Below are positions 1-64,000 of a stretch of 64,000 nt of DNA, piece by piece. Source of the stretch: an uncultured Chloroflexia bacterium (GTDB lineage Bacteria > Chloroflexota > Anaerolineae > JAAYZQ01); the NCBI GenBank assembly GCA_963700285.1, contig CAVOXA010000010.1, positions 768,001 to 832,000 of the forward strand, written 5' to 3'. The notes under the pieces are model-generated. The model was not told the origin of the DNA and did not search any database. It worked only from the letters and a program-made list of their open reading frames with translations. A program made the translations under genes and the position numbers. Each line of letters begins with the position of its first letter. The first letter of the stretch is position 1.

Positions 1-2781
1 GGCGGGTAGATCGAACATCGTGTACTGTTGCACAGCACCGTGAGCTTGCTGGCTGATGCTTATCATCCGATCCATGATGGCCAACAACTGAGCCCGGGTG
101 CCAAAGGCGCCGAGAGCGCCAGCCTTAATGAGGCATTCCAAGGCCCGGCGGTTCACCTGCCGAAGGTCTATACGCTGGCAGAAATCATCGATGTTTGCAA
201 AGGGCTCGCCAGCAGATCGCGCCGCGAGGATGGCCTCCACAGGTCCCTGCCCCACGTTCTTGATGGCTGCCAGACCGTAGCGAATGGCTGGCCCGCCAGC
301 CCCTTTCTCTTGATCCTTTCGCACATCAGCATCTTCGATCGTGAAATCGAGTCCGCTATGGTTCACGTCAGGGGGCAGAACCTCTATGCCCAGGCGGCGC
401 GCTTCAGCGATGAGCAGGCCGACCTTCTCGGTATTCCCTCGTTCCACGGTCAGGAGGGCGGTCATATACTCGACAGGGAAATGCGCCTTCAGGTAGGCTG
501 TCTGGACAGTGATGATGGCATAGTCGGCGGCATGGGCCTTGTTGAAGCCATAGCGAGCAAAGTACTCGAAGGCGTCAAAGATTTGGTTGGCAGACGATTC
601 GTCCATCCCGCTGTGTTCACTAGCACCCTGGACAAAGCTCTCACGATGCCGGACCAGTTGCTCCAATATCTTTTTGCCCACGGCCTTCCTGACCAGATCG
701 GCGTCCCCCGGGCTATAGCCCGCGATATCGGTCAGGATACGGATGATCTGCTCCTGATAGACACAGATACCGTAAGTTTCGCCGAGGATCGGCTCTAGGG
801 CTGGATGCACGTACTCTGGTTGTTTTTTACCATGCATGCCAGCGATATAATCATCGATGAACTCCATGGGACCGGGCCGGTACAGCGCCAGTACGGCCAC
901 AATGTGGTCGAACTGCGTAGGCCTCATCGAGGTCAGCACGCGACGCATGCCCCCTGATTCGACCTGGAAGATGCCTGCCACCTCACCGCTGGAAAGCAAC
1001 CGGTAAGTCTCGGGGTCATCGAGAGGGATATTGCCCTGAGTAAAGACGATCCCATGGCGCTCTTTGATCAGATCCACAGCCTTGCGCAGGACGGTAAGGG
1101 TACTCAAACCTAGAAAATCGACCTTGAGCAGTCCTGTATCCTCCAGGACATCCATGGTGTACTGGGTCACCGGCAGGCCATCTTCGGATCCCCGCGTCGC
1201 GCGGTGCAAAGGGGTATACTCTACCAAGGGCAGATCGGTTACAACGACGCCGGCGGCATGCGTACTCGCGTGGCGGGAAACCCCTTCTACGACCTTGGCA
1301 GTATCGATCAACTGGCGCACATAGTCGATGCCCTCGTACATCTGGCGCAGCTCGGCCACTCCACTCAGGGCGTCATCTAGCTTGGCTCCCGGGCCACCAG
1401 GGACCAGGCGAGCCACTTTGTCCACCTCTCCCAAGGGGATATCCAGTGCCCGACCTACGTCTCGGATGGCGGCCTTGGGCCCCAGCGTCCCGAAGGTAAT
1501 GATCTGGGCCACTTTGTCAGCGCCGTACTTGCGCATGGTGTACTGGATCATCTCATCCCGACGGTCGTCCGGATAGTCCAGGTCAATATCCGGCATGGTG
1601 ACCCGGCCCGGGTTTAGAAAACGCTCAAATATCAAATCCTGGGCCAAGGGATCCAAATTGGTAATGCCCAGCCCATAGGCCACAATGCTTCCGGCTGCCG
1701 ATCCGCGGACATTCCACCACATATCCTGCTGCCTGGAAAACTCGCACAGATCCCAGACGATCAGGAAATAGACATCAAAGCCCATGCGGTGGATGATCTC
1801 CAATTCATAGTCCATGCGGCTTTGGACCTGCTCGGAATCAAAGGCGTCACCATAAAGCGTGCGCAGGCCAGACTCGGTCAAATGGCGCAAATAGGTCTCT
1901 GGCGTGTAGCCCACCGGGATATCCAGTTCCGGAAGATGAAAACCAGTCGGGTCGAGATTAACGTTGCATCGCTCGGCAATCAACAGGGTATTCTGCAATG
2001 CGTCAGGCAGACCCGGGAACAGACCGGCCATCTCCTCCAAGGGTCGCAAATAATAGCTGTCGTTGTTCATCCGCATCCGCGACGGATCGGTCATCGTCTT
2101 GCCCGTCTGGATGGAGAGCAACACCTCGTGGGCATAGGCTTGCTCCCGCCTGGCATAGTGCGCATCGTTGGTGGCAACCAGGGGGATCCCAGTCTCCCGA
2201 CTAAGGTCCACGAGCGCCCGATTGACCGGCTCCATCTCGGGGATGTCGTGCTCCTGAAGCTCCAGAAAGTAACTCTCGGGACCAAAAACGTCACGATACC
2301 ATTCGGCCGCCTTGCGAGCACGCTGGGGCCGATTCTGCTGGAGCAAGCGCGGGACCTCACCGGAGCCGCAGGAGGAGAGGGCAATGAGGCCCTCGGCATG
2401 ATCGGCCAGGAACTCTTTGTCCACTCGGGGTTTGTAGTAGAAACCCTCGAGTTGGGCCGTCGTCGCGATCTGCATCAGATTGTGATAGCCGGTCTGGTTC
2501 TCTGCCAGCAGCACCAGGTGCGTGGACTTGGCATCGCGTTTGACATCCTTCTGTGCCATGCGCCGGGGAGATATATAGATCTCGCAGCCCACTATCGGCT
2601 TGATGCCTGCTTTTTTGGCCGCGTGGTAGAAAGCCAGGATGCCGAACATGACGCCGTGATCGGTCAATGCCAGGGCCGGCATCCCCATCTCGGCCGCTGC
2701 CTGGGCGAGCGCGTCTACCTTGCTCAGCCCGTCGAGCAACGAGTAATCACTATGTACGTGCAAGTGAACGAAATCAGCCAT
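1..2781 (-). CDS. dnaE: DNA polymerase III alpha subunit (3' end runs off the window)
   Basis: The minus strand from 2781 reads MADFVHLHVHSDYSLLDG (PHP domain), then FERFLNPGRVTMPDIDLD (catalytic Asp motif) and FARYGFNKAH. It is absent from the ORF track because there is no stop in the window. Confidence 0.97.
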   Translation of the reverse strand, partial: MADFVHLHVHSDYSLLDGLSKVDALAQAAAEMGMPALALTDHGVMFGILAFYHAAKKAGIKPIVGCEIYISPRRMAQKDVKRDAKSTHLVLLAENQTGYHNLMQIATTAQLEGFYYKPRVDKEFLADHAEGLIALSSCGSGEVPRLLQQNRPQRARKAAEWYRDVFGPESYFLELQEHDIPEMEPVNRALVDLSRETGIPLVATNDAHYARREQAYAHEVLLSIQTGKTMTDPSRMRMNNDSYYLRPLEEMAGLFPGLPDALQNTLLIAERCNVNLDPTGFHLPELDIPVGYTPETYLRHLTESGLRTLYGDAFDSEQVQSRMDYELEIIHRMGFDVYFLIVWDLCEFSRQQDMWWNVRGSAAGSIVAYGLGITNLDPLAQDLIFERFLNPGRVTMPDIDLDYPDDRRDEMIQYTMRKYGADKVAQIITFGTLGPKAAIRDVGRALDIPLGEVDKVARLVPGGPGAKLDDALSGVAELRQMYEGIDYVRQLIDTAKVVEGVSRHASTHAAGVVVTDLPLVEYTPLHRATRGSEDGLPVTQYTMDVLEDTGLLKVDFLGLSTLTVLRKAVDLIKERHGIVFTQGNIPLDDPETYRLLSSGEVAGIFQVESGGMRRVLTSMRPTQFDHIVAVLALYRPGPMEFIDDYIAGMHGKKQPEYVHPALEPILGETYGICVYQEQIIRILTDIAGYSPGDADLVRKAVGKKILEQLVRHRESFVQGASEHSGMDESSANQIFDAFEYFARYGFNKAHAADYAIITVQTAYLKAHFPVEYMTALLTVERGNTEKVGLLIAEARRLGIEVLPPDVNHSGLDFTIEDADVRKDQEKGAGGPAIRYGLAAIKNVGQGPVEAILAARSAGEPFANIDDFCQRIDLRQVNRRALECLIKAGALGAFGTRAQLLAIMDRMISISQQAHGAVQQYTMFDLPA

Positions 2782-2913
2782 CGTGCTCTGTCCTGAGAGT
2801 CTAGAAGCATTGCCGGTAGACCAAAGTACCCGCTTCAATACCTTTGTTCCTGGCGTTCCTGCGCAAATCGGGGCGCTGAGTCGCCCGCTAAGAACCTTCG
2901 TTGCAGTTCATTG

Positions 2914-2922
2914 ATTATACCA
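2914..2922 (-). promoter_or_regulatory. Extended -10 element (TGGTATAAT) upstream of dnaE
   Basis: Plus-strand attatacca reads TGGTATAAT on the minus strand, about 130 bp upstream of the dnaE start. Confidence 0.5.
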
Positions 2923-3054
2923 CATCCCCCTGCATTCGTGAAGAGGGTATGACTGCCGCGAAAGTGATTTTAATCTAGAAATCAACCAGTTTCTGTCGAT
3001 CTATGCCGGTCTATGACAGAGTTCTGATCGAGGTACAATCGGGCCAATCTGCTA

Positions 3055-4134
3055 TTAGTCTTGGGCAACCAGCTCTATCTCAAACATCTTGGGCCACAGC
3101 TTGCCCGTGACAAACAACCGGTCATTCTCCTCGTCGTAGGCAATACCGTTGAGGACATCAACCGGTTGGCTGAGGTCTTCGGGGCTCAGCAAGCCAGCAA
3201 GATCTATCACGCCTGTCACTTCACCGGTCTTGGGATCGATCCGGACCACCACATTCGTTTTCCAGACATTGGCATAAACCTCTCCTTGAACGTACTCGAG
3301 CTCGTTCAAGGCCCTCACCGGTTCTCCAAGATAGGTGACCTGCACCTGGCCGGTCTCCTGCTGGCTCTCGGGATCCAGAAAATACAGGGTTGACGTACCA
3401 TCGCTCATCATCAGGTTCTGTTCATCGTGTGTCAGGCCCCAGCCCTGAGTGGGGTAGTGAAAGCTGCCGAGAAGCTCAAGGCTGGCCCTGTCATAGATGA
3501 AGCCGATGTTCGACTGCCAGGTCAACTGGTATATGCGGTCACCAACCACCGCAATCCCCTCGCCAAAGAACTGTTCTGGGAGTGCCCGCAGTTTCTGGAC
3601 CTGCCCGGACTCTAGGTCAACTTGGCGCAGCGTAGAATATCCACGACGCCCTGTCCCTTCATACAGTACGCCGTCCACGAAGGCCAGGCCCTGGGTAAAA
3701 GCATCGCGATCGTGGGGGTAGGTGTTGACAACCCGGTACGTGTAGATCGGAACCAACTCTTGCCCCGACGGATCTTTCGCCTGGTCCGGAGTTGGGGGCG
3801 GTGTGAAAGTCGGCGTCAGCGAAGGTAAACTTGTTGGAGATGGAGACGGCATGCTGCTCGGCGTTAGCGAAGGTAAACTTGTTGGGGATGGAGACGGTAT
3901 GCTGCTCGGCGTCAGCGAAGGTACGCTGGTTAGGGTTAAAGACGGTGTCCCGCTGGGAGTCGAAGACGACACAGCGCCGGGGCTGGCAGCCAATGTACGG
4001 CTTGGGATTGGGGAAGGCGTCTCGATTATGCCAGGTTGAGCCCCTGCCAAGGGGGCCGTGGCGCACGAACAGACAAAAGCTAGCATCAGCAGTGTCAGGA
4101 GAGCTGCGGTGCAACGTCTGAAACAGAACCTCAT
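3055..4134 (-). CDS. Glutaminyl-peptide cyclotransferase (beta-propeller type), exported/lipoprotein, with Pro/Ser/Thr linker
   Basis: Motifs YPHDRDAFTQGL, FFGEG, LTWQS, QGWGLT, NELEY, VLNGIA and VTGKLWP. Signal/lipobox-like N-terminus. Confidence 0.92.
   Translation of the reverse strand: MRFCFRRCTAALLTLLMLAFVCSCATAPLAGAQPGIIETPSPIPSRTLAASPGAVSSSTPSGTPSLTLTSVPSLTPSSIPSPSPTSLPSLTPSSMPSPSPTSLPSLTPTFTPPPTPDQAKDPSGQELVPIYTYRVVNTYPHDRDAFTQGLAFVDGVLYEGTGRRGYSTLRQVDLESGQVQKLRALPEQFFGEGIAVVGDRIYQLTWQSNIGFIYDRASLELLGSFHYPTQGWGLTHDEQNLMMSDGTSTLYFLDPESQQETGQVQVTYLGEPVRALNELEYVQGEVYANVWKTNVVVRIDPKTGEVTGVIDLAGLLSPEDLSQPVDVLNGIAYDEENDRLFVTGKLWPKMFEIELVAQD
3810..3923. repeat. 48-bp in-frame tandem repeat (about 2.4 copies) encoding the PSLTPSSxPSPSPTSL linker
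   Basis: tcggcgtcagcgaaggtaaacttgttggagatggagacggcatgctgc recurs at 3810 and 3858, with a partial copy at 3906. Confidence 0.9.
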
Positions 4135-4505
4135 CGAATCACCATATGATAGCCGAGCCTATCCCAACGGAGATCCACTCCTCGTACCTAACGCCAGAAC
4201 TGCGAACAATGCCGCCATTATATCTGCAAAAGGTCGCTGTGTCACCTCGCAGAGATGCTCCTGCAACAGTTCTCGGTATGAGGTCAGATCTTTTGGGTCT
4301 CAGCCCATCCAGCAAGCCCCGATCGACCAGAGCCAAAGCATGGCGTATTTCCTGCCCCATCGGAGGATGCGTCCAAAGTTGACGGATGAAGCAGGATCAG
4401 GTATCATCAAGCTTCGATCAGCAGCCCTCAGGGCGAAGCCTTGCCTGTGTCATACCAAACCATGAGGAGACTGGAAAGCCAAACGCGCGCGTTCTCGAGT
4501 CACCA

Positions 4506-5402
4506 ATGATCCAATTCCTGTACACGAACATCTATGGTCTGCTAAGAACCTTTCGTCCCCGGCAGTGGATAAAAAACGGGCTGGTCTTCATGGCCTTGCT
4601 TTTTGACCAGAAGCTGACCGACTGGCCCCTCCTGCTCAGAACAACGCTGGCTTTCATCCTATTCTGCATGGTGTCCAGCACCGTATACATCATCAACGAC
4701 CTGGTCGACATCGAAAAAGACAAGGTGCATCCCAAGAAAAAGAACCGGGCGCTGCCAAAGGGCCAGTTGAAGCCCTGGTTCGCCATTCTAGCGGCGGTAG
4801 GCCTCCTGGCCGTCAGCTTACCGGTGTCCTTCTGGCTGGATCCCTTCTTTGGCCTCATCATCATCACCTACTTGTTGCTGAACCTGGCCTATTCCTTCTT
4901 CCTCAAGAACGTGGTCATCGTCGACGTGATGGTCCTCTCCTCCTTCTTTGTCCTGCGCGTAGCAGCTGGCGTGATTGTGGCCGAGGCCGAGCGCTTTTCG
5001 CCGTGGCTATACGTCTGTACTATCTTTCTGGCCCTCTTTTTGGCCATCGGCAAGCGACGCCACGAGCTCGTCTTCTTGGCCGAACATGCGAACAGCCACC
5101 GCAAGAGCCTGAACGACTATACTCTGCCTCTGCTGGACAGCATGATTCAGGTCGTCACAACCAGCGCCATCATTGCCTATTCGCTCTATACCTTTTCGGC
5201 CGAGAATCTACCTGCGAATAACTCCATGATGCTCACCATTCCCTTTGTCATCTACTTTGTCTTCCGCTATCAGTTCCTGGTCCACGTCAGAGGGGAGGGT
5301 GGCGCGCCCGAGATGTTGCTCTATACCGACCGGCCACTCCTGCTGGACGTCGTCCTGTGGGGCCTCGCCGTCGTCCTCGTCTTGTACGTCTTTAATCCTT
5401 GA
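4506..5402 (+). CDS. UbiA-family prenyltransferase (decaprenyl-phosphate phosphoribosyltransferase-like)
   Basis: RPRQWIKN, YIINDLVDIEKDKVHPKKKNR and KRRHEL motifs, with multiple TM helices. Start chosen at ATG 4506. Confidence 0.9.
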   Translation: MIQFLYTNIYGLLRTFRPRQWIKNGLVFMALLFDQKLTDWPLLLRTTLAFILFCMVSSTVYIINDLVDIEKDKVHPKKKNRALPKGQLKPWFAILAAVGLLAVSLPVSFWLDPFFGLIIITYLLLNLAYSFFLKNVVIVDVMVLSSFFVLRVAAGVIVAEAERFSPWLYVCTIFLALFLAIGKRRHELVFLAEHANSHRKSLNDYTLPLLDSMIQVVTTSAIIAYSLYTFSAENLPANNSMMLTIPFVIYFVFRYQFLVHVRGEGGAPEMLLYTDRPLLLDVVLWGLAVVLVLYVFNP

Positions 5403-5551
5403 TCGGGTGCTGCCAGTAGGTTTGAGGTTCAGAAACGGAGCAGAGATCTGGGGGGTCGATCTGCGAGGGATACTACTACTCTGCTATGATAAAGACCTAC
5501 GGGGCTGCGAACCAAAGGATCCGCAGCCCCGTAGGTCTTTGCCTGTCGCGA

Positions 5552-6727
5552 CTAGCGGCTTTTCTTGATTACCGCGAGCAAATCACTGCCAAACTCCTCC
5601 ACCTGCCAGGGCGCCAGCAAGCCATCGCTGGCCAGGTCAGCGGGCGTGCTTGGGTTGTTCATCGCCACCGACCACAAAGCCTGGTTGGTCAGGACAATAT
5701 CGGGCTCGACGCCCCGGGTTGAGGCTGTCGTGTTGCGCCAGGTACGCAGCGCATCAAAACGGGCCTGGGAGGCTGCGGAGGGCCGTCCCCCTGAGCCCCC
5801 GTTGGATCCGTTGACCGGGCGCGGCCGCTCACTCCAGGCAAGAGATTCCGCGCTCCCCCGGCGGATGGCGGCCAGCATTCCCCCCCCGTACTTGCGGACC
5901 ATGCGCTGAGAGACGCCCTTGATCTCTACCAATTCCTTCGAATCCTGAGGTTGTCGCTCGCTCAATTCTACCATCGTTCTGTTGGAAAAGACCTTAAAGG
6001 GCGGGCGATTTTCGGACCGGGCCCGATCTTCGCGGTAGAGATAGAGCTGGCGGAGGACGCCTCTGCCCGCGTCGTCCAGGTTCCTCACCCCTGGCAATCG
6101 CCAGAAGCCATCTGGATCAAAGTCCTTCTGTTCCCTGCGGGCCTTGGTCAATTTTTGGAAGCGGTACTGGGCCTGGGGCCACCTCCCGCTGCTCTCAATC
6201 TCCTGGGCCTGGATGTCGTGCAGCGCGAGCAGATAGTGCGTGTCTAGGCGCGCATAGTCCAGTTGCTCTGGTGGAAGGGGACGACGACCCCAATCGGCCC
6301 GCTGATACTTTTTGTTTAGGCTTACCCCAAAGTGGTCCTTCAGTAGGGCTGCCAGACCATGAGCCGGCCAGCCCAGAATGCGGCTGGCCCACATGGTATC
6401 AAAGAGGTTCTTCAGTGTGAACCCATAGTCCCGTTGCAGGACGCTCAGGTCGTACTCAGCGCCGTGGAGGACCTTGAGTACCTGTCGATCAGCGAGTACC
6501 GGTCCGAGGCCAGAGAGATCGGCCAAGGCCAGCGGATCGACCAGGTAGTCGTTTCCCGGTACCGAGACCTGGATCAAACACACTTGTTCCTGATAAGCAT
6601 ACAAGCTGTTCGATTCAGTATCTACCGCGAGCGCCGGCTCTCCCCGAAGGCGGGCCAACATCGTACGAAAACCTGCTGGCGAATCGACCCAGATAGGCGG
6701 CGCCAAACCTTGTACCTGATTCATCAT
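5552..6727 (-). CDS. rnd: Ribonuclease D-like 3'-5' exonuclease with two HRDC domains
   Basis: DEDD motifs AVDTES, HGAEYD, FDT, ADW..RPL and YARLD. HRDC-like C-terminal segments. Confidence 0.88.
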   Translation of the reverse strand: MMNQVQGLAPPIWVDSPAGFRTMLARLRGEPALAVDTESNSLYAYQEQVCLIQVSVPGNDYLVDPLALADLSGLGPVLADRQVLKVLHGAEYDLSVLQRDYGFTLKNLFDTMWASRILGWPAHGLAALLKDHFGVSLNKKYQRADWGRRPLPPEQLDYARLDTHYLLALHDIQAQEIESSGRWPQAQYRFQKLTKARREQKDFDPDGFWRLPGVRNLDDAGRGVLRQLYLYREDRARSENRPPFKVFSNRTMVELSERQPQDSKELVEIKGVSQRMVRKYGGGMLAAIRRGSAESLAWSERPRPVNGSNGGSGGRPSAASQARFDALRTWRNTTASTRGVEPDIVLTNQALWSVAMNNPSTPADLASDGLLAPWQVEEFGSDLLAVIKKSR

Positions 6728-6762
6728 GAGTAGATTCTACCAAGGAATGGCCAAATGGGCAA

Positions 6763-7863
6763 GAAGCCGGCCTGCTCGGTCCCGAGGCCTGGAGCCAGGC
6801 CCAGGTCTGTCCGGACGGCATGCTCCTCCATGCCGCTTCCCGGATGCGCTGTGCTTCCGTGCAGGAGAGCTGTTACCAACCTACGAGCCCCGACAACCCG
6901 CGCCCTTGCCCGGCCAAGGAGAAAGAGCGCCGGGGCTGTAATTGTGACACCTTGGCCTGTGTCGATGCCTGCCGCCACGCCACGCCTCGGGATGCGGAAG
7001 CTCGTTTTGTCTGGTACAGTGGCTCCAATCAAGCCAAGTCCAGTCCCAATCGGTCCACCGATCCCGCGAAAAAGGACAAGAAGCAAGACGGGAAACCTTG
7101 CTACGGCTATCGCAGTTTGCCTTTACTCTTGGCAGATCCCAGCCGCCGCTTCCACCTCCCTTTGCTTGCGGATTTCCTGGCTGCCAACGAGCGGGAAGAA
7201 GTTCCAGGCACAGCTCTCCTGCTGCAGTTGCCTCTTTTCTATCCTGACTTGCACCTTGATGCGGTCGCAGGTGATGCGGGCTTTGGCTACGACGTGTTCT
7301 TGCACACCATCTACACCCTTGGCGCCAAACGCGTTGTCGATCTGCGGGCCCACACCACCGACGAAAACAAGGCTGAGTGGCCTGTTCGCGGCTATGACGA
7401 CTGCGGCCGCCCCATTTGCCCCTTCGGTTACGCCTTCACCGCCAACGGCTTCGATACCAGCCGCCAACGATACAAGTGGTTCTGTGGTCAGGCTTGTCTC
7501 CACGGCACTGAGCCCCGAGTTTCCTTGGACGGGGTCATCTACCCGCCCCACGAGTGTCCTCGCCAAGCGTCTACCTCTCTCTATGGCAAAATCCTCAACC
7601 TGGGAGAACGTTTCGCCAATGGTTCCATCCGCTTGGTGCGCGACTTGCCTGTTGGCTCAACTGCCTGGAAGCGTCTCTACCATCGAGCCCGGAACGCTTC
7701 CGAAGCCCGCAATGCCACTTTCGAGCACTGGAACCTCAAGCGCTTGCCGGTGTATGGCGGACTGCGGGGCAAAGCCTTTGCCTACCTGGCTGATACCTGG
7801 GCTACCTTGACCACTCTGGCCCGTCTCGTGCGTGAGGCCACCTTCGCCACCGTAGGCGCCTGA
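6763..7863 (+). mobile_element. 5'-truncated DDE transposase (IS4/IS5-superfamily-like, family unclear)
   Basis: The frame contains CPDGML, YGYR, AGDAGF and YHRARNASEARNA. It begins abruptly next to the rnd promoter. A paralogous remnant lies at 35111-35398. Confidence 0.72.
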
Positions 7864-8230
7864 GCGCGGCCTGCCTATCACACTGTACGCCTCGTGGACG
7901 CCTCTCCACGTGGCGCGCTGCCCCCTGCTTGCTCATCGCTTGCCCCTCTTCCAGGAGCAGCTCCCCAGGCCGCAAACCCGTTCCACAGCCTTCTCTGTTG
8001 CCTTTTCAAGACCCTGGAAGGTTGTCGGAATCCTCTATCCTGGCCCGCAACTTGCTTCTGCTTCGTTTCGACCTGCCCTGGCCGGCCCTTCCCAAGCTAT
8101 CAACCCCACCCATACCCCTCAGAGCCCCATTCAAGGCACCTTCTACTTCGAATACCCGTTGGGGGTTAATGGGACGCAGAGCAGACTCAGCCGGGAGAAC
8201 ACACACACCTACCCATTTAGCCTGATGTTG

Positions 8231-8265
8231 GTCACGGACAGGGGCAACCCCTGCTTGTCCGTGAC
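8231..8265. repeat. Intergenic palindrome/hairpin
   Basis: gtcacggaca-gggg-caa-cccc-tgct-tgtccgtgac, with perfect 10-bp outer arms. Confidence 0.7.
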
Positions 8266-8652
8266 AAGTGCTATCGACAAGGGGGTATGTATGGATGTGA
8301 CACTGACCTATCACGTGTCGCTGCCAGGCCATGTGGATCCGGTGAACACTGGATCCAGAAAGGTCCAGTGTTGGAGGCTGGACCTTTCTTGTCCATGCAG
8401 ACAGAAAGTGCACCGTGGATAGCGATCTGTGCCCCCATTGTCCACAGCGGTAGCTGTCATCCAGGAATGGCTGTGCAGCGGCCTGGGCCCGGAGCTCTAC
8501 ATGTTTGACCGGCTGAGCTGCCTGGATGCCGGGGTACGCTGCGGCGGTTAGGGCCAGGCCTTCTTCAAAATCTATCCGGTACGCCTTCAAGAGGGTGGGG
8601 AAACACCAGGCTGAACATGCTCGATCAGCCAGTCAGCTAGCAGAGACCACAT

Positions 8653-8915
8653 TCACTTATTGCTTGCCTCATATTCTGTATCGATGTCCAGACGGGAGCC
8701 CCTCGCAGCTCCTACAGCAAGTTGATCACAGGTTTTGTTCTCATGGTTCCCTGTATGACCCCTCACCCGTTTGAACTCGACTTCGTGCTGCTTGCACAGA
8801 TAGACCAGTTGCTCCCCCAGATCTGAATTCTTGACCCGTTGCCCCCCGCTTAGCTGCCATCCTTTGGCTTGCCATCGTTCTGCCCATCCGTGGTTCATGC
8901 CATTTACAACATAAG
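8653..8915 (-). pseudogene. rnhA: Ribonuclease HI C-terminal remnant
   Basis: YVVNGMNHGWAERWQAKGW...VKNSDL...VRGHTGNHENKTCDQLA. The N-terminal catalytic half is missing. Confidence 0.85.
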
Positions 8916-8950
8916 TCAAATCACCAAAGAGAATAACCGAGCACCTGTAC

Positions 8951-9339
8951 TTGAGCGCCCTCTGCGCTCATCCAGGAACTGCCGAAGGAGTTGCGATTCC
9001 TGTTGGGCGACCGTCACTACAATGCGCCAAACGTACGGGAAGCTTGTGGCCAACAGGATTACCTCTTGGTTACCAGTCAGTACGGCCGTTACCCGCATAC
9101 CGACCCGGGCGTCGAGGTCCGTCGCATCTTCCACAAGCTGCGCTCGTTGGCGATCGAGAATTTCAATGAGCATTTCAAAGGTCTTTGACGGACATGGGCA
9201 GGTACCGACCAAGGGCCTGGTCAACACCCGCCGGTTTGCGCTTGGCGCTATCTTTGTCTATCAATTGGCCTTGCTCTATCGGTTCCAACATGGCCTCGAA
9301 CTCAATGTTGGCCTCAAGGCCTTCCTGAAAGCGGCCTGA
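8951..9339 (+). mobile_element. Transposase C-terminal remnant (DDE, IS4/IS5-like), frameshifted near 9181
   Basis: LLGDRHYN...RSLAIENFNEHFKG continues in another frame as FDGHGQVPTKGLVNTRRFALGAIFVYQL. Confidence 0.7.
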
Positions 9340-9360
9340 GGAACTATGACCATGCCTCAG

Positions 9361-10509
9361 CTATCTCAGCACCTTGTCAAGGGCCTGGACAAACCGGTCG
9401 ATGTCCCCCTCATCGTTATAGAGGTGCGGCGAGATCCGGATGCTATCCCGCACCGAGACAATGACATTGTCCTCGCCAAGCCTGGCCGCGATCTGCCCAG
9501 GTTCCTGTCCCGGAAAGTCCACCGCCAGGATCGAAGAACGACCGGCCTCATCCTCCGGAAGCTGAACCTGGCCGCCTCTGCTCTCGAGTTCTGACACCAG
9601 CCTGTCGACCAGCGCCAGGTTGTGGGCATAGATCCGCTCGATACCCACCGCATTCAGGTACTCCACCGCCCTGGCCAGTCCAACGGCGCAGCCATAGGCC
9701 ATGGTACTGGCCTCGAACCTTCGGGCGTTGTTAGGGAACTCGTACCGGTCAGCTCGCAGCGCCCAGATCTCCCGGTGACTGCGCCAGCCGACCATACCCG
9801 GATCCAGGGCGCGCTGCTGGGCCGGCGCCAAGTACATGATCGCTGCGCCAAAAGGACCGCACAGCCACTTGTACCCCGAGCAGACCAGTGCATCGACCCC
9901 TGCTTTTCCCACGTCCATGGGAACCTGGCCCATCGACTGCGTGGCGTCGACGGCCAGCAGGGCGCCATGCTCGTGCGCCTTACTGGCCAGCGCTGCCAGA
10001 TCGTACATCTGGCCCGTCCGATACTCGACGTGAGAGAGCGCCACTATGGCTGTCCGGTCGTCAATGAGATGGAGCAGCTCCTCCGGGTCTACAAGCCCCC
10101 GATCATCAGCTCTGGCCAGGCGTACCTCGCAACCCACATGGCGGGCGATCCGCTGCCAGGGGTAGATGGTTGAGGGAAAGGCTGCCTCCGTGCCGACGAT
10201 CACCTGATCGGGCTGGGGCAGGATGGCCCACGCCAGGGAGGACAAGAGTTCTGTGGCGCTGGAGCCGACGGCGATGTCATCGGCCCTGGCTCCCAAGAGC
10301 AGGGCCGAGGCTGCCCGCAAGTCGTCAAAGACGCCCTCCTCGGCTACCTCATCAAAGTTCAGTGTCCCGTTGTCCGCCAGATCTCGCTGCCAGGCGATGG
10401 TCGCCTCGGCCGCACCCACAGACATCAGTGCCACAGAGGCAGCATTGAGATAGGTCCATTTCTGGCTGGCCGGAAAGTCAGCCGCAGGTACCAACCTGTT
10501 CGCAGTCAC
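9361..10509 (-). CDS. Class V aminotransferase (cysteine desulfurase/selenocysteine lyase/kynureninase-like)
   Basis: YLNAAS, VDATQSMG, CSGYKWLCGP (PLP lysine) and RISPHLYN. The GTG start overlaps the PIN gene stop (GTGA). Confidence 0.9.
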   Translation of the reverse strand: MTANRLVPAADFPASQKWTYLNAASVALMSVGAAEATIAWQRDLADNGTLNFDEVAEEGVFDDLRAASALLLGARADDIAVGSSATELLSSLAWAILPQPDQVIVGTEAAFPSTIYPWQRIARHVGCEVRLARADDRGLVDPEELLHLIDDRTAIVALSHVEYRTGQMYDLAALASKAHEHGALLAVDATQSMGQVPMDVGKAGVDALVCSGYKWLCGPFGAAIMYLAPAQQRALDPGMVGWRSHREIWALRADRYEFPNNARRFEASTMAYGCAVGLARAVEYLNAVGIERIYAHNLALVDRLVSELESRGGQVQLPEDEAGRSSILAVDFPGQEPGQIAARLGEDNVIVSVRDSIRISPHLYNDEGDIDRFVQALDKVLR

Positions 10510-10961
10510 TCGATCTCCCCCGCCCCCATTGCGACTTTTCCGATCCAGTGTACCCAGTCGGCGCCAACCTGCCGCGTACCATTTGCCAGCCGCCGATCCG
10601 CTGTCCACAACGAAATTCCCTCTTGTTCCGCAAGGGCCAGATACTGTGCATCGTAGGCATTGGAATGTCCAAGGCGTTCCGACCAGTGCAGTGCTCGCTC
10701 ATGTAGATGGGCAGTGGGTGTCAAACACTGAATATTTAGCGACAGGATCTTGCCCATGGCTTCAACGGCAAGCTCGGGGGTCAGCCATCGGGCGACGACT
10801 GCTTTGCGCAGAATGGCGGCGATCTCGTATTCCAGCAGAACAGGAGCAAGCAACTCAGATCCGGCTCGTTTCCAGACTGTGATCTGCTGTGTCGCCTGAT
10901 CAGAATAGGGCAACGGCAGGACGACGGCCGCGACCACGTTAGCGTCAAGGACCACACTCAT
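10506..10961 (-). CDS. vapC: PIN-domain (VapC-family) toxin
   Basis: VVLDANV, LLEYE, AYDAQYLALAE and LWTADRRL. Confidence 0.9.
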   Translation of the reverse strand: MSVVLDANVVAAVVLPLPYSDQATQQITVWKRAGSELLAPVLLEYEIAAILRKAVVARWLTPELAVEAMGKILSLNIQCLTPTAHLHERALHWSERLGHSNAYDAQYLALAEQEGISLWTADRRLANGTRQVGADWVHWIGKVAMGAGEIE

Positions 10962-11065
10962 TCCTCGCCTCGCCAGACCCGTTCGAGCTGTGACTGGAGC
11001 TTATTCCTTCCAGCCGGAAAACCGGCCGCGGGTCCAGGCATCCTACTGTACAGATCTACTGCCAC

Positions 11066-12133
11066 TCATGGCAGAAACGGCAGAAAGCGCTCTAACTCTC
11101 CCATGCGACTCACCACAGCTTCCAGCAGCGCAATCGTACCCCGGACATCGCCCATGTCCGCGACCTCAATCGGCGAGTGGGCATAGCGCCGCGGGATCGT
11201 CACGACGCCAGTAGGGATCCCCTCCCGCTGGAGATGAATGGCGCTGGCATCGGTCGAAGACCGGTCGTGCACCACCAGTTGATAGGGGATGCCCTGCTCC
11301 TCAGCCGTCTCGATCAGAAGGCGCTTCAGACCATGATGGGCGACATCGCCGCGGCTCACGAGGCGGAACACTGGGCCTTGTCCAATGCCGATAGGCAGCG
11401 TGGTATCGCCGGCCATGTCGGGCGTACCCCCGCAAGGCACCGTATCGACGACGATGGCGCAATCAGGACCGATGCGGTTCGCCGCCACTCTGGCGCCGCG
11501 CAGCCCTACCTCTTCCTGCACCGTTACGACGAGGTGAAGCGTGCCTGCAACTTGCTTGCCCTGCAGCCGTTCGAGCAGGGCCAGCAATACGACGCAGCCC
11601 AGACGGTTGTCCAGCGCCTTGCCCACGAAACGGTCCGGCTTGCTGAAGTGCTGTACCTCGCTGACATAGGTCACCGGATCGCCGATGCGGATGCCCATGT
11701 CAGCCGCTTCGTCCGCGCTGTCGGCGCCAACGTCAATGTACTGCTCCGTATAGGTGGGCACACGCAGGCGCTCTTCCGCGGTCTGCGCGTGGCCGGCCTT
11801 GAGGCCGATCACACCCAGGTGGCCGTTGACCATGACCTTGCGGCCTACGGCCAGAGAATCGAGCATCCCGCCCAGCTTGTTGAATCGCAGAAATCCGTCG
11901 GCTTCGATGGCCCGGACCACCCCGCCGATCTCGTCCGAATGGGCCGAGATCATGAGTGTTGGGCCGCCGGGTTCGCCCCGGCGCAGGGCATAGAGGTTGC
12001 CCGTGGTGTCAACCTCGACCTCGTCCGCGTAGGGTCGGAACGCGTCCAGCAGCCAGGCCACAACGTCATGCTCAAAGCCCGGTGCCCCGGGAATACGGCA
12101 CAATTCCTTTGTCAGTTCAAACAGGTCAGTCAT
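11066..12133 (-). CDS. M42-family metallo-aminopeptidase (TET-like)
   Basis: SAHSDEIG, GKALDNRLG, VQEEVGLRGA and RYAHSP. Start placed at the ATG after the GGAGG RBS. Confidence 0.93.
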   Translation of the reverse strand: MTDLFELTKELCRIPGAPGFEHDVVAWLLDAFRPYADEVEVDTTGNLYALRRGEPGGPTLMISAHSDEIGGVVRAIEADGFLRFNKLGGMLDSLAVGRKVMVNGHLGVIGLKAGHAQTAEERLRVPTYTEQYIDVGADSADEAADMGIRIGDPVTYVSEVQHFSKPDRFVGKALDNRLGCVVLLALLERLQGKQVAGTLHLVVTVQEEVGLRGARVAANRIGPDCAIVVDTVPCGGTPDMAGDTTLPIGIGQGPVFRLVSRGDVAHHGLKRLLIETAEEQGIPYQLVVHDRSSTDASAIHLQREGIPTGVVTIPRRYAHSPIEVADMGDVRGTIALLEAVVSRMGELERFLPFLP

Positions 12134-12312
12134 TTGATTCTGTTCCTCCATTTCAACGCCATGGAATGCTTCCAAGTATCACCTGTCGATATTGTACCAT
12201 AGGCAAGCCGGATTTCCTACTCTGTCTATCAGTCCTTGGATGTGGCTAGATAACGGCCAAGCCAGAACTGGGCCTCCGGTGCCACTTCCTGCTGCATCGG
12301 GCAGCGGCGCAC

Positions 12313-12353
12313 TTGACTGATCGCCGCATACTTGGTATAATCTTGGTATACCA
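12313..12353 (+). promoter_or_regulatory. Sigma70 promoter with GntR/FadR-type operator
   Basis: TTGACT(12313)-17 bp-TATAAT(12336) with a TG extension. The palindrome TGGTATACCA at 12344-12353 overlaps the predicted +1. Confidence 0.75.
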
Positions 12354-12450
12354 GAGATACTTCTCACGTATGGATCATGGTATTTATCCTGATACCTGTT
12401 CACTCTTGGTGTGTACCGCACTAAAAACCTCATGGGAGAAAGTACCATCG

Positions 12451-12864
12451 ACGGTCAACTCCAAAGTTACCTGGTTTGGCAGCAAGCAGTTTGTTGGCAC
12501 CGACAGCAGCAAGCACTCCGTCGTGATCTCTTCCCAGGATGAGGCCAATGGCACAGGTATGAGGCCGTTGGACCTGTTGCTGGTGGCGCTGGCGGGTTGC
12601 ACAGCCATGGGGGTTGTGGACATCCTGCAGCGGAAGCGCCAGGACCTGCTCGATTTTGAGATCAACATCTCCGGCGAGCAGGATGAAGATCCGCCCCGGG
12701 CCTTCAATCAAATTCACGTCGAGTATGTGGCCAAGGGATGTGGCATCAGGGAAAAGGCACTCTGCGATGCCATCGAGCTCTCGCTCAACAGGTACTGCTC
12801 GGTCAGCGGCACGGTGAAACACAAGGTTGAGATCACGACCAGCTACAAGATTGTTGAGCTATAG
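12451..12864 (+). CDS. OsmC/YhfA-family protein (start codon uncertain)
   Basis: KVTW..KQFVG, RPLDLLLVALAGCT and RYCSVS (two conserved Cys). Confidence 0.85.
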   Translation, partial: TVNSKVTWFGSKQFVGTDSSKHSVVISSQDEANGTGMRPLDLLLVALAGCTAMGVVDILQRKRQDLLDFEINISGEQDEDPPRAFNQIHVEYVAKGCGIREKALCDAIELSLNRYCSVSGTVKHKVEITTSYKIVEL

Positions 12865-12876
12865 ACAGGTCATTCT

Positions 12877-12958
12877 TGTCACTGCGAGCGCCAGCGAAGC
12901 AGTCCCCGCTAGGCAGGTGGGGATTACTTCGGCCCAAAGAGCGGGCCTCGCAATGACA
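12877..12958. repeat. REP-like nested palindromic element
   Basis: Outer arms tgtcactgcgag / ctcgcaatgaca. Inner arms cgaagcagtcccc / ggggattacttcg. Confidence 0.8.
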
Positions 12959-12985
12959 TGGCCTGAGACAGATAAGGTGTGAACC

Positions 12986-13669
12986 ATGGGTTTTCCGGAA
13001 CCTGTTCCATCCCTGGCCGAGCAAGCGTACCTCCGCCTCCGGCAGGAAATCCTGGTCTGTACCCTGGCTCCGGGCCAAGTGGTGACCGAACGGGAGCTTG
13101 CCGCTCGCTACGAGATGAGCAAGACACCAATCCGCGAAGCCATCACCCAGGTCTGTCACGATGGGCTGGTGCAGCGGCTGCCGGGCCGGGGCTACATGGT
13201 AGCGCCTATTACTGTCAAGGACCTGCGCGACCTCTTTGGCATGCGTCTCATCCTCGAGACAGCCGCGGCGGAACGCACTGCTCGCACTCCCTCTCCCGCC
13301 CTGGTGACACAGCTCAAGAAGCTCTCGACCATCAGTTATGCTCTGGGGAACGGCGATAGCCAGGTCCAGTTCTTGAAGGGAAACCGCATCTTCCATCTCA
13401 CGCTGGCTGATGCGGCCGGCAACCGCCGTTTGACCCAGACGCTGGAGAGCCTACTGGTCGAGCTAGATCGTTACTTTCACCTGGGTCTGCGCCTGCGAGA
13501 CAGCAGTGGGGAGATGAAGCGCGAGCACGAGGAAGTGGTCGCGGCACTGGAAACTGGCGATGTCGAGGGGCTCACGACGTGTATCAAGGATCAGATCACG
13601 ACTTCGCGCGACCGCATTCTGGAAGCCATCATGAAGGGCGACATGCCAAGCGTCCAGTTGGGCGGCTGA
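12986..13669 (+). CDS. GntR-family transcriptional regulator (FCD domain)
   Basis: Winged HTH ERELAARYEMSKTPIREA, and FCD motifs FH...AGN and EHEEVV. Confidence 0.94.
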   Translation: MGFPEPVPSLAEQAYLRLRQEILVCTLAPGQVVTERELAARYEMSKTPIREAITQVCHDGLVQRLPGRGYMVAPITVKDLRDLFGMRLILETAAAERTARTPSPALVTQLKKLSTISYALGNGDSQVQFLKGNRIFHLTLADAAGNRRLTQTLESLLVELDRYFHLGLRLRDSSGEMKREHEEVVAALETGDVEGLTTCIKDQITTSRDRILEAIMKGDMPSVQLGG

Positions 13670-13739
13670 TCTAGCGCGGGCAGAAACCCCACGATCGAGG
13701 AATTGCAGCGATAGGAATCGTCGAACAAAGGAGCAAAGG

Positions 13740-14060
13740 ATGCCACATATCGAGTACGACGGCAAGCAGATCGAGACGGATGAGGATGGTTTCATCACCG
13801 ACCCCTCGCTGTGGAACGAAGGCCTGGCCACAGCCATCGCCCAGCAGGAGGAAGGGCTCACCGAGCTGAGCGATGACCACTGGAAGGTGGTTTACTACCT
13901 CAATGCTTACTACCACGAGCACGACATCGCCCCCATGGTGCGCAAACTATGCAAAGAGACCGGCTTCAAGCTAAAAGAAATCTACGAGATGTTCCCCAGC
14001 GGTCCGGCCCGCGGAGCGTGCAAGGTGGCCGGGCTGCCCAAGCCAACCGGGTGCGTCTAG
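13740..14060 (+). CDS. dsrC: DsrC/TusE-family sulfur relay protein with both C-terminal cysteines
   Basis: DEDGF, HWKVV and the C-terminus FPSGPARGACKVAGLPKPTGCV (C-X10-C). Confidence 0.9.
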   Translation: MPHIEYDGKQIETDEDGFITDPSLWNEGLATAIAQQEEGLTELSDDHWKVVYYLNAYYHEHDIAPMVRKLCKETGFKLKEIYEMFPSGPARGACKVAGLPKPTGCV

Positions 14061-14064
14061 CTCC

Positions 14065-14694
14065 ATGGAATTCAGTGAGTTCCAGCAACTGACCCACGAG
14101 ATTGGTACCGCCATCCTGGTGCTGCTGTATCTGGCGCGGCTGGTCGTACTGCTCAAGCGCAGGCCGGCCCGCGACCTGGCCAGCAAGCCAAGGGGTGAGA
14201 TATGGAAAGGCACGGTCGACGCATTCCTGACCATAGTCGCCCCGTGGCGCATGGAAAGTACCAAGAAGCACTGGACGCGCTACGTCGAGTTTGTGGTTTT
14301 TCACATCGGCGTGTTCCTCTGCATCGCGCTTTCGTTTGTGATCACCTACGCTCCGGGAATTTTGACCCCACCCGTCCGCGCCGCGGTCTTTGCTCTGATG
14401 GCGGCCTCGCTGGTCGCGGGCGGCCTGCGCCTGGTCCGCCGGGTTAGGCTGCCGGAAATGCGCATCATCAGCTCGCCCGATGACTATCTTGCCATGGGCA
14501 TGGTACTGGGCTTTCTGGGAACCGGGATGCTGAGCTTGACCGGTTGGGAGGCGGCTATCATCGCCTACTTTGTGGTGAGCGCTCTGTTCCTGGCCTACGA
14601 ACCCTTTAGCAAGATCCGCCACTATATCTACTATCCCTTCGCTCGCTACTACTATGGGGCGGCCTTTGGCCGTCGCGGCGTGATCGGCTGGTGA
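14065..14694 (+). CDS. NarI/DsrM/TmcC-like membrane anchor subunit (possible cytochrome b)
   Basis: About 5 TM helices, with FHIG, RIISSPDDY and PFSKIRH motifs. Confidence 0.8.
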   Translation: MEFSEFQQLTHEIGTAILVLLYLARLVVLLKRRPARDLASKPRGEIWKGTVDAFLTIVAPWRMESTKKHWTRYVEFVVFHIGVFLCIALSFVITYAPGILTPPVRAAVFALMAASLVAGGLRLVRRVRLPEMRIISSPDDYLAMGMVLGFLGTGMLSLTGWEAAIIAYFVVSALFLAYEPFSKIRHYIYYPFARYYYGAAFGRRGVIGW

Positions 14695-16034
14695 TGGAGG
14701 CAACGATGCAAGCATCAAAGAAGGATGTCTCCGCCGCCCTGGAGGTTCTCTCCCAGCGCCTCACCCGCCAGCTAGAGGCGTCGATGCACGCCTGCGCCCA
14801 CTGCGGGCTGTGCAACGATTCGTGCCACTATTACGTCGCCCTCGGTGAACCTGAAATGGTGCCCACCTACAAGGCGGACCGGCTGCGAAACGTTTGGAAA
14901 AGGCGCTACGACTGGATGGGGCAGGTCTGGCCCTGGTACGTGGGGGCGCGCAAGCTGGATGAAGGTGTGATCGAGGAACTGTGGGATACCGCCTGGGGTG
15001 CGTGCACGATGTGCGGGCGGTGTGTGTTCAACTGCCCCTTTGGCGTCGATACGCGGTTGATCATCGGCACGGCGCGGGCCATGCTGGGTGCTATGGGCCT
15101 GGTGCCCCAGGGGCTGCAGGACACCGTGGACATCCACCTCCAGACCAAGAACAACATGGGGGTGAACGAAGAGGATTTTCGGGACACCATCGAATGGCTG
15201 GACGAGCAGCTTTGCGACGAGCTGGAGGTTGAGGGACCCGTCATCCCCTTGGACAAGCCGGGGGCGCGGGTCATGTACCTGGTCAATCCGCGTGAGGTCA
15301 AGTTCTACCCGCTCTCGCTGATGGCTGCGGCCAAGGTCATGTATGTAGCGGGCGAAGACTGGACCATGAGCACCGAGTACTGGGACGTGACCAACTATGC
15401 CCTCTTCTCTTGTGACGACGACGCCGCACGTCAGATCGGCCAGTGGGTGGCCGATGCGGCGACCAGGATGGGCGTCAAAGAGGTGTGGATGTCCGAGTGT
15501 GGCCACGGCTACAACGCTCTGCGCTGGGAAGGAGAGAACTGGCTGGGCCAACCCTTCCCCTTCGAGGTACGCAGCTTTGTCGAGGCCATGGCAGAATACA
15601 TCCGCGATGGGTGTCTGCAGCTTGACCCATCTCGAAATCCGCAGCCGGTCACGTACCACGATCCCTGCAACCAGGGGCGCAAGGGCGGAATCCTCAAGGA
15701 GCCGCGCTATATTCTATCACAGACGGTAACCGACTTTCGCGAGATGCTGCCCAATGGCCGGGACAACTATTGCTGTGGAGGCGGGGGAGGGATGTTGTCA
15801 ATGAGCGAGTTTTCCAAGAGGCGCATCGCTGCCGCCAGCGTAAAGGCAGGCCAGATTCAGAGCACCGAAGCCAAGATCGTAGCTACTTCTTGCCATAACT
15901 GCCTGGATCAACTGGCCGACGTCAACCGCAGGTACCAGCTCGGCGCACCGGCCAAGAACCTGTGCGAGCTGGTAGCCGATGCCATTGTCTGGCCGCCAAG
16001 GCCGGATACAGACGGACCTGATGGCTTGGCCTGA
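14691..16034 (+). CDS. HdrD-like Fe-S oxidoreductase (DsrK/TmcB/HmcF family)
   Basis: Ferredoxin motifs CAHCGLCNDSC and CTMCGRCVFNCP. CCG-domain motifs ECGH, HDPCN, CCGGGGG and CHNC. Confidence 0.9.
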   Translation: MMEATMQASKKDVSAALEVLSQRLTRQLEASMHACAHCGLCNDSCHYYVALGEPEMVPTYKADRLRNVWKRRYDWMGQVWPWYVGARKLDEGVIEELWDTAWGACTMCGRCVFNCPFGVDTRLIIGTARAMLGAMGLVPQGLQDTVDIHLQTKNNMGVNEEDFRDTIEWLDEQLCDELEVEGPVIPLDKPGARVMYLVNPREVKFYPLSLMAAAKVMYVAGEDWTMSTEYWDVTNYALFSCDDDAARQIGQWVADAATRMGVKEVWMSECGHGYNALRWEGENWLGQPFPFEVRSFVEAMAEYIRDGCLQLDPSRNPQPVTYHDPCNQGRKGGILKEPRYILSQTVTDFREMLPNGRDNYCCGGGGGMLSMSEFSKRRIAAASVKAGQIQSTEAKIVATSCHNCLDQLADVNRRYQLGAPAKNLCELVADAIVWPPRPDTDGPDGLA

Positions 16035-16072
16035 ACACCCGAGTGACAAGATACCAATCCGAGGAGGCGATC

Positions 16073-17236
16073 ATGGGCGATTTGATCTACCTGGACAACG
16101 GAGCTACATCCTTTCCAAAGCCTGAAGTAGTCTATACCTTTATGGACCATGCCTACCGCAGCTTTGGAGTCAATCCGGGCCGCTCGGGCTATGACCTGTG
16201 CCTGGAGGCTGGCCAACTGGTCGACGATACCCGCAAGCTCCTGACAACGCTCTTTAACGGAGCCGACCCCAACCGCCTCGTCTTTTCCTACAACTCTACC
16301 GATGCCCTAAACCTGATCATCAATGGCCTGCTGCGCCCCGGAGACCACGCCATTTCGACGACCCTGGAGCACAATTCGGTGCTGCGCCCCCTGTATCATC
16401 TCTCACGGGATGGAGTTGAGGTGGATCTCGTACCCTTTGACGGGGCTGGGTTTGTCGATCCCGGCGCAATCAAGGCCAAGTTCAAGGCAAATACCCGCCT
16501 GGTCATCGTCAACCACGCATCCAACGTCATTGGCACCGTCCTGAACATCCGCGAGATCGGCAGATTGTGCCGCGAGGCGGGTATCCCCTTCGCCATTGAT
16601 TCGTCCCAGTCGGCGGGCAAGATCAAGATCGACATGGAAGAGGACAATCTGGATATAGTGGCCTTTACCGGGCACAAATCACTGTTTGGCCCGACCGGCA
16701 TCGGCGGGATGTACGTCCGGGAGGGGATCGAGATCCGGCATACACGGGCCGGCGGCTCGGGTGTGCGCTCGGCCGACCGCGCCCACCTGGACGAGTATCC
16801 CTACCGCATGGAATATGGCACGCCCAACGTGGCCGGCATCGCCGGTCTGCAAGCGGGCGTCAAGTGGGTCGAGGGCCAGGGCATCGAATCTATACACGAG
16901 CGCGAGATGAAACTGCTGCGGTTACTGCGCGATGGCCTGGCGGAGATCCCGGGCGTCATCCTCTACTGCCAGGAAGACTTGACGGACCACATCGCCGTCC
17001 TGGCCTTCAACGTCGAGGGCATGGATGCCGGCGACGTGGGCACGCTCATCGACGTCGACCACGACATTGCCTGCCGGACAGGGCTGCATTGTGCGCCCCT
17101 GGTCCACGAAGGGCTGGGAACTGCCGTCCGTGGCGCTGTCAGGTTCAGCATCGGACCCTTCAACACTGAGGAACATACACAGATCGCGGTCGACGCGGTC
17201 AAAGAGATAGCAGAGTTTGCCCAGCGCAAGTCCTAG
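16073..17236 (+). CDS. Cysteine desulfurase family protein (class V aminotransferase)
   Basis: IYLDNGATSFPKP, FTGHKSL and CRTGLHCAP (persulfide Cys). GAGGAGG RBS. Confidence 0.92.
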   Translation: MGDLIYLDNGATSFPKPEVVYTFMDHAYRSFGVNPGRSGYDLCLEAGQLVDDTRKLLTTLFNGADPNRLVFSYNSTDALNLIINGLLRPGDHAISTTLEHNSVLRPLYHLSRDGVEVDLVPFDGAGFVDPGAIKAKFKANTRLVIVNHASNVIGTVLNIREIGRLCREAGIPFAIDSSQSAGKIKIDMEEDNLDIVAFTGHKSLFGPTGIGGMYVREGIEIRHTRAGGSGVRSADRAHLDEYPYRMEYGTPNVAGIAGLQAGVKWVEGQGIESIHEREMKLLRLLRDGLAEIPGVILYCQEDLTDHIAVLAFNVEGMDAGDVGTLIDVDHDIACRTGLHCAPLVHEGLGTAVRGAVRFSIGPFNTEEHTQIAVDAVKEIAEFAQRKS

Positions 17237-17380
17237 AGCCTGGGGGTCAGAGCTTTCTCATTTGAGAGAAGAAAGGAGGCGGCACTGAACAATAGGAGTG
17301 GAAGTGAGGCGGACCGGTACTTGGCTGAATTGTATACACCAAAAGGAGGATCAAGGTTATGAAACGCGTCGGTATCAAGC

Positions 17381-18616
17381 CTACTTCAATTCGACCCAGT
17401 GTACGACAAATGCAGACAGCCCAGTAAGAATACCGATTCCGGCAATCACGGGGAGTACCGTACCGTTGTAGCTTTGACCGATGATGGTACCCAGAGGCAT
17501 GGAGATCAAGGTTGAGAGCGAACCGACTACTGCGGCCCCGATCCCGGCCAGATGACCCAGGGGCTCCATGGCCAGGGAATTCTGGTTGCCGAACAGGATG
17601 CCGACGCAGAAGAAGGTCAGCATGATGTAGGCCATCAGGAACCATAGATGCGGCTGTCCGGCTGCCAGTAGGGCGACCACAAACGCAACGATTGACAGCC
17701 CTATCATGATGCCCTGCGACCGCCGAACCAGGAAACGCATGCCAAAGCGCATCACCAGGCGAGCATTCAGGAAGGACGCCACCCCAATGGAGAAAGAGAT
17801 GATACGCAAATATGAGCGGGAAGAGCTCTCCAAGCGCATACTGTTCCTGGAAGATCTGCTGGGAGGAATTCAGGTAGCCGATAAAGGCCCCGCTTATCAG
17901 ACCAGCCGACACGGTGTAGCCCAACGACTGTTCGATTCCTTAGAATCTCGCAGCGTTGCGTCAACGATCCGCCGCAGCGAAAACGGGGCTCGATCTTCTG
18001 GAGCCAAGGTCTCTGGCATGCGCAGCGCGAACCAGACCAAGGTGATGAGCGCCATCAGCACAAAGCCGCCAAAGATACCACGCCAACCTGAGACCAGCAG
18101 AATGGCCTGCCCTATGGTAGGTGCGATCATGGGCACCAGGATGAAAACAGTCATGACAAACGACATCACCCGGGCCATCGCCCGGCCCTCGTACCGGTCG
18201 CGTACCAGGGCCAACGTCACGGCACGCGGCGCCGAAGCCCCAAACCCCTGCAGAAGCCGCCCCGCCAGCATCATTTGGAAACTGGCCGCAGTAGCCGACA
18301 GCAGAGCGCCGATGACAAAGAAGGCATAGCCAATATAGATAGCGGGTTTGCGCCCGATGGCATCGGAAAGCGGCCCAAAGAATAGCTGTCCAAAGGCGAT
18401 GCCCACAAAGATAACAGAAACAACCAGCTGCCGGTCGTTGGCGTTCTGGACGTTCAGATCGCTGCCGATCTGGGACAGGGCTGGCAGCATGGCATCGATG
18501 GACATGGCGGTGAGCGACATCATCAAGGAGATGATGATGACAAACTCAACGAAGGATGGTCTGGTTTGCTCTGTTTCTGAACTCATGTTTTGGTACCTGG
18601 TTGGGGCATTTTCCAC
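17381..18616 (-). pseudogene. Bcr/CflA-family MFS efflux transporter, about 3 frameshifts (real or assembly error)
   Basis: SIDAMLPAL, GPLSDAIGRKP and GRLLQGFG. The coding signal moves between frames near 17950, 17922 and 17803. Confidence 0.82.
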
Positions 18617-19263
18617 TTCAAGACCACCAACGATAGCCTCCCGGAGCGAATATGCTACGGATTACTCGCCTGCATTTACATCTCAATGTCCCAGGTAACT
18701 TGCAGGACTAGTCCGTCCCACATTCCCTGGATTAGAGCTTTTCTCTACAGTGGTTCCTGACGAAGCTCTATGCGGAGCCAGGCGACATTGTATCACGGCT
18801 CGGTTCCTGGAGCGAATCGAGGGTTTGGAGGGGGACACAGAGATCCGGGGAATTGGAGGGGCCTGTCGGGACTGCTGTCAAGGCGAACAATGGCAAATTC
18901 CAAACCTGAAGAAGAAGAAAGCTGAGCATCACACAAGTTTTCTTCCTATTTCTAACTGTTAGAAACACGACATTGCCCTCGCCACCCAAGTGCCTGATCA
19001 GCGTTCGCGCTGCCACGTGCCCTTTCCTAATCTGATCCTCATACTGGGCCAACAGTCCCAGAGCGTGCCTCATCGTGCATTTCCTACAGGTCTACGCCCT
19101 GTCAAATCCCCCCAAGGAACCTCGAACGCACGCTTGGTCATGCCTTCTACAGTTCCTGGAAAACGCTAATCTGCCAGAGCGCGTCGCGGGCGCAGTCTGA
19201 TCCGCGGACTCGTCCTTTTGAGCGGCCTGCGCAAAGCAGGGTTGGAAGTGTCGTGGTAAGAGA

Positions 19264-20007
19264 TCATGAGTCCTGTCTCTTCCTGCCAAGGCCGACTACA
19301 GTGAGCCCAAAGGGTAGGGTATGGTTTGACAACCATCGAGCCTCGAGATACAGGAACCTGACCAAGAGTTTGTTTTGCCAAGCAGGATTGCGGTGGAGGT
19401 CCGAATTAGTTTTCGCTGGGACTACTCTCTCTGCCACGCGTTTGCCCAAAGCCAATGGGAACAAGAGCGTGTTCGCATATGATATCTTCTCAATACAAAA
19501 GTTCGCAGCAGTGAAGGCCCCGACGCAATTCGGGAACAGTAAAGCGATGGGCGGTGTGAATGGCCTGGTCATGTCGGCCGCGCAGCCAGTCGTAAGCGGG
19601 CAAGCGGAGGAAAAGACATCCGCCTGGTTTGAGGACCCGGTGAAACTCCTTCAATGCCTGGCCATAGTTCCCCACAGCACGATGATACAGTACGTCAAAG
19701 GAAGTGATCAGGTCAAAGCATTCGTCGGCGAAGGGAAGCGAAACGATCGTCGCCTGACCCAAGCGGACAACCCTCGTTTCTGGCAAAAACGCAGAGCCAA
19801 CCTCGACAGATCACAACCTGTGACCGTGCCACAAGGTGCAAGATACCCCGTAGCTGCACCTGTTCCGCAGCCAGCATCCAGAATGTGCAGATCGCGCCGG
19901 TGCGGGTAACAGTGGGAGACTAGCATGATGGTAATCCGCTCCATGCCTACATACCACCAGTGCCGGTCTTCTACGGAAAACATGATCTCGTACTCTTTTG
20001 GGTCCAT
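19264..20007 (-). pseudogene. Class I SAM-dependent methyltransferase, 2 frameshifts
   Basis: EDRHWWY and ILDAGCGTG, then LPFADECFDL..RVLKPGG, then SYANTLLFP..LPFGL, split over three frames. Confidence 0.8.
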
Positions 20008-22029
20008 TCAACGATTCCTGCTCGTCACTTGAATTGTGCCCAGCAGAGCTGCATCGTTGGGAAGTGGATTCCCAGACATGTCGCTGGCTGGCAAGCGGGC
20101 CATGGTCGCCAGCAGGTAGAAACCGACTTCAAGCTGGTATTCACCCGACGGGCTGTCGAGGGGTACCGCCAGCGAGTGTACATCGAGGATGACTTGCCCC
20201 GGTTGCCAGTAACTGGTGGGATAGTGTCCGCCATCGGGCTGGCCATCGTGCCCGGCCCAGAGAGGACCGGTCGTAGCCGAATTGTGCTCGCTCAATAGAT
20301 GTACAAAGACGGTGTAGTCGTCCTCCAGTGGGGTCAGAGCCTGCCAGTGCAGGGTGAGGTAGAGCGTCTCACCCGCTGCGACCTCCCTGGTGTCCAGCGA
20401 ATAGCCCGTCAGTCGGACGGCGTCACCCCATACAGCGTCGGCAGGATGGTCAGGGGCCGGGGCGGGTGTATCAGTGGCGGGCAGGCGATAGGCTGCCGCG
20501 TAGGGACGCCCGTAGTCATCGGCCAGGTTCCAGATCACCTCTCCGTCGGGCCGAGAGCGCTGCAAAATGGGAAGGGTCGCTGTGTCCTCTTGGAGGAGAA
20601 CGATCACAGTCGCCGTCCGCCCCGGAGGGGGATAGAGTAGCCCCGCACGCCCATCATAAGAGGTGAAAGGACGGTGCACCAGGAATTGGAGCGTGTAATG
20701 GTCGCTGGCTGTGGGTGTGAGGTAGACGTCCTCGTCCCTGGGAAAAGTGTTGACCTGTTCAGCGATTTCTACCAACCCCACATCGTAGGCGTAAAACAGG
20801 TCGGGACTGCGGCCCCAGGTGTAAAAGTAAGCTCGCGCCGTCGAGACGGTGGAGAAGGCCAAGCCAATCATCAACAGTAGGGCAATCCATGACCTTGGGT
20901 GTTGGACTTTGGATTGCAGAAATCTCCAATCTCCGATTCCGTGTATCAAATACTCGATTCCCAGCGCACACAGGAGAGCTACGGCCGGCGTCGCGCCGAT
21001 GGCTCGACCAAAATGGGGTGCGTGCTCGGTGATGATGGTAGGCAGGATCATCACAATGAGCCAGAGCAAGGGCAGCAGTGGCCTGATGTGACCGCGAAAT
21101 GATTCGATCAGCGCCCAACCCAAACCAACCAGGAAAAGGAGTGCCAGGAAAGGATCGAATACTGGACGGCCAATTAGGTTGCTGCGGGGATTGGCATCGC
21201 CCTCGACAAAGAACATGCCTAGCACGCGGAGCAGGTTGTCGGCCACTGCCTGGCGGGAGCTAGCTACGCTCATGGGTCGCTGCAAAAAGTTGGCAAGATG
21301 GGTTACAAAGTAGATGACTATGGGGGCCGCGACCAGTAAAGTGACGAGGGCGGTCAGTGCCAGGCCACGCCAATGACGCCGTAAGAAACCCCGTTCCATG
21401 ACTACGGCGCACCCGATGTACAAAATAGCCAGGATCGGCACAAAGTATCCGGCCTTGTAAGTGTAGAGGCTGCCGCCCAGGGCCAGGCCGGTCAGGACAA
21501 ATGCCAACAGACGATCGGAGTTCAAGCCCCAGGACAGTGCAGCAAAGGCCAGGGTGGCGAAAAAGGGCACCAGAATCGGCTCCATGCCGATGCGGCTAAA
21601 GCTGACATGCCAGTACAGAATCGCAAGCACTAGGGCTGCACCCAGGCCTACTACCCAGCTCCGAAAGAGCTCACGGCCCAGATACCAGACCAGCGGTACT
21701 GTCAGCATTCCGACGATTGCCGACAACAAACGGATGGCCCATGGCTTCTGTCCAAACAAGCCGAGGGTGAAGGCCACCAGGTAGATGGCAATGGGCTCCT
21801 CCCCCATGTCGTCTTCAAAAAACAGTTGGGGTGCCGCACCCCCGAGGAGCGCACGGGCGGTGACACCCTTGAATCCCTCGTCAAAATGGAGACCGGGTGG
21901 CAGGGTTTTGAGAGAGCAAAGCCGGAGAGCCGCAGCGAGCAGAATGATGAGGAGAAGGGCAAGGGCTTCCCAGGTCAACCAAGGTTTTGCGTTCTCTGTA
22001 TCTCTGCGGTTGAATGTTTTGTTCACCAT
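20008..22029 (-). CDS. GT-C membrane glycosyltransferase (GT39/ArnT/PMT-like) with extracellular C-terminal domain
   Basis: PPGLHFDE, HVSFSRIG, many TM helices and a C-terminal L.L.W..YTVFVHL..W.PG...D domain. Confidence 0.85.
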   Translation of the reverse strand: MVNKTFNRRDTENAKPWLTWEALALLLIILLAAALRLCSLKTLPPGLHFDEGFKGVTARALLGGAAPQLFFEDDMGEEPIAIYLVAFTLGLFGQKPWAIRLLSAIVGMLTVPLVWYLGRELFRSWVVGLGAALVLAILYWHVSFSRIGMEPILVPFFATLAFAALSWGLNSDRLLAFVLTGLALGGSLYTYKAGYFVPILAILYIGCAVVMERGFLRRHWRGLALTALVTLLVAAPIVIYFVTHLANFLQRPMSVASSRQAVADNLLRVLGMFFVEGDANPRSNLIGRPVFDPFLALLFLVGLGWALIESFRGHIRPLLPLLWLIVMILPTIITEHAPHFGRAIGATPAVALLCALGIEYLIHGIGDWRFLQSKVQHPRSWIALLLMIGLAFSTVSTARAYFYTWGRSPDLFYAYDVGLVEIAEQVNTFPRDEDVYLTPTASDHYTLQFLVHRPFTSYDGRAGLLYPPPGRTATVIVLLQEDTATLPILQRSRPDGEVIWNLADDYGRPYAAAYRLPATDTPAPAPDHPADAVWGDAVRLTGYSLDTREVAAGETLYLTLHWQALTPLEDDYTVFVHLLSEHNSATTGPLWAGHDGQPDGGHYPTSYWQPGQVILDVHSLAVPLDSPSGEYQLEVGFYLLATMARLPASDMSGNPLPNDAALLGTIQVTSRNR

Positions 22030-22313
22030 TCACACTATTGCCCGCTACGCGTCGGGGCCGTGCTCGGGCTCTCGATGAGCCTTGAGATTCTACTATCTAT
22101 TCTTCCAGTATACCACCTTCGGCAGAGATGATCAAAGACGCAGGCTGACCCATGGCCTTTGCGCGAGCCGAGCACTAGAAGGAACCGGCTCACAGGAGAA
22201 GGCCAGAGTCCTTTGCTTGGAAGAACACCGCCGCTTGCGGCCGAGTTTTCACCACGCAGACTCTACTTCTGGAGGGGATATAGAAGGTGCGCCCAAGGGA
22301 CCTCAGATCCGCG

Positions 22314-23411
22314 TCAGGGCAGTACCCCCCGCAGTTCCTCCAGGTAGGGCTCCACCTCGCTCGCCGCTTCGGGATTAAGCTCCAGATAGATCTCGAAATG
22401 ATCCCTGGCCTCGGCAAAGCGCTCCAGTTCCAGATAGGTCAGCGCCAGGTTCCAGTGGGCCGAGGCGAACCCGGGCTCCAGCGCCAGGGCCGACTCGTAG
22501 GCATCGGCAGCCAGTTGGGGCTCGTCCAGGTGATTGCGGGCCAGGCCCAGGAAGAACTGTGCCTCGCTCAAGGCAGGATCCTCCTCCAGGGCCAGTTCTA
22601 GCTGGACAGCGGCCTCGTCCCAGGCTTCCCGCTCGACGGCATCCTCGGCGCGCAGTAAGTAGCTGGCCGGGCTGTCGCGCTGGACGCTGGTCGCCAGGGC
22701 TACGCCGCCTGCCAGCAGCAGCACGGCCACGGCCAGGGCCAGCCAGTACCGCCCCAGCCGGTTCTCGTCCACCAGTTGCATGGCGACGGGATCTAGTTTG
22801 TAGCTGGGCATCAGAAACCAGCCCAGGCAAAAGCCGCTCACCAATCCCCCAAGGTGGGCCATGTTGTCGATGGCCGGCTGGGTAAAGCCCAAGACCAGGT
22901 TGATGACGATCAAGAAGGCGATATTGGCCAGGCGCCGTTGTCCCCAGGCACCCAATTGCTGGCGGTGGCGCAGGAAAAAGGCAGCGAGGGCGCCAATGAT
23001 GCCAAAGATGGCGCCCGAGGCGCCGGCCGACAGGCTGTCGCTGAAAGCGTAGCTGGCCAAACCGCCAAACAGTCCGGACAGGATGTAAATAGCCAGGAAG
23101 CGCCGCCAGCCCAGCAGCCGTTCCAGCTCCGTGCCAATGACGACCAGGGCATAGCCATTGAAGGCCAGGTGCATGATACCAATGTGCAGGAACATGGCGC
23201 TAAAGAGCCGCCAGTACTCGCCCTGAGCAATCAGGGGGTTGACCTTGGCGCCCAGGCGGACCAGGACCTCACTGTTGGTGGAGCCGCCGACCAGAGTCTC
23301 CAGGGCGAACACGACGAGGATGATGCCCAGCAGGACCCAGGTAACGACCGGTCTGTTGAGCGGCAAAGCCAAAGAAACGCGACGCGGTTGGGAGTCGAAG
23401 GGCTCCGTCAC
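22314..23411 (-). CDS. Rhomboid intramembrane serine protease with C-terminal TPRs
   Basis: WRLFSAMFLH, HLAFN, GASG and AHLGG, followed by TPR helices. Confidence 0.93.
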   Translation of the reverse strand: MTEPFDSQPRRVSLALPLNRPVVTWVLLGIILVVFALETLVGGSTNSEVLVRLGAKVNPLIAQGEYWRLFSAMFLHIGIMHLAFNGYALVVIGTELERLLGWRRFLAIYILSGLFGGLASYAFSDSLSAGASGAIFGIIGALAAFFLRHRQQLGAWGQRRLANIAFLIVINLVLGFTQPAIDNMAHLGGLVSGFCLGWFLMPSYKLDPVAMQLVDENRLGRYWLALAVAVLLLAGGVALATSVQRDSPASYLLRAEDAVEREAWDEAAVQLELALEEDPALSEAQFFLGLARNHLDEPQLAADAYESALALEPGFASAHWNLALTYLELERFAEARDHFEIYLELNPEAASEVEPYLEELRGVLP

Positions 23412-24040
23412 AAGCTGACCCTTCGGGGCACAGTGCGGCAGTGCTCGGCGCGCATGATGGCCACGACGTCGTCCACCGCGATGTCCAGGGCATCGCGCGC
23501 ATTGACGACGACGTAGTCAAAGTCGGGAATGAGGGCCATCTCCTCCTGGGCCGTCTCCAGCCGCTGCGCCAGCGCCTCTTCCGACTCGGTCCGGCGCTCG
23601 CGCAGGCGGGCCACCAATTCCTCCCTCGACTCGCAGTTGAGAAAGATGGTGATGGCCTCCGGGAGCATGGCTTTCACCTTCCTGGCTCCCTGCACATCCA
23701 CGCGCATCACGACATCCTGTCCCGATGCCAGCGCCTGGCGGATGTGGGCCTTGGGCACGCCCTTGTGCTGACCATAGACGAGCGCGTGCTCCACCAGCTT
23801 GCCCTCGGCGATCATCCGCTCAAACTCGGCGGTCGTATAAAAGTAATAGTCCACCCCATGGATCTCGTCGGCTCGGGGAGAGCGATCGGTGGCCGTGACC
23901 ACAAAGTCAAAGGGGTAACCCCGCTCCTTCATGCGCTGGACGACCGAGTCCTTGCCTGCGCCCGATGGGCCCGAGATGACGACCAGCAGCGGAGACTGCT
24001 CCTGGTAGAATGGATCTGCCGAGTGTGCAATGTCTGTCAT
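23408..24040 (-). CDS. gmk: Guanylate kinase
   Basis: ISGPSGAGKDS, PRADEIHGVDY, VDVQGA and FDYVVVN. Confidence 0.95.
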   Translation of the reverse strand: MTDIAHSADPFYQEQSPLLVVISGPSGAGKDSVVQRMKERGYPFDFVVTATDRSPRADEIHGVDYYFYTTAEFERMIAEGKLVEHALVYGQHKGVPKAHIRQALASGQDVVMRVDVQGARKVKAMLPEAITIFLNCESREELVARLRERRTESEEALAQRLETAQEEMALIPDFDYVVVNARDALDIAVDDVVAIMRAEHCRTVPRRVSL

Positions 24041-24133
24041 GCCTGTCCGTCCTGTGAAAACGAAAACTTGGCGGCGAGGCCAGTTTTCAGTATAATTCAC
24101 GGTAAGAAGCTGACAAGATCGAGGTGAGGAATC

Positions 24134-24523
24134 ATGCCCATTTACGAATACCGCTGCCAGGACTGCCGTCGCCGGGTCAGTCTCTTTTTCCGGTCCTTTT
24201 CAAAAATTGAGGATGAGCCCACCTGTCCGCGCTGTGGCGGCACCCACCTGGTTCGCATGATCTCACGGGTAGCGGTCATCCGCTCTGAGGGCAGCCGTCT
24301 GGACGACCTGGGCGATCCCTCGATGATGGGCGACCTGGACGAGGACGATCCCAAGAGCATCGCTCGCTGGATGCGCAAAATGAGCGCCGAGACAGGCGAG
24401 GAGATGCCCGGGGAGTTCGACGAGGTCATAGACCGGCTGGAGAGCGGCCAGAGCCCCGAAGAGATCGAAGGAGCCATGCCCGACCTTGCCGGCGACTTGG
24501 GTGGCGGCATGGAGGACTTGTGA
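24134..24523 (+). CDS. FmdB-family zinc ribbon protein
   Basis: MPIYEYRCQDC...CPRCG. A TTGGCG-17-TATAAT promoter candidate lies at 24068-24096. Confidence 0.88.
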   Translation: MPIYEYRCQDCRRRVSLFFRSFSKIEDEPTCPRCGGTHLVRMISRVAVIRSEGSRLDDLGDPSMMGDLDEDDPKSIARWMRKMSAETGEEMPGEFDEVIDRLESGQSPEEIEGAMPDLAGDLGGGMEDL

Positions 24524-24581
24524 TGCGTTCGAGGCGCAGGGCACCCTCCTCGGCCCGCAGCAAGCCAGAGTCCCGGGCCCG

Positions 24582-24920
24582 CTAGAACCGCTCAAACCGC
24601 TCGATGTCCAGGACAAAGATCGTAGCGCCCCCCACCTGGATCTCCACCGGAGAGGGCACGTACATCTCCCCTGGCTCCATCACGGGGGGCAGCGGGTTTA
24701 CCAACTGTCGCCGGGTGTGACAGTTCTCCCGGATTAGCTGCATCACTGCAGGAACATTTTCCTCCATGGTGCCAATGAAAACCGTGGCGTTCCCCTGGCG
24801 CAGGAACCCGCCTGTCGTACTGATGGTCGTCGCCCGGTAGCCGGCCGCGGTCAGAACATCCACCAACCGACTAGCATCGTCGTGGTTGACGATCGCCATG
24901 ATCAACTTTCTCTCGCTCAC
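24582..24920 (-). CDS. darA: Cyclic-di-AMP receptor (PstA/DarA, PII-like)
   Basis: KLIMAIV..DD, TGGFLRQGNAT and VGGATIFVL. Adjacent to tmk. Confidence 0.9.
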   Translation of the reverse strand: MSERKLIMAIVNHDDASRLVDVLTAAGYRATTISTTGGFLRQGNATVFIGTMEENVPAVMQLIRENCHTRRQLVNPLPPVMEPGEMYVPSPVEIQVGGATIFVLDIERFERF

Positions 24921-25564
24921 GTTCCCTCCCCACTCGTCGCTGAATCTCGCCGGGCCATGACCAGATCTTGGATGGTGACTTGTACCTCATCGATCTCCCG
25001 ACTGGCATCCACTACAACCCAACGTTCCGGCTCCTGAGCGGCCATGGCCAGGTATCCAGCACGTACCCGTTCGTGATACGCAAGCTCCTTCTGCTCCATC
25101 CGGTTCCAGGCGTCGCCGCTGCCCCCCATTTTTCGCCGCAGGCCGAGTTCAACCGGCACGTCGAAATATAAGGTCAGATCTGGTACAAGCCCGCCGGTGG
25201 CAAAGCGGCTGACAGCCAGAAGAACGTCCAGATCGAGTTGATACCCATAGCCCTGGTAGGCCATGCTCGAATCAGCATAGCGGTCGCTAAACACGATGCC
25301 GCCCCTTGCCAGATGGGGGCAGATCACCTGGCCCACGTGCTGCGCCCGCGCCGCCGAAAAGAGCAGGAATTCGGTCGGCGGCAACATCTCGGTGTGCCCC
25401 GGGTCGAGCAGGATATTGCGCACCCGCTCACCAATCGGCGTACTGCCTGGCTCCCGCGTGGTCAGCACATCGTGGCCCTGTTCCCGAAGATAGTCAGCCA
25501 GGGCTCGCATCTGGGTGGTCTTGCCGGAGCCTTCCGGCCCTTCAAAAGTGACGAAAAGACTCAA
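24917..25564 (-). CDS. tmk: Thymidylate kinase
   Basis: FVTFEGPEGSGKTTQ, TREPG and DRYADSSMAYQGYG. TTG start after an RBS. Confidence 0.95.
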   Translation of the reverse strand: MSLFVTFEGPEGSGKTTQMRALADYLREQGHDVLTTREPGSTPIGERVRNILLDPGHTEMLPPTEFLLFSAARAQHVGQVICPHLARGGIVFSDRYADSSMAYQGYGYQLDLDVLLAVSRFATGGLVPDLTLYFDVPVELGLRRKMGGSGDAWNRMEQKELAYHERVRAGYLAMAAQEPERWVVVDASREIDEVQVTIQDLVMARRDSATSGEGT

Positions 25565-25799
25565 GGTGTCTTTCCCCTCGTTCGTGCTGGAGCGACATCC
25601 AGCAGATAGCCATGGGCCATCTCGCACTCAAGCCAAATGCGCGGTTCGGCGGTTTTCACCCGGGAATCGCCGGCCAGGGATCACGTTAGATCAAAGGACA
25701 GAGATCTACTGGTTAAGAAACGGTGGTTGGTACATGGTACACAGCAAGTGACCGCCCATATTATACCCGAAAAACCTGCGTCACGCAACATAGAAATAC

Positions 25800-25836
25800 A
25801 AACTGGGCCAGTCTCCAGAAAGACCGACCCAGTTTT
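25800..25836. terminator. Possible intrinsic terminator after the ABC genes
   Basis: Imperfect stem aaactggg...cccagttt just downstream of the minus-strand stop at 25857. Confidence 0.4.
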
Positions 25837-25856
25837 CCCTGATAAGGATAAGTGGC

Positions 25857-27747
25857 CTATGTCGTCGCCGCTGCCAGGTGGCGCCCATCCCCACCAGGTT
25901 TCGCAGGAACTACTATTTCTAGCTCCTGCCGCTGGCGGAACTGGCGGGTATAGAGGTCATAGTACGCCCCACCCACGTCCAAGAGCTGCTCGTGGGCCGA
26001 TCTTTCCGGGGTACTGGCGGCCCGCTCCACGATCTCGCCATCCTGCAGAACCAGCAGTTGATCGGCATTGCGGATGGTGCTCAGGCGGTGGGCGATGACA
26101 AAGCTGGTCCGGCCCTGCAGCAACCGGGCCAGCGCCCGCTGGATCAACAGCTCGGTACGGGTATCCACACTGCTCGTCGCCTCGTCCAGGATCAGCAGGC
26201 GGGGGTCAGCCAGGATGGCCCGGGCGATAGAGATGAGCTGCCGCTGGCCCTGGCTCAGGTTGCGCCCCTGCTCCGAAAGCTCGGTTGTCGTAGCCCTCCG
26301 GCAGCTTGGTCGATGAACTCATCGGCGTTGGCCAGCTTGGCCGCCTCGATCACCTCTTCGTCGCTGGCCTCCAGCCGCCCGTAGCGGATGTTCTCCATGA
26401 TGGTGCCGCTGAACAGGAATGTATCCTGCAAGACGATGCCCATCTGGGAACGCAGGCTGGCCCGGGTGACCTCGCGCACGTCCCGGCCGTCGATCCGGAC
26501 CGAGCCCTCCACCGCCTCGTAAAAGCGGCCCATGAGGTTGACCAGCGTCGTCTTGCCCGGCACCTGTCGGCCCCACCAGGGCCACGGTCTGGCCTGGCTC
26601 GGCCACCAGGCTCACGTCGCGCAGCACCGGCTCCTCCGGCTTGTAATGGAACGACACACCGTCAAAGGCTACACGACCGGCTATGGGCGGCATCTCCACC
26701 GCATCGGCAGCGTCCGCCAGGTCGGGCTCGGTGTCCAGCAGTTCAAAGATGCGCTCCGAACCAGCCAGCGCCGACTGCAATTGGGCATAGAGCTGGGCCA
26801 ACTGCTGGACCGGCTGGAAAAAGCGCCGCACGTAGACCAGGAAGGAGACGATGACGCCCACTGTGATGAGCGGCGGTGTTTGCAGGGCCAGGTAGCCGCC
26901 AAAGCCGAGCACGATGGCCAGGCCGATGGTGCTCAACACGTCCAGTGCCGGCGATAAAAGCGGCGACGACTCCCTGGGCGCTGACGTTGGCATCGCGGTT
27001 GGCCCGGTTTAGCTCGTCAAAACGCTCGATATTCTCGTCCTCCCGGGCAAAGGCCTGGGCCACCCGCACGCCCGAGATGTTCTCCTCCAGATCGGCGCTC
27101 ACACTGCCGATGGTCTTTCGCGTCTTGCGGAAGGCGTGGCGGGCGCGGCGCGAGAGCAGGATCGATACGGCGAACATGAAGGGCAGGATGACAAAGGTCG
27201 CCAGGGCAAGCTGCCAGTTCAGGCGGAACATGGCGATCACAATGCCCACGATCAGCAGCACGCTGCCGAGTGTCTGCACCAATCCGGCATTGATCACCTG
27301 GCCGATGGTGTCCACGTCATTGGTCAGGCGGCTCATCAGGTCTCCGGCCTCGTGTTCGTCAAAGTAGGTCAGCGACAGGCTCTGGATCCGGTCAAAGATC
27401 TGCGAGCGCAGCCGGTAGAGCACCTTGTTGCCGACGATGATCATGCCATAGAACTGGCCATAGTTGGTCGCCCACGAGCCCAGGTAGGCGGCCAGTAGCA
27501 GCAGCATGGTCCTCGTCAGCCCCTGCCGGTCGCCCTCGACGATGAACTGGTCGATGGCCAAGCCGATCAGGTAGGGAGCCAGCCAGTTGCAGCAGCGTAC
27601 CCACGACCAGCAGGACCGCTACGCCCAGCAGCGCCAGCCGGTAGGGCTTGAAAGTAGAGCGCCAGGCGCCGCAGCACCTGCCCGCTATCGTGGGCCTTTT
27701 CTTCCTCGCGTGCTCGCCATGCGGTGCATCGGTCCGCCACCAATCAT
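25857..27747 (-). pseudogene. ABC exporter permease/ATPase subunit 2 (heterodimeric multidrug type), several frameshifts
   Basis: GDLMSRLTND, GPTGAG/KTT, LQD.FLFSGTI and [16 protein letters not shown] distributed across frames. ATGA overlap with the upstream gene. Confidence 0.85.
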
Positions 27748-29795
27748 CGGACCACCTCCTCTCCAACCAACGTGGGGGGTACCGATGCCTTTGCAGTACC
27801 CGGGACTTGGGCGGCGGCATCCTCACACAGCTCCGGCATCAGGTCGCACTCGCTCTGGAGCTGCGAGCTATAGATCTCGGCATAGATGGCGCTGTCGCGC
27901 ATCAGATCCTCGTGGGTGCCCGTGGCCGCAATCCGGCCGCCCTCTAGCACCAGGATTGCATCGGCGTCGCGCACGGTGCTGATGCGCTGGGCGATGACAA
28001 AACTGGTGCGGCCCACCATCAGCTTGTCCAGCGCCTGCTGGATGTGGTACTCGGTCTCGACATCCACGCTGCTGGTACTGTCGTCCATGATCAGGATGCG
28101 CGGGTCCAAGGAGCAGCGCCCGGGCGATGGCAATGCGCTGCTTCTGCCCCCCAGACAGGGTCACGCCCCGCTCGCCCACTTCCGTTTCGTAGCCGTCGGC
28201 GAACTCGATGATAAAGTCGTGGGCCTCGGCCGCCTTGCGCGGCAGCCATGACCTCCTCCATTGTCGCCTCGGGACGGCCGTAGGCGATGTTCTCGCGGAT
28301 GGTGCCCGAAAACAGTGTCGTCTCCTGCATCACCATGCCGATCTGCGAGCGCAGCGAATCCAGCGTCACGTCGCGCACATCCACGCCGTCGATCTTGACC
28401 GCGCCGCGGGTCACGTCGTAAAAGCGGGGCATCAGGTTGATGATCGTACTCTTGCCCGATCCGGTCGCGCCCAAGCAGTGCAATCACCTGACCCGGCTCT
28501 GCACTAAATGACACATCCTTCAGCACCCAATCATCGGTGGCCGCCGTGGGCGAGCCTCAGGTCCGCCCATGCCCATCCCCATGCCCATACCGCCCCCACC
28601 CATCATCCCTCCAGCCCCTGTCCTGGGCGGAGACGAAGGATCAGGCGAGGTACCACCCGGCCGGGGTCGCCGGCGGCGACCGCGTTTCCCGGCCGCTTTC
28701 GATTCCGCGTCCTCCCCATCCCCTGGCGCAGGGTCCTCATCCTTCGGACCAAAGTAGCGGAACCAGACCTCCTCAAAGACCACACTGCCCCTCGACCGGC
28801 GGCAGGTCGCCGGCGTCCGGCTTTTCCACCACCTCCGACTGGGCGTCCAGGATCTCGAACACCCGGTCGGCGCTGGCCGCGGCCTGGGAGACCATGGCGA
28901 TGATCATGCCCAGCATGAACAGCGGGAACATGGCCATCATCAGGTAGCTCTGAAAGGCCACCAGCTCGCCGATGGTCAGCCGCGCGCCGATGACCTGCAA
29001 GCCGCCGATCCAGATCACGGCCAGGGTACCCAGGTTGGCCATCAGAAAAATCAGGGGAAAAGCCAGGGCGATCTGTTTGCCCACATCGATGCTCTCGTCC
29101 ATCAGGTCCTGGTTGGCCGTCTCGAACGTGTCCCCGCTCGTAGGGCTCGCGGGCAAAGGCCTTGACCACGCGCACCCCGGCCAGGTTCTCCTGCAGCACC
29201 GTATTGAGATGCGACAGGTACTGCTGCACCTTGGTGAACAGCGGGCGCAGCGCGGGTGGCAAAGTAGATAAAGATGGCCATCGTCAGCGGCATGAGGACG
29301 ACCATGATCAGAGCCAACTGCCAGTCGAGGGAAAAGAGCAGGATCAGGCTGCCGACGATCATGATCAGGGCGGTGAGGAACATGATGAACCCCCGCCCCA
29401 CGAACATCTGTACCCGGTCCACGTCGCTGGTAGCTCGGGTCAGCAACTGGCCGGTCTGGGCCCGGTCGTGGTAACCAAAAGATAGCTTGTGAATCTGCTC
29501 ATACAGGATATTGCGCATGTCGTAGGCAACGCTCTGCTGACGCTTTGGCCGCCCAAAAACCCTGCAGGAAGGAAAACAGCGCTCGCGTCAGCGCCACGCC
29601 GACGATGACCAGCGCACCCACCACGATCACGCCCGCCACCTTGGCCGTGATGCCCTCGTCGATGATCCGTCCCGTGATGGCCGGGATCACCAGGTTCAGC
29701 AAGGTCGACAGCAGCAGGGTGACAAAGGTACCCGTTGCCAGCAGCCAGTACGGTTTCAGATAACCAAGTGCTCTTCCCAATGATTTCATACTCAT
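27744..29795 (-). pseudogene. ABC exporter permease/ATPase subunit 1, about 8 frameshifts
   Basis: [45 protein letters not shown] and DDSTSSVD distributed across frames. Confidence 0.85.
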
Positions 29796-29923
29796 CTCCT
29801 ACCTGGCCGCGCCAAGCCCGATCCTCCCGCAGGCTCCATATGGGACTTGGCACTCACCCGGCGCGTTTTTTTCTCGTCACTCATCTGAGTCGCAGGGCAA
29901 AGCCTGCGGGAGGATTGTTTCTC

Positions 29924-30541
29924 TCAGGAAGCTGTCCACAAGGGACCCGCCAACCCTTCCATCAGCAAATCCACGATCCGTTCAAACTGCTCCACCGGCG
30001 ACGGCTCGTCGCCATCGTCGCCACAAGCCACGATCCGCCGGAAATAGGCCATCCGCAACAGGTCCGCCATCAGCTCCGCGTCCACGTCGGCCCGGACCTC
30101 GCCACAATCCTGCGCCTCCCGCACCAACTCGCTGAAAAAACCAAACAGCGCCCGCTTGCCCCGCTGGGGCGGCGGAACGGGATGGTGCAAGTGATGGGCA
30201 AAGGCCCGCCGGAAGAGGCGCATGTCCTGGGCCACCTGCTCGTGCGTCAGCCGCATCAGCAACTTGATGCGGGCCACCGGACTGGCCGGCGCCCCCTGGC
30301 TGACTTCCAGCGCCTCGCGAAGGCGCCCCACGTGCCACACAGACAGGTCATCCAGCAGCGCCTCTTTCGAGGTAAAATAGTTGAAAAAGGTACCCTTGGC
30401 CACGTCCGCCCGGCCGGTGATCTCTTCCACCGTCGTGGCACTGTAGCCCTTCTCCCGAAAGAGACCCAACGACGCCTCTAGCAGCGCCTGGCGCGTCTCC
30501 AGTTTTTTCCGTTCGCGGCGGGATAGTGTTTGCTCCATCAT
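29924..30541 (-). CDS. TetR/AcrR-family regulator
   Basis: HTH GYSATTVEEI..ADVAKGTFFNYF.SKE. Confidence 0.94.
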   Translation of the reverse strand: MMEQTLSRRERKKLETRQALLEASLGLFREKGYSATTVEEITGRADVAKGTFFNYFTSKEALLDDLSVWHVGRLREALEVSQGAPASPVARIKLLMRLTHEQVAQDMRLFRRAFAHHLHHPVPPPQRGKRALFGFFSELVREAQDCGEVRADVDAELMADLLRMAYFRRIVACGDDGDEPSPVEQFERIVDLLMEGLAGPLWTAS

Positions 30542-30572
30542 CCACCCTCAATTTGTGACCAAACTACAAATT

Positions 30573-30614
30573 TGACCAAGGTCATATTTTACCCGGGCGG
30601 CGTTAGTTTGTCAA
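30573..30614 (-). promoter_or_regulatory. Sigma70 promoter and likely TetR operator
   Basis: Minus-strand TTGACA(30614-30609)-17 bp-TAAAAT(30591-30586). Palindrome TGACC-N2-GGTCA at 30573-30584. Confidence 0.75.
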
Positions 30615-30709
30615 ATCAACAAGCTATCCTGGTCATGGGCACGTCCCCCCGGTATCCATAGGCCAATCAATCGATTACGTCAACTTGTCCGGTGAGTTGG
30701 ACCGAGGGG

Positions 30710-30738
30710 TTGCGCAGATACCCGGATGATGGTATACT
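30710..30738 (+). promoter_or_regulatory. Candidate sigma70 promoter for the cohesin-dockerin operon
   Basis: TTGCGC-17 bp-TATACT with a TG extension. Confidence 0.5.
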
Positions 30739-30874
30739 CTATGCGATCCTCGAATACTATGGTGGCAGAGTGTTGCCCAGGGAGATTCCAGACGAAAGAT
30801 CCTGTTGATAGCGGTAGGTAGAGAACCGGACAGATGCGGCCGCAGCCCAACAATCTGCTGAGGGGGGAAGCACG

Positions 30875-32984
30875 ATGAAGGTGCCCAGTGTGAGAACAGC
30901 CCAACGGACGACCGCGATTGCCCTGCTAGCACTCTCGTTTTTTCTTCTCCTGGCACTACAGATGAGCTCAGTGCTGGCCCAAGAGTCTTCCGACGATGTT
31001 TGGGTCCTGACCGAAACCCTGGTCAATCCCGCAGGCGCAAAAACAGAGTTTATCGGCGGAGGAGCAGATCCAACCTGGTTTCCAGAGCCACGGTTTGAGG
31101 GAAAGCGCGACCGGTGGACCATTACCGAGTCGGCTTTCCGCATCGACACTCGGGATGTTGACCACGGGTATGAATACCACAATGTGAGTCTTCTGGCTGA
31201 CTTTGAGCCGCCGCCGGCCGTCCTCGTCCCCGGGGAGAAGGTCGAGTTGACCGTTACGGGTAGTTACAGCGGCACGGTAGCAGAAGGGCGAGCGGGGCCG
31301 GGCTACCAGTTCTGGTACACCGGCGAGGGCATAGCAGTGGTGCCAGATTCCGTACTCGGCTTTGCTCCGTGGAATATCTACTGGGATGGCAGGGAATCCG
31401 CCACCTACACCCTCGACGTCCCCCAGACCAGGAGCGGGGTAGAAATAAAAGTACACGCTGGCTTGTGGAATGCAGAGCCCGCTCAAGTCGTCTGGATATA
31501 CCAGGCCCAGCAAAGGCCTGAGGGTCAGGGGGCAGAAGAGGGCTCTGGTACGGGAACAGGCACAGAGACTGGAACGGGTACGGCGGACCGGCACCGGAAC
31601 CGGAACTGAAACCGGCACGGGCGCTGGTACTGGCACGGGAACAGGCACAGAGACTGGAACGGGTACAGGGACTGGGACCGGCGCCGGAGCCGGAACTGAA
31701 ACCGGCACGGGCGCTGGTACTGGCACGGACACGGGCACAGGGACCGGCACGGGTACAGGGACCGGTACTGGCACCATCCCGCCCACAACACCCGGCCAGT
31801 ATCCACCGGGCGTCCAGTACCCACCGGGCGCCGTCTGCGGCGTCTACACGGGTGCGACGGTGCCGGTACCCACTGGCGGGGGTACAGGCGGCGCAGACAG
31901 CGGCGCGGCCCCCTGGGATACGGCCCAGGGCCAGGGCTGCTTTGACCGCTGGATCGCCGAGACCGAAGCACGCCTCAACGGCTACGACGGCGACGACGAT
32001 TTCAACGCCCGCAAGCGCTGGACCGTCAACGAGTACGGTGTGTTTGAGGGCAACCCTACCCTTGGCCCCACTTCTCTCGCAGCGCCGGACAATTTCGGCC
32101 AGTTCAACAACAATCGTTACTGGTGGATGTGGGAGCACTACAAGGGCGACTCGGTCTGGGACTGGGGCTGGCCCAACTGGATCGGCGCCCAGGTACCGCC
32201 CCTGCGGCCCTACGTCACCCGCTGCCTGCAGGAGACCGGCGCCACGGCACTGCCCCTGACTGTCATCCCCGCCAGCGGCTTCTGGGTCCGGTCTACCGTC
32301 CCCGGCAACGACTTCACCCCGCCGCCCTTTGGCGCCTTCCCCGAACCCGCGCCCGTGGGCCAGATGGCCCTCCAGGCCGGCCAGCGTCTGGTGCCTCAAG
32401 GCGCGCTGGTCCAATTGCCCGTATACCTGATTAACGGCGCCAACGTGGCCAACGCCAATTTTAACGTCGTCTACGATGCCGGCGTCGCCCGTCCCGAGGG
32501 CGACCTTGTCAAAGGCGCGATCCTCGGCCAGGCCCTCTTTGAGTCCAATACCGCCGAGACCAACCGGATCCGCGCAGGCTTCTCGCAGCAGAACGGCATC
32601 TATGGCACCGGCGCGGTAACCTACATCCCCTTCCGCGCCGTCGGCCCGCCCGGCTCTCGAACCGACCTCTGCCTTGAGGTGACTACCATCAACGACCCCG
32701 GCGGCACCGTGCTGGCCATCGACCGCATCCACGGCTTTATCGAGATTGTCAACGCCGATGGCAGCGGTACCGGGGGTACCGGTCCCGGCAGCAACGGCAT
32801 CCTACCCGGCGATTGTGTTCAGGACGGCATCCTTGACGAGCGCGACGCCGCCTGCGCCCTCCAGATGTCGGTCGGCTTGCGGCCGGAACTGCCCTGGATG
32901 GACATGGATGGTAGCGGCGACGTCACTTCCCGCGATGCTACCATCATCCTGCAGCGGGCCAACGTCTCGCTGGCTGGCCAATAG
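30875..32984 (+). CDS. Secreted modular protein: unknown beta domain, Gly-Thr linker, Trp-rich domain, cohesin, dockerin (frameshift near 31584)
   Basis: Signal peptide ending VLA-Q. Cohesin-like [18 protein letters not shown]...[11 protein letters not shown] at about 32364-32750. Dockerin with duplicated Ca loops [14 protein letters not shown] / [13 protein letters not shown]. ORFs 30875..31609 and 31470..32984 join if one base is removed in the repeat. Confidence 0.8.
31541..31776 (+). repeat. Gly-Thr dipeptide repeat linker with an internal duplication of about 90 bp
   Basis: ccggaactgaaaccggcacgggcgctggtactggcacgg occurs at about 31600 and 31690. Translates (GT)n. Confidence 0.9.
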
Positions 32985-32995
32985 GAGGAGTACCC

Positions 32996-33733
32996 ATGAC
33001 CAGGTCCACGGCTCGCTTGCTGGTTCTCTCGCTGTTGCTGACAGCCGCCCTCGTTGCGGGGCCCGTTGCCTCCGCCCAATCTCTGACGGTCTCTGTCGAA
33101 CCGGCCCAGGCCCCATCCGGGCAGACTGTCGATATCCCCATCCTGGTGAAGGGCTCGCCTGGCTTCTCGGCCATGCACCTGGAGCTGACCTATGATCCCC
33201 AGGTGCTGGCCGTGGAGGCTGTGGAACCCGGCGATCTGGTGGCGGGTAACGCGCTGACAGCATTTAACACCAATGAGCCCGGGCGCGTGGTCATTAGCGT
33301 GGCCGCGGGCGCGCAGGTAGAGGGCGATGGCACCCTGGCTGTGGTGCACTTTCTGGTCGACGGTGAGCGGGGCCAGACCAGCCCCTTGGCTCTGGAGTAT
33401 CCCAAGGCATGGCAGGAATCGGGCTTTGACCTCGTCGTGGACCTCGAACCTGGCGAGTTTACCGTAGCGGCGGACAGCATGCCCCTGCTGCTGGCAGCCG
33501 TGGCCTGCCTGCTGATGCTGGTGCTCTTGCTGGTGGTGGTGCTTCTGATACGGCAACGTCGCCAGCGGAAAACCCAGCCACCACCGCAACCATACCCGGT
33601 CGCTCCCCGGCCGCAGCAGCCCCCAGCGCCGGTGGTGCCGGGCCAGAGACCCAAGTTCTGCGGCAACTGTGGCCAGGCCTTGGAGCCCAGCAAGCGCTTC
33701 TGCATTCACTGCGGCCATCCCGTCGGCGGCTAG
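32996..33733 (+). CDS. Membrane-anchored cohesin-domain protein with cytoplasmic Pro-rich linker and zinc ribbon
   Basis: Signal ASA-Q. Cohesin-like GQTVDIPI..LELTYDP.VL....GDGTLAVVHF. TM helix followed by RQRRQRK, then FCGNCG..FCIHCG. Confidence 0.85.
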   Translation: MTRSTARLLVLSLLLTAALVAGPVASAQSLTVSVEPAQAPSGQTVDIPILVKGSPGFSAMHLELTYDPQVLAVEAVEPGDLVAGNALTAFNTNEPGRVVISVAAGAQVEGDGTLAVVHFLVDGERGQTSPLALEYPKAWQESGFDLVVDLEPGEFTVAADSMPLLLAAVACLLMLVLLLVVVLLIRQRRQRKTQPPPQPYPVAPRPQQPPAPVVPGQRPKFCGNCGQALEPSKRFCIHCGHPVGG

Positions 33734-33752
33734 GTGAGACAGATGCAGCGCA

Positions 33753-34160
33753 ATGATCTGTGCCTATTGTAGCGCCGGACTGATACCGGGCGCCCGCTTC
33801 TGCGGCGACTGTGGGTAGCCCATCCTGGTTGCTTGACCCCTGACCGGGCCGCCAGCCGCGACCTGTACCCACTGTGGCGCGGTCCTGGCACCGGGGCCAG
33901 CTTCTGTGCCGACTGCGGACAGCCGCTGGCAGGTGCCCTCACCCCACCGCCCTTTGCGCCCGTGCCCGCAGCCGCCCATTCTCGAGAGTGTGCGCGCTGG
34001 CCGCTGGGTGGCCTTTGCCCATAGCTGAGACAGCAACGGAGATGTGCGCATGGACGGCCAGGATGCGGCCAACATCTCTGCCATACCGCTGCAGGGTGGT
34101 AAACCAGTCTCGCTGGTTTCCAGTCCTCATCGAGACACTGACCCAACCTGGACGCGCTAG
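33753..34160 (+). pseudogene. Decayed double zinc-ribbon gene with a possible PD40/TolB-like tail
   Basis: MICAYC..FCGDCG then a TAG stop at 33816. TCTHCG..(frameshift)..FCADCGQP follows. The 3' fragment ends LVSSPHRDTDPTWTR. Confidence 0.6.
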
Positions 34161-34185
34161 GGCCTGTTTTTGTCAACTGAAAAGA

Positions 34186-35108
34186 GGTTCTTCCGCAATT
34201 TTCGTGAAATTGCGGTCTGCAGTGTGCGAGTATAATAGGGACTTTACCAAACAGGAGGAACGTCCCCATGCTTGCCCAAGTGCTCTTGCCGTGCTCGACC
34301 AATCTGGAGCTTGACGAAGCAGTTGTTGAGGATGAAGTGATCACCGTAACGGTCAACTCGCAGCGGACAGACGCAGGCTGTCGGACATACCATCAATCGT
34401 CTGCGCGGGTACAGAGCCGCTATTGGCGAATAGTGGCCGATTTATCGTGTGCCGAACGCAGTGTTCGACTTCACTTGCGAGTCCGTCCCTTCTTCTGTGA
34501 CAATGCAGTGTGCAAACGCAAGACCTTTGCCGAAAGGTTTCCAGGAATCGTTGCACCCTATTCCCGGCGAACCAGTCGCCTGGCTGCCACACGGCGTCGG
34601 TATACGTGAAGAGAAAGAAGATGATTCACTGCTGACCAAGTTAGAACAAAGACAACAAGGATACTCGGGCTCGCGTCCATTGGTCAGCCGTTGGGCGGCG
34701 CAGATGCGCAAGCAGGAGCCCACGCTCTCAACAGATGCTCAAGTGCATGTCAAACCGAAAAGGCAGGTGAAACGAGCCTGGTCGGCACGGTACGCCGTTT
34801 GGTTGCTTTTCAGCCAGCTAGAAACATTGTCTGCGACCGCTATGCCAAGTCCATGGAACCTTGGTTGACCGCTGTGATTGAGTCCAAGATTCCAGAACTG
34901 AATGGCTTTGCCCGAAGCCTCAGTCGAGACAAAGATGCGGTTCTCGCTGCTTTGTCATTGCCTTGGAGCAACGGGCAGGTTGAAGGACAAGTCAACCGTC
35001 TGAAACTGATCAAACGTCAGATGTACGGGCGGGCCAAGTTCGATCTGCTCCGCTTGCGGGTCTTGGCCCACTCATGATCGTAGCTTTCACGGAAATTGCG
35101 GAAGAGCC
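34186..35108 (+). mobile_element. Internally deleted ISL3-family insertion sequence (923 bp) with intact terminal inverted repeats
   Basis: IRL ggttcttccgcaattttcgtgaaa against reverse-complemented IRR ggctcttccgcaatttccgtgaaa (22/24 match). Transposase pieces include the zinc-finger region RVQSRYWR...FFCDN..C.RKTFAE and the C-terminus WSNGQVEGQVNRLKLIKRQMYGRAKFDLLR. Confidence 0.92.
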
Positions 35109-35110
35109 CC

Positions 35111-35398
35111 CTTGGGCTTGGCACGCCATGTGGGCCGTACCTTTCTCCACCCCGATGGCACCGACCACGCTCTCTTGGCACGCCTCTATCCCTATGGTTC
35201 CCCCCTCTGGAAAGAACACTGCGACGCCCGCAAAAATGCTGTCGAGGACGAAACAGTCAGACCACCCGTTTGGGCCTCAAGCGCATCTGGTCCTATGGCC
35301 TGGCCGGGGCCACAGCCGACATTGCCTTTGCCGACTTGCTCATCAACTTGCGTACCCTTGGCCGACTGGTCCAGGAGGCTACTCTGCTCTGTGACTAA
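35111..35398 (+). mobile_element. Transposase C-terminal remnant, paralog of 6763-7863
   Basis: LARLYPYGSPLWK..ARKNAVE/RNSQ..LGLKRIWSYG..FAD...LRTLGRLVQEAT aligns with LVRDLPVGSTAWK..ARNASEARN..NLKRLPVYG..LAD...LTTLARLVREAT. Confidence 0.75.
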
Positions 35399-35825
35399 CC
35401 ATCCACCCACGGCAAATCCGTGGGCGGATGCCTAATCGCCTGCCCTATACCTGCCTGCTGCAAACACCCTCCCGCTGCGGGCCGTTGGCCCCTGCCTACC
35501 TGTCTCCCCCGCGCCCCACTGCCGTTCCCTTGACTCCCACCTCAGCCTCTCACAAGTGCCGCTGTCGACTTTTCGACCAAAACCAGACCCGACACCAAGC
35601 CACAGCAGCGAATTGTCGCTCCCTTGCCCAGCAATCGTTGCACCCCACAACCCTCGAGATTCGTCCAAAAACTCGCTTAACCCTCGCATCCCACTGCCCC
35701 TACACCTCATCTTCTACCAGACTACTACCAGTGCCCACAATTGCTGCGCTATGCCTCCAACTTTTTTCTTTCCCCTCTAGAACCTTTCACGCTATAATCC
35801 GTATAGACAGTGCATGGAGGACGAT

Positions 35826-36373
35826 GGATGGACCAAGAGCAGACCTGGATCGAAGGCGCGCTCAAGGGGGACACAGCGGCCTTTGGCCGGCTGGTAGAGG
35901 CCTATGAGCGGCCGGTTTACAATCTGACCTATCGCATGTTGGGCGATCCCGCCGAGGCGGAGGACGCCGCCCAGGAGACCTTTCTGCGGGCCTACACCAA
36001 GCTGGCCACCTACCAGCCCAGCCGCAAGTTCGTCAACTGGCTGTTGTCCATTGCCTCGCACCACTGCATCGACCGCCTGCGTAAGAGGGGGCGGGCGCCG
36101 CAGCTCTCGCTGGAGGGGCCACTGCCGCCCCAGTGGCTGACCAGCAGCGCGCCGCGGCCCGACGAGGTGGTGGACAGGAAGCAGAAGCGCGAGCGCGTGC
36201 GGGATTCGCTGGAGACGCTGCCACCCGACTATCGGGCGGCCATCGTGCTCCGCTACTGGTACAACTACTCCTACCAGGAGATCGCCGGCCTGATGGACAC
36301 CACCGAGAGCGCCATCAAGTCGCGCCTTCACCGGGCGCGGCGGATGCTGGCCGGGCAGCTGGAAGCCGCTTAG
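35826..36373 (+). CDS. ECF RNA polymerase sigma factor (SigW-like)
   Basis: AEDAAQETFLRAY, WLLSIASHHCIDRLRK and SYQEIA...IKSRLHRAR. Confidence 0.95.
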
Positions 36374-36387
36374 AGGAAGAATGATTG

Positions 36388-36463
36388 AACCACAGAGACA
36401 CGGAGAACACAGAGAAAGCTCAGAAGGTTTTGGGGTTCTCTGCGTCCTCTGCGTCTCCGCGGT
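36388..36463. repeat. Intergenic imperfect inverted repeat built from 9-bp units (cacagaga-type REP-like element)
   Basis: accacagagacacggagaacacagagaa ... ttctctgcgtcctctgcgtctccgcggt. Confidence 0.8.
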
Positions 36464-36499
36464 GAAAGTACAGGGACAGACCGGGCACGGGGGAGAGAC

Positions 36500-37090
36500 G
36501 TGATGGATGATGCGATGGAATGCAAGCAAGGCGAACAGATGACGATGCTTATGTCACTGTCCCTGGACGGCATGTTGGATCGGGATGGCCAGCACCGCTT
36601 GGAGCGGCATGTGGCTGCCTGCGCCTCATGTCGGTGGGAATGGCAGGCCATGCGCCAGGTATCGAACCTGTTCGAGGCGGAACCAATGGTTGGTCCACCT
36701 TTAGGCTTTGCTGTCCGCATCGAGCGGCGGTTGGAGGCGAAGGCTGTGCAGCGGAAGCGGACCTTTGGCGGTGCGGCGGTGGTGACAAGCTGGCTGTCGC
36801 TGGCGGGCATGACGGTCGGCGCCGTGGTGCTGGTCGTTCTCGGGGTCATGGGCTGGCAGTGGTTCGGCTCGCTGGGCTCAGTACAGACGGGGGCCAGCGC
36901 CCTGTCGCAGGTAGCCGGCAACGTGGGCCTGCTGGGTAGGGGAGCCAGTTTCTTCTTGGGCGAGGCGCTGCTGCGTTATGGCCTGCCCCTGGTGGCCCTG
37001 CTGGCCGTTGGCCTGACCGTACTGGCCGGTGCCTGGACCTGGATGGTGGTGAAACGGCCAGGTGGCTCGCGGCGTAATGGATTTGTGTAG
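36500..37090 (+). CDS. Zinc-binding anti-sigma factor (zf-HC2) with TM helices
   Basis: LERHVAACASC (HxxxCxxC), directly downstream of the ECF gene. Confidence 0.88.
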   Translation: MMDDAMECKQGEQMTMLMSLSLDGMLDRDGQHRLERHVAACASCRWEWQAMRQVSNLFEAEPMVGPPLGFAVRIERRLEAKAVQRKRTFGGAAVVTSWLSLAGMTVGAVVLVVLGVMGWQWFGSLGSVQTGASALSQVAGNVGLLGRGASFFLGEALLRYGLPLVALLAVGLTVLAGAWTWMVVKRPGGSRRNGFV

Positions 37091-37215
37091 CGGGGCTCGG
37101 TCAGGAGGCCTTCGCCCATCAAAGGTGGCGGGGCTCGGGCCTGACAGTTGGAGACCTTCGCATAGAGAGACCCAGCACCGACTGTTTACGGCGGTGCAAG
37201 ACAAGGAGGTTGGCT

Positions 37216-38505
37216 GTGAAAAAGCGAGTGTTGTCGCTGGGTTTGTTGGTGCTGCTTTTGCTGTTGCTTGCAACTTCGGCCCTGGCGGCGGGGCCCATCG
37301 TATTTGACGAAAACGGGCGGATCTTTGTAGACGAGGACCTGCGGCTGGCGGAAGGCGAGATCTTTTACGGTGACGTGGGCATTTTTGACGGCAACCTCAT
37401 CGTGCCCCAGGGCGCCGCTGTGAAGGGCGATGTGTTTGTCACCAACGGCGACGCCGAGATCGACGGGGCCACCAGCGGTGACTTGGCCGTCATCAACGGC
37501 GACGTGGATCTGGCTGAGACGGGTGTCGTGGAGGGCGATCTCTTTGTTATGAGCGGCCACGTGAAGGTGGCCGGCCGGGTGGGCGGCGACCTTTCGGTCA
37601 TGTTCGGCGAGATGATGCTGGAGGGCACGGCCGACGTCGAGGGCAGCGCCACGGTCTTCTCGGGCAGCTACGAGCGGGAGACGGGTGCCCTGGTGCGGGG
37701 CGAAGAGATCCCCAACGTGCCCCTGCCCAAGGTGCCGTTCATTCCCGAGGTACCGCAGGTACGCGAGATCCCCGAAGTCCCAGCCCTGCCCAAGCTGACG
37801 CCGCCCGCGCCGCCTGTACCGCCCCTGTTCCACCAGCCCACCCTGGGCCAGCGCATCGGCAACTTTTTCGGGCGGGCCATGGGCGCCAGTTTCATGAGCC
37901 TCATCTTTATCGCTGTGGGTATCCTCCTCGTCCTGATATGGCCGCGGACCACCCACCGGGTGGCGGATTGTATTGCCGCCCTGCCGTTGCAGAGCTTTGG
38001 CCTGGGTTTGTTGACCTTTCTGATGGCCTTTGTGCTCGAGGCACTGGCCGTGCTGCTGATGATCCTCATTATCCTGGTGGCCACGCTGATGATCGGCACC
38101 ATAATCCTCATCCCCATTGGCCTGCTCCTGATCTTGCTCTCGGTGCTGGTCCTGCTGCCGGTGCCCCTGGCTCTGGTTGCCGGGGTGGTCCTGGGCTGGG
38201 TCGGCCTGGCCGAGATGGTCGGGCGCCGGCTGCTCAGGGCGCTGAAGGTCGACGCCGTGAAACCGCTGGGCGCCGTGATCGCCGGCCTGGTGGTCACCGT
38301 GCCGCTGGCCGCCATCTTGTGGGTGATCCAGCCGGCATGTTGCGCCTGGCCCTTTATTATTCTGCTTACCAGCGTGGGCCTGGGGGCCGTGATCCATACC
38401 CGCTTTGGTACGCAGAGTTGCCAGAGTTCTGGCCCGCACGAGCAGTTTGAGGCACTGCCCATGGACGCCATGGATGACGAGATCGGCCGGCCTGACGGCC
38501 CTTAA
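37216..38505 (+). CDS. Bactofilin-like (polymer-forming cytoskeletal) beta-helix protein with multi-TM C-terminus
   Basis: Signal peptide, repeated V.GDV.V..G....G units, a Pro-rich linker and about 5 TM helices. Confidence 0.78.
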   Translation: MKKRVLSLGLLVLLLLLLATSALAAGPIVFDENGRIFVDEDLRLAEGEIFYGDVGIFDGNLIVPQGAAVKGDVFVTNGDAEIDGATSGDLAVINGDVDLAETGVVEGDLFVMSGHVKVAGRVGGDLSVMFGEMMLEGTADVEGSATVFSGSYERETGALVRGEEIPNVPLPKVPFIPEVPQVREIPEVPALPKLTPPAPPVPPLFHQPTLGQRIGNFFGRAMGASFMSLIFIAVGILLVLIWPRTTHRVADCIAALPLQSFGLGLLTFLMAFVLEALAVLLMILIILVATLMIGTIILIPIGLLLILLSVLVLLPVPLALVAGVVLGWVGLAEMVGRRLLRALKVDAVKPLGAVIAGLVVTVPLAAILWVIQPACCAWPFIILLTSVGLGAVIHTRFGTQSCQSSGPHEQFEALPMDAMDDEIGRPDGP

Positions 38506-38525
38506 AAAGTCAGCATAAACCATTG

Positions 38526-38561
38526 GGGCAAGGTATGCACCTACATGCCTTGCCCTTTTTT
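38526..38561 (+). terminator. Rho-independent terminator
   Basis: Stem gggcaaggtatg/catgccttgccc followed by a T-tract. Confidence 0.75.
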
Positions 38562-38772
38562 GTGTGTTGGGTCTGAGTATAACAGCGAATCCGGAGGCTT
38601 TGCCGAATCGACGCGCGGTAGATTCGGTAGATCCTTTTGGTTGTTGTCATATTGCCTCTAGCCCCGCTCTGGCTGGACACGGATAGTACCGACGAGACAG
38701 TAAGCACACCCAACTTCTCCCTGGCCCAGCGAGGATACGACAAGCTGCCCAAGTTGTGGTATAATATCCGAT

Positions 38773-39768
38773 ATGGACACGCCAACGCCAACTCAGCCTG
38801 CCTGGCCTGATGCCCGCATCCCCGATCCGCCGGGCCAGAGAGCCACGGATCGGGTGGTTCCCGGGCGTCTGGTCGGGCTGCAGGGCCGTTTGGCCCGCCC
38901 TTTCTGGGGCATGATGGGGATCTGGGCCGCCCTATGCGGCGCCGCCGCTTCAAACAAGCTCCATTGGGCCGCGAGTGACCTGCTGACCGTGGTTCTGGTC
39001 CTGCTCCTGGTTGATCTCGCCTGGGGCAGCTTGTGGGATCAGGTCGTGGGCATCGATTGGCGCCGCCTCCGGGCTGGCCGGCACCAGCCTGCCCAGCCAG
39101 TACTGTTTGCTGCCTATCCTGTACGGCGACTTGGCCTACCCTATACCCAGCCCAGATCGCCCGGGGGGCGGATCTTTGGCGGACTCGGCCGCTTTGGGCA
39201 CCGGTGGCGCAATAACTTTTGGCCTGAGGCCGGGCCGGCGGTCTTGGGTTCCCTAGCGGCGGTGGTCTTGGCGGCCGTGGTGTCCCTGCTGCTGCCCGAG
39301 CGGCTTCGCGTGCTCAGCGCCGCGTTGGTGGCGCTCGCGGGCCTGGGTGTCATCCAGCGCTGGCGGGGCCGGGCGCCGCTGGCCGCCCAGGCCACGGTCC
39401 TCGTGGGGCTAAGCTGGCTGGCCGGCAACGCGGCCTTTGCCGGGGTGAGCCGCCCGTCCCTAATCTTGGCCTTTGCTTTCACGCTGTCCGCCTGGGGGAT
39501 GCTGCGCGCCACTGAAGGGCAGCGCTACGGGCTATGGCTGCTCAACGGCGGGCTGGTCGTCGCCGTGGCCCTGGTGGCCGCGCAGAAGCAACCGCTGGCC
39601 GCGGGTGTGATGGGGCTCTTGTTTTTCGGCCAAATTGCACTGCAGCCAGCCCTGAGGCCCATCGGAGGGCCTGCCCTGCATCGAGACGCTGATCCGGGAC
39701 GCATCGTGCACCGGGCCTGGCCATGGCTGCTGGCAGCCATGGTCGTGGCGGCCTGGGCCATGCCATGA
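38773..39768 (+). CDS. Hypothetical multi-pass membrane protein
   Basis: Long hydrophobic ORF with an ATGA overlap with the next gene. Confidence 0.7.
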   Translation: MDTPTPTQPAWPDARIPDPPGQRATDRVVPGRLVGLQGRLARPFWGMMGIWAALCGAAASNKLHWAASDLLTVVLVLLLVDLAWGSLWDQVVGIDWRRLRAGRHQPAQPVLFAAYPVRRLGLPYTQPRSPGGRIFGGLGRFGHRWRNNFWPEAGPAVLGSLAAVVLAAVVSLLLPERLRVLSAALVALAGLGVIQRWRGRAPLAAQATVLVGLSWLAGNAAFAGVSRPSLILAFAFTLSAWGMLRATEGQRYGLWLLNGGLVVAVALVAAQKQPLAAGVMGLLFFGQIALQPALRPIGGPALHRDADPGRIVHRAWPWLLAAMVVAAWAMP

Positions 39769-40628
39769 CCTGGTTGTGGCTCCTGCTGGCGGCCCTGGGC
39801 CTGGCGGCGCTAGCGCTGCTGGCTTACTGGCAGTTGGTCATCGCCGAAGGAGCCTACGTCGGACCAAAGGTGGTGGCCAAATCCTACGACTGGTTCGCCC
39901 GCCGCTACGACGGCGTCAAGAGCTTTGATCCCTGGGCGGAGCGCTGGTTCGTCGCCGGACCGTTGATGCAGGGGCTGTGGCGGGCCAAGGAGCCGCTGCT
40001 CTTGGATGTGGCGACGGGCACCGGCCGGCTGCCGTTAGCGCTCTTCGGTGAGGGCTTTGCCGGGCAGATCATCGGTTTGGATCTGTCGCTGGGCATGCTG
40101 CGCCAGGCCCGAGACAAACTGGCGTCCAACAGCGACCACGTGCGCCTGGTCTGGCAGGATGCCAGCAGGCTGCCCTTTGACGACGGTGTTTTTGACGCCG
40201 TAACCTGTCTGGAGGCGCTAGAGTTTCTGCCCCGACCCCTGGAGGCCTTGGCCGAAATGGTGCGGGTACTGGCCCCGGATGGCATCCTGTTCCTTACCAA
40301 TCGCGTGGGGCGCGAGGCGCGCCTTTTGCCCGGCCGGGCCATCCCGCGCCCGCTTTTCGAGCAGATATTGGCAGAGTACCCGCTGCGCGATGTGCAGGTT
40401 CGGCGCTGGCAGGAGGACTATGACCTGGCCATGGCGCGCAAACTGGGGCAGTCCGATACGCCGGCTGCGGGATCTTTTGGTGACAGAGACCCGGACCTGG
40501 CGTCGCTGCTGCGTTGTCCGGAGTGCGGTGGGGAGTTGCAACGCGATGCTGGCAACTTGGGTTGCTCCGCCTGTGATCGGGTATATCCCATCCGGGAGGA
40601 AATTGTGCAGTTGGAGGGGGCTAGGTAG
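39765..40628 (+). CDS. UbiE/MenG-like SAM methyltransferase with N-terminal TM and C-terminal Trm112-like zinc domain
   Basis: LLDVATGTG, LPFDDGVFD and RVLAPDG. C-terminal LLRCPECGG..CSAC..YPI. Confidence 0.85.
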   Translation: MTWLWLLLAALGLAALALLAYWQLVIAEGAYVGPKVVAKSYDWFARRYDGVKSFDPWAERWFVAGPLMQGLWRAKEPLLLDVATGTGRLPLALFGEGFAGQIIGLDLSLGMLRQARDKLASNSDHVRLVWQDASRLPFDDGVFDAVTCLEALEFLPRPLEALAEMVRVLAPDGILFLTNRVGREARLLPGRAIPRPLFEQILAEYPLRDVQVRRWQEDYDLAMARKLGQSDTPAAGSFGDRDPDLASLLRCPECGGELQRDAGNLGCSACDRVYPIREEIVQLEGAR

Positions 40629-40728
40629 AAGAACAGACTGCTGGGGTTTTGAGACTTTTCCATCAGATAGCGCGGTACAAACCTCGGGGTTCCTCCGAGA
40701 CGAGTGAGGTCCAAAGGCAAAGACTGCC

Positions 40729-43224
40729 GTGACAGCCGAACACCGTCCTGCCAGTGAATGTCCCAGTTGTGGCCGTTTCATCGGGCCCTACGGCAAGTGC
40801 CCCTACTGTGGCGCGGATGTCGGCCAGCGTATGGTGGTCCGCGCCTTCAAGGTTGGCAGTCTGTTGCTGGCCATCGGCGGTGTGGCAGTGCTGCTATATG
40901 CCGCGAGCCGGACACAAGTTCCGCCGGTAGAGATACGCAGCCTGGTGGGGACGATGAACTGGGCCTACGTCCGCCTCGAGGGAGTGGTCACTCGCCAGCC
41001 CACCCACGATCAGGCTGCCGGAACCCTCAGGTTCTGGCTGTGGGACGGCACAGGCGAGATCCTGGTCATCGCCTACCGCTCCGAAGCGGAAAAGCTGCTG
41101 GCCAGGGGCCTCGTACCGGTAATGGGTGACAACGTGGCCCTGGAGGGCACGCTGCGCATCAAGGATGATTTCCAATACTTGGTCCTCGATGTGCCCCAGA
41201 ATACCAAAGTCCGGCCGGCTGAGCCGCTCCAACTGCCCGTCGCCAGGGTGGACTTGGGCCTGCTGCACCAAACGGTGACGGTCCAAGGTGTGGTCCGCGA
41301 CGATCGCGTACCCTACCAGGGCTTGCGCATCTTGACGCTGCGCGACGATTCGGGCGAGGTTGACGTGACCCTCGCTACAGGGCCGGACACATTCCTGGGA
41401 GACCTGCCTGGGTTGAGCGTGGGCCAGCCGGTGCAGGTGACGGGGGCCGTGGACCAGTACAAGGGCACGGCGCAGATATCTGTAGGCCGCGGGAGCGACC
41501 TGGTGGTGCTAGATGAAGACCTGGCTATCGCGCCGTGGCGCCAGATTGGCGAACTCTCGACGCGGGATGTGGGGGGCATGGCCCTCATCGAGGGAACCAT
41601 CGTCGGGATTGATCCTTTCTCCGCCGGGGTCAAGTGTAGTCTGGACGATGGCACTGGTACAGCGACCATGCTCCTGTGGCAGGACCTGAGCAATTCCCTG
41701 GCAGAAGGGCAGGCGCTCGCCGCGGGGACCCAGGTCCGGGTCCAGGGCGAGGTGGCGGAATACCGGGGTGAGCTGGAGATCATACCTCAGATTCCATCTG
41801 ACGTGGCGGTCCTGGCGACCGGCTCGCCGGTCGTTGACTCGCGGCAGTTGGGTGAACTGGGGCCTGATGACGCTGGCCGAGTCGTGGCGGTGCAGGGGGT
41901 GCTTCGCTCGCTGCAGACCTTCTCCGCCGGGGTCAAGGGTACGCTGGACGACGATACCGGCGCAGTGACGTTGCTGCTGTGGCAGGACTTGTACGAAGCC
42001 CTGCCCGACCCCGTGCGCTTGGCGCCGGGGGCGGTCCTTGAGGTACAGGGCAAAGTCACTCTATACCAAGGCGAACTGGAGATCGTCCCCAGGACCCCGG
42101 CCGATCTGGTAGTGACTGGCCTGGTCGCGCTACCAACGGACCAGCGGGCCATCGACCAGGTCTCGGCCGGTGATGTCGGCCAAAGGATAGAGGTGTCGGG
42201 CCAGGTTGTGGAGGCGGTACCCTTTTCCAAGGGGATCCGCTATACCTTGGACGACGGTACAGGTACCTTAACTTTACTGATATGGCAGAACCTCTACAAG
42301 CAGATACCGGACGCCGGCCTGCTGGCCGCGGGCGCGGAGGTCGCGGTACAGGGCGAGGTAGTCGAGTACCATGGCGAACTGGAGGTCGTGCCCCAAATGC
42401 CGGCTGATGTGCGGGTGATTGCCCCCGCTGCAGTCGCCGTGGCGGCGCCCACAGTGACTGCGGAGGCCGCGGTCTCGCCAGAGGCAGCGCCCTCGCCGGC
42501 CGCGACACTTACACTGGCACCTCCAACTGCGCCGGCCACGACGAGCACCGTCGAGCCTCTGGTCCTGACGCCGGAACCGCCTACGCAACCCGTACCCTCG
42601 GCGACGGCAAAGGCCACGCTCACGCCCTCGTTCGAGACGAGGGCCATCGGCGCTATCTCTGCCGGCGATGTCGGGCGTACACTGACCATCGCCCAGGCCG
42701 GGATCGCCGGGGTCGATTACTTTTCCGCCGGTGTCAAATATACGCTGGTCGATGCGACCGGCAGCATCATTCTCCTGTTGTGGCAGAATATCCTGGAAGG
42801 GATCCCCGAGCGCTACGACCTGGTTCCCGGCAGCCAGGTCCGCGTCACCGGGGGTGTGGATCAGTACACCGGCCAGTTGGAGATCATCCCTGGGGATGGG
42901 GCTGCGCTCAAGGTGCTTTCCAGGGGCGAAGGCCTGCCCATTGAAGAGCGGCAGGCTGGCAATGTGACGGCCTCCGACGAGGGCCGCATCTTTGCCATCG
43001 AGGGATCCGTGACCCATACGGAGAACAAAGGCTGGCTCAAGGTGTGGCTCGGTGATGGGACGGGCGAGATCCTGATCTTTGTGCCGGAGCGCACAGTGCC
43101 CTATCTGCCTTCCGGCATCGGAAATGGGGTGAGGCTGCGGGTCACCGGTGAGGTGGATATTTACCAGAACGTCATCGAGATCATCCCTCTGGCCGGGGCG
43201 GACGTTGAGGTTCAGGGGCCATGA
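40729..43224 (+). CDS. Membrane-anchored protein with N-terminal zinc ribbon and seven tandem OB-fold domains
   Basis: CPSC..CPYC, one TM helix, then seven repeats of V...G.V...L.D.(T/S)G.....W...G..V.V.G.V..Y.G.LEI.P, with a Pro/Thr/Ala linker between repeats 5 and 6. Confidence 0.88.
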   Translation: MTAEHRPASECPSCGRFIGPYGKCPYCGADVGQRMVVRAFKVGSLLLAIGGVAVLLYAASRTQVPPVEIRSLVGTMNWAYVRLEGVVTRQPTHDQAAGTLRFWLWDGTGEILVIAYRSEAEKLLARGLVPVMGDNVALEGTLRIKDDFQYLVLDVPQNTKVRPAEPLQLPVARVDLGLLHQTVTVQGVVRDDRVPYQGLRILTLRDDSGEVDVTLATGPDTFLGDLPGLSVGQPVQVTGAVDQYKGTAQISVGRGSDLVVLDEDLAIAPWRQIGELSTRDVGGMALIEGTIVGIDPFSAGVKCSLDDGTGTATMLLWQDLSNSLAEGQALAAGTQVRVQGEVAEYRGELEIIPQIPSDVAVLATGSPVVDSRQLGELGPDDAGRVVAVQGVLRSLQTFSAGVKGTLDDDTGAVTLLLWQDLYEALPDPVRLAPGAVLEVQGKVTLYQGELEIVPRTPADLVVTGLVALPTDQRAIDQVSAGDVGQRIEVSGQVVEAVPFSKGIRYTLDDGTGTLTLLIWQNLYKQIPDAGLLAAGAEVAVQGEVVEYHGELEVVPQMPADVRVIAPAAVAVAAPTVTAEAAVSPEAAPSPAATLTLAPPTAPATTSTVEPLVLTPEPPTQPVPSATAKATLTPSFETRAIGAISAGDVGRTLTIAQAGIAGVDYFSAGVKYTLVDATGSIILLLWQNILEGIPERYDLVPGSQVRVTGGVDQYTGQLEIIPGDGAALKVLSRGEGLPIEERQAGNVTASDEGRIFAIEGSVTHTENKGWLKVWLGDGTGEILIFVPERTVPYLPSGIGNGVRLRVTGEVDIYQNVIEIIPLAGADVEVQGP

Positions 43225-44540
43225 ACTATCTGGTTCTGGTGGGCGCGGCGCTGGTCGGTACGGTCCTGTCGGCGTTTCTGTCCTGTATCCCGGCGCTGCA
43301 CATCTACAACGTGGCCGCCCTGCTGGTTGTCCTGGCCGTCAAGGTCCGAGGGCTGGTGCCCGACGAGCCTTTGGCCATGTTCATGCTGGGCTTGGTGGTC
43401 GGCTACGCGGTATTGAACACGATCCCCAGCATCTTTCTGGGCGCGCCGGACGATAGTACCGTCTTTGTCGTGCTTCCCGGGCAAAAGTACCTGATGGAGC
43501 GCAGGGGGTACGAGGCCGCAGTACTAACGGGGGTAGGCGGGCTGGGCGGACTGCTGGTACTGCTCCTTCTGGCCCCGGTCATGCCCACGGTTTTGCCCAT
43601 CGTCCGCAGGGTGGTCGGGCCGCACCTGCATTGGATCCTGGGGGCGGTGATCCTGTTCATGCTGATGAGCGAGTGGCCCAAGGGATCTGACCGAGGCAGT
43701 ACCGGCATGGCCAGGTTTCTCGACGCCTGGCGTTCGGTGGGGGCGGGGCTGCTGACCTTTCTGCTGTCAGGCATGCTGGGCTTCATCCTGTTCTACGGCA
43801 ACCTGGTGCCGACAGAGATGGCCTTTCAGAACCTGATGCCGGCCTTTGTCGGTCTTTTTGCCATGCCCTGGGTGTTGCAGAACATCATCTCCCGGGCCCA
43901 GGTGCCGGCCCAACACGTGGCCGGATCGGTGGACCTTTCGCCGGGGTTGATTGCCCGTGGGGTGGGCGCCGGCGCCTTGGGTGGTCTCTTTGCCGCCTTT
44001 TTCCCGGTTGTGACAGGGGGCATCGGTGGTTTTCTGGCGGGCCATGCCACTGCCCAGCGTGATGACCGGCTGTTTATTGTCAGCCAGGGGGCCAGCAAGC
44101 TGATCTACTATGTGGGGGCCTTTATCTTTTTCTTTGTACCGGGGTTGCACCTGACCCGCGGAGGGATGGCCTGGATGCTGAGCGTGCTCTATACGCCCCG
44201 TACGCCGGCCATCTACTGGGTAGCCATCGCGGCGATGCTCATCAGCGGGGCGCTGGCTTTTCTGATGCTGCTCTGGCTCAGCCGGGGAGCCATCCGGCTC
44301 GTGACGCACGTTGACTATCGGTGGATTTCGGCCGCGACACTGCTGGTATTGGTTTCCATTGTGCTGCTGCTGACGGGCTGGGGTGGGCTGCTCATCGCCT
44401 TGGCGGCTACGGGCATCGGCCTGCTGCCGGTGATGTGGGGGGCAAGGCGCATGAACTGCATGGGCGTCCTGTTACTGCCCCTAACGTTGAGTCTGGCTGG
44501 CCATGGGACGACGGTGGCTAGCTGGTTGGGATTGATCTAG
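43221..44540 (+). CDS. TctA-family (archaeal-type, COG1784-like) permease
   Basis: SCIPALHIYN, NTIPSIFLGAPD and VLPG..Y....GYEA. About 12 TM helices, 439 aa. Confidence 0.82.
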   Translation: MNYLVLVGAALVGTVLSAFLSCIPALHIYNVAALLVVLAVKVRGLVPDEPLAMFMLGLVVGYAVLNTIPSIFLGAPDDSTVFVVLPGQKYLMERRGYEAAVLTGVGGLGGLLVLLLLAPVMPTVLPIVRRVVGPHLHWILGAVILFMLMSEWPKGSDRGSTGMARFLDAWRSVGAGLLTFLLSGMLGFILFYGNLVPTEMAFQNLMPAFVGLFAMPWVLQNIISRAQVPAQHVAGSVDLSPGLIARGVGAGALGGLFAAFFPVVTGGIGGFLAGHATAQRDDRLFIVSQGASKLIYYVGAFIFFFVPGLHLTRGGMAWMLSVLYTPRTPAIYWVAIAAMLISGALAFLMLLWLSRGAIRLVTHVDYRWISAATLLVLVSIVLLLTGWGGLLIALAATGIGLLPVMWGARRMNCMGVLLLPLTLSLAGHGTTVASWLGLI

Positions 44541-44568
44541 AATACTGACACCTGGAAAGGGAGGACTT

Positions 44569-45507
44569 ATGTCACATCCGTTTGAAGTAGGCAAGACCTA
44601 TCGGAATCGAAACGGCGAGTACATCGTGCAGGCCGTCGACGGCGACCAGATGACCATCCGCTACGTGAGTGGGGGAACACTGCAGACCAGCGCCGCCATC
44701 CAGGCCCGCATCTGGGAGAACATCCACTTTGAGTACCAGATTGAGCAGGAAGAAGAGAAGCGCAGTCTAGCCAGAGATGCTAGACTAGAGGCCAGAAAAC
44801 GCAAGGCTGCTGCCCAAAAGGCCCTGGCCGCACCCAAGTACGGGGGCTTTCAGGAGGGAGACTTTGAGCTTAAGAAGCGGGGGATCGCCTGGTCGGGCCG
44901 GGAGCAGGCGGGCAAGGCCCTGGCGTACCAATTGGGCCAGCGTGTCGAAGGGAGTTTTGGTTCCTGGATTGTACCCCGCAAGTCGCAGGTCCACGTGGCC
45001 CGCAAAGAGCACTATGATCGGGACGCGCGCGACACCAACGCGATGTTTTTTGTGACCGTGGATGAGGGTGGCGTGAACTATGGTTTCCGGACGGGCAGAC
45101 CCAACGGCAAGGAAGACGCCGGGTGGCCCTGGTCGACCCTCATAGCGATTCTGGCCGATGACAAGGAGGTACGACAAGCTCTTCGGGCGGCGATGAAAGA
45201 CCAGGGCCTGACCCTGGACGTCTATGCTGAGGAGATCAGCTACCAGCAGGTCGGGCAGATCCTGCTCGAGGGCAGAGGATTCCTTTGGCAGCACGAGACC
45301 GCGGAACAAGAGATAACGCAGAAGATGAACTGGAATCAACTCGTAGAATACCTCGAGACCGTGACGCCCAACAAGCGCTGCGATCTCTATCTGCGCAAAC
45401 ACCTCACCGCCGAGGCCGCGCTGGAACTGGGTGCGGCTGCCACGGATGAGATTGCCGGTGTCTTTGAATCTCTGATGCCGGTGTATGACGCCAGTGTGGT
45501 GGCCTAG
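44569..45507 (+). CDS. Hypothetical cytoplasmic protein
   Basis: 312-aa ORF with a GGGAGG RBS and a typical coding pattern. Family not recognised. Confidence 0.75.
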   Translation: MSHPFEVGKTYRNRNGEYIVQAVDGDQMTIRYVSGGTLQTSAAIQARIWENIHFEYQIEQEEEKRSLARDARLEARKRKAAAQKALAAPKYGGFQEGDFELKKRGIAWSGREQAGKALAYQLGQRVEGSFGSWIVPRKSQVHVARKEHYDRDARDTNAMFFVTVDEGGVNYGFRTGRPNGKEDAGWPWSTLIAILADDKEVRQALRAAMKDQGLTLDVYAEEISYQQVGQILLEGRGFLWQHETAEQEITQKMNWNQLVEYLETVTPNKRCDLYLRKHLTAEAALELGAAATDEIAGVFESLMPVYDASVVA

Positions 45508-45593
45508 TCGCGCTCCAGGTCTCAGTCCGTAGCTTTGTGCGATAGATCGGCCTTTTATCACCGCCTATCTCAGAAGCCTCAGGCCAGGCGTCT

Positions 45594-46115
45594 ATGAAGC
45601 AGTTGCGGGGTACGCCCCTCAAGCGGTTTTTGCGGTCCCTGCCGGCGCCGCTATCGCCGGCAGAGTTGGTTGTGGTCTGCCAAAGCGTGGCCTATCCGGT
45701 CAATGTCGGTTCGATCTTTCGCATTGCCGATGCGCTGGGCGCTGGCGAGGTTATTTTGACTGGCATCACACCCCGGCCGCCCCATCCAACCATCAGCAAG
45801 GTCGGGCGGAACAAGGACCAGCGCGTACCTTGGCGCTACGTCGAGCGGCCCGAAGCCGCCCTAAGAGACCTCCGGGAGCGGAGTTACTGGATCGTCGCCT
45901 TGGAGGTCACAGATCTGTGCCATCCTTACTATGGCGTGGACTACCCCCAGCGGGTGGCCCTGGTGCTGGGCAACGAGGATCACGGCGTCACCCGAGCATG
46001 TCTGGACCTTTGCGATGCGGCAGTCTTTGTTCCTATGTATGGTAGCGGCAAATCGCTGAACGTCCACGTCTCACTGGCCGTGGTTGGCTACCATCTACTA
46101 CACAGGCAACTATGA
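45594..46115 (+). CDS. TrmH/SpoU-family RNA methyltransferase
   Basis: NVGSIFRIADA, LVLGNEDHG and PMYG..KSLNV. Confidence 0.92.
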   Translation: MKQLRGTPLKRFLRSLPAPLSPAELVVVCQSVAYPVNVGSIFRIADALGAGEVILTGITPRPPHPTISKVGRNKDQRVPWRYVERPEAALRDLRERSYWIVALEVTDLCHPYYGVDYPQRVALVLGNEDHGVTRACLDLCDAAVFVPMYGSGKSLNVHVSLAVVGYHLLHRQL

Positions 46116-46484
46116 GCGGAAAGCTGGTCATGAGCATGGGCAAGGACGGGCCCACCGCCGCATCGCAGAATGTCATGGATGAATATGGCCTTCGCGTCAC
46201 CCTGCGGGACCGACGGTGGTCTAGTAGTGCGCCGTGGCGTACATTCCTTCCTCTGATGGCAGGTCCGTCTACGATCCCCAGGCTACCTGGGCTGAAACCC
46301 AATACACGATCCGGCGTAATGTATCGTGCGGGGTATGCAGCCAGTTGCTGACTGGCCAGGATCGGTTGCAGTTGGGCCTGAGCTGATGCTTGGTGCTATG
46401 CCTCCTCACATGCCTTGAGCATCGAGCCGACCGCCTGAACGATCTGTGTTCTGCACCATGCCATAGGATAAAACCAGGAGAGAG

Positions 46485-47045
46485 ATGATGAGTGACTTGT
46501 TTGACAAACTAATGGAAAGCGCGGGACAGGTGATTTCGGAGGTAGACAAGGGAGGACAGATCCAATCGGCGGTTGGTGGCCTGCGCCAGCGGATGGTGGA
46601 TGCTGAGCGCAACCGCAAGATCAACCTGGTGAAGCAGCAGATCCGGGACCTGCAGTCGCAGGAGGCCCAAACCATCAGCGCCCTCAGCGCACAGGTACTG
46701 GCCTTGCACGAGGCCGGGACGCTCACCCAGCCGGAACTGAAGAGCCTGTGCAGGAACGTGGATGAGATCCGGGTTCAGATCCGGGAGCAGGAGGCGGAGC
46801 TGAAAGCGATACAACCTGTACAGCCCAAACCAGTTGCTAGCGCCCAGTGCCCCCACTGCGGGGCGTCCGTCACCGCTGAGGGTACCTTTTGCCAAACCTG
46901 TGGCGGTCGCCTGACCAAAGAGCAAAAACCGGATCCTATCCGCTTCTGCGTTCACTGCGGCGCTCAACTACGCGAGGGTGCGCGCTTTTGCCCCAAGTGC
47001 GGCCAGACGGTGCCGCAAGGCCAGGAAACGGCTCCAACATCATGA
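46485..47045 (+). CDS. Coiled-coil plus double zinc-ribbon protein
   Basis: CPHCG..FCQTCG and FCVHCG..FCPKCG. Confidence 0.85.
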   Translation: MMSDLFDKLMESAGQVISEVDKGGQIQSAVGGLRQRMVDAERNRKINLVKQQIRDLQSQEAQTISALSAQVLALHEAGTLTQPELKSLCRNVDEIRVQIREQEAELKAIQPVQPKPVASAQCPHCGASVTAEGTFCQTCGGRLTKEQKPDPIRFCVHCGAQLREGARFCPKCGQTVPQGQETAPTS

Positions 47046-48079
47046 AGGGCATCGCCCATTTTGCTACGGGCCTCGCCGTGGCGAGTTTTTTCCCTGGCGT
47101 TGTCCACAGTGCAGCCCAAAGCTCAAGCTTTGGCTTGGTACTGGGCGGGCTAGCGGGGTTGCTACCGGATACCCTGGACTTCAAATTCTTTCGCTACTTT
47201 GAGCGGGTCGACGACGAGATCGACCCAGCCAAGATCACCACCACTGAGGGATACCCTGATCCCCAGGCCATGGCCCAGCGGATCGCGGCGGCCATGAACC
47301 ATGCCTACAAGCGTAATACCAGGACCAAAGTACAACTGCATACGCTCCGGCTGGGGACTGACCTCTGGCGTCAGTATAGCGTAACCCTGGATGCGGTGAG
47401 CAGGCAGGTCCTGGTTCGTATCGGACCGATTGTGACCACAGGGCAAGTACCCTATGTCGGCAGTGAGATCTCCGGTCTAGCACCTGGACAAGTGCAGGTC
47501 GAGGCGCCTATCCTGCATACCTACGACGCAGAGACCAAGATTGACATTTTCAGCGGCCCCTCTCTGGCCTTCGAGCGCGCCGATGATGCGGTCAAGGTGA
47601 CCTTTGTGCCCTGGCACCGCGTCTGGACCCACTCGCTGCTGATGGTGCTGCTTCTGGGAGCGATAGGCACCCTCATAGGCCCGGTATACGGCTTGGTCAT
47701 GGCCATGGCTGCCCTGGCCCATATTCTGGCAGATCAGATGGGTTGCATGGGCTGTAACCTCTTTTTCCCGCTGACCCGCAGCCGCGCGCCGGGACTCAGG
47801 TGGATGCGCTCCGGTGATGCGATCCCAAATTTCCTGACGGTTTGGATCAGCATGGCCGTCCTGTTTCTGAACCTTGACCGCTTTTCAGAAGCCCCCTCCA
47901 TTCCTGTATGGCCATACCTGCTGGGTATGATCATGGTTCCCTGTCTGTTCTTTCTCGGATTGGCAACATGGGATCGTCTGCGCAGCCACCGGCAGCCAGC
48001 GGCGTACCCGAAGAGGTTGGCTGTGGCAGCCATGGCGGCCGTCGAGGCGTTGGACGAAACCAGCGAGGTGGACATCTAG
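47042..48079 (+). CDS. Membrane-bound metal-dependent hydrolase (YdjM-like) with a large insertion
   Basis: MKGIAHFATG, GLLPDTLD, HRVWTHS and HILAD. ATGA overlap with the previous gene. Confidence 0.85.
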   Translation: MKGIAHFATGLAVASFFPGVVHSAAQSSSFGLVLGGLAGLLPDTLDFKFFRYFERVDDEIDPAKITTTEGYPDPQAMAQRIAAAMNHAYKRNTRTKVQLHTLRLGTDLWRQYSVTLDAVSRQVLVRIGPIVTTGQVPYVGSEISGLAPGQVQVEAPILHTYDAETKIDIFSGPSLAFERADDAVKVTFVPWHRVWTHSLLMVLLLGAIGTLIGPVYGLVMAMAALAHILADQMGCMGCNLFFPLTRSRAPGLRWMRSGDAIPNFLTVWISMAVLFLNLDRFSEAPSIPVWPYLLGMIMVPCLFFLGLATWDRLRSHRQPAAYPKRLAVAAMAAVEALDETSEVDI

Positions 48080-48115
48080 GCGCGATCTGTGTTATAATGC
48101 CCCCGGAGGTGATCG

Positions 48116-48559
48116 ATGAAACCAGGACGCGAGATCCCTGAAAGCACCCTGGCGCAACTCCGGGATGTGTGCAATGCAGACCCCTACCTGGCGGCTATCT
48201 ATATCTTTGGGCGGCAGCGCTCGGGCGATTGCGATCTAGCCGCACTGTTCACTGAAACTCCACCTTGGTCCGCGCGTCTCGATCTCGAGCTAGCCGTGGC
48301 AAAGGCTATAGAGCAGGAGGGAGTCGAGTTGATTGACCTGAGACGCATGCCCCTGGTCTTTCGTTTCGGGGTCGTCGATGAGGGAGAGCCTATCTATGTC
48401 GGGCAGCCCGAGGTGTTGGCCAATTTCATCGAAGAAACTATCGCCCGCTATGCAGCCTTCTATCCCCTTCTAGAGGCGCTCTACTGGAAAGTGGAGACCA
48501 GGCCGGTGCCCGAGGACATGCTGGACGACACACAGCCTGCCGCTTCTGGCATCTCCTGA
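48116..48559 (+). CDS. Minimal nucleotidyltransferase-like (MntA-like) protein with degenerate motif
   Basis: AIYIFG..SGDCDLA and VELIDL..MPL.F...V..EG..IY. Confidence 0.7.
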   Translation: MKPGREIPESTLAQLRDVCNADPYLAAIYIFGRQRSGDCDLAALFTETPPWSARLDLELAVAKAIEQEGVELIDLRRMPLVFRFGVVDEGEPIYVGQPEVLANFIEETIARYAAFYPLLEALYWKVETRPVPEDMLDDTQPAASGIS

Positions 48560-48586
48560 TAAGTGCCAGACGGCTTTTCCTTTTCT

Positions 48587-48662
48587 GCAAGCCCGCATCC
48601 AGTGTGCAGGCCTGTGCCCGATGCGCAGGCTCGCGTCCAATGTGCAGACCTGTATCCAATCA
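48587..48662. repeat. Degenerate 19-bp tandem repeat, 4 copies
   Basis: gcaagcccgcatccagtgt / gcaggcctgtgcccgatgc / gcaggctcgcgtccaatgt / gcagacctgtatccaatca. Confidence 0.7.
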
Positions 48663-48684
48663 TCACAGCCCAAGGAGATACCCA

Positions 48685-49308
48685 TTGATCAACATCACAC
48701 TGCCCGTCGGTATGATACAGACCAACTGCTACGTCGTTGGTTGTGAGGAGACCAAAATAGGAGCCGTCATCGATCCCGGTGGGCACCCGGAGCGCATCCT
48801 TGCCGAGGTGGAGCGCCATGGGCTGGACGTCAAATATGTGTTCAATACGCACGCTCATTTTGATCATACCGACGCCAATGGCGCCATCCTCAAAGCCACG
48901 GGTGCCCAACTCGCCATCCATCCCAAGGACATCCCTATCCTGCAGGCATCTGGCGGTGCGAACTGGTTCGGCGTGAACGCGAACATCAGTCCTGCTCCCG
49001 ATCTTGAACTCTCTGATGGCGATGATTTGGAGATCGGCCAATTGCGGTTCCAGGTGCTCCACACACCCGGCCATTCACCAGGTCATGTCTGTTTCTACGA
49101 GCCGGATGAGGGCGTGGTTTTCGATGGCGATGTGCTCTTTTACCGCGGCATCGGCCGTCACGATCTGCCAGGCGGGGACCAGGAGCAATTGTTGGATAGC
49201 ATCCAGCGCATCCTTTTTTCCCTGCCCGATGATACAGTCGTCTACTCCGGTCATGGTCCGGTGACGGCCATTGGCGAGGAGAAACAGCTCAATCCCTGGA
49301 TGCGCTAG
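48685..49308 (+). CDS. MBL-fold metallo-hydrolase (glyoxalase II-like)
   Basis: THAHFDH, HTPGHSPG, GDVLF and SGHG. TTG start after AGGAG. Confidence 0.92.
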   Translation: MINITLPVGMIQTNCYVVGCEETKIGAVIDPGGHPERILAEVERHGLDVKYVFNTHAHFDHTDANGAILKATGAQLAIHPKDIPILQASGGANWFGVNANISPAPDLELSDGDDLEIGQLRFQVLHTPGHSPGHVCFYEPDEGVVFDGDVLFYRGIGRHDLPGGDQEQLLDSIQRILFSLPDDTVVYSGHGPVTAIGEEKQLNPWMR

Positions 49309-49529
49309 CCAGGGATAGGGCAGAATGGTTCCCGCGAGCACTCGTTGCATCTGCCATCAACACGTTTTGTGCAGGATGAAGGTTAGTTTCCCATCCCACG
49401 GGATCTGGCCTTTTGCCATCGCCAGGTGCCAGAATCACTTTGACAAAGCCTGGTGACTTGGGTAAACTGTCCCAAGCAGGTTGGGCGTGGCAAATCCGGT
49501 GGCGGAACAGAAAACTAGACAAGGTTCCA

Positions 49530-50855
49530 ATGCGAATCCTACACACAAACGCCGCCTACTGGCCTTTTGTGGGCGGCGCCGAAACCTACTTGCGAGCCAT
49601 GTCCGAACGGCTGGTACGCGATGGACACGCCGTCACTGTGGCAACGACCGATGCTTCTGGCGTCCAAGGCTTCTGGGATCCTCACCAACCCCGCCTACCC
49701 CAGAAGAGTACGACAGTCAATGGTGTGCGCGTGGTTCGCAGTCGTGTGGAACATCTGCCCTTCTCGCCCTGGAGCTTCTATCTTTTGCGTCGCCTTGCCA
49801 CCGACTTGGCGCGGCTGCCGCGTAACACAGACGCTCTCCTTGATGGCATGGCTCCCTACATGCCCCACGTACCGAGCATGGAACGTGATCTGGAGGGACT
49901 TTCACCAGGCTTTGACTTGGTGCATGGTGTCAACATCTCCCTGGAATGGCCCCTTATTGCTGGTTTGCGCTACGCCCGGCGCCACGGGCTGCCTTTCGTG
50001 GTTACGCCCTTTGTCCACGTCGGTGAATGGAAGGTACAGCGTTTCTACACCATGCCTCACCAACTGGCTGCATTGCGTGAAGCGGATTGCGTCATCGTCC
50101 AAACCGGCATCGAGGCAAGGGAATTGATCAGCCTGGGCGTATCGCAGGAGCGCATCGTCCGCCTGGGGATGGGCGTGGACCTTGACCAAGTTAAGGGCGG
50201 TGACGGCACGCGATTCAGGGCCCAGCATGGCATTGATGGCCCGGTAGTCACCTTCATGGGTGCTGTCACCGACGACAAAGGAGCCGTTCACCTGCTGCGG
50301 GCCATGCAGCACCTATGGCGCAATGGCAATGGTACGACGCTGGTCATTGCCGGTCAGCCCGTGGCGCCCACGACTTTTGAGCGGGCGTACGAAGACTTGC
50401 CAGAAACGCACCGGCAGCGCGTTCGGCGCATGGGCGTGGTAGGCGGTCAACTCAAGCAGGACATGTTGGCCAGTACTGACCTGTTCGCTATGCCATCGCG
50501 AGTAGACTCCTTTGGCATCGTTTACTTGGAAGCTTGGGCCTACGGTGTACCTGTCATCGGCTGCCGGTCTGGTGGGGTCCCTGATGTGATCGATCATGGT
50601 CAGGACGGCCTGCTAGTCCCGTATGGGAACCAGGCATTGCTGGCATTGGCGATTGAGTCGCTTCTGGTCGCTCCGGAACGCCGTCAGGCCATGGGCCAGC
50701 GCGGCCGGGCCAAGGTCGAGGCCTGCTACACCTGGGACCACATCTATACCAGGCTTCAGGCCACCTACCGGGAACTGGTGGCCTTGTCTCATGAGGGGAC
50801 CCCTTCGGCAAGTGCAGGGCAGGCTCTTGGCTCCAGTAGTAGAGCAGGATCCTGA
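49530..50855 (+). CDS. GT4 glycosyltransferase
   Basis: MRILH..GGAE and PSRVDSFGIVYLEAW. Confidence 0.92.
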   Translation: MRILHTNAAYWPFVGGAETYLRAMSERLVRDGHAVTVATTDASGVQGFWDPHQPRLPQKSTTVNGVRVVRSRVEHLPFSPWSFYLLRRLATDLARLPRNTDALLDGMAPYMPHVPSMERDLEGLSPGFDLVHGVNISLEWPLIAGLRYARRHGLPFVVTPFVHVGEWKVQRFYTMPHQLAALREADCVIVQTGIEARELISLGVSQERIVRLGMGVDLDQVKGGDGTRFRAQHGIDGPVVTFMGAVTDDKGAVHLLRAMQHLWRNGNGTTLVIAGQPVAPTTFERAYEDLPETHRQRVRRMGVVGGQLKQDMLASTDLFAMPSRVDSFGIVYLEAWAYGVPVIGCRSGGVPDVIDHGQDGLLVPYGNQALLALAIESLLVAPERRQAMGQRGRAKVEACYTWDHIYTRLQATYRELVALSHEGTPSASAGQALGSSSRAGS

Positions 50856-50857
50856 CT

Positions 50858-52195
50858 ATGCGCATCCTGCATGTCGTCCACCAGTATTTTCCCGATCACG
50901 TCGGAGGTACGGAGCACTATGTCCGCACCCTGTCCCGGTCGCAAATGCAAGAGGGGCACCAGGTAATCATCTTTTGCCGGCGCAGTGGGAGCGGGCAGCA
51001 TCTGGATCTTTCGGAGGAGTCCGTCGGCAAGGTCATGGCAGGAAACTCGGGCGGTCTTGGGACGGACGTTGGCAGAAGAGCTGGGTCATCAGGCAGCATT
51101 CATGTATACCAGGCGGTCAATGGCCCCTTTTCCCCCTTCGGGCGGTTCCGTTCTACGCTGGGGGACAGGTTCCTGGCCGGCTGCCTGTCCCGGACTGTGT
51201 CTGAAGTACAGCCTGACTTGGTCCACATTCACCATCTCATGGGTTTGCCCATCAATGCTCTTGCGGACGACGATCTGGCATCGCCGCTCGTCGTGACCCT
51301 GCACGACTATTGGTGGGTATGCGCCAATGCCCAGCTTATCACCGACTATGACGGCCAGGTATGCGATGGGCCGCGCTGGTGGCAAAACTGCGCCCGCTGT
51401 GGGCTGGCCCGTGCGGGCGCGTCAGCAGGTCTACGACAAGCTCTGTCGCCCTTTGTGGTCCCTCTCTTTGCCCTGCGCGCTGCCGCCCTTCGGCGCCTGC
51501 TACCCCGTGTGGCTGCCTGGATCGCGCCCACTGCCTTTGTCGCCAACTGGCATTCAGCCCACGGGTTCCCCGCGGAGCGGATGCACATTGTGGGCCACGG
51601 GATCGAGTTGCCGGAGGAGGACACGGTACAAGCCCCAATGGCTATGCTGGGCCAAAACGGCCGGCCAGCCAACCATTTTGCCTATATTGGTGGGCTCGCG
51701 CACCAGAAAGGGGTGCATGTCTTGATAGACGCTTTCAACGCATTGCCCCCTTCGGCCCAACTGACCATCGCCGGTGACGAAACAGCCTTTCCTGACTATT
51801 GCGCTCTCTTGCGCTCCCTGGCCGCGCATCCAGGCATCGAGTTTGCCGGTAGGCTAGACCGGGAGGGTGTCTGGCAAAAGTTGAACCAGGCCGATATTCT
51901 CGTGGTCCCATCCCTCTGGTATGAAACATCGTCGCTGGTCGTGCAGGAGGCTTTTGCTACAGGTACACCGGTTGTTGCCTCGGACCATGGAGCGCTTGCC
52001 GAGCGCATCCATCATGGAACCGACGGCCTGCTGACGCCGCCCGGTGATGTACCGGCGCTGCGCTCTGCCCTACAACGCCTGATGGACGAACCCGCCCTGT
52101 TGGCCCAATTGCGGAGTGGCATCAAGCCAGTCATGGACATGGCCCAGCATGAGCGCCAGACGGAGCAGGTCTACCAGCAGGTATTGGCCAGGTAA
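50858..52195 (+). CDS. GT4 glycosyltransferase
   Basis: [18 protein letters not shown] and PSLWYE..VVQEA. Confidence 0.92.
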
Positions 52196-52205
52196 CAGGA
52201 TAGCT

Positions 52206-53198
52206 ATGAAGCTAATCATCCAGATTCCGTGCTACAACGAGGAAGAGACGCTGCCCCAGACACTGCATGACTTGCCGCGCGTGCTGCCTGGTGTCGATCA
52301 GATCGAATGGCTGGTCATCGACGACGGCTGCACTGACTGTACCGCCGAGGTGGCGGAAAGGCTGGGCGTCCACCACGTCTTGCGTTTTCGGCAGAACCAA
52401 GGGTTGGCCCGCGCCTACCTAGCCGGTTTGGAGGCATCTTTGCGGCTGGGTGCGGACATCATTGTGAATACGGATGCTGACAACCAATACCGCGGGGACG
52501 ATGTGGAACGATTGCTCGTACCCATTCTGGATGGACGGGCCGATCTGGTGGTCGGTGACCGTGGTGTGAGTACTGTGACCCACTTTTCACCGCTCAAGAG
52601 ATGGCTACAGCGGCTAGGCAATTGGGTAATGCAGCGAGCCACCGGTGTCAGCACCCCTGACGCGACCAGTGGCTTTCGGGCCATGACCCGGGAAGCGGCG
52701 ATGCGCACCCTCGTCATTAGCGAGTATTCTTATACGCTAGAGACCCTGATCCAGGCCGGTGCGCGCCAGATGGCAGTCGAGTATGTACCCGTGCGCACCA
52801 ATCCGCAGACCCGTCCCTCGCGGTTGATGCGCAACATGCCCCAGTACATTGCCCATTCGGGACTGACTATTCTGCGTACCTATACCCTGTACCGGCCGCT
52901 GCGCGTCTTTTTGGGCGTCGGCACGCTCATGATCGCCCTGGGAGTGCTGTTGGGCCTGCGATTCCTCTACTTTTACGTGATCTATCAGGGCGCGGCTGGC
53001 CACATCCAGTCCCTCATCCTGGCCGCGATTTTGCTGATCGTCGGAATCCAGGTTTGTCTCATCGGCCTGATAGCGGATCTGATCGGATTCAACCGCAAGA
53101 TCTTGGAAGAGATCCTTTACCGGATGCGCCGGATAGAGCTGGACCAGGATCCGGAGGATGCGGCGGGAACCGAGGATGCGGTGGGAACCAGCCAGTGA
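52206..53198 (+). CDS. GT2 polyprenol-phosphate glycosyltransferase (DPM1-like) with C-terminal TM helices
   Basis: [21 protein letters not shown] and DATSGFRA. Confidence 0.92.
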
Positions 53199-55750
53199 AT
53201 CGCAGGCGGTGGTTCCTACTATCAGTACTTGTCGCTGTGGCCCTGGTGGTTGCAGGGGGCTTGTTCCTGGTTGGCAGGTGGCAGAACCAGGGCGGGTTCG
53301 TAGACGCGGACCAGCTTGCCCGAGCGAGCGGTACTGGCGCGGTACTGGAGCCTGGCAAGCCGGTAGGCCAGACCTTTGTGGCCCGCCACGGTGGGCTGGC
53401 GGGGATAGAGTTCTTTTTGACCTCCAACTCCTCTGTCCCCCTGACTCTTACACTGCATCTGCAAACCGATTCTCCGGAAGATATTGATCAATCTGGCCTG
53501 AGCCCATCAGGGCAGACTCTGGTCACCACCCGCCTGCGGCTGCCGCCCCAGGCGGATCCTGGATTCTACCGCTTTGACTTTCCATCTCAGACAAGCTCAC
53601 ATGGGGAGTACTATTACGCCTACCTCGACGCTGAAGCGGAGGGTATCGTAGACGTCTCGGGGCAGCCCGTGCTGCAGGCACAGGTAGCCCTGGCCGATGG
53701 ATCGGCATACCTCGATGGAGCCGCACACCAGAACCACCAGCCAATGGACGCCCAGACGGCCTTTCGACTGGTCTACGCGCCAGAGGACGCCCTGCTCGAT
53801 CTGCTCAAGGCAGCGCTGGGTGGGCTTGGATTGACCGCAGCCGCGACGCTGCTATTTGTCGTGCCAGGTTGGGCACTCTTGGCCTGGCTTCTGCCCGGCA
53901 AGTGTTCGGCCCTTGGAGAACCCTCATGGGCCACAGTACTGGCACTGTCGGCAGGCACAAGTGTGGCCCTGTACCCTTTGCTGCTCTTGTGGACTGACGT
54001 GATAGGCCTACATCTGGGGCCTCTGTACGCCTGGCTTCCGGTTGTCGTGGGGCTGATCGCGCTCGTCTGGCGCTACCGGTCCTGGCGGCCCAGGCGTGGT
54101 TGGGAGGCGCTCCAGCGCTGGGCTGGTTCGCAGGCCATCTGGCCGGATTTGGCCTTGCTGATCCTGTTGGCGTTGGTCTTGGGCGTGCGCCTGCTGGCGG
54201 TGCGCACGCTCGATGCGCCCATGTGGGGTGACTCTTTCCAGCACTCGCTGGTAGCTCAGTTGATGGTGGACAATGGCGGGCTGTTCGCTTCGTGGGCGCC
54301 TTACGCCGACCTGACCACCTTGACCTATCATTTTGGCTTTCAAAGCACGTCCGCAGCTCTGCAATGGCTCACGAGAATACCGGCCCCACAGGCCACGCTC
54401 TGGACCGGCCAGTTGTTGAACGTACTGGCCGTGTTGGCCGTCTATCCATTGGGGCTGCGGGTGACCGGCAGCCGGTGGGCTGCGACCTGGGCAGTTCTGC
54501 TGGCCGGACTGCTGTCGCCCATGCCCATGGCCTACACAAACTGGGGTCGCTACACACAATTGGCAGGCCAGGTTATTCTGCCGGCTGCCATCTGGCTGAC
54601 GTGGGAGGCCATCGAAAGGCCAGAGCGCCGGCGCAAGCTGTTGGTGCTGGTTATGCTGGTAGCCGGGGGCTTGGCACTAACACACTACCGGGTGCTTATT
54701 TTCTACGGGGTTTTTGTTCTGTCACTGTTCCTGGTCGCTCCCGGTCACAGCAGCCGTCGCGAAACGCTACTGCGATTGGTTGCGGTCGGCGTGGGCACTG
54801 GCCTTCTTTTCCTGCCCTGGCTGGTGCGCAATCTCGGCGGTGACAACCTCCAGATGTTTGGGATTCTGACAACGCAAGCCCCGGCCCAGGCGCACCCCAT
54901 CACGTGGGAGTACAATGCCATTGGTGATCTGGAGACCTACCTGGCCCCTTTGTGGTGGCTGGCCATGGTGCTCGGTCTTGGCCTGGGGTTGTGGCAGCGA
55001 CGGCGCGGCGTGTTGCTGATGGCTGTGTGGTGGCTCTTGTTGCTGTTTGCCACCAATCCCAACTGGCTGTCATTGCCTGGTGCGGGCGCCATCTCCAATT
55101 TCGCCCTGTTCATCTTTGCCTATCTGCCAGCGGGCATTTTCTCTGGCATCCTGGTCGCTGCCTTGACCGGATCGTTCAGCCGGCCGGCTGGACAGGGCGC
55201 GGCAGGCCAAAGATGGGCGCAGGTGCTGCTTCTATTGGCCATGGCAGGCCTGGGCATCTGGGGCTTGGGTGAGCGGCTGGGTGACCTGGATCCGGACCAC
55301 CATGCGCTGGTGACTCGCCCCGATGTACGAGCGGCTGCCTGGATCCGAGGCAATGGTCTGCCAGAAGGCCGCTTCCTCGTCAACTCTTTTCCTACCTACG
55401 CTGACAGCTCCATCGTTGGTTCTGATGCCGGTTGGTGGCTTCCGCTGCTGGCTGGGCGCCAGACCACCGTGCCCCCGCTCAACTACAGCAGTGAGCAGGG
55501 GCCTACTCCAGACTACGAGCAAAGGATAAATGAGTTGTCGCGCCTGGTACGTGAGGCTGGCCCGACCAACGAGGCGGTGGTGACCATGCTCCAGGCTGAG
55601 GGGGTGACCCACGTCTACATAGGCCAGCGCCAGGGGCAGGTGAACGATGCGGGTCTGGCAGTACTGGACCCGAACGAATTGCTAGACAGTCCCTACTATC
55701 GCTTGCGGTATCACCAGGATCGGGTCTGGATCTTTGAGCTGATCCAGTAA
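53195..55750 (+). CDS. Large multi-pass membrane protein, probable GT-C glycosyltransferase
   Basis: Extracellular N-domain, WGDSFQH, YHFGF and WGRYTQL motifs, more than 10 TM helices, and glycan cluster context. Confidence 0.7.
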
Positions 55751-55787
55751 GCAAGCGTGAGTGCATCAGTCATGCCAGGGTCACCAT

Positions 55788-56885
55788 ATGCGTATTCTCT
55801 TTCTCTATAGCAGCCATTCACGATATGTCCGAAACCTCGTCCTGAGCCGGGCGCTGCGTCTGTCACACGATGTCGTTGAAATCGCCAGCCCCTCTTCCAG
55901 CCGGCTGAAGGGCAACCTCTCCGTTAGCTTGCGCTTTCTATTCCAGGATCTCTCCGCTTTCGATCTGGTAGTGATTGGCTTTCCAGGACACCTTCTCGTG
56001 CCCTGGGTCCGGTTGTGGACGCCGGCGAAGGCGCGTCCACCGATTCTGTTCGACCCCTTTGTCTCGGCCTATGATACCTTCTGCCTGGACCGGCGCTGGT
56101 TTCGCCCACATTCCATTCCAGGACGGCTGGCCTATGCGTTGGATCTCTGGTCATGCCGTTGGGCGGATCGGCTCTTGGCCGACACCTACGCCCATCGCGA
56201 CTTTTTCATCCACACCTTTGATCTGCCACCAGCCAAAATCGACGTGGCCTACGTCGGTTGTGATGAGACACTCTTTGCTCCGCATCCCGAGCAACCAGCT
56301 TCCCCCGGTGATAACCGCACGTTCAACGTATTCACCTACACCTCCTTCCTACGCCTGCATGGTGTTGAGAAGATGCTCCACGCTGCCAAGTATTTGGAGG
56401 ATCGCCGCGATATCGTGTTTACCATTGCCGGTGCTGGATCCCGCCTGAGTGCCATGCAGAACCTGGCCCACGATCTCGGCCTGCGCAACGTACGTTTTCC
56501 CGGTTGGGTGCCCTTTGACCAACTTCCGGACCGTATCGCCGGGGCCGATCTCTGTCTCGGTGGGCATTTTTCCGATGTGCCCAAAGCCGCCAGGGTAATC
56601 TCGACCAAGACTTTCCAGTTCATCGCCATGCGCAAACCCACAGTCGTGGGCGACAATGCTGCCACCCGCGAGGTTTTTGTCCCCGGCCAGCACGTGTGGG
56701 CTGTGCCCATGGACTGTTCGGAGGCGCTGGCAGAAGCGATCGGTGCCTTGGCCAGCGACCCCAAACTGCGTTGTCGCCTTGCTGATGGTGGCTATGATAT
56801 CTTTCAGCAACGATTTACCACCGAAGCCATTGCCCGGCAACTGGCGCCCGTGATCGAGGAAACTGCATGCGGATCTGCTTCGTAA
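55788..56885 (+). CDS. GT4-like glycosyltransferase
   Basis: FLRLHGVE, ADLCLGG.F and KTFQ..AM.KP. Confidence 0.85.
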   Translation: MRILFLYSSHSRYVRNLVLSRALRLSHDVVEIASPSSSRLKGNLSVSLRFLFQDLSAFDLVVIGFPGHLLVPWVRLWTPAKARPPILFDPFVSAYDTFCLDRRWFRPHSIPGRLAYALDLWSCRWADRLLADTYAHRDFFIHTFDLPPAKIDVAYVGCDETLFAPHPEQPASPGDNRTFNVFTYTSFLRLHGVEKMLHAAKYLEDRRDIVFTIAGAGSRLSAMQNLAHDLGLRNVRFPGWVPFDQLPDRIAGADLCLGGHFSDVPKAARVISTKTFQFIAMRKPTVVGDNAATREVFVPGQHVWAVPMDCSEALAEAIGALASDPKLRCRLADGGYDIFQQRFTTEAIARQLAPVIEETACGSAS

Positions 56886-58027
56886 CCCTGGACTTTCCAC
56901 CATTCCGCGGCTCTGGCTTGACTATCTATGCCGAGACGGTCGTCCGTGGGCTGGCAGCCCGGGGCCACGACGTGACGGTGGTTGCCTCCGGCCACCCTGA
57001 GAGCGAGCAAACAGTGGGTAGCGAACCACCAGCCGGTGTCAGAGTCGTTCGGGTATCCAGTGGTCCCGCGGACTGGATCGGCCTGGGTTGGCAGGCAGCC
57101 AGGTACCTGCGCGCCCATCGCGCCGAGTTTGATGTCATCCATTTTGCCAACGTCCACTTTGCCTATGCCTACCGGGGTCCCTTTGTTGCGTCAGCTTTCC
57201 AGTCTTTCCGCCAGCAACTCACAAGCCATCACGGGCGCCCCTACCACACGAATCGGCGCAACTACCTGTTTCGCCTGCTGTACTATTCCGTGGCAAAATG
57301 GGTGATGGAACGGCCAGCCGTAGCGCGCGCCGATCATCTTGTCATGTCCAGCCGTTCGACACAGCAAGAGTTCGTGAGACATTGCGGTGTAGTTCCAGAA
57401 CGGATGACCCTGGTCTACCTGGGCATTGACCTGCAGCGCTTCGAGTCGCTCCCGAACCGAATAGAGGCCCGCCGGCAGTTGGGTCTCCCTGGTGAGATTC
57501 CCCTGCTGTTGTACGTCGGCTTTTCTACTCCCCGCAAGGGGGTCGAGTACCTGGCCCAGGCTCTGCGCGTGATGCAGACACCGGCGCATCTGGTGATGGT
57601 CGGCAAGTGGGAGGCCAACTACCCTGAGCGCTTTTTGGCAGCCCTGGGCGATGCTCGGCCCAGGGTTCACCTGGTCGGCTATGTGCCGGACGATGATCTG
57701 CCGGCCTATTTCGCTGCTGCCGATCTCTTTGTTCTGCCAACCCTACTCGAAGGCTTTGGCATCCCGCTGGTCGAGGCCATGGCTGCCGGCTTGCCCCTTG
57801 TCACGACCTCAGGAGGCTCGGCCGGCGAGGTTGCCGGTGATGCTGGTGTGATCGTGCCACCGGCGGATAGCGGTTCACTCGCCAAGGCCATGGACCGCGT
57901 GCTCAACGACCCTGGCCTGGCGCGCCGGCTGGGCGAGACCGGCAGGGAACGGGCCCGTACGCTCTTTGCCGAGGAGCACATGGCGGCGGCCATCGAAGCA
58001 GTGTACCGTCGTTTCTCAAACGATTGA
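56867..58027 (+). CDS. GT4 glycosyltransferase
   Basis: RKG and FVLPTLLEGFGIPLVEAMAAG. Confidence 0.93.
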   Translation: MRICFVTLDFPPFRGSGLTIYAETVVRGLAARGHDVTVVASGHPESEQTVGSEPPAGVRVVRVSSGPADWIGLGWQAARYLRAHRAEFDVIHFANVHFAYAYRGPFVASAFQSFRQQLTSHHGRPYHTNRRNYLFRLLYYSVAKWVMERPAVARADHLVMSSRSTQQEFVRHCGVVPERMTLVYLGIDLQRFESLPNRIEARRQLGLPGEIPLLLYVGFSTPRKGVEYLAQALRVMQTPAHLVMVGKWEANYPERFLAALGDARPRVHLVGYVPDDDLPAYFAAADLFVLPTLLEGFGIPLVEAMAAGLPLVTTSGGSAGEVAGDAGVIVPPADSGSLAKAMDRVLNDPGLARRLGETGRERARTLFAEEHMAAAIEAVYRRFSND

Positions 58028-58191
58028 TGGCTGCTGTGAATACACACCAAAGATAACTTGGCTCTGCGCAAAGTTCACCCTGAACTGGAATCTCAAGAGC
58101 GAACAGGCTCGCTGTGCCCTGGTGCGGTACATTTGACAGCCTCCTGGGATTGCCTATACTGGAGATTGAACAACTCCGATCGGGAGACAGG

Positions 58192-59160
58192 ATGCAACGG
58201 ATCGACTGCCCTCTCTGTGATTCCTCAGATTATGTGACCGTCGCTGAGATGCGCGATCGTCTGCTGGGTATTGACGGGCGGTTTCAGATGGTGCGCTGTG
58301 AACAATGTGGCTTGCACTACTTGAACCCCCAGCCAACGATGGCAGAACTGGTACGATACTATCCAGAGGATTATGCTCCCTTCACGACGCCGTCGCCTGA
58401 ACATCTGCCCATCTTGCAGCGACTCAGCGTGCGCTATGGACTGGCCAAGCGCCGCCAGGCTGTCACACGCTACAAGCCTCGCGGGCGTCTGCTGGAGATC
58501 GGCTGCGCCAATGGTATGTTCCTGGATGCCATGCGCCAGACCGGGGACTGGCAGGTACAGGGTGTTGAGGTTAGTGACGCGCCAGTGCGCGTTGCACGAG
58601 AACAACTGGGTCTCAAGATCTTCCATGGTTTGCTGCCAGATGGGCAATTTCCTGACGACGCTTTTGATGCCGTCGTGATGTGGGATGTACTGGAGCATGT
58701 GCACGGCCCCAAGGAGACCCTACTCGAGATCCATCGCGTGCTCAAGCCTGACGGAATACTTGTCTTGCGGGTACCGCAGCTCGATAGCTGGGATCGCAGC
58801 CTGTTTGGCCCCTATTGGGTGGGCTGGGATGCGCCGCGTCACCTGACCCTGTTCTCGCAGCAGACGCTGGGGCTAATATTGGCCCGGACCGGTTTCTGCG
58901 TAGAAAGAATGATGTGCATCTCGGGCAGCTATCCGACTTTTGCGTTGAGCGTGCGGTTCTGGGCCCAGGAGCATCTCTCTGTCCCAGCCCAGAAGCGACT
59001 GTGGGCGGTGCTAAACTCGGCACCCATGCGCGTGTTTGTGATACCCCATTTCTTTTTGATGGACCGGCTGGGCAAGGGCACCGTTATCACAGTCATTGCT
59101 CGACCTGGTGAACAGGTGGGTGTTGTTGATCCAGCCCAACCAAAAGGGCTGTCGCCATGA
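58192..59160 (+). CDS. Class I SAM methyltransferase with N-terminal zinc-binding motif
   Basis: CPLC..C..CG, LLEIGCANG, WDVLEH and PRHL. Confidence 0.9.
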   Translation: MQRIDCPLCDSSDYVTVAEMRDRLLGIDGRFQMVRCEQCGLHYLNPQPTMAELVRYYPEDYAPFTTPSPEHLPILQRLSVRYGLAKRRQAVTRYKPRGRLLEIGCANGMFLDAMRQTGDWQVQGVEVSDAPVRVAREQLGLKIFHGLLPDGQFPDDAFDAVVMWDVLEHVHGPKETLLEIHRVLKPDGILVLRVPQLDSWDRSLFGPYWVGWDAPRHLTLFSQQTLGLILARTGFCVERMMCISGSYPTFALSVRFWAQEHLSVPAQKRLWAVLNSAPMRVFVIPHFFLMDRLGKGTVITVIARPGEQVGVVDPAQPKGLSP

Positions 59161-59942
59161 AGAGCCAGCGAACGAGTGTGCAAGTGGATCAAAACGAACG
59201 GTTGATACAAGAGCTGATCGAATTGCGGGGACAGCACGTCGTATTGGCCGAGGATAGCGCCCACAGCTACGACGCACTGCACGGCGAAGGCCACCTGCGC
59301 CAGCAAGACTCGTTCTACAAGTGGCTGCTGAGCCTGTTGGAGCCGCGACAGGGGCAGTCGCTGCTGGATGTCTCCTGTGGCCAGGGGGTGCTCCTGGGTT
59401 TCGCCGGGCAGGCAGGCCTGCGAGCGGCAGGGCTTGACCTCTCCTCCTCTGCCGTCACCATCGCCTGCCAGCAGGTTCCGCCGCCCCTCGTTTGCGTCGC
59501 AGATGCAGAACAGTTGCCGTACCCCGATGCAACGTTTGACTATTCCACGAACATAGGGAGCATCGAGCACTATTTCCACCCCCACTGGGCCATCCGCGAG
59601 ATGGCGCGCGTACTGCGGCCTGATGGGCTGGCCCTGATTCTGCTACCCAATACCTTTGGCTTGCTGGGGAATATCCTGCACGTGTGGCGAAAGGGTGACG
59701 TGTTCGACGATGGGCAGCCCCTGCAGCGCTATGGCACCCCTGAGCAATGGCGCAGACTGCTGGAGTTGAACGCCCTGCAGGTGGTTCGTACCCTGAAATA
59801 CGAACGTACGCCGCCCAGGACCAGGGAGGATCTGCTGTGGTACGCGCGGCGCCCGCACAAACTGGGCCGCGTGCTGCTGGCGCCTTTTATCCCGCTGAAC
59901 CTCGCCAGTTTCTTGGTGTACCTGTGTCGCAAAGCCCAGTAG
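59157..59942 (+). CDS. Class I SAM methyltransferase
   Basis: LLDVSCGQG, LPYPDATFD and RVLRPDG. Confidence 0.9.
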   Translation: MKSQRTSVQVDQNERLIQELIELRGQHVVLAEDSAHSYDALHGEGHLRQQDSFYKWLLSLLEPRQGQSLLDVSCGQGVLLGFAGQAGLRAAGLDLSSSAVTIACQQVPPPLVCVADAEQLPYPDATFDYSTNIGSIEHYFHPHWAIREMARVLRPDGLALILLPNTFGLLGNILHVWRKGDVFDDGQPLQRYGTPEQWRRLLELNALQVVRTLKYERTPPRTREDLLWYARRPHKLGRVLLAPFIPLNLASFLVYLCRKAQ

Positions 59943-60065
59943 AGTCTGGGAGAGTTCGGTCAGAAGGCATTTGCCCACCAGGGCGCGGCATACTTGACAG
60001 CCCCCCGAGATCGCCTATACTGGTGCTCTAATGGCTGCGACAGGGGGCAAGGTGGATCGAGCACG

Positions 60066-61187
60066 ATGAGATACCTGCTGGCACAAGAGGGCACAGAAGG
60101 ACGCTCAGCGACAGCATCCAAGCGGCGCTGGCCCCTTGCTTGGCTGACCGGCCAACGCTGGCGTGGAAGGGCAAATAGCTATACTTTCTACTCCAAAGAG
60201 TTTATCCGTTCTACCACACCGCGCAAGCTGGCAAACCTGGTCACGATCAAAGTACAGCGTAGGCTGCGCCGCGAACGCGTGATGGGCATGCCCATCAACT
60301 ATTTCATCGATCCAATCAACGTCTGCAACCTGCGTTGCCCCTTGTGTCCCACTGGGCGCGGTGTGCTGGCTCGACCACCGGGGCGCATGGACTTGGTTGA
60401 CCTCAAACGGGTCGTGCACGAGATCGCCCCCTATGCATACTGGATAGAGCTGTACAACTGGGGAGAACCCTTGCTGCACCCCGATATCTATGAGATGATC
60501 CGGTACGTGAGCCAGCGAGGCGTCAGCGTTGGCCTTAGCTCTAATCTGAATCGTCTGGATGCTCAAATGGCTCGCCAACTGGTAGAATCGGGGCTGAGCC
60601 GATTGGTGGTGTCCATCGATGGTGCAACACAGGAAAGCTACGCCACGTATCGTCGTCGCGGGCAGCTTGACAAAGTACTGGCGAACCTTCAGTTATTGCT
60701 CAACGCCCGAACTGAACTCGAGAGGCAGACGCCCTTTATAGTCTGGCGTATGTTGGTTGGCAAGCACAACGAGCATGAAATTGAGGACATACGGAGACTT
60801 GCCTACGAGATGGGTGTGGACAGCTTTGCAACCGGGGCACTATTCATAGACACGGACGATCCTGAACAGGTCGAACAGTGGCTGCCTACCGACCCAACCT
60901 ACAGCCCCTACGACTATCAGAAGGACAAGCCGCAAAACCAGTGGAATTGCGACGACCTGTGGGAGAATATGGTGATAAATTGGGACGGGGGCGTCGCTCC
61001 CTGTTGCTGGCTGCATGATCCCCAATTCGATTTCGCCAACATCTCTGATCAGAGTGTACGTGAGATATGGAACGGACCTCACTATGTGAGCGCCCGCCGA
61101 GTCATCAGCAGGCACAAGGGGAAACCCGGCGATGTGCCCACAATCTGTCACCACTGCCGTGGGCAGCCAAGTTACATGGAGTATTAG
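60066..61187 (+). CDS. Radical SAM protein with SPASM/Twitch domain
   Basis: CNLRCPLC, NWGEP and SIDG. C-terminal C..LW..INWDG.V.PCC...C..C. Confidence 0.92.
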   Translation: MRYLLAQEGTEGRSATASKRRWPLAWLTGQRWRGRANSYTFYSKEFIRSTTPRKLANLVTIKVQRRLRRERVMGMPINYFIDPINVCNLRCPLCPTGRGVLARPPGRMDLVDLKRVVHEIAPYAYWIELYNWGEPLLHPDIYEMIRYVSQRGVSVGLSSNLNRLDAQMARQLVESGLSRLVVSIDGATQESYATYRRRGQLDKVLANLQLLLNARTELERQTPFIVWRMLVGKHNEHEIEDIRRLAYEMGVDSFATGALFIDTDDPEQVEQWLPTDPTYSPYDYQKDKPQNQWNCDDLWENMVINWDGGVAPCCWLHDPQFDFANISDQSVREIWNGPHYVSARRVISRHKGKPGDVPTICHHCRGQPSYMEY

Positions 61188-61624
61188 GTGCTGCAGATCG
61201 ACTGTACGCTCTGTGACTCGGTCCAGCCCATGCTCGTTGAGGATGTCTGCGAGCCTTGGCTTCCGGCTGCCATTGCTCGACAGATGGGATCAGGAGCCAT
61301 TTTGACCTTACAGATCGGGACATACCACGCCGCCCTACGCTGTTCTCCATGCGCACCATCGCCCTGATACTGGCACATGTTGGTCACCAGCTGGAGCGCC
61401 TGTCCTGCATTTCGGGCGGCCATCCGACGCTCACGCCAAGCCTGCAGTTTGGGGCACGGGGATATCTTTCAATGCCGGCCTTACAAGGTTTGCAGCGCGT
61501 CTTGGAAGCTCTGGCTGTACGCCTGCTCGTGGCCCCTACTTTCACCTGGTGGGCCAGCTTGGCAACAGTTCTGTTGCCACCATCGCTGCCCGGGCAGGTG
61601 ATGAAAACCACCCAAGAGAACTAG
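61188..61624 (+). pseudogene. Internally deleted paralog of the methyltransferase at 58192-59160
   Basis: VLQIDCTLCDS matches MQRIDCPLCDS. DIPRRPTLFSMRTIALILA...SCISGGHPT matches DAPRHLTLFSQQTLGLILA...MCISGSYPT. Confidence 0.78.
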
Positions 61625-61640
61625 TGGAGGTTCTGGAAAC

Positions 61641-63068
61641 GTGAGAATCATGTTTGTTGCCCCCCCCTTGCCCAAGGCCAATACGACCGCCCAGCCGTTG
61701 GGGTTTGGCTACATGGCATCGGTGTTGCGCCGGGAAGGGTTCAAGGATATTACGATCCTCGATGCCTGTTCAATGATCATGAGTGTTGAGCAGACCATTG
61801 AGGCCATCAAGGAGCTGGAGCCCGATGTGTTGGGGCTCACGGCCATGACTGTGACCATCAAGAACGCCCTGAAAATCGCTGCTGCGGCCAAGGGGCTGTT
61901 CCCCAACATCAAGGTCGCCATTGGCGGCGTCCACGCCACTGTCTGTCCCGACGAGGTGATCGCCGATCCCAACGTAGACGTCGTCGTGAGAAACGAGGGC
62001 GACTACTCGTTCCTGGAGATTGTGAAGCGCTGGGATTCGGGCGAGTCCCTGGAGGGCGTGCAGGGTACCCACATCCGCGTGGATGGCCAGATCGTTCGTC
62101 ACGAGCAGTTTCCCCGTATTCGCAACCTGGACGACCTGCCTTTTCCGGCGCGTGACCTGATGCCCATGGAGATCTACAAGGCAGGGCTCTCATTTCCACC
62201 CCAGATCCGCACTCGGACGATGATGTACAGTGCCAGGGGTTGCCCCTACGACTGCTCCTTCTGCTCCACAGCGGCCGTCTGGGGGGGACATCACTGCGCG
62301 ATGCGCAGCGCTGGCAACGTCTTGGACGAGATCGAGGAAGTCGTCGAGCGGTTTGGGGTCTACGGTTTCGAGTTCGCCGACGAGCTTACCACCCTGCGCA
62401 AGGACCGTCTGGCCGAGTTCTGCAAGGGGATCCACGAGCGACGCCTGGAAAAAGTACGCTGGGTCGGCTCCTCGACGGTCAAGCAGATGGACTATGACAC
62501 GGCCAAGATGATGGCAGATTCGGGCTGCTCTATGGTGTTTATTGGCGTGGAATCCGGCTCGCCCCAGATCCTGAAGAGTCTCAACAAGCGGATCACGGTT
62601 GACGAGATCATCCACGCCTTTGACGTCACCCGCAGGGCGGGATTGCGCCGCGCGGCTTGCTTTATGTTGGGAGCGCCTGGAGAGACGGCCGAGACGGTCC
62701 AGGAGTCAATAGACCTGGCGCGGCGGATCCGGCCTGACCGTATCTCACTCAATGTAGTCACTCCCTATCCAGGCACACTGTTCTATGAGCAGTACGTGGA
62801 CAAGGACGCAGAGCTGGATTGGGATGAGGCTTTTAGCTCCGATCCAGACAAACCGGAGGAGGCGGAGATCTTTTACAACATCAGCGGGCTCTCCGACGAG
62901 GAACTTCAGCGATTGTGGACCAGGTTCCGGCGCTCGGTCGAACTGTCTCCGAGAAACCTGTTGAACGTACGCATGAACATCAACCGCCTGACTAATGCCC
63001 GAAACCGGCAGCATCTGTGGCAGAACCTGAAGGGGGCTGTTAGGATCATGCTGAGCCGCGGGGTATGA
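61641..63068 (+). CDS. Cobalamin-dependent (class B) radical SAM enzyme
   Basis: PLG..Y.AS, GGVHAT, EGD, SARGCPYDCSFC, GVESG and PYPGT. Confidence 0.93.
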   Translation: MRIMFVAPPLPKANTTAQPLGFGYMASVLRREGFKDITILDACSMIMSVEQTIEAIKELEPDVLGLTAMTVTIKNALKIAAAAKGLFPNIKVAIGGVHATVCPDEVIADPNVDVVVRNEGDYSFLEIVKRWDSGESLEGVQGTHIRVDGQIVRHEQFPRIRNLDDLPFPARDLMPMEIYKAGLSFPPQIRTRTMMYSARGCPYDCSFCSTAAVWGGHHCAMRSAGNVLDEIEEVVERFGVYGFEFADELTTLRKDRLAEFCKGIHERRLEKVRWVGSSTVKQMDYDTAKMMADSGCSMVFIGVESGSPQILKSLNKRITVDEIIHAFDVTRRAGLRRAACFMLGAPGETAETVQESIDLARRIRPDRISLNVVTPYPGTLFYEQYVDKDAELDWDEAFSSDPDKPEEAEIFYNISGLSDEELQRLWTRFRRSVELSPRNLLNVRMNINRLTNARNRQHLWQNLKGAVRIMLSRGV

Positions 63069-63130
63069 GAACCTGGTGAACATCCAAACCTCTCCTGCTT
63101 TTTGGTCCATCTGTGTCGAAAAACCTCTTT

Positions 63131-64000
63131 ATGACTGAGTCGCAGCGCCCCGGGGATGGAGACTTGAGTGGGGAAGGTTTGGAGACGAACGCCTGGTCAC
63201 GGGGCTTGCAGAAGGTCCCCTGGCGGCGGATTGCGTCCGCGGTGGTTCTGCTGTTCTCTGTTGGCTATTTGGGATATCGGGTATACGCCAACTGGGACGC
63301 GTTCCGCGCCTATGACTGGCAGATCCAGTATGAATATCTCCTCCCGTCGTTCCTGCTGTACCTGGTCCAATTCGTGGTGATCATCTGGGGCTGGAAGTCG
63401 ATCATGGACTCTCTGGCGCCGGTATTGCCCTTTTCGGATCATATCAGGATCTATGCCTATACCAACATGCTGCGGCGTATTCCAGCCGGCACGGTCTGGA
63501 TGGTTGCAGGCCGCGTGTACGCCTACAAAGGGCAGAACGTGCCTGCACGTGCTTCGGCGCTGGGAAGCTTTATGGAGTTCATGGTTGTCATCTTGACGGG
63601 GCTGCCGCTGGCAGCGCTTGCCGCGGTCGGGCTGGCGCTAATCTCCCCAGCGATCGGCATTGTCCTGGCTCTCGTTGCGGCAGCGTTGGCACTCGTGGCG
63701 CTCCATCCGGCACTGCTGAGCAGGTTGTTTAGGCTAGTGCGGCGCGAAGACTTACCGGTACAGTTGCGCTACCGTACTACGCTAAAGTGGGCAGCGATCT
63801 ATGGCCTGGTATGGCTGCTCAGCGGGATGGGGCTGTTTCTCATTGTCCGCCTTTTTGAAGACGTTCCGCTGGGAACACTGCCTGTGATCATAGGGGTGTG
63901 GGTGCTGTCCAGCCTGGTTGCCTACTTTACGATGCTCAGCCCGAGCGGCCTGGGGATAAAAGAGATGTCACTCACCCTGCTGCTTGGCCTATTCTTGCCC
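63131..64000 (+). CDS. Lysylphosphatidylglycerol-synthase-TM (UPF0104/AglD-like flippase) protein, runs off the window
   Basis: An open frame from ATG 63131 with TM helices, RRIPAG..W..GR and PSGLGIKE motifs. Confidence 0.82.
   Translation, partial: MTESQRPGDGDLSGEGLETNAWSRGLQKVPWRRIASAVVLLFSVGYLGYRVYANWDAFRAYDWQIQYEYLLPSFLLYLVQFVVIIWGWKSIMDSLAPVLPFSDHIRIYAYTNMLRRIPAGTVWMVAGRVYAYKGQNVPARASALGSFMEFMVVILTGLPLAALAAVGLALISPAIGIVLALVAAALALVALHPALLSRLFRLVRREDLPVQLRYRTTLKWAAIYGLVWLLSGMGLFLIVRLFEDVPLGTLPVIIGVWVLSSLVAYFTMLSPSGLGIKEMSLTLLLGLFLP

Follow-up and report, generated by a model that had tools for sequence, protein, structure and literature searches.

The DNA analysed here is a 64,000-nucleotide stretch (the window) from an uncultured Chloroflexia bacterium, and contains two overlapping genes coding for a membrane-anchored protein with seven OB folds and a stand-alone TctA-like permease. 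A third gene, coding for a YdjM-like protein, lies 2.5 kb downstream of the pair with three other ORFs between (Table 1). The architecture described in the original prediction (a zinc ribbon, one helix and seven OB folds in the first protein, with the permease start within an ATGA overlap at the first gene's stop) was recovered at the same coordinates.

Table 1. Features of the OB-fold protein, permease and YdjM-like genes, in window coordinates.
Feature	Coordinates	Strand	Evidence
831-aa membrane-anchored protein, seven OB folds	40729..43224	+	GTG start; ORF, Pfam, relatives' profile, AlphaFold2
N-terminal C4 zinc ribbon, residues 11-27, predicted cytoplasmic	40759..40809	+	conserved Cys; positive-inside rule
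Single membrane helix, residues ~42-60	40852..40908	+	hydropathy; co-fold interface
OB1-OB5	40915..42423	+	
Pro/Thr/Ala-rich linker between repeats 5 and 6	42424..42624	+	
OB6-OB7	42625..43221	+	
439-aa stand-alone archaeal-type TctA-like permease	43221..44540	+	PF01970; profile comparison; tree
345-aa YdjM-like membrane protein	47042..48079	+	PF04307 E 7e-14

Relatives of the OB-fold protein share 38–91% identity with it (the one at 91% is also 831 residues long), and complete copies carry four to seven repeats. The zinc-ribbon cysteines (C11, C14, C24 and C27) are invariant in every aligned row spanning them, and R16, K23, R34, R38 and K41 are conserved ahead of the helix; by the positive-inside rule the ribbon is predicted to lie on the membrane's cytoplasmic face. 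Pfam PF01336 matches the protein with an E-value of 2.5e-42, yet just five stretches pass individually; a profile built from the relatives recovers all seven repeats, and AlphaFold2 models repeats 1–3 as three OB barrels (mean pLDDT 93.5). There are seven DxTG-type motifs, at residues 106, 206, 307, 408, 509, 675 and 776. All seven repeats are acidic (pI 4.1–5.3), with conserved Asp/Glu in each. Arg/Lys and aromatic residues are conserved in OB1–2, including Arg in the alignment, and Phe/Trp/Tyr are conserved in OB3–6; OB3–5 are mutually 46–50% identical and have a conserved Phe/Trp/Tyr set.

The permease matches PF01970 (TctA) with an E-value of 1.8e-35 and 122.9 bits (cut-off 28.9), and no second PF01970 gene was found in the genome. 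Full-length copies form two score classes, 67–135 bits for the window type and 320–560 bits for canonical TctA, and the window permease is in the lower one; BLAST comparison with five canonical Anaerolineae TctA proteins gave a lowest E-value of 0.61. Across 420 columns the bacterial-type profile aligns with the archaeal-type one (E 5e-72, probability 100), and in a quick tree of 73 rows, including five of the 16 canonical loci, the bacterial permeases form a separate clade (SH-aLRT 100), placed with the archaeal-type proteins and across the split from canonical TctA, which sits apart on a long branch. These sequence comparisons assign the permease to the archaeal stand-alone type, as had been proposed, and not to citrate TctA. 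Neither TctB nor TctC, already noted as missing nearby, was found across the whole genome, which is 89% complete (control matches were obtained in 3 and 4 of 14 genomes). The earlier idea that the OB array replaces TctC holds as an analogy only, since TctC-using lineages are distant from that of this permease. The permease matched no solved structure by sequence (E up to 1) and its model gave nothing with Foldseek at E ≤ 0.001. A wide structure search returned weak matches to small-solute carriers (e.g. barley YS1; Z 11.5, rmsd 7.5, 286 aligned) that neither identify nor exclude a fold; since these are the nearest structures, a small cargo would fit better than a strand.

Permease copies were counted with a custom profile rather than with PF01970, which overlooked ten copies, divergent or truncated, that the former recovered. 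Among 301 Anaerolineae genomes, the permease, OB protein and YdjM-like protein are present in 59, 60 and 61 respectively, with all three in 55 and none in 238, although the genomes are related and these are not independent events. The OB gene is present in 57 of the 59 permease-bearing genomes, and at 80 bacterial loci it is upstream of the permease in 61 and elsewhere in the genome for 14 of the other 19, in keeping with the conserved pairing that had been predicted. Of the 16 genomes that carry canonical TctA, a single one contains the OB gene, together with a stand-alone permease. A phylum-wide single-protein search found matches in just five of 301 genomes, one of them weak, and the distribution of the module is thus patchy. 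A plasmid search gave two distant cyanobacterial matches. Frames of 816–1121 residues over the permease, candidates for an OB–permease gene fusion in relatives, are overlapping GC-rich frames or result from a scaffold gap, and three fusion-like records among the representatives (P0270, P0322 and P0380) are single records and possible errors that were not counted as support.

The YdjM-like gene, found at 36 of the 80 related loci, was missed in the original prediction. Its product has conserved His/Asp residues and a soluble insert, with H6, D46, H197, H227 and D231 invariant in 23 rows; its profile matched no solved structure (lowest E 0.16). In the accessible part of one account, YdjM features as a predicted membrane hydrolase that may be a phospholipase (PMC11442139). 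A gene with LTD and PLD-family domains follows the YdjM-like gene in 11 of the 80 loci, and was dismissed as a core component since 139 of the 301 genomes carry it, a far wider distribution than that of the module. No competence gene was seen among the annotated frequent neighbour clusters, and no nucleoside catabolism gene recurs among the most frequent clusters examined.

The pairing of an OB-fold protein with a TctA-like protein is itself already published for M. maripaludis (PMC10133366). In strain JJ, transformation is lost when either MMJJ_13020 (an OB fold and one helix) or its neighbour MMJJ_13030 (TctA-like, 11 helices) is deleted, and is restored in trans; the homolog SAMN04488571_104187 in Methanoculleus thermophilus, which has no clear homolog of the OB gene, is likewise required (PMC10133366). 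Archaea use the pair without ComEC, and a transporter role for the TctA-like protein is the hypothesis of those authors (PMC10133366). The statement on natural transformation of methanogens in the original prediction was correct, the TctA-like gene being essential in two methanogens and the adjacent OB-fold gene in one. M. maripaludis transformation also requires pili. According to the published primers, the methanogen's OB gene ends right where the permease gene starts, and the primer located ~500 bp inside the permease gene encodes a motif that 18 of the 39 archaeal-type rows carry at residues 157–168 and the window permease at residue 181; a pattern derived from the M. maripaludis primers gave no match in a metagenome collection. 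Putative orthology with the M. maripaludis pair rests on family, gene order and these primer fragments.

At 80 archaeal-type loci, where the neighbours tested are archaeal markers, a homologous small OB gene is immediately upstream of the permease in 36, with none detected in that position at the other 44. The archaeal partners have an N-terminal hydrophobic helix in 31 of 36 cases, many are neutral or basic, and their profile matches all seven window repeats, repeat 1 together with its helix, with the matches holding in both directions. We found no published description of the module in bacteria in a search that covered little of the subscription literature. The window pair is likely a bacterial, expanded variant of the known archaeal module, with nucleic-acid import as its likely role.

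At 17 related loci the OB gene is split at the linker and its second half is a separate gene. A strict lipobox is present on 15 of these 17 second halves, compared with 10 of 1167 other open frames, and because of these lipoprotein signals the OB array most likely faces outward, as had been supposed. Co-folding of the OB protein with the permease, a check suggested at the outset, gave a score of 0.71 (runs of 0.67, 0.71 and 0.73), whereas the best of three controls scored 0.00; at least 85% of contacts are common to the runs, and partner pLDDT is at least 77. Of 157 solved complexes, 116 attain the mark applied to co-folds, as do 2 of 215 mismatched pairs; with the alignments used here these figures are only approximate. 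The two proteins are thus predicted to bind each other. In the model the membrane helix of the OB protein packs on permease helices 178–195 and 388–406, OB1 is the predicted docking domain, and the predicted interface includes the invariant M76, N77, A79 and T141; the permease loops touched by OB1 are the low-charge ones, which also speaks for an outward-facing array. We observed neither a cytoplasmic OB array, nor a permease grouping with bacterial TctA and a cognate tctBC, nor an unconserved pairing, the outcomes named beforehand as counting against the original prediction.

The structures nearest to the OB model belong to nucleic-acid binders, namely tRNA-synthetase anticodon domains (Z 14.2, rmsd 1.9, 92 aligned) and M. 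maripaludis RPA (Z 13.3, rmsd 1.5, 83 aligned), with RPA, STN1 and Teb1 structures also close; a sequence comparison of the whole protein with solved structures gave two chance matches only. One Tyr is invariant over 21 bacterial and archaeal repeats, the OB3 Trp and Tyr align with a Trp and Tyr in STN1, and the fold, with aromatics where strands 3 and 4 end, is as in RPA, STN1 and anticodon-type folds. From the accessible part of a description of RPA32 (PMC3136212), we infer that the OB3 residues are equivalent to W107 and F135. An OB fold in common says nothing about function. BOF proteins are small single-domain exported proteins, with one example of 15 kDa, a definition that the anchored, seven-domain, 831-residue protein does not fit. 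The BOF model (YgiW/YdeI, NF033674) scores 44.5 bits summed over the OB protein (cut-off 35), with no single stretch passing, and YgiW aligns with the OB model with Z 10.9 (rmsd 2.3, 85 aligned). Nucleic-acid-binding OB folds outrank YgiW both by structure and by profile, and of 21 single repeats, 5 match the BOF model, weakly, whereas 11 match the OB fold of exonuclease VII. The OB region of the extracellular nuclease ExeM/NucH gives a weak match (E 3e-9) that is far under the cut-off.

The window genome encodes a three-domain ComEC, a ComEA-like protein and DprA, all on contigs other than that of the module, and all 25 relatives tested have comEC, whether or not they carry the module; there is therefore no import gap for the module to fill. 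The ComEA/ComEC-independent import originally proposed could thus only be a parallel route and not a substitute, and a second nucleic-acid import route beside the standard one is the likely arrangement in this genome. Pilus ATPase and platform genes were not found in the window genome (89% complete), and the module is kept in a family where a pilus ATPase was seen in none of six tested genomes. A pilus-type ATPase is present in 32 of 39 genomes with the module and 33 of 41 without it (21 candidates scored per genome), showing no link, and replacement of the pilus as a general rule was dismissed, since most module genomes keep this ATPase. In two sediment RNA runs a few 150–250 bp pieces, 98–100% alike, lie inside both genes, with a contig depth of 2–3 that is too low to show transcription, level or operon; each sequencing run searched held a small share of the stretch, and no habitat is claimed. 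A promoter and terminator scan gave nothing decisive and showed no sigma-70-like site immediately upstream of the OB gene.

The reading we prefer, with a probability of about one half, is that a cell-surface complex captures single-stranded nucleic acid and passes it inward, as an expanded bacterial form of the M. maripaludis transformation pair. The OB protein and permease would form this complex together with the YdjM-like protein; the anchor helix and OB1 are predicted to dock on the permease, with the array outside the cell and the zinc ribbon within it, and OB2–OB7 would hold bases by stacking on the conserved Phe/Trp/Tyr rather than by charge. The permease would move a strand or short oligonucleotide inward, the YdjM-like protein would act at the membrane as a hydrolase, and the module would work alongside ComEC and not in its place, perhaps pilus-free. 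The acidity of all seven repeats counts against this reading, as the ComEC OB fold is basic and, according to the accessible part of its description, binds DNA via basic residues (PMC12455585). Overall, the earlier interpretation is partly supported. A bolder form, which we entertain only tentatively, is a DNA import machine made up of an OB array, a TctA-like channel and a YdjM-like strand-processing hydrolase, common to archaea and several bacterial phyla and constituting a second transformation route unrelated to ComEC, in which the seven-fold array replaces the pilus as DNA catcher and the anchor and OB1 docking site are the conserved core of the archaeal DNA transporter. The import question can now be tested, with a third partner named and a predicted interface, in which the anchor helix and OB1 contact specified helices and loops of the permease, open to mutation.

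It is fairly unlikely that the module serves nutrient scavenging, with the OB array holding extracellular DNA or RNA for digestion by surface nucleases, the permease importing nucleotides, nucleosides or very short oligomers, and the archaeal transformation defect being indirect or a lineage-specific use. The carrier-like permease model, the neighbouring LTD-PLD gene, the ExeM/NucH match, the strand channel already supplied by comEC and the persistence of the module in the family with no pilus ATPase seen are all consistent with this; however, nucleotide salvage would not explain the strict need for both genes in plasmid transformation of M. maripaludis, the PLD gene is far commoner than the module, and nucleoside catabolism genes do not recur nearby. 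Binding of cationic ligands (peptides, polyamines or metals) or envelope components by the acidic repeats is unlikely; here the permease and YdjM-like hydrolase would serve envelope or lipid upkeep, and the methanogen defect would arise indirectly, through changes to the surface or pilus. The low pI and conserved Asp/Glu, the summed BOF score, the YgiW match and the possible phospholipase activity of YdjM point this way, and the BOF family is predicted, in the accessible part of its description, to bind cationic ligands (PMC6370654), but the higher-ranking nucleic-acid-binding folds, the exonuclease VII matches, the conserved aromatics of OB3–6 and Arg of OB1–2, and the often neutral or basic archaeal partners argue otherwise. 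We consider it quite improbable that the complex gathers surface DNA or signals through its zinc ribbon while ComEC does the transport: comEC is universal among the relatives tested, comEA-like and dprA genes are at hand and the conserved ribbon is on the predicted inner side, but archaea use the pair without ComEC (PMC10133366) and the competence genes are on other contigs and not among the annotated frequent neighbours. An ordinary tripartite tricarboxylate transporter, with tctB and tctC elsewhere or lost from an incomplete assembly and the OB gene a chance neighbour, agrees with the PF01970 match but is already contradicted by the genome-wide search, the separate clade and score class, the near-absence of the OB gene from canonical-TctA genomes, the tight co-occurrence and the co-fold, and is scarcely credible.

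The putative nucleic-acid import module can be set beside four known systems. TctABC (PF01970, PF07331, PF03401) shares the Pfam family of its membrane subunit, but the window permease has 439 rather than ~500 residues, the genome search yielded neither TctB nor TctC, and its partner is an anchored OB array. The BOF proteins (YgiW/YdeI/NirD), so far as the accessible part of PMC6370654 describes them, are similarly exported acidic OB folds, with the summed score and structural match noted above, whereas the window protein is a membrane-anchored seven-fold array in which no repeat passes alone and which is nearer to RPA, STN1 and anticodon-binding domains. ComEC, in the accessible part of PMC12455585, likewise combines an outward OB fold with a membrane channel and a metal hydrolase (its beta-lactamase-like nuclease); it has no sequence or family relation to the module, unites in one gene what would be three in the window, has a basic, charge-driven OB fold rather than an acidic one, and coexists with the module. 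The M. maripaludis pair differs in that the window host is a bacterium with comEC, a YdjM-like third gene and no pilus genes found. The window protein has seven OB folds and a zinc ribbon, whereas the 36 archaeal partners seen, a set that does not cover the methanogen's protein, have a single OB fold and lack the ribbon; the window permease belongs to a separate clade with a longer loop near residues 150–170 than the archaeal type. The two nonetheless share the order of an OB gene abutting a permease gene, a single-helix OB partner, a stand-alone permease without TctB or TctC, and a permease motif at a matching position.

The two reading frames of the original prediction lie where it had placed them, overlap by ATGA, and together with a downstream YdjM-like gene form a module that is real and conserved. 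From its N-terminus, the OB-fold protein has four conserved cysteines, a single hydrophobic helix at about residues 42–60, five OB repeats and, beyond a Pro/Thr/Ala linker, two further repeats; in an AlphaFold2 model, residues 61–364 form three OB barrels (mean pLDDT 93.5). Its named relatives are from Anaerolineae and other Chloroflexota.

Coordinates of the module genes and the reading frames between them, in window positions
Feature	Position	Strand	Product	Remark
OB-fold protein	40729-43224	+	831 aa	
TctA-like permease	43221-44540	+	439 aa	PF01970 match
Protein of no Pfam family	44569-45507		312 aa	between permease and YdjM-like gene
SpoU methylase	45594-46115			between permease and YdjM-like gene
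Coiled-coil double zinc-ribbon protein	46485-47045			stop overlaps YdjM-like start by ATGA
YdjM-like gene	47042-48079			separated from permease by three other ORFs

The permease is the sole PF01970 gene found in its genome (89% complete), and neither tctB nor tctC was found there. PF01970 scores are bimodal across 301 genomes of the class, with full-length canonical TctA proteins (~500 aa) at 320–560 bits and full-length proteins of the window type at 67–135 bits. The best 150 representatives (50% identity) include one group of 425–450 aa and another of mostly 390–460 aa, whose profiles align over 420 columns with a probability of 100. We infer that the first group is bacterial, because it contains Anaerolineae and because the Atlas clusters of the OB-fold protein are headed by Kiritimatiellota, Chloroflexota and Verrucomicrobiota. 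A quick 73-row tree, the root of which is unsure, places the window permease in a 39-row clade (SH-aLRT 100) on the archaeal-type side, and five canonical TctA proteins (those of 16 fetched that a custom profile detected) are separated from it by 4.5 plus 1.2 changes per column. The low score class, the profile alignment and the side of the tree all agree with the archaeal-type assignment first proposed, and the module is not a TctABC transporter.

Several unusual permease records were noted. Two long archaeal-type proteins, P0385 (576 aa) and P0390 (536 aa), have a beta-rich insert in the loop matching residues 150–165 of the window permease, and in a one-sequence search the insert weakly resembles the OB profile, with E 7e-3 and 7e-5, respectively. 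The loop is predicted to be cytoplasmic, and the insert could receive cargo inside the cell. In P0270 (852 aa) OB-like repeats precede the permease, and P0322 and P0380 join a degenerate permease to a zinc ribbon and anchor helix that match the window OB-fold protein at E 9e-11 and 9e-10; all three are single records that may be errors or decayed loci. Distant TctA-like genes (25–29% identity) are present on the cyanobacterial plasmids NZ_CP060823.1 (H1) and NZ_CP112877.1 (H2).

Of 80 bacterial loci (the best 80 of 228 relatives), 61 have an OB gene upstream of the permease, and in 14 of the remaining 19 it is elsewhere in the genome. The permease is present in 12 of 23 genomes of the same order, and no OB orthologue was found in the 11 that lack it, apart from one weak partial hit. 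Of the 301 class genomes, 59 contain the permease, 60 the OB gene and 61 the YdjM-like gene, with all three in 55, at least one in 63 and none in 238. Since kin are not independent, such tallies exaggerate how many separate events took place. Only one of 16 genomes with a canonical TctA has the OB gene, and that one also has a stand-alone permease. The upstream position at 61 of 80 loci and this joint presence and absence show the pairing to be conserved. The single-contig genome G353 and families f83 and f6 retain all three genes, yet far apart from one another; the OB-fold protein of family f6 is short, the size of two repeats.

The YdjM-like protein retains invariant His and Asp residues, and YdjM is a putative member of a phospholipase C/P1 nuclease superfamily. 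Each of the three intervening frames recurs in only 6–7 of 81 loci. In 11 of 80 loci the YdjM-like gene is followed by a relative of an LTD plus PLD-family gene; the copy in the window's own genome (G000:C9:199560-201590, L247) is split over frames in this assembly. The same genome encodes a predicted lipoprotein (G000:C14:183390-186968, L248) with LTD, OB-fold, DUF11 and exonuclease/endonuclease/phosphatase domains, a likely extracellular nuclease. Upstream of the module (window 31470-38505) are genes for two cohesin-domain proteins, an ECF sigma factor with a zinc-finger anti-sigma factor, and a bactofilin-domain protein.

The array is broken at the linker in 17 loci, where a second gene encodes the last two OB folds; a strict lipobox is present on 15 of these 17 second genes. 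Among other open frames, which make a loose control since many are not genes, 10 of 1167 have one. Aligned relatives of the OB-fold protein have conserved basic residues immediately N-terminal to the anchor helix. Permease loops 74–96, 150–171, 277–284, 355–368 and 406–411 average 2.0–4.5 Lys/Arg, loops 118–134, 224–244 and 306–331 are intermediate (1.5–1.7), and loops 41–48, 193–204 and 386–390 and the C-terminus average 0.04–0.9. Co-folding of the permease with OB-fold protein residues 1–265 scored 0.71, and the highest of three control scores was 0.00. Of 157 solved complexes, 116 attain the mark used, as do 2 of 215 mismatched pairs; with custom alignments these figures are only roughly valid. 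The runs have at least 85% of contacts in common, with a partner pLDDT of at least 77, and since a search for solved structures found none related to the permease, a memorised complex is an unlikely source. The anchor helix is predicted to pack on permease residues 178–195 and 388–406, and OB1 to contact residues 191–204, 321–325 and 427–439 through invariant M76, N77, A79 and T141. The co-fold supports, but does not prove, binding of the two proteins, and the module is probably a physical complex.

The ComEA/ComEC-independent import of the original prediction could only run in parallel with the standard route: the window's genome carries a three-domain comEC, a comEA-like gene, and a dprA that is in two pieces. 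Moreover, comEC occurs in 25 of 25 relatives, whether or not they carry the module, and the module is no substitute for a missing ComEC. The dprA sequence (G000:C9:180205-180823) runs over two frames, through either an assembly error or a real break. Neither a pilus ATPase nor a pilus platform gene was found in this genome (89% complete). The module does not generally replace a pilus, because most module genomes have the ATPase (32 of 39, versus 33 of 41 others). In family f6, however, the ATPase was found in none of six tested genomes and the module is in 11 of 11, so it can persist without a detected pilus.

Import of strands or oligonucleotides is the best single reading of the cargo, with a probability of about one half. 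The best matches to the OB model are anticodon-binding domains, RPA, STN1, Teb1 and HIN domains; Phe, Trp and Tyr are kept in OB3–6 and several Arg in OB1–2, the conserved Tyr and Trp align with STN1, and the Tyr is invariant across 21 bacterial and archaeal repeats. Against nucleic acid, every repeat is acidic (pI 4.1–5.3), whereas the ComEC OB fold is described as binding through positive charge (PMC12455585); the summed score of the protein also exceeds the BOF cut-off, YgiW is a structural match (Z 10.9), and the permease model (pLDDT 86.9) has only weak matches, to small-solute carriers. Import of digestion products is an unlikely second to strand import, and a role away from nucleic acid, to which the acidity and the BOF and YgiW matches would point, is somewhat less likely again.

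Archaeal-type loci (the best 80 of at least 557 relatives) have an OB gene in 45 cases, by a profile built from Anaerolineae repeats alone. It is directly upstream on the same strand in 36, with an N-terminal hydrophobic helix in 31 of these; eight of the other 44 have less than 500 bp of upstream sequence. Five neighbouring genes proved on testing to be archaeal markers (PolD large subunit, L35ae, Orc1/Cdc6, NAC and a family B polymerase). In a one-sequence search, a profile of the 36 partners matches each of the seven window repeats at E 3e-9 to 4e-15, the first along with its helix, and adjacency carries part of the homology argument because OB profiles also weakly match other OB folds.

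Fonseca et al. 2023 (PMC10133366) report, from a transposon screen followed by deletion and complementation, that natural transformation of Methanococcus maripaludis requires both MMJJ_13020 (an OB fold and one helix) and MMJJ_13030 (TctA-like, with 11 helices). In Methanoculleus thermophilus the permease homolog is essential too, with no clear OB homolog found, and the permease as DNA transporter is the authors' proposal. Judged from primer-derived fragments of the M. maripaludis pair, the stop of the OB gene abuts the start of the permease, and a primer ~500 bp inside the permease encodes a motif that 18 of 39 archaeal-type rows have at residues 157–168 and the window permease has at 181. 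A literature search with little coverage of subscription journals turned up no description of a bacterial form. The order of an OB gene and an abutting TctA-like gene is published for M. maripaludis, and the window arrangement is therefore of a known kind. By anatomy and homology the window module resembles the methanogen pair, and appears to be a bacterial, multi-OB form of it with a YdjM-like third part.
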